Sequence record: SRR20825010_1237
Length of the DNA: 33,846 nucleotides
Direction: 5' to 3' (one strand)
Shown: in pieces, positions 1 through 33,846 of the stretch
Position numbering within the stretch: the stretch's first letter is position 1
Layout: each line of letters opens with the position of its first letter
Made by a program: the position numbers and the translations under genes
The notes under the pieces: generated by a model
Told to the model about the DNA's origin: nothing
Databases searched by the model: none
What the model saw: the letters and a program-made list of their open reading frames with translations, nothing else

Positions 1-30
1 ATGCGGGTTCGACCCCCGCCGCCCGCACCA
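1..30 (+). tRNA. 3' end of a tRNA (probably Leu), cut by the window edge; intact gene or att fragment cannot be distinguished
   Basis: T-arm GCGGG-TTCGACC-CCCGC, 3' acceptor strand CGCCCGC, discriminator A, CCA. Anticodon lies outside the window. Confidence 0.75.
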
Positions 31-58
31 ACATCTTCAATGATTAAGGCTGCTCCAA

Positions 59-820
59 ATGGACTTTAATTGGACGTGCGAATATTGCGGTAGCAAGACC
101 GTGATCACCTCACCAAATTTTAGTGAATCAACCAGTGCTGTTTCCACGCACCGCTCAAGCTTTGGCGTTGTTGGTATCCAGCACAGAGCTATCGCCTGTC
201 CCAACAGTCAATGCAGGGCACTTTCGCTGGTGATCAAATTGCGTTCGATCCAAGTCTATCCAAGCGGTACAATCCAAGGAATTGGAAATGTGATTCACGA
301 ATGGCGGTTGATGCCCGAGTCCAAGGCAAAACCACAACCAGATTTTATTCCCGAGAGTATTAGGCGGACTTATTATGAAGCATGCCGAATTGTTGACCTC
401 AGTCCATCAGCGTCTGCCGCATTGGCGCGAAGATGCTTACAAGGAATGATTCGGGATTTTTGGCAAATCCCCGACGGAAAACGAAGCAATCTCGGTGCAG
501 AAATCAGTTACATAAAAGATAAAGTGGATTCAGGCACGTTGCGAGCCATCCATGGTGTGCGTTCCATTGGCGATATAGGTGCACACATGGACAAATACGT
601 CGATCAGGTTGTTGATGTCGAACCCGAAGAAGCTGAGTTGCTAGTTGGCCTGATCGAAACATTGCTTGAAAATTGGTATGTCGAGCGGCATGAACTGGAG
701 ATGCGCACCAAGACTTTGGATGACAAAATTGCTGCAAAGCGAGCTTTGCAAAAAGAATATAAGGCTGCGCGAAAGTCGGAAAACACTGACAGCAAATCCG
801 ATCCTGAAGTTGCCGATTAA
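59..820 (+). CDS. DUF4145 (HEPN-like) domain protein with N-terminal Zn-ribbon
   Basis: CEYC...CPNSQC Cys pairs; YYEACRIVDLSPSASAALARRCLQGMIRDFW and RSIGDIGAH match the DUF4145 pattern; more AT-rich than the backbone. Confidence 0.8.
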   Translation: MDFNWTCEYCGSKTVITSPNFSESTSAVSTHRSSFGVVGIQHRAIACPNSQCRALSLVIKLRSIQVYPSGTIQGIGNVIHEWRLMPESKAKPQPDFIPESIRRTYYEACRIVDLSPSASAALARRCLQGMIRDFWQIPDGKRSNLGAEISYIKDKVDSGTLRAIHGVRSIGDIGAHMDKYVDQVVDVEPEEAELLVGLIETLLENWYVERHELEMRTKTLDDKIAAKRALQKEYKAARKSENTDSKSDPEVAD

Positions 821-860
821 TGGCGCTTACGATCTCATGGGATATTGTGCGCGGCTTTGA

Positions 861-1019
861 ATTGTTGCGCCGATTGTTGCGGAAACGGCAACATGTTGCG
901 GAAAACTTGCCGCCGAAATTTTCTAACTAATTGAAATTACTTGATTTGTTTTTTTGGCATCAGACTTAAAATCTGCTTTCCGAAAGGGAGTGCCGGTTCG
1001 ATTCCGGCAGGGGCCACCA
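861..1019 (+). mobile_element. Attachment site (island boundary) of a tRNA-Leu(TAA)-targeting integrative element
   Basis: TGTTGCG repeats at 863, 875 and 894; IHF-like TAACTAATTGAAA (924-936) and AAATTACTTGATT (934-946); then a tRNA 3' fragment. Confidence 0.7.
961..1019 (+). pseudogene. 3' fragment of tRNA-Leu(TAA) from anticodon arm to CCA (att core duplication)
   Basis: CAGA-CTTAAAA-TCTG anticodon arm, long variable arm TTCC-GAAA-GGGA, GCCGG-TTCGATT-CCGGC, AGGGGCC-A-CCA. No D-arm or 5' acceptor strand upstream. Confidence 0.8.
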
Positions 1020-1068
1020 GTCCGGTTTGTGTTTTCCTAAATCATGCAAGCCAAAAGAGGGAGCGAAC

Positions 1069-1530
1069 ATGACCGCTGATGCCGCTCGTCAGATAAAGGT
1101 CGGTGCGACGCATATGACGCATGCCGATTGCCGGACAGTTTATGAACTTGCCGCTTACTCGCCGGGCTATGTGGATTGGGGCGGGATCGGGTCTTTCGAA
1201 GAAATCAAGCAAGGGCGCGAGAGCCGATACGGTGTGGGCTCGGAACGCATTTTCCGCACGGCAGGTATGCGCATCTATGAAGAGGTGGTGGCTGATGTGC
1301 CCGAGCGCCATGTCGCCTATCGGCTGATTTCCGGATTGCCGCTGAAAAACTATTTGGGGCAGGTGGATATTGTGCGTGACGGCGATGTGACGCGCGTTGA
1401 TTGGTATTCCACATTCCAAGCGCCCGCCGGTTTCGGATGGTTCTGGCGGATGTTCATGCAGAGCATTCTTTCTACTATGTCGAAAAAGCTGGTGGAAGAA
1501 GCCGAGAAGCGTGTTGTATCGCGTGCCTGA
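1069..1530 (+). CDS. SRPBCC/polyketide cyclase family protein
   Basis: GVGSERIF...IYEEVV...AYRLISGLPLKNYLGQVDI...TRVDW pattern; GAGGGAG RBS before ATG 1069. Confidence 0.8.
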   Translation: MTADAARQIKVGATHMTHADCRTVYELAAYSPGYVDWGGIGSFEEIKQGRESRYGVGSERIFRTAGMRIYEEVVADVPERHVAYRLISGLPLKNYLGQVDIVRDGDVTRVDWYSTFQAPAGFGWFWRMFMQSILSTMSKKLVEEAEKRVVSRA

Positions 1531-1743
1531 AAAAGGCCGGTTTGCATGACTATCGGAATGCAGGCATTGGCATCGGCTGGATGTTCAAAGATAAGTCTTT
1601 GGTATTCTTTACACTATTCGTATACGGAAGATATGCCGCTGGACTAGAGCGACATGCGGTCGAATTGCAGTTTGGCGAAGTTGTCGCCCGTGATGCGATT
1701 TGTTTGTAGGCGTACGGTATCTGTCCGCCTTATGCCACTGGTC

Positions 1744-1992
1744 CTAGGCGTGTGCCTTGGCGTGGTAGACGGCTGTGGCGGGGCGGGCTTCGCCAGCGGC
1801 CAGAGTTGCGTCGTGTTTATAGAGCGTTGAGCAATAGGGGCAGATGATTTCGCCGCTTCGCCCCATGTCCAGAAAGACATGCGGATGATCGTAGGGCGGG
1901 GTGGCACCCATGCACTCAAATTCCTTTACGCCGATGCTAATGGAAGCTTCGCCGGAATCGTTGGTGAATTTGGGGGTGGCTGGACCGTGCAT
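1744..1992 (-). CDS. zf-CHCC zinc-finger protein (COG4391-like)
   Basis: IGVKEFECMGATPPYDHPHVFLDMG...ICPYCSTLY; start placed at MHGP. Confidence 0.88.
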   Translation of the reverse strand: MHGPATPKFTNDSGEASISIGVKEFECMGATPPYDHPHVFLDMGRSGEIICPYCSTLYKHDATLAAGEARPATAVYHAKAHA

Positions 1993-2356
1993 CTTGGAAT
2001 CCCTGTGGTTTGGTGCGGTCAAACTAGCCTTTGGCGTCTTTTATTTCCAGCCGAATTTCGTAGCGGCTAAGACGGTGTCAGGGGCGTCGCTCTGCGGGGG
2101 AAGTTTGACTGACAGTGTTATAGCTGAGGCGGGCCGACTTGCAGGAGCGGGAATGCCGGGTGCCGCTCCGTATTCCAGAGATTGTGTGGATGTCTGTGTA
2201 ATCGGGTTTGAGGTAGCTGTGCAGTTTTGTACGATCTTGAATGACGTGGAGTCATAATGAGGACTTGGCCCGAGGGTTACGCTTGGGCATACTCACGCCG
2301 GGCTGAAACAGGAAGGCGCTAAGACCTTTGTGGCTCGCATCATATTGGGAGGATAC

Positions 2357-3781
2357 ATGTCATCTGGGCAGGCGGCGCGCGAAGCGCCACTTTCGCGTTG
2401 GACTTTGCTCGCCTTTGCGTTACCCGCTGCGCCAATTTCGGCGATGGGTTTGCCGCTGGTTGTGCATCTACCGCCTTTCTATGCCGGTACGCTCGGACTT
2501 GGACTGACGGTGGTTGGTGCGATCTTTATGATGGCGCGTTTCTGGGATGTGTTCACCGATCCTGTTCTTGGTATTTTGTCCGACCGTTTCGAGACTCGGT
2601 GGGGTAGGCGTCGTCACTGGATTGTGATTTCGGTGCCGATCATGATGCTGTCGGCCTATATGATTTTTATGCCGCAAGGCGATGTAAACGCGACTTACCT
2701 GATTTTCTGGCTTTTTGTACTTTATGTCGGTTGGACTTTGCTGACTATTTCGCACATGTCTTGGGGTGCGGAACTGACATCAGATTATTTTCAGCGTTCA
2801 CGCGTGCAAGGCTCCCGCGAAGTGTTGCTGATCCTCGGCATGGTGTTTGTGCTGATCTTGCCGATCTTCGTCATCCGGATGTTTCCAGATCAGGCGGAGT
2901 ATGTCGGCGTCGCGTCGATGGGGTGGTTTGTCATTATCCTGTTGCCAATCGCCGTTGCCATCGCCGTGTGGCGCGTGCCGGAACGCGCATCGCCGCGACC
3001 GGAACATGTGCCATTCAAAGAAGCTGTGAAGGTGATGGTGGAAAGCCGTCCTTTGCGGTATGTGCTGGCCGCTGATCTTATTTCCGGTGTGTCGGGCGGT
3101 ATTGTTGCGAGCCTCTTTCTGTTTCTCGCTAATGACGCATTCAAGCTGACACAAACCCAGTCCTATCTCATGCTGCTTGCCTATTTCCTTTCGGGCGTTG
3201 CTTTCATTCCCCTGATGCTGTGGATCAGCCACAAGGTTGGCAAGCACAAGGCTGCGGCATTGTCGGCTTCGTTTAACGCGGTGTCCGTGCCGCTCATTCT
3301 GCTGGTGCCGGAAGGCAATGTGGAGGCGGCGTTGGCTGTGTGGGTGCTGTGCGGCGTCAACATGGCAGCAGGACCGTTTTTGTTCCGCTCGATCATGGCA
3401 GATGTGGCTGACCATGATGCGGTGCAGACCAAGCAGACACGAACCGGGCTTTTCTATTCACTGCTGACATCGACCAGTAAGGTCGGCGCGGCTTTTGCTA
3501 TTGGTCTGTCTTACTGGATGCTGGACATTATCGGTTTTGTGCCGAAGGGCGAGAATACACAAGCGGCCATTGACGGGTTGCGCATGGTCTATGTGTGGCC
3601 GGCTGTCATTATCAGTGCCGCGGTGGCTGTGATCTTGTGGTATTTCCCGCTGGATGAAGCTCAGCAGAAGGCCAACCGGGATATTCTTGATCGCCGCATT
3701 CTGGATGCGGCTGCCGCAGGGATCGAAACCCGTACAGGTGCGCCAAGCGATCCTCAGTCCTCTGGTGTTGCGGCCGACTGA
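2357..3781 (+). CDS. MFS transporter, GPH (Na+/melibiose-like) family
   Basis: ~12 hydrophobic segments; RFWDVFTDPVLGILSDRFETRWGRRRHW, SWGAELT, SIMADVAD; GGAGG RBS before ATG 2357. Confidence 0.9.
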   Translation: MSSGQAAREAPLSRWTLLAFALPAAPISAMGLPLVVHLPPFYAGTLGLGLTVVGAIFMMARFWDVFTDPVLGILSDRFETRWGRRRHWIVISVPIMMLSAYMIFMPQGDVNATYLIFWLFVLYVGWTLLTISHMSWGAELTSDYFQRSRVQGSREVLLILGMVFVLILPIFVIRMFPDQAEYVGVASMGWFVIILLPIAVAIAVWRVPERASPRPEHVPFKEAVKVMVESRPLRYVLAADLISGVSGGIVASLFLFLANDAFKLTQTQSYLMLLAYFLSGVAFIPLMLWISHKVGKHKAAALSASFNAVSVPLILLVPEGNVEAALAVWVLCGVNMAAGPFLFRSIMADVADHDAVQTKQTRTGLFYSLLTSTSKVGAAFAIGLSYWMLDIIGFVPKGENTQAAIDGLRMVYVWPAVIISAAVAVILWYFPLDEAQQKANRDILDRRILDAAAAGIETRTGAPSDPQSSGVAAD

Positions 3782-3831
3782 AACGAAATACCACCTCCCC
3801 AAATAGATTTTCGAGTAGGAGTAAATCGGCT

Positions 3832-5259
3832 ATGGCCGGCGATAGACATTCAACTTTCCGGCTTCTCGCTTATGCGATGCCGTCGATAACCATTGCCGCG
3901 CTGGGACTCCCGCTCGCAGTACATCTGCCAGAATTTTATGCCACCACGATGGGGCTGGGCTTGCTGGCGGTTGGCTTTGCCTTTGCTCTGGCGCGTAGCT
4001 GGGACGTGATCGTCGATCCGTTGCTGGGCTATGTCTCCGACAAGATTGAAACACGTTGGGGGCGGCGGCGCATCTGGGTGGTGATATCTGCACCCATTAT
4101 CATGCTGGCGAGCTTTTTCGTTTTCATTCCGTCGCGTGGCTTGCCGGTGCTGAATGGTTTTATCGGACTGTTCGGTGCCGATCCCATGACCGCTGTGACA
4201 CAGGGATATCTAATCGGCGGCTTGCTGCTGCTTTATCTCGGCTTCACCATGCTGTTGCTGGCGCATATGTCCTGGGGCGCGGAGCTGAGTGACGATTATA
4301 ACGAACGCTCACGCATTCAGGGCTGGCGCGAAGGTCTGTCTGTTCTGGGTGTGCCGCTTGTGCTGATGCTACCTGCCGTCATTCAGGCGTTTGGTGGGGT
4401 GAATGCCGAACACAACACGGTGGAAGTGATCGGCTGGTTCATCATTATCGTGACGCCGCTGGCGACGCTGCTGGCTGTGACGCTGATGGGCGAGGAAAAA
4501 ACCAAGCCACAGCCGCATTTGCAGATGCGTGAAGCCATTGCAGCCCTGATGGGGAATGACGGATTGCGTCGTCTGGTTTTCGCGGACTTGTTCAGTGGTA
4601 TTTCTGGCTCGGCGCTGGGCGCGATGTTTATCTTCGAAGCCAAATATGTGTGGGAAGTTGGTGCACATACAAACCAACTCTTGCTGCTCTATTTTTTTGC
4701 TGGTGTCGGTTTTGTGCCGATTGCACTGAAGCTTTCCTACATGTTCGGTAAACACAAGACGATGATTGGGGCGTCGTTGTTCAATGTGTGCTTTGTGCCG
4801 ACATTGTTTCTTATTCCACCTGGAAATATCTGGATCGCTTCGATCATCCTTATTTTCCTTGGTGTGAATGTAGGCACACCGTCGGTTCTTTATCGTTCGA
4901 TGATGGCGGATGTTGGCGATCAGGACGAGGTTCGCACTGGGCAGCGTCGCACGGGGCTTTTCTTTGCCCTGCTGACGCTGACGGCGAAGGTGGGCAGCGC
5001 GATCGCAATCGGTGTTGTCTATGTCATTCTTGATCGGATTGGTTTTGATGCCAAAGGCAATAATACGCCCGAGGCGCTATCTAATCTCAACATGATTTAT
5101 GTGGCTGTTCCGTTCTTCTGCAATATCGCAGTGACAGCTATTTTGTGGGGCTTTCCCATCGGACTTGAAGAGCAGAAAGAATTGCGCCGTCAGCTTGATG
5201 AGCGTCTGGTGGAAGAAGTGGAGTCCATCGAGAGAGCCTCGTCGATCGAGAACCTCTGA
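3832..5259 (+). CDS. MFS transporter, GPH family (tandem paralog)
   Basis: WDVIVDPLLGYVSDKIETRWGRRRIW, SWGAELS, SMMADVGD; AGGAG RBS. Confidence 0.9.
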   Translation: MAGDRHSTFRLLAYAMPSITIAALGLPLAVHLPEFYATTMGLGLLAVGFAFALARSWDVIVDPLLGYVSDKIETRWGRRRIWVVISAPIIMLASFFVFIPSRGLPVLNGFIGLFGADPMTAVTQGYLIGGLLLLYLGFTMLLLAHMSWGAELSDDYNERSRIQGWREGLSVLGVPLVLMLPAVIQAFGGVNAEHNTVEVIGWFIIIVTPLATLLAVTLMGEEKTKPQPHLQMREAIAALMGNDGLRRLVFADLFSGISGSALGAMFIFEAKYVWEVGAHTNQLLLLYFFAGVGFVPIALKLSYMFGKHKTMIGASLFNVCFVPTLFLIPPGNIWIASIILIFLGVNVGTPSVLYRSMMADVGDQDEVRTGQRRTGLFFALLTLTAKVGSAIAIGVVYVILDRIGFDAKGNNTPEALSNLNMIYVAVPFFCNIAVTAILWGFPIGLEEQKELRRQLDERLVEEVESIERASSIENL

Positions 5260-5287
5260 TTTATCTATGCAGACTTTCGATGTGAAT

Positions 5288-5318
5288 ACGGGGCGCTTCT
5301 TTGAAGCGCCCCGTTTTT
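5288..5318 (+). terminator. Intrinsic terminator between convergent genes
   Basis: ACGGGGCGCTTC-TTT-GAAGCGCCCCGT followed by a T-run. Confidence 0.8.
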
Positions 5319-5345
5319 CGTTTCGGATTTACATGTCTTCATGCG

Positions 5346-6605
5346 TTAGTGCGCGCCGCAGCCACAGCCACCGATTTCGACATGGCCATGCGGGTCGTAA
5401 GCGGCATCGACGGAGCGGGCGGATTGATCTGCTGTTATGGCAAACTCTTCGCTTGCTTTTCGGCGTAGAGTTTCGTCGTTCATATAGTCGAGGGCGGTCA
5501 TGGCTAGCGCCTTTGCGCCATCGATACAGGCTTTGTCGCCCGTTTCTCCGCCTGCCCAGCGGGCAAATTCGGGATTGTGAATCACAACATTTGGCGGGGC
5601 GCAGGAAATCATCGGATGGATGGATGGAACGCGGTGACTGACATTGCCCATGTCGGTGCTGCCTGCGGAGCCGGAGGGGAGTTTTTCCAGCGGGAAGAAA
5701 TTGCGTCCGAGCGAAAGCATGTTGGCTTCATAGCTGCGGGCAAGCGGCATGGAGGTTTTCAGGTCGAGGAAATTGACCTTGGCCCATTTGATATCGGCCT
5801 GACAGCCTGTGGCAAGCGCACCGGCCTCAAAGCACGCCTGTACGCGGAGTTTGAGAGCGGCAAGCTCTATAGCATTGGCGGCGCGGACATAGAAGAAGCC
5901 TTCTGTTTCGTCGGGCACGATGTTGGGCGCATTGCCGCCTTTGGTGATGATGCCGTGGATGCGTTCGGTGTTTTTGATGTGCTGGCGCAATTGCGCAATG
6001 GATTGATAAGCCGTGACAAGCGCGTCGAGCGCATTGAGACCCGCGTGGGGAATGGCAGAGGCATGGGCGCTTTTGCCCTTATAAGTGACAACGACTTCCG
6101 AGACGCAGATGCAGGGCATAGTGATGAGGTCGATACCGGCGGGGTGGACCATCATGGCAGCGTCCAGTTTGTCGAAAGCGCCTTGCTGGGCCATGAGCTC
6201 CTTGCCGCCGCCACGTTCTTCGGCAGGCGTACCAAGATAGCGCACACGACCGGGGAGCTTTGTGCCGAGCTTTGACAAAGCCAGCGAGGCACCTAAGCCT
6301 GTTGTAGCGATGATATTGTGGCCGCAGGAATGGCCGATGCCCGGCAGCGCGTCATACTCCGACAGGATGGCCACCTCCGAAGGACCGGAGCCGAAGGTGG
6401 AAGAATAGGCTGTCGGTAGGCCGAAAGCCTCGCGCGTGACGGGAAGGTCTGCTGCTTCGAGTTTGGATGTCAGAAGCTTAGCTGCCTCGAATTCGTGAAA
6501 GGCGAGTTCTGGATTGGCGTGGATGGCATGGCTCACTTCGATGAGTTCCGGCGCCATAGCATCAATGGCATCGCAAACGTCACGTTTCAGGGCAGCTATA
6601 GACAT
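5346..6605 (-). CDS. M20 family amidohydrolase (AbgB/ACY1L2-like)
   Basis: IHANPELAFHE, SEYDALPGIGHSCGHN, GTPAEERGGGK, AGSTDMGNVS; GGAGG RBS. Confidence 0.9.
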   Translation of the reverse strand: MSIAALKRDVCDAIDAMAPELIEVSHAIHANPELAFHEFEAAKLLTSKLEAADLPVTREAFGLPTAYSSTFGSGPSEVAILSEYDALPGIGHSCGHNIIATTGLGASLALSKLGTKLPGRVRYLGTPAEERGGGKELMAQQGAFDKLDAAMMVHPAGIDLITMPCICVSEVVVTYKGKSAHASAIPHAGLNALDALVTAYQSIAQLRQHIKNTERIHGIITKGGNAPNIVPDETEGFFYVRAANAIELAALKLRVQACFEAGALATGCQADIKWAKVNFLDLKTSMPLARSYEANMLSLGRNFFPLEKLPSGSAGSTDMGNVSHRVPSIHPMISCAPPNVVIHNPEFARWAGGETGDKACIDGAKALAMTALDYMNDETLRRKASEEFAITADQSARSVDAAYDPHGHVEIGGCGCGAH

Positions 6606-6993
6606 TGGATTGACCTCCGGTTTTTTGGAAGTGTAGACCGATAGGCAGGATGGTGGCCACCTTCCTCATTTAATTTTGTTTGCTCGTGTGTTGATCAATG
6701 TGGGGAGGGCAATTCCTTGTATGACGAGGTTTGATCTAGGAGTGAGGGGTAAAAACGGTGAGCGTGGCATTTTTCTGAGGTGTTTTTGAGTGCGTTCCCA
6801 ATTGCCAAAGCAGTTGTCCGGATTCTGTTGTAGTGTGGTTGCGACGCCTGATTTTTCGCTGGAATGACGTAAATTGATTTCCAGATTTATTTGGAATCTC
6901 TTGTGCGTGTGTTCACTTTGCGACGCTGGAAATTTTTGTAAAGCTGAATGCCGCGTTGGCAGTTGTTGATTCAACTAAACTAGGGAGCTGATC

Positions 6994-7743
6994 TTGGCGG
7001 CAACGGCGAAGTCGGGTTTAGAAAAAATCGCGAAAATCGGTTCTGTTCTAGGAGTAACCGTCTTAGTTCTGTGGGTGATCTGGAATAGTCTCTATCCCAG
7101 CTACCGGTATCGTTACAGGCTCATTTGCGAAGTTGAGGTTGATGGTCAAACGCATGTTGGTTCAAGTGTGTTTGAGATCATCTGGATCACTCAGCCCCCC
7201 ATATCTCAAACGGCATGGAACATTCGTGCGAGGGGCAATGCCGTTGTCGTGGAGCTTGGAGATCGAGGCGCGATTTTAATTCCACACAATACGTTTGATA
7301 CTAGAGGGCCTTCCGGAGAGTCGATCGTGTATTTGGCTATATGGGCATTTAAGGATCATCTTCCGTCCGTCAGAAAAACTGGCGTCACCGGACCTGTGTT
7401 GGCGGCTTTATCGCGGGTGCGTGGCAAAGCAAAGCTGGCCCCAGATGAGCTTCCGCAAATTCTGTGGTTGAAGGACATAAATGATCCGTCTACGGCGCAA
7501 ATTATTATGCCAGACCAATTTGGGAAGATCATCGGGGGCAATGCGCATCTGAATTCTATTTCAGTGGAGATGACGGATGAAAATCCGACGCTCGGCAGTC
7601 TTTCCGCTCGCTTGCCTTGGTTTGACGAGATGCTCGAGAAAGAAATAGCGGAACGTCAAAAACTTAAACCCCAGCGCGGGCGATCGTATCAATCGTATCA
7701 TTTAATGGCTTCAGACTTGATTGGATGGCTAAATGAACAATGA
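6994..7743 (+). CDS. Hypothetical membrane-anchored protein (YRYRL...GSSV type)
   Basis: 249-aa ORF, TTG start after AGGGAG, one N-terminal TM helix then YRYRYRLICEVEVDGQTHVGSSV; AT-richer than neighbours. Confidence 0.7.
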   Translation: MAATAKSGLEKIAKIGSVLGVTVLVLWVIWNSLYPSYRYRYRLICEVEVDGQTHVGSSVFEIIWITQPPISQTAWNIRARGNAVVVELGDRGAILIPHNTFDTRGPSGESIVYLAIWAFKDHLPSVRKTGVTGPVLAALSRVRGKAKLAPDELPQILWLKDINDPSTAQIIMPDQFGKIIGGNAHLNSISVEMTDENPTLGSLSARLPWFDEMLEKEIAERQKLKPQRGRSYQSYHLMASDLIGWLNEQ

Positions 7744-7861
7744 TTTTATGATGGCGCTGTTGGCGCTAGATGCCTGCAATCGCAAGCCCACGGGCAGCAT
7801 TCATTTGGGCTATAAAAACGGATAATGTTGTTTCTGTTTTCTGGCGGATCTGGAGCGTCCC

Positions 7862-8605
7862 ATGGACTATTTTGAATCAGACGGATTGCGGCTTGCCTAT
7901 CGGGTGGTAGGTGAAGGGGCGCCCATTGTGCTGGTTCATGGTTTCGCCTCGACGCATGAGGTGAACTGGGTGACGACAGGCTGGTCGCGGGCGCTGGTGG
8001 ATGCGGGGCGACGGGTCATTATGGCGGATGGGCGCGGGCACGGGGCAAGCGACAAACCATATGACGCGGCAGATTACACGCTGGAGGCGATGGCGGGCGA
8101 TGTGATCGCGCTGATGGATCATCTGGGGGAGCCGGGGGCGGACCTGATGGGCTATTCGATGGGGGCGATGGTGTCGCTGGTGGCTGCCGCGCAAAATCCC
8201 GAGCGGTTTGACCGTGTGATTGCGGCGGGGGTGGGTGAGCGGTTGCTGGAAAAGAACAAACCCGCAAGCGACGTTGTGGACGCATTGCTGACCAACGATC
8301 CGGCCGCTGTCGGCAGTCGTGCGGCACAGATGTTCCGGTTGTTTGCGGATCAGAACAAGCAGGATCGCGAAGCGCTGGCGGCTTGTTTCTCGGCAGTGCG
8401 GGCTGACTTTCCAGATGAGTTGTTGGGACGGATTGTGAGGCCTGTGCTGGTTGTGGCAGGTGAGACGGACGACGCGGCGGGCAATGCGGCACCGCTGGCC
8501 GCGCGGATCGAGGGCGCTGCGAGTTTTACCGTGCCCAAGCGGGACCACATGCGGACCGTGGGCGACAAGGCCTATAAGGAAGTAGTGCTGAAGTTTCTGG
8601 AGTGA
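7862..8605 (+). CDS. Alpha/beta fold hydrolase
   Basis: VLVHGFAS, DGRGHGAS, GYSMG nucleophile elbow, RDHM His; GGAG RBS. Confidence 0.9.
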   Translation: MDYFESDGLRLAYRVVGEGAPIVLVHGFASTHEVNWVTTGWSRALVDAGRRVIMADGRGHGASDKPYDAADYTLEAMAGDVIALMDHLGEPGADLMGYSMGAMVSLVAAAQNPERFDRVIAAGVGERLLEKNKPASDVVDALLTNDPAAVGSRAAQMFRLFADQNKQDREALAACFSAVRADFPDELLGRIVRPVLVVAGETDDAAGNAAPLAARIEGAASFTVPKRDHMRTVGDKAYKEVVLKFLE

Positions 8606-8608
8606 AGT

Positions 8609-8637
8609 TTTCCCTCTCCTGCAACAGGAGAGGGAAA
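8609..8637. terminator. Hairpin between convergent genes (terminator or short REP-like palindrome)
   Basis: TTTCCCTCTCCTG-CAA-CAGGAGAGGGAAA, perfect 13-bp stem. Confidence 0.65.
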
Positions 8638-8644
8638 GTGCGAG

Positions 8645-9436
8645 TTATCGTGCGACCAGCGGCGAGAAGCCGAGATGCATTCCAGCGTCCGTGATGAGGG
8701 TTTCGCCGGTAATGTGGTCGGAACCCTCGCCCGCAAAGAACACAATGCTTTTGGCAATGTCGTCAGGTGTGCCGGCTCGCGCGAGTGGTGTGGTGGCAAT
8801 CTGATTATCGATGATTTTCTTGTATTGGGCTTCGCCAAAACGATCGGAGAACCAGCGGGTGCCGATGAAACCGGGGCAGACGGCATTGACGCGGATTTCT
8901 GGTGCGAGCGAACGGGCGAGTGAAAGTGTCATCGTGTTGAGCGCACCCTTGGATGCCGCATAGGCGACCGACGATCCGATGCCTGTGACACCTGCAATAG
9001 AGGACACGTTGACAACCGAGCCTTTGCCAGCTTCTTTCATGGCGGGAGCGCAGGCACGAATCATCTGGTAGCCGCCAACCACGTTGATTTTGTAAATCCA
9101 AAGAAAGTCGTCTGCGCTAAGCGCATCGAGATCGGCATGGTTGGCAAATTGTGTGGTGCCAGCATTGTTGACGAGAATGTCGATGCGACCCCATTTGTCG
9201 ATGGCGGCTTGAGCGAGTTTTTTGCAATCCTCATCATTGCTGACATCGCCTTGCACCATGATGGCTTCGACGCCTTTAGCAATGCAGAGGCTCATTGTTT
9301 CTTTGGCCTCTTTTTCGCTCTTTGTGTAGTTGATGACCACACGAGTACCGCGTTCGGCCAGCATGATAGCGACAGATGCGCCCAAGCCAGTGGCCGAGCC
9401 TGTGACAATGGCGACTTTGTCTTTGAGTGATGACAT
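8645..9436 (-). CDS. Short-chain dehydrogenase/reductase
   Basis: TGSATGLG, NNAG, YAASK, RVNAVCPG. Confidence 0.92.
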   Translation of the reverse strand: MSSLKDKVAIVTGSATGLGASVAIMLAERGTRVVINYTKSEKEAKETMSLCIAKGVEAIMVQGDVSNDEDCKKLAQAAIDKWGRIDILVNNAGTTQFANHADLDALSADDFLWIYKINVVGGYQMIRACAPAMKEAGKGSVVNVSSIAGVTGIGSSVAYAASKGALNTMTLSLARSLAPEIRVNAVCPGFIGTRWFSDRFGEAQYKKIIDNQIATTPLARAGTPDDIAKSIVFFAGEGSDHITGETLITDAGMHLGFSPLVAR

Positions 9437-9527
9437 GGACTTCCCCCTGCTTTGATGGCTTTTGCAGGGAGTTTAGCTGTCGGGCCGACATTTTCCACCG
9501 TTGATCTTCGACTGGTGGTCAGTAGCG

Positions 9528-9875
9528 CTATTTATCCGGCGGGAAATTGAAAGCAGCCAATATCAGCTTGTCGGCCATACGGTTGCGCTTCTCGGGGGCG
9601 GCGTCGAGGGCAATACAGGTGAGATTGTCTTCATGGCGCGTGACCCGGCCTCGTGCAAATCCGACGCTGGGTACGTCTAGCGCGACGAGCGCTGCGGTGG
9701 CGGGCATGGGCATACATTCGATTATGGCGCCGGTGGCCGACATTTCATGAATGATGCAATCGGTGTCCACACCTGCAAAGACAATTCGGCCTTCGATACG
9801 CGTCGCAATGCGCCGGAACATGCGGCGGTCGGAGACGTCATCAAGGGCTGGTGGTGTTTGAGACTGTTTTGACAT
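9528..9875 (-). CDS. Single PilZ domain protein
   Basis: DRRMFRR (RxxxR) and EMSATGA (variant of D/NxSxxG), GRVTR strand. Confidence 0.78.
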   Translation of the reverse strand: MSKQSQTPPALDDVSDRRMFRRIATRIEGRIVFAGVDTDCIIHEMSATGAIIECMPMPATAALVALDVPSVGFARGRVTRHEDNLTCIALDAAPEKRNRMADKLILAAFNFPPDK

Positions 9876-9973
9876 TGGCCGGTTCCCGGATCGTCCTGAT
9901 CCGGAAACCAGCCTATGAGCCTATCATTGCCAAAGCGTTTCACCTGAGCGGAGAAAACGCGCAATTTATTGTC

Positions 9974-10822
9974 TCATTTCGGGAGATCGGCCAGAAAGTC
10001 GCCAATAACCTTTTCGAAATCGATCCGGCTGCCAAGGGTGTTCATGGGACCGGCTGTCAGGCCGCCGTCGACGGCAATGGTTTGACCGGTGACAAAGGAG
10101 GATGCATCAGAAGCGAGATAGAGCGCCGCCTCGGCAATATCGTTGGGCAGACCCGAACGCGGGGTTGGCTGGATTTTTGCCAGATGCGTTTTCATGACTT
10201 CGGCAAACTGGTCCGCGACCTGTGTGCCGAGGCCAAGGCCCGCGCCGAAAATAGACGTGGCGATGCCGCCGGGGCAGATGGCATTGGAGCGCACAAAATT
10301 TGGGGCAAGTTGGAGCGCCGCGCAGCGCGAGAAGTGATGCACGGCGGCCTTGCATGCGGAATAGACGAGCGGACCGAAACCGGCCTGAAGACCGGCGACG
10401 GATGCGGTAGAGATGATCGAACCGGATTGCTGCTTGGTCATATGCGGCACGGCATATTTGTAGCCGAGAACGACACCTTTGAGCAGAACACCGACTGTTT
10501 CGTCAAAACCATCCATATCGATTTCGTGCAGTTCGCCACCGACGCCGCCGTAGCCGGCATTGTTGAACAGCACGTCGAGCTTGCCGAATTTTTTGATTGT
10601 GTGGTCGACGAGATTCTTCATTTCGTCTTCATGGGCCACATTGGCACGGCAATAGGAGAAATTCGCGCCGAGTTCGCGCTCCATCGCCTCGCCTTTGTGA
10701 TCCTGCAAATCGGCTGCAACGACTTTTGCACCTTCGGCAAGGAACAGATCTACGGTGCCGCGACCAATGCCGCTGGTGCCGCCTGTGATGATGGCTACTT
10801 TGCCTTCGAGTCTTCCTGTCAT
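9974..10822 (-). CDS. Short-chain dehydrogenase/reductase
   Basis: TGGTSGIG, FNNAG, YSACK, RSNAICPG, VDGG; GGGAG RBS. Confidence 0.92.
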   Translation of the reverse strand: MTGRLEGKVAIITGGTSGIGRGTVDLFLAEGAKVVAADLQDHKGEAMERELGANFSYCRANVAHEDEMKNLVDHTIKKFGKLDVLFNNAGYGGVGGELHEIDMDGFDETVGVLLKGVVLGYKYAVPHMTKQQSGSIISTASVAGLQAGFGPLVYSACKAAVHHFSRCAALQLAPNFVRSNAICPGGIATSIFGAGLGLGTQVADQFAEVMKTHLAKIQPTPRSGLPNDIAEAALYLASDASSFVTGQTIAVDGGLTAGPMNTLGSRIDFEKVIGDFLADLPK

Positions 10823-10864
10823 TTTCTAAGTCTCCCTGTTTTGGATTTTTTGGTTTTTGTTGTT

Positions 10865-11668
10865 TTAACGGCCTTTGAAAACCGCTTTGCGTTTCTCCAT
10901 GAAGGCAGTTCGGCCTTCGGCATAGTCTTCGCTGTGGAAGCAACGCTCGATTAACTTGTCGCACATGGCCGCATCAAAATTGTCCGGTGCCTTCAATGTT
11001 TCATCGACGATCTTCTTGGCGGTCCTCACTGTGAGGGGGGCGTTGTCGGCGATGGTGTCGCAAGTCGTGCGCGTTTCTGTGTCCAGCGCCTCGCGGGCAA
11101 AGACTCGATTGATGAGGCCCATGGCGAGTGCTTCGTCATGGGAAAAACGACGTGCGGTGAAGAAGATTTCTTTGGCAAAGGCAGGGCCGACAATATCGAC
11201 GAGGCGACGTGTGCCGGACGCTGCATAAGCCAACCCGAGTTTGGCTGCCGGTATGCCGAAAGTGGAGCCTTCAGACGCAAAGCGCAGATCGCAGGACAGG
11301 GCAATGCCCAGACCGCCGCCGATGCAATATCCGTCGATCATGGCGATGGTGGGACGTTCTGCCTTTGCAATCGCGTCGAAGGCGGCGGTGGTGGCGTCTT
11401 CATAGGTGATGACGCTGGCCGGATCGCCGCGCTGCGCTTCAAACTGCGAGATGTCAGCGCCGGCCACAAATGCTTTGCCGCCAGCGCCTTTGAGCACGAT
11501 GGTTTTGATATCCCCGTCGGCCTCAAAGCGGGCGATGATTTCTGGCACGGCCTGCCACATATCGAGGCTGACTGCATTGAGACGTTCGGGATTGTTGAAA
11601 ATCATCCAGCCGATGGAGCTGGTTTTCTCAACAATCATGCGTGGTGTGGGGGAGGGAAGAGTGGACAT
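10865..11668 (-). CDS. Enoyl-CoA hydratase/isomerase (crotonase family)
   Basis: NPERLNA, AFVAGADI, GYCIGGG, DYAEGRTAFMEKRKAVFKGR; start MSTLP after GGAG. Confidence 0.9.
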   Translation of the reverse strand: MSTLPSPTPRMIVEKTSSIGWMIFNNPERLNAVSLDMWQAVPEIIARFEADGDIKTIVLKGAGGKAFVAGADISQFEAQRGDPASVITYEDATTAAFDAIAKAERPTIAMIDGYCIGGGLGIALSCDLRFASEGSTFGIPAAKLGLAYAASGTRRLVDIVGPAFAKEIFFTARRFSHDEALAMGLINRVFAREALDTETRTTCDTIADNAPLTVRTAKKIVDETLKAPDNFDAAMCDKLIERCFHSEDYAEGRTAFMEKRKAVFKGR

Positions 11669-11722
11669 GGCAGCTCCGGTCAATTTTGAATTGGCCGCAT
11701 TGTGCCTGCCGCACTCTCTATT

Positions 11723-11800
11723 GTCATCCCGTGGTGTGATCACGCGATCCGCTAATGAAGTCGTAAAGACAGGACCCGGGATCAAGTCCCGCGACGATGA
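11723..11800. repeat. Degenerate alphaproteobacterial REP/RPE-like palindromic element
   Basis: GTCATCCCGTGGTGTGATCACGCGATCC...GGACCCGGGATCAAGTCCCGCGACGA resembles the GTCATCCCG...TCAAG...ATGAC intergenic repeat architecture. Confidence 0.55.
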
Positions 11801-11813
11801 TGTGATTTGGTCT

Positions 11814-13352
11814 TTAGACCGCAGCGACGCATTCCAGTTTGGGATCGTGAACGGGTGGTTGCGCGTCTTTCAGATCGGCGAGCAGATCTGATTTCAACGC
11901 AGCGTATGCGGGATCGGACCAGAGGTTACGCCATTGCTGCGGATCGTTTTTGTGATCGTATAGCTCGCCTTCGCTGCCATCGTAAATCGTGCCTGGCAAA
12001 TAGGCCGTGATGGTGTAGCCGTCGCGATAGATGGTGCGAAGGCCGACAGTTGTGCCGTCGATATGGGTGCAATCCCATTCGGTGAAGACACGTTCGCGAC
12101 CCTGCTTTTCGCCTGCGGCATCCGATACAGGCATGGGGTTGCCTTGCATCCATTCGGGAACGGGCAGGCCCGCAATTTCGCAGAAGGTGGGTGCAAGATC
12201 GACCTGACCCACGGGAGCCATGACGCTGCCAGGCGTAACAGCGGCGGATTTCGCCGGGCGCCAGATCATGGGCAGGCGCATCAAAGCATCGACATGATAA
12301 GGCCCTTTGAAGAGCAGGCCGAACTCGCCCTGAAACTCGCCGTGGTCGGTGGTGAAGACCACGTCCACTTCATCGCCCCAGCCGCGCTTTTCGATTTCGG
12401 CCATGACTTTTGCAATGGCTTCGTCGATCAGTTCGTTTTCGACATGGGTGAAGGCGTTGATTTCCTGCACCTGATCCGCCGTCATGTCGCAGGCGCGGAA
12501 CTTGGGCGGTGCTTCAAAATTTGTGACGCGTGTGCCCTTGTACCATTCCATCCAATGCTGTGGTTTGCCCGACAAGATTTCCTCGATCTTGTCTTTGGAG
12601 CCGGGATAGAATTCAGGCAATGGTGTGTCGCGCCATGGATGGCGACCAAGCTCGCTTTTGGGTGGATCCCAAGGGTGATGCGGATCGGGGAAGGACATCC
12701 AGCAGAACCAGTCTTCTTCTGCTTTCACGGTGTCGAGCCATGCGATGGTCCGGTCGGCGACCCAGTCGGTGTGATAGAACTCGCGTTCGATTTCGTTGAA
12801 GTGCAACTGACAGCCGCCAGTCTCGCCACCACCTGCAGCGTTGACGTTGAACGTGTCGTCGAGGTTTTGATAAAATTTCGATATCGCGTTCGGGTCTTTC
12901 GATTTTACCCAGTCGCTGTAATGCAAGATCATCGGGGAGTGGGTGGCAAGTTCCATATGCTCAAAGCCGCGATGGGGGCCATGCTCACCTTTGCGCGACA
13001 TTTGCGTTTCGTAGAACTGCTGCTTGAAATCCATGAACGGTTCGAAATGAGCCTTGCCGATGAGAGCAGTGCGATAGCCACCTTTCTCATTGAGGTAGCG
13101 CGCGACGGAAGGTGCATCGACCGGCAGCGGCACGCCGTTCATCCAGACGCCATGGGTGGATACATATTGGCCAGTCACCATGGTGGAGCGGGCAGGCATG
13201 CAGACGACGTTTTGATTATGTGCGCGTGTGTAGTTGATGCCACCTGACGCGAGCGCATCAATTGCGGGGGTGGCCGCGACCTTGCCGCCATTGGCACCGA
13301 TGGCGTCGAAGCGCATCTGGTCCGTAGTGATGAAAAGAATTTTGCGGCCCAT
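11814..13352 (-). CDS. Sulfatase-family hydrolase (Cys-type), no signal peptide
   Basis: KILFITTDQMR, CMPARSTMVTG (CxPxR), GKAH, DPHHP, TTDHGE, ELYD..NDP; GGGGAGG RBS. Confidence 0.92.
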   Translation of the reverse strand: MGRKILFITTDQMRFDAIGANGGKVAATPAIDALASGGINYTRAHNQNVVCMPARSTMVTGQYVSTHGVWMNGVPLPVDAPSVARYLNEKGGYRTALIGKAHFEPFMDFKQQFYETQMSRKGEHGPHRGFEHMELATHSPMILHYSDWVKSKDPNAISKFYQNLDDTFNVNAAGGGETGGCQLHFNEIEREFYHTDWVADRTIAWLDTVKAEEDWFCWMSFPDPHHPWDPPKSELGRHPWRDTPLPEFYPGSKDKIEEILSGKPQHWMEWYKGTRVTNFEAPPKFRACDMTADQVQEINAFTHVENELIDEAIAKVMAEIEKRGWGDEVDVVFTTDHGEFQGEFGLLFKGPYHVDALMRLPMIWRPAKSAAVTPGSVMAPVGQVDLAPTFCEIAGLPVPEWMQGNPMPVSDAAGEKQGRERVFTEWDCTHIDGTTVGLRTIYRDGYTITAYLPGTIYDGSEGELYDHKNDPQQWRNLWSDPAYAALKSDLLADLKDAQPPVHDPKLECVAAV

Positions 13353-13374
13353 TGCTGGATCCTCCCCGCAGGTA

Positions 13375-13420
13375 TTTAATGATCTTCATTAAAATAGCGA
13401 TGGAGCTTTGAGAAGGCAAG
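13375..13420 (-). promoter_or_regulatory. Sigma70-like promoter of the sulfatase gene with an overlapping inverted-repeat operator
   Basis: CTTGCC-N17-CTATTT on the minus strand (13420-13392); TTTAATGA-N3-TCATTAAA at 13375-13393. Confidence 0.55.
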
Positions 13421-13593
13421 TGTTGCGCGACGTAATTGCATGGGCAAGGTGAAAGATGCCAGCGTTGTAAATGTTGCTTATTTCGCTGAGTGATAGTGCG
13501 AGGCGTGCGCGTCTTGAGTGCTGCTGTAACAGCATTTTTTCGTCACGTCGCTAAAAAATACGGAGAGATAGGCGTGTTGGAAATGATCGGCGT

Positions 13594-13788
13594 TCAGACG
13601 TTGAGATCGACCGCTTTGCCCATGCCTGCAGGGGCGGCAGCTTGCGCTTTGCCCGTATCAACAGCTTGCGAAAGCATGTTCACTACAGCCTGATCCTGTT
13701 GCTGGCCCATCTTCAACATAGCAGTGGCCATCGAGGCCTGTGTCTGACTCTGAGATGCAACGACAGCTGATGTGGCGAGATCTGACAT
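13594..13788 (-). CDS. YjfB-like putative motility protein (64 aa)
   Basis: MATAMLKMGQQQDQAVVNML...PAGMGKAVDLNV, with the family-type C-terminal GxxVD. Confidence 0.75.
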   Translation of the reverse strand: MSDLATSAVVASQSQTQASMATAMLKMGQQQDQAVVNMLSQAVDTGKAQAAAPAGMGKAVDLNV

Positions 13789-13869
13789 GAAGAGCTTCCG
13801 GTGTGTAGTGCTGGGAGCTATCAAATATAGGCATCCAAGTTTAACGAGGCGTTGATGCAATAGACTGCG

Positions 13870-14694
13870 CTATTTACCTCCGAGAAACCCTATCATCGCG
13901 GGAAATGCATCGCGGTCCTGAATCATAAACATATGTCCGCCTTCGAACATTTGCAGTTTGGCATCTGGTAGACGGGTCAGCATTTTTTTCTGTGTTTCGG
14001 GCAATGCTTGACCGTCATATTTGCCACCACAAAGGAGCGTGGGGCAGGTGATCTGGTGCAGTCTTTCCCATGTGTCGTGCCGGGCACGGGCTTCCAGCTG
14101 GCGGCGCTGGCCCATGGCATGGCCCGGTTCATTCTTGTAGGGATCGTTGGAGGCGAAGGCGACAAATTGTTCGTAGGTCTCGGGGTTTGCGGCGATCCAT
14201 TCCGGTGTACGACGCGTGTCCATAATGGGGATCATATGGCGGGCGCGGGCATCAGGCTCCATGTCCTGCAAGTCATGCAAGGGGTATGAGGAACCGCCTT
14301 CGCCACCTGGTGATGTACAGGCCAGCACGAGGCGGGTGACGCGGGTAGGATGGCGGAGCGCGAGTTCCTGCGCGACCATGCCGCCGAAGGAGATACCGAC
14401 GACATGGGCTGTGTCCCAGCCGATGGCGTCCATAAGGGCGGCGGCATCATCGGCATAATCGGCCATTGTATATGGTGTGTCGGGTTTGGCCGACTGCCCC
14501 AGGCCGCGCTGGTCATAAGCCAATGTGTCGAAATGCTTGGGGAACGGACCGTCCATAACATTGGGCTTTGCCCTGAGATCGCTGCCCGTGCCTGAAATGA
14601 TGAGGAGGCGGGGGGGATTGGCGGTTTCTGGGGCCTTGCGTTCGTAATAGAAGCGAAGCGTGCCGAGGTTGGTGGTCAGGTCGATCATGGGCAT
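13870..14694 (-). CDS. Alpha/beta fold hydrolase (enol-lactone hydrolase-like)
   Basis: YDQRGLGQS, YTMADYADD, GISFGG, GGKYD, GGH; start placed at MPMID. Confidence 0.88.
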   Translation of the reverse strand: MPMIDLTTNLGTLRFYYERKAPETANPPRLLIISGTGSDLRAKPNVMDGPFPKHFDTLAYDQRGLGQSAKPDTPYTMADYADDAAALMDAIGWDTAHVVGISFGGMVAQELALRHPTRVTRLVLACTSPGGEGGSSYPLHDLQDMEPDARARHMIPIMDTRRTPEWIAANPETYEQFVAFASNDPYKNEPGHAMGQRRQLEARARHDTWERLHQITCPTLLCGGKYDGQALPETQKKMLTRLPDAKLQMFEGGHMFMIQDRDAFPAMIGFLGGK

Positions 14695-14922
14695 GAGGCT
14701 TTGGGGCTCTTTTTGATTTGCAATTTCGTGGGCAGCAACCATATCTCTGCGATGTGCTTCCGCTGATAATAGGGAGTGCGGCAGAGAGTTGCGAGCGGTT
14801 CGCACAATTTACACGAATTGGTTGTAACATCCTGTTTGTGTTAGGCTTATAGAAGTCTCACGATGCGTCCAAGGGCGCTCGCCCGATACAGTCGCCTGAA
14901 TACCGGCAAATGGGAGCAGCAC

Positions 14923-15765
14923 ATGTCGAAACCTGTGGAACGCAATCGCAGTGCGGAAGCTCTGGCTGTATGTGATCCTGTATGGGACCGATTGCGCACA
15001 GAGACTGCCGATATGGCAAAGAGCGAAGCAGCTTTGGCGAGTTTTCTCCATGTGACTGTGCTGCATCACAAGAAATTTGAAGCGTCACTGGCCTATCATC
15101 TCGCCCAGAAGATCGGGAATGTAGAAGTGCGCGCGATGCAGCTGCGTGAACTTTTTGACGAGGCGTTGAGTGCCGACCCCTCGATTGGTGAGGCAGCGCG
15201 GGCCGATATTGTGGCTAATTATGAGCGCGACCCCGCATGCCACACCTATGCCCAGCCGCTGCTTTTCTTCAAAGGTTATAGCGCCTTGCAGGTTTATCGC
15301 GTGGCGCATTGGCTGTGGACGCATGAGCGCAAGCCGATGGCGCTTTATCTGCAAAGCCGAGTCTCTGAACTTTTCTCGGTGGATATCCATCCTGCCGCGA
15401 CAATCGGCAAAGGCGTTTTTATCGATCATGCGCATGGCATTGTGATCGGTGAAACGGCCGTGGTGGAAGATGATGTGTCGATCCTGCATGGTGTGACGCT
15501 GGGCGGGACGGGCAAGGAATCGGGTGATCGCCATCCCAAGATTCGTCGCGGTGTGCTGATCAGCGTCGGTGCGAAAGTGCTGGGCAATATCGAGGTCGGC
15601 GAATATAGCCGCATCGGGGCAGGTAGCGTGGTGCTGACACCCGTGCCGCCGCATTGCACCGCTGTGGGCGTGCCCGCAAAACTCGTTGGATGCGCGGGCT
15701 GCGATAAGCCCAGCCACGAGATGGATCACATCATTCCCGAAGCTGATGATGGCGGCGGCATTTGA
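14923..15765 (+). CDS. cysE: Serine O-acetyltransferase
   Basis: ERDPAC, PLLFFKG, VDIHPAATIGKGVFIDHAHGIVIGETA, TLGGTGKESGDRHPKI; GGGAG RBS. Confidence 0.96.
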   Translation: MSKPVERNRSAEALAVCDPVWDRLRTETADMAKSEAALASFLHVTVLHHKKFEASLAYHLAQKIGNVEVRAMQLRELFDEALSADPSIGEAARADIVANYERDPACHTYAQPLLFFKGYSALQVYRVAHWLWTHERKPMALYLQSRVSELFSVDIHPAATIGKGVFIDHAHGIVIGETAVVEDDVSILHGVTLGGTGKESGDRHPKIRRGVLISVGAKVLGNIEVGEYSRIGAGSVVLTPVPPHCTAVGVPAKLVGCAGCDKPSHEMDHIIPEADDGGGI

Positions 15766-15772
15766 AAGCCGC

Positions 15773-16384
15773 TTATCTGAGCTTTGGTGTCGTGCGCAGA
15801 TAACCTGTCACAGCACGTTTTACTCTTTCAGTTAGATAGTTTGCGTCGGTCTCACCGTTGAGGCCGGCGGCGTCGATCATTCCGCGTGAGAGGGCAGCGA
15901 TGTCCTGCGCGATGACATGCGGCTCGGCAATGCCTTGCATTGTGAGGAGGTCGCTCACTTCCTTCACAATGGCGGTGTTTAGCGCTTCTGTCTCAGCTTC
16001 AATCGGTAATATGGCTTCGGCATATTCCAGCGCGCGTGAAACCGCAGGGTCTTCCAACTGATGGGTGACGCCTGCTGCGATCATGCCATCGATCATCCTT
16101 GAGAAAGACATGCGGCCTGGCCGGTGCAATGTTGCGCGGATCTCGTTCAGCATGGCTTGCCGCCTTTGCCGGATGAGTTCGCTCAGGATTGCGTTCTTGT
16201 TTGGAAAATACTGGTAGAGCGATCCGATGCTTGCACCGGCGCGTTCGGCAACCGCATTTGTCGTTAGAGCTGCCAGACCGCTATCCCGCAAAATGTGAGC
16301 AGCAGCCTCCAGTATTGCATCGAAGGTCGCGGTAGCGCGCGCTTGTCGCGGTGATTTGCGCGGAGAAATGGAAGCAGTGGCCAT
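15773..16384 (-). CDS. TetR/AcrR family transcriptional regulator
   Basis: PRKSPRQARA...ILEAAAHIL...TTNAVAERAGASIGSLYQYFPNK. Confidence 0.93.
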   Translation of the reverse strand: MATASISPRKSPRQARATATFDAILEAAAHILRDSGLAALTTNAVAERAGASIGSLYQYFPNKNAILSELIRQRRQAMLNEIRATLHRPGRMSFSRMIDGMIAAGVTHQLEDPAVSRALEYAEAILPIEAETEALNTAIVKEVSDLLTMQGIAEPHVIAQDIAALSRGMIDAAGLNGETDANYLTERVKRAVTGYLRTTPKLR

Positions 16385-16391
16385 GGCGCGG

Positions 16392-16426
16392 AATGCGAGT
16401 TTTTAATGTGAATATATGCTCATATT
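16392..16426. promoter_or_regulatory. Candidate TetR operator in the divergent intergenic region
   Basis: Imperfect palindrome AATGTGAATATATGCTCATATT (16405-16426) plus a related half-site AATGCGAGT (16392-16400). Confidence 0.5.
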
Positions 16427-16465
16427 TTAAAGGCATCGCTTCCCTACATGCAAGAGGAGATGCCT

Positions 16466-16810
16466 ATGGTTACGCGTACGGTCACCTATACGATCTTCAT
16501 GCTATTGCGCACGATGCCCGACTGGTTGCGACTTAGTCGCGACGAACGCAGCGCAATTGCGCAAGAGGCTTTCAGTTTTGCGTTGAAGGATGGAAAAATT
16601 GCATTCAGCTACCACGATGCAGAAGCTTTTTCAGCGCGGGCGACGGATGTCGCCGTTTTCAAAACACCTGATCTCTATGCCTATTATACAATGGTCGAAC
16701 GGCTTAGAGACTCGAAGCTCTTCACTGTTCCCTATTTTGAAATCGTGGACATTATTCCAACGATCGAAGACGGCTATCGTCAGTTCGAAGAGGACGAGGC
16801 AAGCGCATGA
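16466..16810 (+). CDS. Darcynin family protein
   Basis: YTIFMLLRTMPDWLRLSRDER, DAEAFSARATD, YYTMVERLRDS, YFEIVDIIPTIEDGY; AGAGGAG RBS 6 nt before ATG 16466. Confidence 0.85.
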   Translation: MVTRTVTYTIFMLLRTMPDWLRLSRDERSAIAQEAFSFALKDGKIAFSYHDAEAFSARATDVAVFKTPDLYAYYTMVERLRDSKLFTVPYFEIVDIIPTIEDGYRQFEEDEASA

Positions 16811-16991
16811 GTTATAAGAGTGTGGTTGCGCTGATCACAGGTGGCACCACCGGGATCGGGCAGGAGCTAGCACCACAATTGGTGGCGACGCGATTGTGAA
16901 TATCTCATCGAACTTGGTATGGCGCCCAAGGCGGTTGCTGTGTGATATCAATCGGATTTTGCCGCGATTGGCCGCGGGTATTATGCGTTAG
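16807..16991 (+). pseudogene. Internally deleted SDR pseudogene
   Basis: ATGA overlap with the darcynin stop; MSYKSVVALITGGTTGIGQELA, then in other frames AIVNISS, LGMAPK and INRILPRLAAGIMR*. Confidence 0.75.
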
Positions 16992-16992
16992 A

Positions 16993-18267
16993 TTAGGGCA
17001 GGCGATCTTGCAGCGTGTACCAAAGGACACCGAGCATCAGACCGGGGTAGCGCAGCAAGGTGCCGCCTGGAAAAGTCGGAATTTTTATTTCGCTCAGGAT
17101 ATCGAACCGTTCGGCCTGTCCGGCAACGGCTTCGGCCATGAGTTTTCCTGCCAAAGTTGCCATATTGATGCCTTGGCCGGAAAAGCCTTGTGCATAGAAA
17201 ATATTGGAGGCAAGGCGACCAAAGTCTGGCATGCGTGACATGGTGATGGCGAGCGTGCCACCCCATGCGTAGTCTATTCGGGCGTCGGCTAGTTGCGGAA
17301 ACACACGCAACATAGGCTTGCGCACAAAGGCAGCAATGTCTTTGGGGAATTTGGAGGAGTAGTTCTCGCCGCCGCCAAAGAGAAGTCTTCCGTCAGCAGA
17401 GAGGCGGTAATAGTCGATGACAAATTTTGTGTCCTGCACGCCGACATCGTCGCGGATGAGAGTGCGGGCAGTATGGCCTAACGGCTCTGTAGCAAGGATG
17501 AAATTATTCACGGGCATGATGTGACCGGCCATGTCGGGTTCGAGATCATGCAGATAGCCATTGCAAGCGATAATGACATGCGGAGCTTTGATGCTGCCCT
17601 TCATTGTGTAGACGACGGCTGGGTCTGCGCGGGTCGTATGAGTGACACGCGAGTTTTCATAGATACGCACGCCCATTGCCTTCGCGGCACGGGCCAGCCC
17701 CAGTGCATAGTTCAGGGGGTGGAGGTGAGCGGCTCCTTTGTCCAGCAGGCCAGAGTGATAACGCTTGGTCGCGACCATGTCGCGCACCTCATCTGCGGGA
17801 ATAAATTGAAGCTGGTCATAGCCGTATTGGTCAGCCATATGCGCGGCTTCTTCGCGCATCCACTCCACTTCGCCCTTCTTCCATGCTGCCTGCAGGACAC
17901 CGGCTTTTAGATCGCAATCGATATCGTGTTTTGCAATGAGATCCTTGACGGTTGCGACGCTGTCTTCAGCAAGTGTCCACATGCGCTTGGCCCATTCCAA
18001 GCCGAGCTTTTCTTCGAGCGATCTTTGGTCTTTTCTATGGCCGGTACCAAGCTGACCGCCATTGCGGCCTGATGCGCCGAATCCTACGCGTTCTGCTTCA
18101 ATGACGGCGACATCATAGCCGCGTTCGGCAAGATGCAGCGCGGCAGACAAGCCAGAATAACCTGCTCCTATGATGCAGACATCGGCTTTAAAATCCCCCG
18201 CAAGGGCGGGACATTCGGGCCAGTCAGTGGCAGTTGCAGTATAATAGGATGCAGGATATCCGCTCAT
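16993..18267 (-). CDS. FAD-dependent oxidoreductase, gamma-glutamylputrescine oxidase (PuuB/OrdL)-like
   Basis: SYYTATA, IGAGYSGLSAA, GASGRNGGQ, HLHPLNY, DYYRLSADGRLLFGG, FPGG. Confidence 0.88.
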   Translation of the reverse strand: MSGYPASYYTATATDWPECPALAGDFKADVCIIGAGYSGLSAALHLAERGYDVAVIEAERVGFGASGRNGGQLGTGHRKDQRSLEEKLGLEWAKRMWTLAEDSVATVKDLIAKHDIDCDLKAGVLQAAWKKGEVEWMREEAAHMADQYGYDQLQFIPADEVRDMVATKRYHSGLLDKGAAHLHPLNYALGLARAAKAMGVRIYENSRVTHTTRADPAVVYTMKGSIKAPHVIIACNGYLHDLEPDMAGHIMPVNNFILATEPLGHTARTLIRDDVGVQDTKFVIDYYRLSADGRLLFGGGENYSSKFPKDIAAFVRKPMLRVFPQLADARIDYAWGGTLAITMSRMPDFGRLASNIFYAQGFSGQGINMATLAGKLMAEAVAGQAERFDILSEIKIPTFPGGTLLRYPGLMLGVLWYTLQDRLP

Positions 18268-18284
18268 TGGTGGATCTATTTTTA

Positions 18285-18572
18285 TTAGCGCGCGATTGAA
18301 AAGAAGGTTTCTTGGCTGCTTTCAGCGTGTACGTCGCTCAGATCCATACAGGCCTCCCAAGGAGCGCTGTCACGTGTATCATCCAATGCTTCCTCGCTAT
18401 CCCATTCGGTATAAAACGCGACGCTTTTTCCATCTTTGCCAAGAAGGATACGGGATGATTTGAAGCCCTTAGGAGGATTGCGGTCAAGCTCGCGCTCGGA
18501 GTAGCCGCGAAGCTGCGAGTGGATTTCATCGGGATTCGAGGTCTTGAACTGGATCAGATGGGCGACAGACAT
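18285..18572 (-). CDS. ABM-like (antibiotic biosynthesis monooxygenase fold) small protein
   Basis: KGFKSSRILLGKDGKSVAFYTEWDSEEA; GGAAG before ATG. Confidence 0.72.
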   Translation of the reverse strand: MSVAHLIQFKTSNPDEIHSQLRGYSERELDRNPPKGFKSSRILLGKDGKSVAFYTEWDSEEALDDTRDSAPWEACMDLSDVHAESSQETFFSIAR

Positions 18573-18713
18573 GAAGGCTTCCGTAATAGAGGTTTGATCG
18601 GACTGTAACACAATTGGCTATAGCACGCCTTTTGAGGCCTTGGCTTCTTCTTTGCGGTTCTGCGAAAGACGCGCCACAATGGATCAAAATCAAGAATATT
18701 GGGAGAGATGTAT

Positions 18714-19517
18714 ATGGGACGAGTGCAGGGTAAAGTCGCGATAGTGACAGGTGCTGCCAAAGGTATTGGTGCTGCGAGCGCGAAGGCGCTTGCGCGCGAA
18801 GGCGCAAAGGTGATTTGCAGCGATTTTGACGAAATTGAGGGTGAGGCCATCGCGGCGGAAATCCAACGTCTTGGTGGCGATGCTATTTTTGTGGCCCATG
18901 ATGTGACTGTTGAGTCCCAGTGGGAAAATGTAGTGAATTTGGCCGAACAGCGTTTTGGTGGACTTCATGTTGTGGTCAACAATGCTGGCATTGCGCCGGA
19001 AGGCGGACCGATCGAGGAGAAGTCGCTGGAAGATTGGCGGCACACGCTCAACGTCGACCTGGACAGCGTATTTCTGGGTTGCAAGCATGCTATCCGAACG
19101 ATCAAGAAGACGACAGCGAAGGGAGCCAAAGGCTCTATCATAAATATCTCGTCGATTATGGGGCTTGTCGGCTGGACGAACTCATCAGACTACAATGCTG
19201 CGAAGGGCGGCGTTCGCTTGCTGAGCAAATGTGCGGCCTTAGAATGTGCGGAGGCTGGATATGATATTCGTGTCAATTCTATACATCCGGGTTATATCGA
19301 CACTCCGCTGGTTCGCAATGTCATCCAAAAGGGTGCGAGCGCTCCTGACGGTATTGGCGCCAATGAGATGACAGAACTGCTTGTGTCTTTGCATCCGGTT
19401 GGACGACTCGGTGTTGCCGATGAGATTGCCAATATGGTTCTGTTCCTAGCGTCAGATGAATCATCCTTTGTTACAGGAGCGGAAATGGTGGTGGATGGCG
19501 GCTATACGGCGCGTTGA
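18714..19517 (+). CDS. SDR, hydroxysteroid/cyclopentanol dehydrogenase-like
   Basis: TGAAKGIG, HDVT, NNAG, YNAAK, ALECAEAGYDIRVNSIHPGYIDT, VVDGGYTA. Confidence 0.9.
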   Translation: MGRVQGKVAIVTGAAKGIGAASAKALAREGAKVICSDFDEIEGEAIAAEIQRLGGDAIFVAHDVTVESQWENVVNLAEQRFGGLHVVVNNAGIAPEGGPIEEKSLEDWRHTLNVDLDSVFLGCKHAIRTIKKTTAKGAKGSIINISSIMGLVGWTNSSDYNAAKGGVRLLSKCAALECAEAGYDIRVNSIHPGYIDTPLVRNVIQKGASAPDGIGANEMTELLVSLHPVGRLGVADEIANMVLFLASDESSFVTGAEMVVDGGYTAR

Positions 19518-19618
19518 CAGAAAAAGGGCGAAAGCCCGTTTGCGCCGGAGGCTTCAAGCCGCTAAAACCTCCGCAGATATTTTGAAATTCATCCCTAGCG
19601 GAAAAGTGGAGACAGACT

Positions 19619-19831
19619 TTGGACAAGAGCGAAATCAAACGCATTGAAGCTTATCTGCGTGACAAGTTTCGTCTGCCGTCTATTTCGGTGTTCTCGCGGC
19701 CCAACAAGGATGATTCAGCGGAAGTGAATATCGGTGACGAATTCATCGGTGTGATCTTCAAGGACGAAGAAGACGGCGAAACGTCCTATGCGTTCCAGAT
19801 GGCCATTCTGGATATCGATCTTCCCGAGTAA
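19619..19831 (+). CDS. DUF3126 family protein
   Basis: KDDSAEVNIGDEFIGVIFKDEEDGETSYAFQMAILDIDL; TTG start after GGAG. Confidence 0.88.
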   Translation: MDKSEIKRIEAYLRDKFRLPSISVFSRPNKDDSAEVNIGDEFIGVIFKDEEDGETSYAFQMAILDIDLPE

Positions 19832-19876
19832 TCTGATGTGAGAGACGATTATCGGACTGGCGCGATATGCTCATGC

Positions 19877-20641
19877 CTAGTCGGTGATCGTCCCTTCCAG
19901 ATCGTTTGGAAGACCTGGTGCTTCGAATGAGGTCACTAGTCGCAGCAATAGCTCGTCAATCCTTTGCCATTGGGCGAGATGTTCCCGCTTGTAGCGATAG
20001 GTGAGGGCAAGGTCGCGCGAGAGAAGCAATGTGCGCGTGCAATTTGGGCTTTCGACCAAGTCTGTTTTTTGTTGGCACATAAGCAGGATCAGACGCTGCT
20101 TTTGGTCCGTGGCGACCAGAAGATCCTGACCCTTATAGCCGGAATTATCACTGAAGCTGTAGAGGCTCAGGCCGCTTTCGCCCTGTTCTGGCTTCGGTGA
20201 AGCGAGATGGCGTGCATAGATGTCTTTCAAACGGCGCTCAGCGGGTAATATTGCATCTGCCTGATGCAAAGTGAAGAAAACCACTTCGGCATCCGCGCTA
20301 TTGTCTGAGAATTCGTCCTGCAGCGATGGCTTATAGGGTGTGAAATCGGGCAGCAGCGCATGCATGGAGATTTCGGTGTGATTGCCGCCGCTACGCTGGG
20401 AAGGGTAGCGGGTGAAGTTCTCCGGTATCAGGAATCGCGTGCTGCCGATAACGGCTTCGACATTCCTGCTAGCCGCGCTGGCACGTGGGGTCTGGCCGAG
20501 CAACTCGCCCGGTGTGGGGCCAAAATAGTAATAGAGGAATAGACTGGAGAAGGCTGCGACGGCGATGAAAACCAAAGCCGGTAGTATCCAGGCCGGGCGT
20601 TCGTGAACCAGTTCGTCGCCACCTTGTTTTTGTCTCGCCAC
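19877..20641 (-). CDS. Conserved hypothetical membrane-anchored periplasmic protein
   Basis: N-terminal TM (AWILPALVFIAVAAFSSLFLYYYF), C-terminal Cys pair then LTYRY...LAQWQRI; GTG start uncertain. Confidence 0.7.
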   Translation of the reverse strand: MARQKQGGDELVHERPAWILPALVFIAVAAFSSLFLYYYFGPTPGELLGQTPRASAASRNVEAVIGSTRFLIPENFTRYPSQRSGGNHTEISMHALLPDFTPYKPSLQDEFSDNSADAEVVFFTLHQADAILPAERRLKDIYARHLASPKPEQGESGLSLYSFSDNSGYKGQDLLVATDQKQRLILLMCQQKTDLVESPNCTRTLLLSRDLALTYRYKREHLAQWQRIDELLLRLVTSFEAPGLPNDLEGTITD

Positions 20642-20891
20642 CTTGAATTGCCCCTTTTCACGAAAACGTATCGATTTATCAAAGCCCCAATCCATCTTAA
20701 CGCTGCTCCTATTTGCGACAATGGGTGGAGTGCGACAAAACTCTGTTTCGCCTTGGCACAAAGAAAATGATTCATTCCGTTACGTTTCGGCGCGGGTGGA
20801 ATGTGATGACATGTAAGTGTTTGAAAAATATAAGTTTTTTATTGCCGCTTATCGAACGCGCAGGTGGTACGGGCTTTGCGAATGAGCCTGT

Positions 20892-21185
20892 ATGATTACA
20901 TATGTCTCAAAATTGATTGTCAGCCTTTCGCTTGTTGCAGTTCTCTGGGGACCGACAGGTGACTGGGTGGGGGCACAACAGCGCGCAGGCCTTGCCTGTA
21001 AGGCAGATTTTTCTGCCTGTAAGGTTGCAGGCACCGTGGTTCCGCTGGTCGACCGCTCATCAGTTCTCGGACAAATCGCGGAGCAGGCGCGTAACGATCC
21101 TGCTGGGCACTTGCAGGTGGAATTGCGCAAAGTGGCGATGGCGGCTCTTGACGGTGTCAGGGCGGCGGCGCGTGAAAGAGATTAG
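20892..21185 (+). CDS. Hypothetical small protein, possibly exported
   Basis: Hydrophobic N-terminus, two Cys; ends 3 nt before the next ORF. Confidence 0.5.
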   Translation: MITYVSKLIVSLSLVAVLWGPTGDWVGAQQRAGLACKADFSACKVAGTVVPLVDRSSVLGQIAEQARNDPAGHLQVELRKVAMAALDGVRAAARERD

Positions 21186-21188
21186 AAA

Positions 21189-21518
21189 ATGGGCGGGCTG
21201 GATCCAATGTCTGAATGGACTACTTTTTTCTTTACGACTGCGACGGGGTTTGTCGCGGCAGGGCTGACAGGGAGCCTCTACCGTCTTGTCACTAATAAGC
21301 CAGCAAGCTTCCAGATTTGGGGTGGCTCAATGCTGGAGCAGATCATTGGTATTCTGACACTCGTTTTTGCCGGCCCTAATGTCATTCTGCGCAATGCACT
21401 ACGTGCGCAAGTTTTTGAAAACCGACCGCCAGCGTGGTTAGCGCTTTCCTTTTTCATCGCTATGATGTGGAGTTGCCTGTCGGGCATTTTCCTGCTCAAT
21501 CTTATACTGGTACGCTGA
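21189..21518 (+). CDS. Small membrane protein (DUF6949-like)
   Basis: Three TM segments; GFVAAGLTGSLYRLVT..PASF, FAGP..ILRNA, MWS.LSG. Confidence 0.72.
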   Translation: MGGLDPMSEWTTFFFTTATGFVAAGLTGSLYRLVTNKPASFQIWGGSMLEQIIGILTLVFAGPNVILRNALRAQVFENRPPAWLALSFFIAMMWSCLSGIFLLNLILVR

Positions 21519-21527
21519 ACCAGTTTA

Positions 21528-22580
21528 TCAGGCACGACTTTTGCGCAGGCGGCGTCCCATTGTGCCGGCGAAACCAGCGCCTATTGTCGCAACGATGTAC
21601 CAACCCCATCCAAGCGCCCATAGCACAAGGTTGGCGACGGTTTTGAACGCACGCAAACTTGTCTTTCCGGTAATTTCGATAATGCCACGGGTTTTTGAAC
21701 CCATTTTTCCGCTCATTTTGGCGATGCGAGCAAGGTCATCTCCATTATCAACATATTTGAGTAGTCGTACGGATTCGGCGGGACCTACTGTCTTTTGAAG
21801 CGTGGCGATTTCACCTAGTGCGGGTGTGATCTTGGCCATGGAGATGCCGTTGGCATAGTCGGTGACGGCGCGGCGTGTGGCCGATGTGTTGGCAAGATCG
21901 ACAGATTTCAGTGTGCCGCCAAGTTTTTCAAAATTCACGGCCTCATTCAGCGCTCGTGTGATGTAGCGCGTGAAATCAGCTGTGAGTGTTCCGGCTTTCT
22001 TTGCGACTTTAAGAATAGATACACCGATACGTGCTGGCAAAGCTGTGCCGCCCGATGCGACAGTCGCGGTGGTGGCTGCCAGCCCTACAACAGAGAGGCC
22101 TAGGATAAATTTGGAATAGTCCTCACCCTTCACCAGTTTTGTTCCTTCTTGTCCAATATCGCGGACATCGCCCACAACTGTCAGGTCGGATGTTATTGCG
22201 CCGACGAAAGATGCAGTGTCATTTCCTTCGCCATAGATGAAGCCTTCGAAAAAGCTGCCAGTATTGCGCGAGACAGTGCGCGTCATGCTTTGTTCGTTTG
22301 CGAGGCGTTGGGCGGTGCCGGCCTCGATGGGCATGTCAACGAATGTCGCGATCTCAGAATACATGACAGCATCGTCGAACTGGCCTTGATCAAGCGCAGT
22401 ATCTATGCGGCGGCTGAGGTCGCTGCCGCTGGTCTTCTGCGCAAGTTCTGCGCGGATAAAAGGATCGGCGGGGATCATGTCATCGGAGACGAAGCTATCG
22501 AGCAAGCCGTTCTGATAGGCCAATATGAAGAGGACAGGCGCAAGTAATACGAAAATCACGACGTCAAAAAAGAACTTCAT
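21528..22580 (-). CDS. Conserved hypothetical membrane protein
   Basis: 350 aa, N- and C-terminal hydrophobic helices, GFIYGEG...SDLTVVGDVRD. Confidence 0.75.
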   Translation of the reverse strand: MKFFFDVVIFVLLAPVLFILAYQNGLLDSFVSDDMIPADPFIRAELAQKTSGSDLSRRIDTALDQGQFDDAVMYSEIATFVDMPIEAGTAQRLANEQSMTRTVSRNTGSFFEGFIYGEGNDTASFVGAITSDLTVVGDVRDIGQEGTKLVKGEDYSKFILGLSVVGLAATTATVASGGTALPARIGVSILKVAKKAGTLTADFTRYITRALNEAVNFEKLGGTLKSVDLANTSATRRAVTDYANGISMAKITPALGEIATLQKTVGPAESVRLLKYVDNGDDLARIAKMSGKMGSKTRGIIEITGKTSLRAFKTVANLVLWALGWGWYIVATIGAGFAGTMGRRLRKSRA

Positions 22581-22673
22581 ATTTTGCCCCTGGCCTTATG
22601 CGATCTTCACAAGAGTGCGACATAGGCATGTGTGGCGCAACCATCTCTCCTGCAATTGCTCCAAATAGAGGGG

Positions 22674-24629
22674 CTATCCGCCTATTGGACCGCCTTTGTG
22701 CGACGTGATTGCCACAACTGAAGGGCGTGGAGGCATGTCAGGTGCAAAATCTGGCCAGCGTGTCGCCGGGTCCTCGAAGGTGGAGGTGCGCTCAAATCCG
22801 ACAAATTTCTCGGTGCCATCTGCGGCGGGATGCTGGACGGAAATGAAAAGCGTCGATGCATCCGGTGTAAAACAGGGACCGCACATTTCGGCACCGACTG
22901 GTACACGATAGAAGCGTTTTGCAGTACCGCGTCCTTCTCCGTCGGTAGTAAGTGCGAAAATGCCGTCCGCGGCACCTGATGTTTCAGCCCAGTCGTCGCC
23001 TTGATCGGTCGCGACCCAGAGACGGCCTTGGGCATCGATCGCGAGATTGTCGGGGCAGGAAAACCATCCGTCCTCAGTGGTTGCGGTGTTCCAGTCCGAT
23101 GCAATGGCGGTGTTTTCAGGATTGCCGCAGGTGACAAGCAATGACCACGTAAAATGTGTGCTTGCGTGATCAAGATCTGCTGGTGTGATTTCGACAATCT
23201 GTCCCCAAAGATTATCGCTACGTGGATTGGGTCCGTCTATTTCGTCGGCATTGCGCTTGTTATTGTTGGTGAGTGCAACATAGACGAGGCCGGACTGGTG
23301 GTTCGGTTGGACATCTTCGGGTCTGTCCATAGGGGTTGCCTGCAGAATGTCGGCGGCGCGGCGGCTCTCGATCAGAACGTCACCCTGATCGTTAAAGCCG
23401 TTTGAAGCATCCAGACCGTTCTGTCCGAAGATCAATGGCCGCCATTCACCGCTTCCATCTTCGGCAAATCGAGCAACATAAAGTGTGCCGTCGTCAAGCA
23501 GGTCTGCGTTGGCTGTGCGATCTTTTAGATCGACCTTTTGAGAGGAGACAAATTTGTAGAGATACTCGCCGCGCTGGTCGTCGCCCATATAGACGGTGAG
23601 ATAGCCGCCTGTGGAAATAGCGCTTTCTGCACCTTCGTGCTTGAAGCGTCCAAGAGCGGTACGTTTCTTGGGTATGGAGGATGGATCGAGCGGATCCACT
23701 TCTGTTATCCAGCCGAAGCGGTTTGGCTCTTTCGGTTCCTGCCCAATATCGAACCGTGCGTGATCGCGTGCCCACCCCATATAGTCTTTCGGGATACCCA
23801 TGCGTTCGTGGTTTTCGGCTTCCGTGGTGTCGGTGAGTGTGCCACCGAAATAGAAGTTGATGTTTTCCTCACCCATCAGCCATGTGCCCCATGGTGTGAT
23901 TCCACCGGCGCAGTTGTTGAGAGTCCCGATGACCCTTCGGCCGGACGGATCGGCATTGGTTTGCAGACGCAGGTGCCCGGCGGCGGGACCGTGCAAGTCC
24001 ATCTGGGTGTCGAGCATTGTGATGCGCCGGTTGAATTTGCTATCAGCAACGGTTTTCCACTTGCCGCTCGCATCGCGCAAGATTTCGATAATGCTACCAC
24101 CATGTGCGGCCAAGGTTACGTTGATTTGCTCCGCACTCAGGTCTTTCACATCGGTGAAGCCTGCAAACATTAAGTCGGCGTTTGTATATTCATGATTGAT
24201 GCAGAGTAGCCCACGGTCGCTTTTTGCCTCGCCAAAGGGCAGGGGCACAAAGCCTAGATAGTCATTATTGTATCCGAATTGCTGACACTGGGCCTCTGCG
24301 GTCTGGTTGAGTGGATCGAAGTCGGGCGCATCGGTAGTCACCGGGTCGCCCCAGCGAATGAGGATGTCAGCATCATGTCCTTCCGCGACGTGGTGCGTCT
24401 CGTCTATTCCGCGTTTCAGTTCAGTGAAATTGAAACCTGCTGGAGCTTTTTCGCAGCCACCCAATGCTAGGAGGCTTGTTGAGGTGCCTGCCAGAAGCGT
24501 GACGCTGCCTGTTGCCCGCAAAAAAGTGCGTCGCGACCAAAGGGTGGCGAGTGATGGCGCCGCGGAGCGGTCAATGGCGTGATCGTCAATAGCTTCTAGC
24601 ATTTCGCCGAACGATTTGCGCAGGGTCAT
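22674..24629 (-). CDS. phoX: PhoX family alkaline phosphatase (DUF839), Tat-exported
   Basis: SRRTFL Tat motif, QFGYNND, NHEY, NNCAGGITPWGTWLMGEEN, ALGRFKHE, MDRPED, PDN, GAEMCGP, VQHP. Confidence 0.93.
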   Translation of the reverse strand: MTLRKSFGEMLEAIDDHAIDRSAAPSLATLWSRRTFLRATGSVTLLAGTSTSLLALGGCEKAPAGFNFTELKRGIDETHHVAEGHDADILIRWGDPVTTDAPDFDPLNQTAEAQCQQFGYNNDYLGFVPLPFGEAKSDRGLLCINHEYTNADLMFAGFTDVKDLSAEQINVTLAAHGGSIIEILRDASGKWKTVADSKFNRRITMLDTQMDLHGPAAGHLRLQTNADPSGRRVIGTLNNCAGGITPWGTWLMGEENINFYFGGTLTDTTEAENHERMGIPKDYMGWARDHARFDIGQEPKEPNRFGWITEVDPLDPSSIPKKRTALGRFKHEGAESAISTGGYLTVYMGDDQRGEYLYKFVSSQKVDLKDRTANADLLDDGTLYVARFAEDGSGEWRPLIFGQNGLDASNGFNDQGDVLIESRRAADILQATPMDRPEDVQPNHQSGLVYVALTNNNKRNADEIDGPNPRSDNLWGQIVEITPADLDHASTHFTWSLLVTCGNPENTAIASDWNTATTEDGWFSCPDNLAIDAQGRLWVATDQGDDWAETSGAADGIFALTTDGEGRGTAKRFYRVPVGAEMCGPCFTPDASTLFISVQHPAADGTEKFVGFERTSTFEDPATRWPDFAPDMPPRPSVVAITSHKGGPIGG

Positions 24630-24667
24630 CTTGTCTTGGCTCCAAGTCGAGATTCAAGAGGCAGGGT

Positions 24668-24701
24668 AGAATATGCGCTGGACGTATCACCATTGTGACG
24701 C
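24668..24701 (-). promoter_or_regulatory. Candidate Pho box and -10 element of phoX
   Basis: Minus strand GCGTCAC-AATG-GTGATAC, exactly 10 nt, then TATTCT. Confidence 0.5.
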
Positions 24702-24775
24702 GGAGCGCATGTCATGGCATAGTCTGGCGCAAAGGAAACCGGATATGAATATCTTAAAAGAAGGACGCTTGAGGG

Positions 24776-25306
24776 ATGGCTATTTTTGCACTTGGTGAGA
24801 GTACCCCGCAATTGCCCAAAGAGGGCGAATACTGGATTGCACCCAACGCGCAGGTCATGGGCAATGTGAAGCTGGAGCGCAATGCGAGCGTCTGGTTCAA
24901 TGCGGTATTGCGTGGCGACAATGAGCTCATCACGATCGGCGAAAATTCCAATGTGCAGGATGGATCGGTGTTGCACACCGACCCTGGTTCGGCGCTGACC
25001 ATTGAGGAGAATGTTACAATTGGCCATATGGTTATGCTGCATGGTTGCACGATCGGTGCGGGTAGCCTTGTCGGCATCGGGAGCATCATTCTCAATAATA
25101 CGAGGATTGGTAAAAATTGTCTGATCGGGGCCAATACGCTGATCGCGGAAGGCAAGGACATTCCTGACAATTCGATGGTGCTTGGGGCACCGGGCAAAGT
25201 GGTGCGAACCCTGAGCGATGAGCAGGCTGCCGCATTGCGACTGTCAGCTGATCATTATGTCCAAAACTGGCAACGCTATGCGCGCGAGCTGAAGCAGATC
25301 GGTTAA
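24776..25306 (+). CDS. Gamma carbonic anhydrase family protein
   Basis: [32 protein letters not shown], hexapeptide repeats. Confidence 0.93.
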
Positions 25307-25341
25307 GGCCAATAATTCAATAATCTTGAGGGAGGAAGCCT

Positions 25342-26166
25342 ATGAGTAAAGTGCAGGAAGTATCAGCAAGCGCCGAAGATGAAGTGCTATACGAGGTAGC
25401 TGACCACGTAGCGACCATCACTTTTAACGCACCCGATCGGATGAATACTATTTCTGGTCCGATGTTGAACCAGCTGACACAGCGTTTGCTGGATGCAAAT
25501 CAGGACAGAGATGTTCGTTGTGTGATCCTGACGGGGCGCGGTCGCGCATTCTGCGCTGGCCTTGATTTACGTCCTGAAAAAGGCGGCGTGGCCGGTTTGG
25601 GTAGCGGCGCTACGACTGTTTCGACAACGCTTGATTTGCGCAATACACCGCCGACAGTTTTGTTCGAAATGGAAAAGCCTGTGATTGCTGCGATCAATGG
25701 TGGTGCGGCGGGTTACGGTATGGATACTGCTTTGGGGTGCGATATCCGTATCATGGGCCGCTCTGGCAAGTTGGCAGCGGCATTCTGCAAGCGTGGGCTT
25801 GTTCCCGAATCTGGCGGCACATGGTTTCTACCTCGCCTTATAGGTTGGTCTAAGGCAGCCGAGCTGATTTTCACAGGACGGACACTCAATGCGGAAGAGG
25901 CTGTGGAATGGGGATTGGCCACAGAAGTGGTCGAGGACGTCGACCTTATGGATCGTGCTAATGCTCTGGCAAAGGAAATAGCGGCCAACGCTCCTTTAGC
26001 GGTTCAGGCCGCCAAGCGGATGATGCGTATGGGGCTTAACGAGCCGTTTGCAGAACATGTGCATCATGTCTATTTGCAATTGCTGCCGCTGATGCGTACC
26101 GAGGATTTGAAGGAGGGTATGATCTCCTTCATGGAGAAGCGTCCTCCGGTGTTCAAGGGGCGCTGA
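25342..26166 (+). CDS. Enoyl-CoA hydratase/isomerase
   Basis: AFCAGLDL, KPVIAAINGGAAGYG, GLVPESGG, FMEKRPPVFKGR; GGAGG RBS. Confidence 0.92.
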   Translation: MSKVQEVSASAEDEVLYEVADHVATITFNAPDRMNTISGPMLNQLTQRLLDANQDRDVRCVILTGRGRAFCAGLDLRPEKGGVAGLGSGATTVSTTLDLRNTPPTVLFEMEKPVIAAINGGAAGYGMDTALGCDIRIMGRSGKLAAAFCKRGLVPESGGTWFLPRLIGWSKAAELIFTGRTLNAEEAVEWGLATEVVEDVDLMDRANALAKEIAANAPLAVQAAKRMMRMGLNEPFAEHVHHVYLQLLPLMRTEDLKEGMISFMEKRPPVFKGR

Positions 26167-26213
26167 GCCGTTTGAACATAAGGAAATTGGCGGGTGATGA
26201 AACGGACAAACTT

Positions 26214-27362
26214 ATGAAGCGCGTTTTGTCTCCGCATCCTTATCCGCATTTGCGATGGGCTTTTGCGGTCATGCTGTGCATGGCCGTTCTTGTCATTGCC
26301 GCTCCACTGGAAGCTGCTGGCTTCACGGGCAAGTATAACGGGATTGCGAATGCGGCCGGTATGTCGCTTTCCATTCAGGAGATCGAGGGGCGTGTTGTCG
26401 GCAAGCTTACACTGGCTGATGCGAGAACCTATGCGCTGAACGGTGCCCGTAGTCAGCAGATTGGTGATGCGGTATCGGGCGCACAGGGCGAGTTGCGACT
26501 TGGTGGTGACCCCAAGGCCGTTGCCTTTTTTCGTTTAGAGAGCAGGCCTCTAGGCGTGCAGTTCCTGTTTATTCCCATATATTCAGATGGGCGCGCCGAC
26601 ATGAAGGCTGCTCAGGACTATTCATTCCTTGCAGAAGGTGTCGGTGTCGGGACCAAAGACCATGCGGTTGTGCGTACATCTGAAATCACAGATGTAGGAC
26701 TTTTGCGCTTTATCGACGAATACCGGCAATGGGCTCCGAAGGATCTGGCGCGGATCTATAATCAGTTGAGTGAAAGAGATAAGGGGCTCATCCAGCTATA
26801 CGATCATGCAAGTGCCGATATTCTCTGGCGGGTCTGTGAAAGTAATCCGCCGAATGAATTCGTGACACAAGCTGCGCTGGATGAGTTGCTCGACAGGCAA
26901 CAAACCGACTGCCCGACAGTGATGCCATTGGTACAACGGGTGCGGGCAGGGACGCTGTTTCCAGAATTTCTGAAGCGCGCTAAATATCAGTTCGAGATAA
27001 TCCGTGAGACAAGTCTATGTGACAGCGGAGAGTCCACACCGGCAAAATGCGCGGATGTGAGTGCTCTGGGGGCGCCACTGATGATGCATTGGCGTGGCAT
27101 TGTCGCCATCATGACGGCTATCGCGCCACTAGAAGAGATTGCGGAAGTTCAACCTGCACCTGATAAAAACGATGCGAGTGCGGTCATTCCTTTGCCGCCT
27201 TTGAGAGCAAGTCTGGCTGATGCTCCGAGGGAGCCTGTTACTCAAAAGGTTGTGGTAGGTAAAGAGACGTCCAAGACGACGAGGTCGTTAAAAGATGAAG
27301 GCCGCGCCATTGTTCGTGAACGACGTCGCGGCCTCCATCTACCATTGCGCGATCCGCGCTGA
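26214..27362 (+). CDS. Hypothetical secreted protein
   Basis: Signal peptide-like WAFAVMLCMAVLVIAAPLEA, beta-rich N-domain, helical domain with 4 Cys, low-complexity tail; start uncertain (26172 or 26214). Confidence 0.7.
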   Translation: MKRVLSPHPYPHLRWAFAVMLCMAVLVIAAPLEAAGFTGKYNGIANAAGMSLSIQEIEGRVVGKLTLADARTYALNGARSQQIGDAVSGAQGELRLGGDPKAVAFFRLESRPLGVQFLFIPIYSDGRADMKAAQDYSFLAEGVGVGTKDHAVVRTSEITDVGLLRFIDEYRQWAPKDLARIYNQLSERDKGLIQLYDHASADILWRVCESNPPNEFVTQAALDELLDRQQTDCPTVMPLVQRVRAGTLFPEFLKRAKYQFEIIRETSLCDSGESTPAKCADVSALGAPLMMHWRGIVAIMTAIAPLEEIAEVQPAPDKNDASAVIPLPPLRASLADAPREPVTQKVVVGKETSKTTRSLKDEGRAIVRERRRGLHLPLRDPR

Positions 27363-27366
27363 TGGA

Positions 27367-27792
27367 TTAGCCCACCTGCACCAGTTCGATGGCGAATGTG
27401 AGATCCTGTCCGGCTAGTGGGTGATTGGCGTCAAGACGAACTGTTTCATCGTTAAGTTCTGTCACCACGAGGGCCAGTTCACGTCCGTCCGGGCCGCTGG
27501 CGCTCAGGCGCATGCCGATTTCAAGTTCCATGTCGGCGGGCATTTCCGAGCGAGGTACGTCCTGGATCATGCGCGGATCATGCTCGCCATAGGCATCGGC
27601 GCAAGGGATGGTGAAAGTCTTTTTCTCGCCGACATTCATGCCCGTAACGGCGCTGTCGAAACCGGGAATAACCTGACCTGACCCGACCGTGAAGCCAATG
27701 GGTGTTCTGCCTTCGCTGGAGTCGAAGACTGTGCCGTCGCCCAATGTTCCTGTGTAGTGAACCTGCACGGTGTCGCCGTTTGCTGCTGCCAC
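27367..27792 (-). CDS. FKBP-type peptidyl-prolyl isomerase (SlyD/SlpA-like, no His-rich tail)
   Basis: GDTVQVHYTGTLGDGTVFDSSEGR, GQVIPGFD, DAYG, LDANHPLAGQDLTF; GTG start after GAAAGG. Confidence 0.93.
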   Translation of the reverse strand: MAAANGDTVQVHYTGTLGDGTVFDSSEGRTPIGFTVGSGQVIPGFDSAVTGMNVGEKKTFTIPCADAYGEHDPRMIQDVPRSEMPADMELEIGMRLSASGPDGRELALVVTELNDETVRLDANHPLAGQDLTFAIELVQVG

Positions 27793-27804
27793 GAGAGCCG
27801 CCTT

Positions 27805-27867
27805 TCAAATAAAAAAGGTCCTCAGAAACGACCTGAGGACCTGTTGGCCAATGCTTGACCCTAACAT
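27805..27867 (-). CDS. Candidate 20-aa leader peptide MLGSSIGQQVLRSFLRTFFI
   Basis: ATG preceded by TAGGT; reads through the terminator; its TGA overlaps the PPIase RBS (TGAAAGG). Confidence 0.35.
   Translation of the reverse strand: MLGSSIGQQVLRSFLRTFFI
27811..27842 (-). terminator. Intrinsic terminator in the PPIase 5' leader
   Basis: AGGTCCTCAG-GTCGTTT-CTGAGGACCT then TTTTTATTT on the minus strand. Confidence 0.75.
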
Positions 27868-27909
27868 TTTCAAACCTAAGGCGTCACCCCTTGAGGCAGA
27901 AAAGCTGAA

Positions 27910-27938
27910 ATATATGGCGGTGCGCGGCGCGAAACTAG
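27910..27938 (-). promoter_or_regulatory. Candidate promoter for the PPIase leader
   Basis: CTAGTT-N17-ATATAT, similar to the alphaproteobacterial CTTGAC-N17-CTATAT consensus. Confidence 0.45.
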
Positions 27939-28630
27939 AAGGCGCGGCGCCAGACCCTGCGTATTTTGGCGTCTGTTTCCGGCCCCAGATTGTGCCAAGC
28001 CGTTCGGTCGCGGGTTGCATCCACGATGAACATGCTGTCCGTCTTGCCAATATGGATGCTGAGATCGTTTAGAAGGCCAGGGGCAGTGGTGTTTGTGTTC
28101 ACACACCAAACATTGGGGGCAAGTTTGTATGCGGGCCCAAGCGACATGATCGCTTGTTCGAGGGGGCCGGCATAGCGCGCTTTGATATCCATAATGACGA
28201 TGAAATTAGCTGTTTCCGGCTGACGGCGTCGGTCTACCTGACCTTTGGCCGGGCCATACACCGTTTGGGGCTCGGTTTCGGGTTCCGTTGCAGGGGAGGT
28301 CTTCCGCTCAGGAGCATCCGCTTTAACTTCTGCAGTTCTATCTGCCTGGGAGACATAGTCTGGAGCGACTTTGTTTTGCGTGGAAGCGGTTTGAGTCTTC
28401 AAGCTCCCACCAAAATTTTCAGAAAATGTTGTTGTAGCACTGGCGTGAAGCCATTCGTCATCTTCTAACGCAGTGCCCTCTGGCGCAATAAGGCTTGAAG
28501 CGACGACACGCCCTTCGGCGATATAGCCGTTCATTGCCTCAAGCGAATATGGACCGTAGATCCGGTCACCATATTTCAGCAGCCATCTCGTGGCAGGTGT
28601 GTCGCTGGAGTTATGTTCAGATGCCGACAT
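27935..28630 (-). CDS. GYF_2/DUF4339 domain protein with a C-terminal alpha/beta domain
   Basis: WLLKYGDRIYGPYSLEAMNGYIAEGRV; T/P/E-rich linker; compact C-terminal domain. Confidence 0.78.
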   Translation of the reverse strand: MSASEHNSSDTPATRWLLKYGDRIYGPYSLEAMNGYIAEGRVVASSLIAPEGTALEDDEWLHASATTTFSENFGGSLKTQTASTQNKVAPDYVSQADRTAEVKADAPERKTSPATEPETEPQTVYGPAKGQVDRRRQPETANFIVIMDIKARYAGPLEQAIMSLGPAYKLAPNVWCVNTNTTAPGLLNDLSIHIGKTDSMFIVDATRDRTAWHNLGPETDAKIRRVWRRAF

Positions 28631-28868
28631 TCAATATTTCAATATTTGCTTTAACAGGCGGTGTCATTTTCCGGACTGGTGTTTGGCGAATCATGGATAT
28701 TTCACCATGGAATAGGCATAGCTGATTAATAAGACTTTACTATGTGCCCTTGCGTCAATGGCGGGTTGCTTGCGGATTTCGCCTCAAGGAGGCAGATTTC
28801 CCGCAAGGGTAAAGCTAAGTCAGGGCAGGCCCACAATTCATAATCAATATATAGAGTAGGGAAGCGCC

Positions 28869-29645
28869 ATGGGATACGAGCATTGCACAGCGGAACGTGA
28901 CGGGAATTTGCTGATTGTCACGATCAATCGTCCGGAACGGATGAATGCACTACATCCGCCAGCCAATTTCGAACTTGAAAAGATTTTCAATGATTTTGCC
29001 GCCGATCCCGATCTTTGGGTTGCGATTATTACGGGCGCGGGCGAGCGGGCTTTCAGCGCGGGTAATGATCTACGTTGGCAAGCGGAAGGCAACAAGATGG
29101 AAGTCCCTGCTTCCGGATTTGCCGGTCTAACGGCTCGCTATAACCTGAACAAGCCAGTTATTGCGGCCGTCAACGGTGTTGCAATGGGGGGTGGTTTTGA
29201 AATCGCTCTTGCTTGCGATCTTATTATTGCGTCTGAAAATGCGGTATTTGCATTGCCTGAACCGCGTGTAGGCCTTGCGGCGCTTGCAGGTGGTCTGCAT
29301 CGCTTGCCGCGCCAGATCGGCACTAAGCAGGCTATGGGCATGATCCTGACCGGTCGTCAGGTCAAAGCGGCAGAGGGCAAAGAGTTGGGTTTCGTCAACG
29401 AAGTAGTGCCTGCTGCTGATCTGATGGCCGCCGCCAAACGCTGGGCAGGTCTGATTGCGGAATGCTCGCCTATGTCGATCCGCGCATCCAAGGAATCTGT
29501 CTATCACGGGCTTGATGAAGCCAATCTCGAAAAGGCTGTGACTGGAAAATATCCTGCTGTCGCCGCGTTGTTCAAAAGCGAAGATCTGATTGAAGGACCG
29601 CGTGCTTTTGCTGAAAAGCGCAAGCCCAAATGGACTGGTAAGTAA
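28869..29645 (+). CDS. Enoyl-CoA hydratase (CaiD-like)
   Basis: INRPERMNAL, AFSAGNDL, KPVIAAVNGVAMGGGFE, LPEPRVG, EGPRAFAEKRKPKW. Confidence 0.93.
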   Translation: MGYEHCTAERDGNLLIVTINRPERMNALHPPANFELEKIFNDFAADPDLWVAIITGAGERAFSAGNDLRWQAEGNKMEVPASGFAGLTARYNLNKPVIAAVNGVAMGGGFEIALACDLIIASENAVFALPEPRVGLAALAGGLHRLPRQIGTKQAMGMILTGRQVKAAEGKELGFVNEVVPAADLMAAAKRWAGLIAECSPMSIRASKESVYHGLDEANLEKAVTGKYPAVAALFKSEDLIEGPRAFAEKRKPKWTGK

Positions 29646-29661
29646 TCGGGTTTCTTTTTTT

Positions 29662-29738
29662 AAAAAAGTACCGGTCCTGTCATGTGGGGATGACAGGACC
29701 GGCCTCGACAGGACCAGCCTCTGGGGGGTGAGAGGCTG
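29662..29738 (-). ncRNA. Double hairpin with C-rich loops and T-run (terminator, possibly an sRNA)
   Basis: 8-bp stem with loop CACCCCCC and 13-bp stem with loop CCCCAC, then TACTTTTTT on the minus strand. Confidence 0.4.
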
Positions 29739-29750
29739 ATCGGTGGTTCT

Positions 29751-30629
29751 TTAGCGGGATGCTATCAGAGCCGTTTCATGCCCCGGCTTTGGGTCCAGCG
29801 TTGCTGTGGGGAGGTCCATCGCCAAGCTGGGACGTAGTTCGTTATCGGCTTTCAGCGTGAGTATTGGTGCTGTATTTGTCTTTGGCGTTTCTGCTTTTGC
29901 AATTTGTGTTGCCGCAGGCAGACGTTTTGCATTGGCCGCTGCAACAAAGGGTATTTCTGATCCGAGCGGAGGCAATGTGTCGTTTGCCGCCGTGCGGAAA
30001 CTGCGCTGGTCAAGATTGACCCAGATATACGGGCGTTCGCGTGACTGGCGTTTCACCCATGTATAGGGGGCCTCATCCCAGGCGACGATGGCCCAGTTTT
30101 TATTGTCCAGTATGAACTCGCCCTTATCGGTGTCGGCCACAAGGATTGCGTGACCCGCACCGTTCCATTCGCGTACGACGGCGACCAGAAGATCGGAAGG
30201 CGACCAGCCGCGCTCGATTAGCAGCTTGCGCTTCAACAACGCGAAATCTTCGCAGTCACCACCGTTTTCATTCGGATATGACCAGACCTCGCTCTTTCCG
30301 TAATTGGCGATGTCTTCGACCTGCGGAATTGCTGAGTTCACGTAGTCGTTCACTGCATTCAACTCAGCCCAGCGATCTTTTGTCAGCGGCATGCTAGCGG
30401 GTGTGTCGGTGCCGCCTTCGCACTGGCTCGGATCGTTCAGGCAGAATGAAATAAATCCCATCGGCGGAACGACCTGCTGCCCCACCGGCATAAAGGCATC
30501 CGCACGGATGGATGTGTCACTGCTCTGCTCGTCGAGCATGGCTTCGACATTTGTTGTGGACTGACATCCAGCCACTCCAATCGCGATGCAGCCCAACAAG
30601 GCAAGCACCATTTTACGTTCAAACTTCAT
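29751..30629 (-). CDS. Transglutaminase-like cysteine peptidase (BTLCP), predicted lipoprotein
   Basis: Lipobox VAGC; GDCEDFALLKR, GHAIL, ILDN give the Cys-His-Asp triad; GAGGTGG RBS. Confidence 0.92.
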   Translation of the reverse strand: MKFERKMVLALLGCIAIGVAGCQSTTNVEAMLDEQSSDTSIRADAFMPVGQQVVPPMGFISFCLNDPSQCEGGTDTPASMPLTKDRWAELNAVNDYVNSAIPQVEDIANYGKSEVWSYPNENGGDCEDFALLKRKLLIERGWSPSDLLVAVVREWNGAGHAILVADTDKGEFILDNKNWAIVAWDEAPYTWVKRQSRERPYIWVNLDQRSFRTAANDTLPPLGSEIPFVAAANAKRLPAATQIAKAETPKTNTAPILTLKADNELRPSLAMDLPTATLDPKPGHETALIASR

Positions 30630-30908
30630 AACCCCACCTCAGTCTGTCGAGCAGAACTTCCTGTTCTGACCAATTCTTTGGTGTGGTCACCGTGCCATTG
30701 AAAAATTGGCTGTCGTTTAAGGTGGAAACGTGAATTTGAGCTAAGTTCGACGCTCTTTTGTGACAAGTTTATCTAAAATTGGATCAAGCTCATTTGCATG
30801 ATCTGGGAGATATTGCTGACGTTTAAAATGGCAAGGAAACCCAAGTCCTTTAGGCGCCTCTGATTGGAATATGGTGAAATTCGTTTTCATGATTTTTTGA
30901 AATGGAAC

Positions 30909-30940
30909 AAAAAAATGCCCCAGAAAAAATTCTGGGGCAT
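30909..30940 (-). terminator. Intrinsic terminator after the crotonase gene
   Basis: ATGCCCCAGAA-TTTT-TTCTGGGGCAT then a T-run on the minus strand. Confidence 0.8.
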
Positions 30941-30967
30941 GGTTTAAAAAGTATTGATATCGGAGCT

Positions 30968-31672
30968 TTAGCGTGTCGCTCCGTCGAAAGTCTTGCTGTC
31001 GCTTTGAAGCGTTTCGCGGATCATGGCAACCGTTCTCGCGCGTTCTTTGTGTTTTGTATTTGCAAAAGCGGGCTGATTGAGTGCACCGAGTTCACGCGCG
31101 CGGGCAAGTGAAATGTCGCGGAGCTCGTTTGGCGATGCAGTTTGATCCAGATAGCCGATTTGGGCCGCCTCGACCGGGTTGTAAATCCGGGCTTGAGTGA
31201 CAGCGGCTGTCAGATGCTGGGGGGAGAGACGGTCACGGGCGAGTTCCAGGCCGAAAATCGGCATAGTCATACCGATTGCAACTTCCGGCAGTCCGATTTT
31301 GAATGTGCCCTCTGCGCCAATACGCGCGTCTGCGGAAAGAAGCAGTAGGCCACCAGCGGCGAGTGCGTGGCCGGTGCAGCCGATTACCACAGGAAGTTTG
31401 TGTGTGTAGATGTCCAGAAGTAAATTTGCACCGGCAGTGACGAGCGGTGCCACATGCTCGGGGCCGGCAGCCATGACTTCCAAGTCGAAACCAGCACAAA
31501 AGCGGCCTTCACGTCCAAGGATGAGGATAGCTTTGGCTTCGTTCTCCGCTCGGTTAAGAGCTGCCTTCATTTTGTCGATCATTGTATGGCCTAGCGCGTT
31601 TGCGCGGCCATCATCCATGGTCAAAACGGCAACGCCGTCATCTAGTGTGTAATTGAGAATTTCTGCGGCCAT
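30968..31672 (-). CDS. Crotonase/enoyl-CoA hydratase family protein
   Basis: MDDGRANAL, FCAGFDL, CTGHALAAG, KIGLPEVAIGM. Confidence 0.9.
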   Translation of the reverse strand: MAAEILNYTLDDGVAVLTMDDGRANALGHTMIDKMKAALNRAENEAKAILILGREGRFCAGFDLEVMAAGPEHVAPLVTAGANLLLDIYTHKLPVVIGCTGHALAAGGLLLLSADARIGAEGTFKIGLPEVAIGMTMPIFGLELARDRLSPQHLTAAVTQARIYNPVEAAQIGYLDQTASPNELRDISLARARELGALNQPAFANTKHKERARTVAMIRETLQSDSKTFDGATR

Positions 31673-31755
31673 GCCGTCCCCCTGATTTTGTTAGGGGCAC
31701 TCTAGAGAGAGCTGGGCACAAGAAAAAGGCCGGAAAGGTGCGGAAGTCAGAAATA

Positions 31756-32358
31756 TCAGCCGAAGGGCCGCGAGAGAGCTGTGGATTTTTCTGAAATGTC
31801 GCTGAAGGCAATGGCGATACCTTCGTCCGTATGACGAACGATCCGGCCTTTCATGCGGCCAAGCGAGACCGGCGTTCCGATTGGTTCTCGATTTTCGAGG
31901 GCCACATTGGCGCCACCAAGCGACATGTCAACAACGCGACAGGGAATGCTGCGACCGTCTGGCAGATTGAGCATTTGGGTTTCTTCGAAACCACCTTCGG
32001 ATGCTGAGTAGCGGCGGAAGGCACGGGCGGGCGGAGTTGTGTCACCTTTGGCATAGGCTGTTAGGCGGTCAGCAACGCGTTCGCGGCGCGGGCCGCTGAG
32101 TGCAGTCTCGATGGCAAAACCACCGTCAAAAATGCGGACGACATCGCCTTCAAAGCGGCCGAAATCGTCAAGATAGATAATGAGGTGAGAGCCAAGATCG
32201 ATGGGCGCATCGCACATTAGCGCAATGCCTGAGAGCGACATATCGCGAATTGCGCAGGGATGCTCCGACCCGTCAGGTGCAAGGAAGCGACCTTTTACGG
32301 TCACCGGCACTCTCGGATGGCGGCGTCTCTCTTCGCCTGTCGGTTGCTCAGTCGTCAT
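31756..32358 (-). CDS. Tandem PilZ domain protein
   Basis: ERRRHPR...DMSLSG and RAFRR...DMSLGG. Confidence 0.9.
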   Translation of the reverse strand: MTTEQPTGEERRRHPRVPVTVKGRFLAPDGSEHPCAIRDMSLSGIALMCDAPIDLGSHLIIYLDDFGRFEGDVVRIFDGGFAIETALSGPRRERVADRLTAYAKGDTTPPARAFRRYSASEGGFEETQMLNLPDGRSIPCRVVDMSLGGANVALENREPIGTPVSLGRMKGRIVRHTDEGIAIAFSDISEKSTALSRPFG

Positions 32359-32701
32359 CGCTTCAAGCTCTGTTTTTTGGCGCCTCGGCCCTGAAGACCT
32401 GGTACCGAGGCGAATTTGGGAAATATCCTCATTCGCGTAGTACCTCAGGAGTTAAGATAGTGGGACAGGGTTAATGAATTTCTACCGTAACGTGCCAATA
32501 AACAGCGAATTTCAACAAATATAACCCTTTTGGTATCTTTCCACAGAAATGACGCTTGCGTCAGCTTTCGGTATTGCTGACAATTCGGTCAAATCCGACC
32601 AGACAGGGGAATCGGGGCCGCTTGGGCCAAGGTCGCGGCTATGATTTGCCGAAGACTCATCCTTATGGCCTCAAATAACGAGAAAGTTCTAGGGAAATAC
32701 T

Positions 32702-33846
32702 ATGAGTGAGTTCGACTACATCATCATCGGCGCGGGTAGTGCAGGCTGTGTGCTTGCCAACCGTCTGTCTGAAAACCCTGCGAACAAAGTGCTTTTGCTG
32801 GAAGCGGGGCAAAAAGATAGCAGTTTCATGATCCATATGCCCGCAGGTGTCGGCAAGCTCATCGGCACGGATATGGTCAACTGGTATTATTACACTGAAG
32901 GCCAGCCACACTTGAACAATCGTAAGATGTTCTGGCCGCGCGGCAAGGTGCTGGGTGGCTCGTCCTCGATCAACGGCATGATCTACATTCGCGGCCATGC
33001 GCGGGATTATGATTTGTGGCGCCAGATGGGCCTGGAAGGTTGGGGCTTCTCCGATGTGTTGCCCTATTTCCGCAAGTCGGAAGGCAATGAAAACGGCTCA
33101 AGCGCTTTCCATGGCGGTGACGGTCCGCTGGGCGTGTCCAATGCGGCCAAGAGCAATGTGCTTTTCGATGCTTTTGTCGAGGCTGGCAAGCAGGCCGGTC
33201 ATCCATATACGGATGACTTCAACGGTCCGCAGCAGGAAGGTGTCGGCCCTTACCAGACAACCATCAAGAACAACAAGCGTTGCAGCGCTGCGGTCGGCTA
33301 TCTGCGCCCCGCGCTGAGCCGCCCCAATCTAAAGGTTGAAGTGGGCGCACTGACACACCGTATTCTGTTTGATGGCAAAAAGGCTGTCGGCGTTGAATAT
33401 AAGCAGGGCGACGAAATCAAGACGGCCAAATCATCCAAGGAAGTGATCCTGTCGGGTGGTGCGGTCAATAGCCCGCAGGTTCTGCTGCTGTCGGGTATCG
33501 GCCAGGGTGAATATCTCCGCAAGTTTGGTATTGATGTCGTTTCTGATCTGCCGGGCGTGGGCCAGAACCTTCAAGACCATCTGGACGCCACGGTCATCAA
33601 TGAATGCAAGCTGCCTATCACATTGCATAGCCAGATGAATCCGTTCCGTCAGTTGCTGACAGGCATGCAATATACGTTCTTCAAGACAGGTGCTGCGGCG
33701 TCTCAAGGTCTTGAATCGGGTGGTTTCCTCAAGTCACGTCCTGAACTGGAAATTCCTGATCTGCAGCTCCATTTTGTGGCGGCGATGATGCGCGATCATG
33801 CCCGCATCAAATCTGACCGCCATGGCTTCACAGTTCATGTCTGTCA
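32702..33846 (+). CDS. GMC oxidoreductase (choline/alcohol dehydrogenase-like), truncated by window end
   Basis: Not in the ORF track (no stop). MSEFDYIIIGAGSAGCVLANRLS, WPRGKVLGGSSSINGMIYIRG, LSGGAVNSPQVLLLSGIG, GQNLQDH. Confidence 0.92.
   Translation, partial: MSEFDYIIIGAGSAGCVLANRLSENPANKVLLLEAGQKDSSFMIHMPAGVGKLIGTDMVNWYYYTEGQPHLNNRKMFWPRGKVLGGSSSINGMIYIRGHARDYDLWRQMGLEGWGFSDVLPYFRKSEGNENGSSAFHGGDGPLGVSNAAKSNVLFDAFVEAGKQAGHPYTDDFNGPQQEGVGPYQTTIKNNKRCSAAVGYLRPALSRPNLKVEVGALTHRILFDGKKAVGVEYKQGDEIKTAKSSKEVILSGGAVNSPQVLLLSGIGQGEYLRKFGIDVVSDLPGVGQNLQDHLDATVINECKLPITLHSQMNPFRQLLTGMQYTFFKTGAAASQGLESGGFLKSRPELEIPDLQLHFVAAMMRDHARIKSDRHGFTVHVC

Follow-up and report, generated by a model that had tools for sequence, protein, structure and literature searches.

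On the minus strand of the window, the whole stretch of 33,846 nucleotides analysed here, a pair of promoter-like boxes, a terminator hairpin and a ribosome-binding site follow one another directly ahead of a gene for an FKBP-type PPIase. This cassette is kept in the window and in 47 of the 48 family loci that were fetched with a PPIase ortholog. In the reading that we favor, and to which we give about an even chance, the promoter-proximal intrinsic terminator would let only a fraction of the transcripts reach the PPIase gene and would also stop the transcripts that arrive from upstream. The element would be a sensor-less leader terminator that throttles, perhaps conditionally, the transcription of the PPIase.

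The gene upstream of the element (27935..28630, minus strand; stop codon TAG at 27937-27935) encodes 231 amino acids and, by the list of open reading frames and its translation, combines a GYF-like N-terminus with a conserved C-terminal domain. The match of the N-terminus to Pfam GYF_2 is weak (E 0.0017, 18.5 bits, under the 25.8 cut-off). The PPIase gene (27367..27792, minus strand; 141 amino acids, GTG start at 27792) follows after an intergenic gap of 142 nt. Its product is an FKBP_C domain protein (Pfam E 1.7e-25, 89.6 bits against a gathering score of 21.1) and is SlpA/FkpB- or SlyD-like. The nearest NCBIfam models are those of SlpA/FkpB and SlyD, each scoring under its cut-off (PRK15095, 86.3 bits against 125; PRK10737, 80.3 against 174), and by these cut-offs the protein is assigned to neither equivalog. 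A query of genome contigs with the PPIase returned 80 loci, the best four of which (70-78% identity) came from Parvibaculum assemblies. The family referred to throughout was defined from the family of one of these four best matches and comprises 73 genomes, relatives of Parvibaculum. PPIase orthologs are present in 48 of the 73 (E <= 1e-30), none of them with internal stops, and homologs of the GYF-like gene in 70. The 48 ortholog loci were fetched and the 260 nt lying 5' of each start codon were cut out. Alignment A2 has 48 rows, and alignment A1 includes the four closest relatives. The compared orthologs are 58-85% identical as proteins. In 47 of the 48 family loci the PPIase is the direct neighbor of the GYF-like gene and runs in the same direction, the exception being L126, where the PPIase lies elsewhere. 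The 47 cassette loci are interrelated and probably go back to one ancestor, so that numbers of sequences are not numbers of independent events, and that they all have promoter and terminator in the same order may reflect inheritance and not selection.

The hairpin AGGTCCTCAGG-TCGTT-TCTGAGGACCT occupies 27816..27842 of the minus strand and is followed by the T-run TTTTTATTT at 27807..27815. The terminator scan assigned 11 pairs to 27842..27816, six of them G-C, with a loop of 5 and the tail TTTTTATTTG; it listed 8 terminator-like sites in the 4-kb region, compared to 4.8 +/- 2.4 in shuffles. The fold of the 161-nt stretch reaches -59.4 kcal/mol (z = -3.3). The free energy of the hairpin is -18.3 kcal/mol in the window, and the family median is -21.0 (-10.3 to -28.9 among 48 sequences). 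In A2, 97.7% of 528 cells are paired in the hairpin, against 89.3 +/- 0.7% in shuffles, none of the 500 shuffles being as high, and controls with slid partners are paired at 34-74%. Compensatory changes are frequent, seven of the 11 hairpin pairs having been altered on both sides. RNAalifold recovers the terminator helix and no other conserved helix. A stem of 9-16 bp is present in all 48 sequences, and the 8 nt on its 3' side hold 3-7 T (median 6). Two features expected of an intrinsic (Rho-independent) terminator, a stem with a U-run and compensatory changes in that stem, were thus found, and the comparison argues that 27842-27816 is a real intrinsic terminator whose structure is conserved in the family. 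The frequent G-U pairs of the hairpin (columns 71-100 and 74-96, for example, have 10 each) and the variable length of its loop indicate an RNA structure of the minus strand, not a DNA operator. A CIRCE-like operator would have inverted halves at a constant distance and in strict Watson-Crick symmetry. A palindromic operator of this type was considered and rejected, as the center of the present repeat varies in length and the G-U pairs would be mismatches in DNA.

The spacing on the 3' side of the hairpin bears directly on how the PPIase could be expressed. The run of six T (T6) ends 18 nt upstream of the GTG at 27792, and the ribosome-binding site GAAAGG, conserved in the alignments (GAAAGGC in the family), is found at 27801..27806. 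Within the window's clade (10 sequences) the stem end and the start codon are 23-28 nt apart (24 nt in L091), and the T-run and the ribosome-binding site occupy this gap. There is no room for a promoter in it, and therefore expression of the PPIase in this clade would need read-through. Over all 48 sequences the distance from stem end to start codon ranges from 23 to 97 nt (median 50.5), and in the clades with long spacers (41-97 nt) no conserved -35/-10 pattern of a second promoter was seen after the terminator. An earlier note on this DNA, all of whose quoted elements are indeed present in the letters where it placed them, had drawn attention to this terminator. Its existence is borne out by the scan and by the covariation, as are the 18 nt between T-run and GTG and the lack of space for a promoter behind it; its stem, given there as 10 bp, has 11 pairs in the scan.

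The long-spacer clades show further structure of their own. Directly 5' of GAAAGGC, another G+C-rich helix, GCGCGG...CCGCGC, whose interior varies, is present in L106-L108, L110, L112, L113, L115, L117, L118, L120-L122, L127 and L128. In the same clades, pairing is also possible between the 5' segment CGAUGA and a U(C/U)AUCG that follows the U-run, and the terminator would then lie within a longer helix. The window's clade has neither of the two.

Upstream of the hairpin, the minus strand carries a -35-like box, GTGACG, at 27882..27887 (family consensus GGTGRCS) and a -10-like box, TAGGGT, at 27858..27863 (family TAnnnT). The spacer between them (27864..27881) is 18 nt of free sequence at a fixed length and contains the TG of an extended -10 (27866-27865). 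Promoter geometry predicts a transcription start 6-8 nt after the -10, at 27850..27852. In the 48 rows of A2, columns 6-11, which hold the -35-like box, are invariant or at least 90% conserved, and the same grade applies to the individual positions G6, G7, T8, G9, C11, T28, T31, A32 and T36. The G of the extended -10 is invariant and its T at least 90% conserved, whereas the 16 columns between the boxes are unconserved. The order in the 47 family loci is GTGRCS, a variable spacer of typically 18 nt, TGn-TAnnnT, an interval of 6-28 nt, the hairpin with its T-run, and the start codon. The layout that had been proposed for the window, an intrinsic terminator between a promoter and the ribosome-binding site of the PPIase, is accordingly kept in 47 of the 48 family orthologs. 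The interval from the -10 to the stem start has a median of 16 nt and is 9-10 nt in the eight sequences of the L102 group. A first regular expression matched 39 rows, with a hexamer spacer of 18 nt in 35 and of 17 nt in four (L082-L085). Two more loci appear in a second pattern table, L081 with 17 nt and L089 with 18 nt; in the former CG replaces TG, and in the latter the -10 ends in G. Six loci were placed by hand: L087, L090, L092 and L127 have a slightly different -35, that of L093 is poor, and L091 lacks the box.

With GTGRCS, 17-18 nt and TGnTAnnnT, the boxes have the make-up of an alphaproteobacterial sigma-70/RpoD-type promoter with an extended -10 (spacing of 16-19 nt, TGn). They resemble the Caulobacter RpoD consensus, which an extract of PMC8144410 gives as TTGaCgS for the -35 and GCtANAWC for the -10. 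The pair is weak against the E. coli consensus, with about 7 of 12 hexamer matches, and was not listed by an E. coli-style promoter scan; the case for a promoter therefore rests on conservation. RNAalifold predicted no conserved pairing over the boxes or the spacer in the family alignment, and so the boxes are not RNA structure. Hairpins that the eye can find inside the spacer of some sequences were discarded, there being no conserved pairing at that place according to RNAalifold. We infer from this pattern of conservation that 27887-27858 is an active housekeeping-type promoter. A regulon search with the motif GGTGRCS-N15-TGNTANNNT in five genomes gave six matches, four at the PPIase locus and two elsewhere in G038, and the reversed-motif control gave three. 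G026, in which the box ends in A, had no match. The box motif is essentially unique in these five genomes. An ATG (29 of 47) or TTG (6 of 47) is also kept 5-12 nt after the -10, about where transcription is expected to start (27849-27851 in the window, and the matching column of alignment A3). It may be initial transcribed sequence or, in distant clades, belong to a helix; the CGATGA / T(C/T)ATCG pairing may explain the conserved ATG there.

Other parts of the earlier note did not withstand the comparison. The promoter that it proposed, CTAGTT-N17-ATATAT (27910..27938, minus strand), overlaps the upstream stop codon, was not listed by the promoter scan and is not conserved, the region being gapped in three of the four closest relatives (A1); in L086 the conserved -35 box comes only 4 nt after the upstream stop codon. 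The conserved boxes are those at 27887-27858 instead. The leader hairpin GGTCAA-GCA-TTGGCC (27846..27860, minus strand), placed by the note ahead of the terminator, overlaps the conserved -10 and is not conserved: in 48 sequences standard pairs fill 53.3% of the cells against 52.2% in shuffles, and 148 of the 500 shuffles pair as well. The 20-codon uORF at 27867-27805 does exist as a frame, spans the hairpin and has a TGA that overlaps GAAAGG, yet it is not conserved as a coding frame. Its ATG (27867-27865) is an A joined to the TG of the extended -10, and the uORF start therefore probably lies upstream of the transcription start. The equivalent frame in 42 sequences has 1-59 codons and in many of them 2-9 (1 codon in L084 and L085, 3 codons in L111, L114 and L125, 59 codons in L113). 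Its first codon is CTG in 7 of the 42, and L081 offers no xTG. Its end lies often well before the hairpin and in other cases as far down as inside the PPIase gene, and the peptides are unrelated. The check for leader conservation that had been called for thus turned up no conserved length, end or peptide among the relatives. A second candidate for a mini-ORF, beginning at the conserved ATG/TTG (35 of 47), was also rejected, since its frames run over 2-45 codons and have no common end. Hence, a model in which a ribosome translating or stalling on 27867-27805 blocks formation of the terminator can appeal to the presence, span and stop of the frame in the window, but it requires a start that is probably not transcribed from the conserved promoter and is contradicted by the comparative data; we regard it as hardly tenable. 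In practical terms, a uORF that looks plausible can arise by accident from an extended -10 box. The 20-codon frame closes with a TGA (27805-27807) in frame with the PPIase GTG, which lies 12 nt downstream, and an 81-aa ORF at 28050-27805 is the same frame extended upstream.

The linkage of the cassette to the PPIase gene was assessed at 23 fetched GYF-like loci, from the genomes without a PPIase at E <= 1e-30 and from G015, which has its PPIase at another locus. One of the 23, L149, lies at a contig end and has the cassette complete, together with the beginning of the PPIase. None of the 22 family loci that have the GYF-like gene and lack an adjacent PPIase contains the box motif or the CTTCAGG-type hairpin, and only one of them has a terminator-like site in the first 300 nt after the GYF-like gene. 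In all 22, a convergent homolog of ORF 26172-27362 (396 aa, no Pfam match) comes directly after the GYF-like gene (tblastn E 1e-14 to 2e-21). The absence of the cassette from every PPIase-less locus indicates that boxes, hairpin, ribosome-binding site and PPIase gene are one unit, and that the cassette belongs to the PPIase; it also speaks against the idea, raised earlier, that the hairpin serves only to end the transcript of the GYF-like gene. The locus is as such a presence/absence polymorphism (window 26172-28630; L129-L151), in which cassette and PPIase sit between two convergent genes and are wholly absent in 22 genomes. Outside the family, a terminator-like hairpin within 200 nt upstream was found for one of 76 orthologs (L069, a weak 6-bp stem), which marks the element as clade-specific and not a general FKBP leader. 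The strict scan for upstream hairpins missed L001 owing to a stem mismatch.

We then looked for a sensor, for further copies and for known families. The best overlapping Rfam hit in the window was RF02634, at 14.4 bits compared to a threshold of 100, and no family reached its gathering score, in agreement with the earlier statement that the element cannot be assigned to a known riboswitch or leader family. Eight family loci gave three weak Rfam hits, none at the element. RNAalifold predicted no riboswitch-like structure upstream of the stem and no antiterminator helix of a stability comparable to that of the terminator. Before synthesis of the 3' arm the RNA can fold only weakly, with a median of -4.3 kcal/mol against -21.0 for the terminator, and a self-contained RNA switch is therefore unlikely. 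Neither a conserved short ORF nor a mutually exclusive antiterminator helix, the two marks of a leader-peptide attenuator, was found in the family. The conserved single-stranded seed of a base-pairing small RNA is likewise missing from the aligned sequences, in which the 5' tail differs between clades and the loop is variable. That the leader senses translation, folding or cold stress, as had been suggested, is pure conjecture.

A covariance model, R1, was built on the transcribed part of the element. It matched the PPIase locus at 34.8-61.1 bits. Its weaker hits, at 27-39 bits, led in 16 of 16 fetched cases to one unrelated terminator after an ilvC-like gene, a name that we assigned from the translated sequence. 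Among the hits inspected, down to about 27 bits, there was no second copy of the element. The ilvC-like terminator, GGGGCCCTCCGCG...CGCGGAGGGCCC with a T-run, is conserved in sequence 3' of the gene in 16 family genomes (L152-L167; for instance, L157:701-765). In many cases, about 10-20 nt without any promoter-like motif are all that lies between it and the ribosome-binding site and ATG of the following gene. Its stem is about as conserved in sequence as that of the PPIase terminator, and the conservation of the latter is consequently no evidence for a specific binding factor. As the ilvC-like terminator abuts a next gene too, tight junctions of terminator and gene, and conserved stems, are not special in these genomes. 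Read-through from a terminator into the next gene may be common in the family, and leaky terminators within operons may be a general habit of these genomes that needs no special regulation.

The start site, the termination itself, the read-through and any regulation that we infer from these alignments would combine as follows. The sigma-70/RpoD-like extended -10 promoter at 27887-27858 would start an RNA near 27851. After about 9 unpaired nucleotides, the 11-bp G+C-rich hairpin would form together with the U-run, and most polymerases would stop after about 40-45 nt. The polymerases that read through would alone yield an mRNA with the GAAAGG ribosome-binding site and the FKBP-type PPIase frame. 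The hairpin would also end the transcripts that come from the upstream GYF-like gene. An element of this kind would count as an attenuator in the broad sense of the word: a leader terminator reduced to its minimum, in which aptamer, conserved leader peptide and competing antiterminator helix are all lacking. Its read-through would be either a fixed leak that sets a low level of PPIase, or tuned from outside; elongation factors, temperature or a cold-shock-family RNA chaperone are candidates for acting on the hairpin. Cold-shock-domain proteins are reported, in an extract of PMC9765468, to lower intrinsic termination, leader terminators and the one inside the metY-rpsO operon included. Their modulation of read-through at the PPIase leader is a conjecture by analogy. 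In its most specific form, the leader of about 43 nt would be a complete sensor-less device, in which a trans-acting cold-shock-domain chaperone or temperature decides on hairpin formation after promoter escape. We consider this form distinctly unlikely. Were it true, the supply of a folding catalyst would follow cold or slow-growth stress, and the PPIase would be under a dedicated, family-wide, factor-dependent antitermination switch. No published description of such a switch, or of the PPIase leader element, was found in the literature searched.

The same observations can be read in other ways. The PPIase might belong to an operon with a leaky internal terminator, in which the boxes are inactive or minor, the GYF-like gene's promoter drives transcription, and the effect of the hairpin is to lower the PPIase relative to the upstream gene. 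The ilvC-like terminator, met in all 16 of the second-tier hits fetched and placed before a next gene with no promoter-like motif, provides a precedent for this arrangement; the poor score of the box pair against the E. coli consensus and the adjacent, co-directional genes in 47 of 48 loci are also in line with it. We nonetheless hold it unlikely. Boxes that stay 17-18 nt apart around a free spacer, across proteins of 58-85% identity and with no RNA structure over them, would be difficult to account for if they had no function, and the GYF-like gene has neither hairpin nor boxes at the loci that lack the PPIase (22 of 22).

Two further alternatives grant the RNA a role of its own. The element could be an independent small RNA gene for a trans-acting RNA of about 45 nt, with the PPIase as a by-product of read-through. 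Promoter, short 5' tail, stable hairpin and U-run are the minimal layout of a base-pairing small RNA, and small RNAs derived from leaders are known in Alphaproteobacteria, rnTrpL being an example in an extract of PMC7968998. What makes this decidedly improbable is that the 5' tail, only about 3 nt long in the L102 group, is unconserved across clades, that the loop varies, and that the element matches no Rfam family, has no second copy (the covariance model finds the PPIase locus and, more weakly, the ilvC-like terminator) and was never seen without the PPIase. Alternatively, the hairpin could act after transcription as a 5' stem-loop that stabilizes the PPIase mRNA or modulates its translation, termination being minor. 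The stem of the L102 group begins about 3 nt from the predicted 5' end, the CGAUGA/U(C/U)AUCG pairing of the distant clades could close the 5' end into a long helix, and a pairing of CCUUUU with GAAAGG is conceivable in the window's clade. The conserved U-run right after the stem is, however, the signature of termination and not of a stabilizer; about 9 or more nucleotides would be left unpaired at the 5' end of most sequences, and the ribosome-binding site lies at very different distances from the hairpin, with 23-97 nt between stem end and start codon. This alternative, too, appears very unlikely to us.

The favored reading, a promoter-proximal terminator that limits the transcripts reaching the PPIase gene, can be set beside several known systems. 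Leader-peptide attenuators (the trp and pyrBI type; rnTrpL/peTrpL of Sinorhizobium meliloti) have the same order of promoter, short leader, intrinsic terminator and structural gene, and would likewise need read-through and be expected to yield a short terminated leader RNA. The PPIase leader differs from them in having no conserved frame, no comparable antiterminator and only about 3-20 nt before the stem. Riboswitch expression platforms also place a terminator in the 5' leader, whereas here there is no aptamer, no conserved structure upstream of the stem and no Rfam match at threshold. The terminators that cold-shock-domain proteins relieve (E. coli metY-rpsO, and the leader and small-RNA terminators on which CspD acts, as an extract of PMC9765468 describes them) are the same plain hairpin and U-run with no sensor domain. 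In contrast to these, the PPIase element comes directly after a promoter and precedes a single PPIase gene, a position particular to the family, and a factor acting on it is conjectural. Intra-operon terminators, of which the ilvC-like one in the same genomes is an example, share the position 10-25 nt before the next ribosome-binding site and a stem conserved in sequence. The PPIase element is set apart from them by the conserved box pair between the upstream stop codon and the hairpin, and by the presence or absence of the cassette together with the downstream gene.

If confirmed, the element would be a clean minimal natural case, conserved in a family, of a promoter with a strong terminator right behind it, by which a single chaperone-type gene is gated. 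It would be of use for learning how the efficiency of intrinsic termination is set or modulated with no riboswitch or leader-peptide machinery, for annotating PPIase regulation in Parvibaculum-like bacteria, and as a compact part for genetic constructs. Were read-through simply constitutive, it would be an ordinary terminator that tunes expression. Elsewhere on the minus strand of the window, a second strong terminator-like site of 14 pairs followed by ACTTTTTTAA lies at 29670-29703, just downstream of a gene for a BTLCP-type transglutaminase-like protease (30629-29751).
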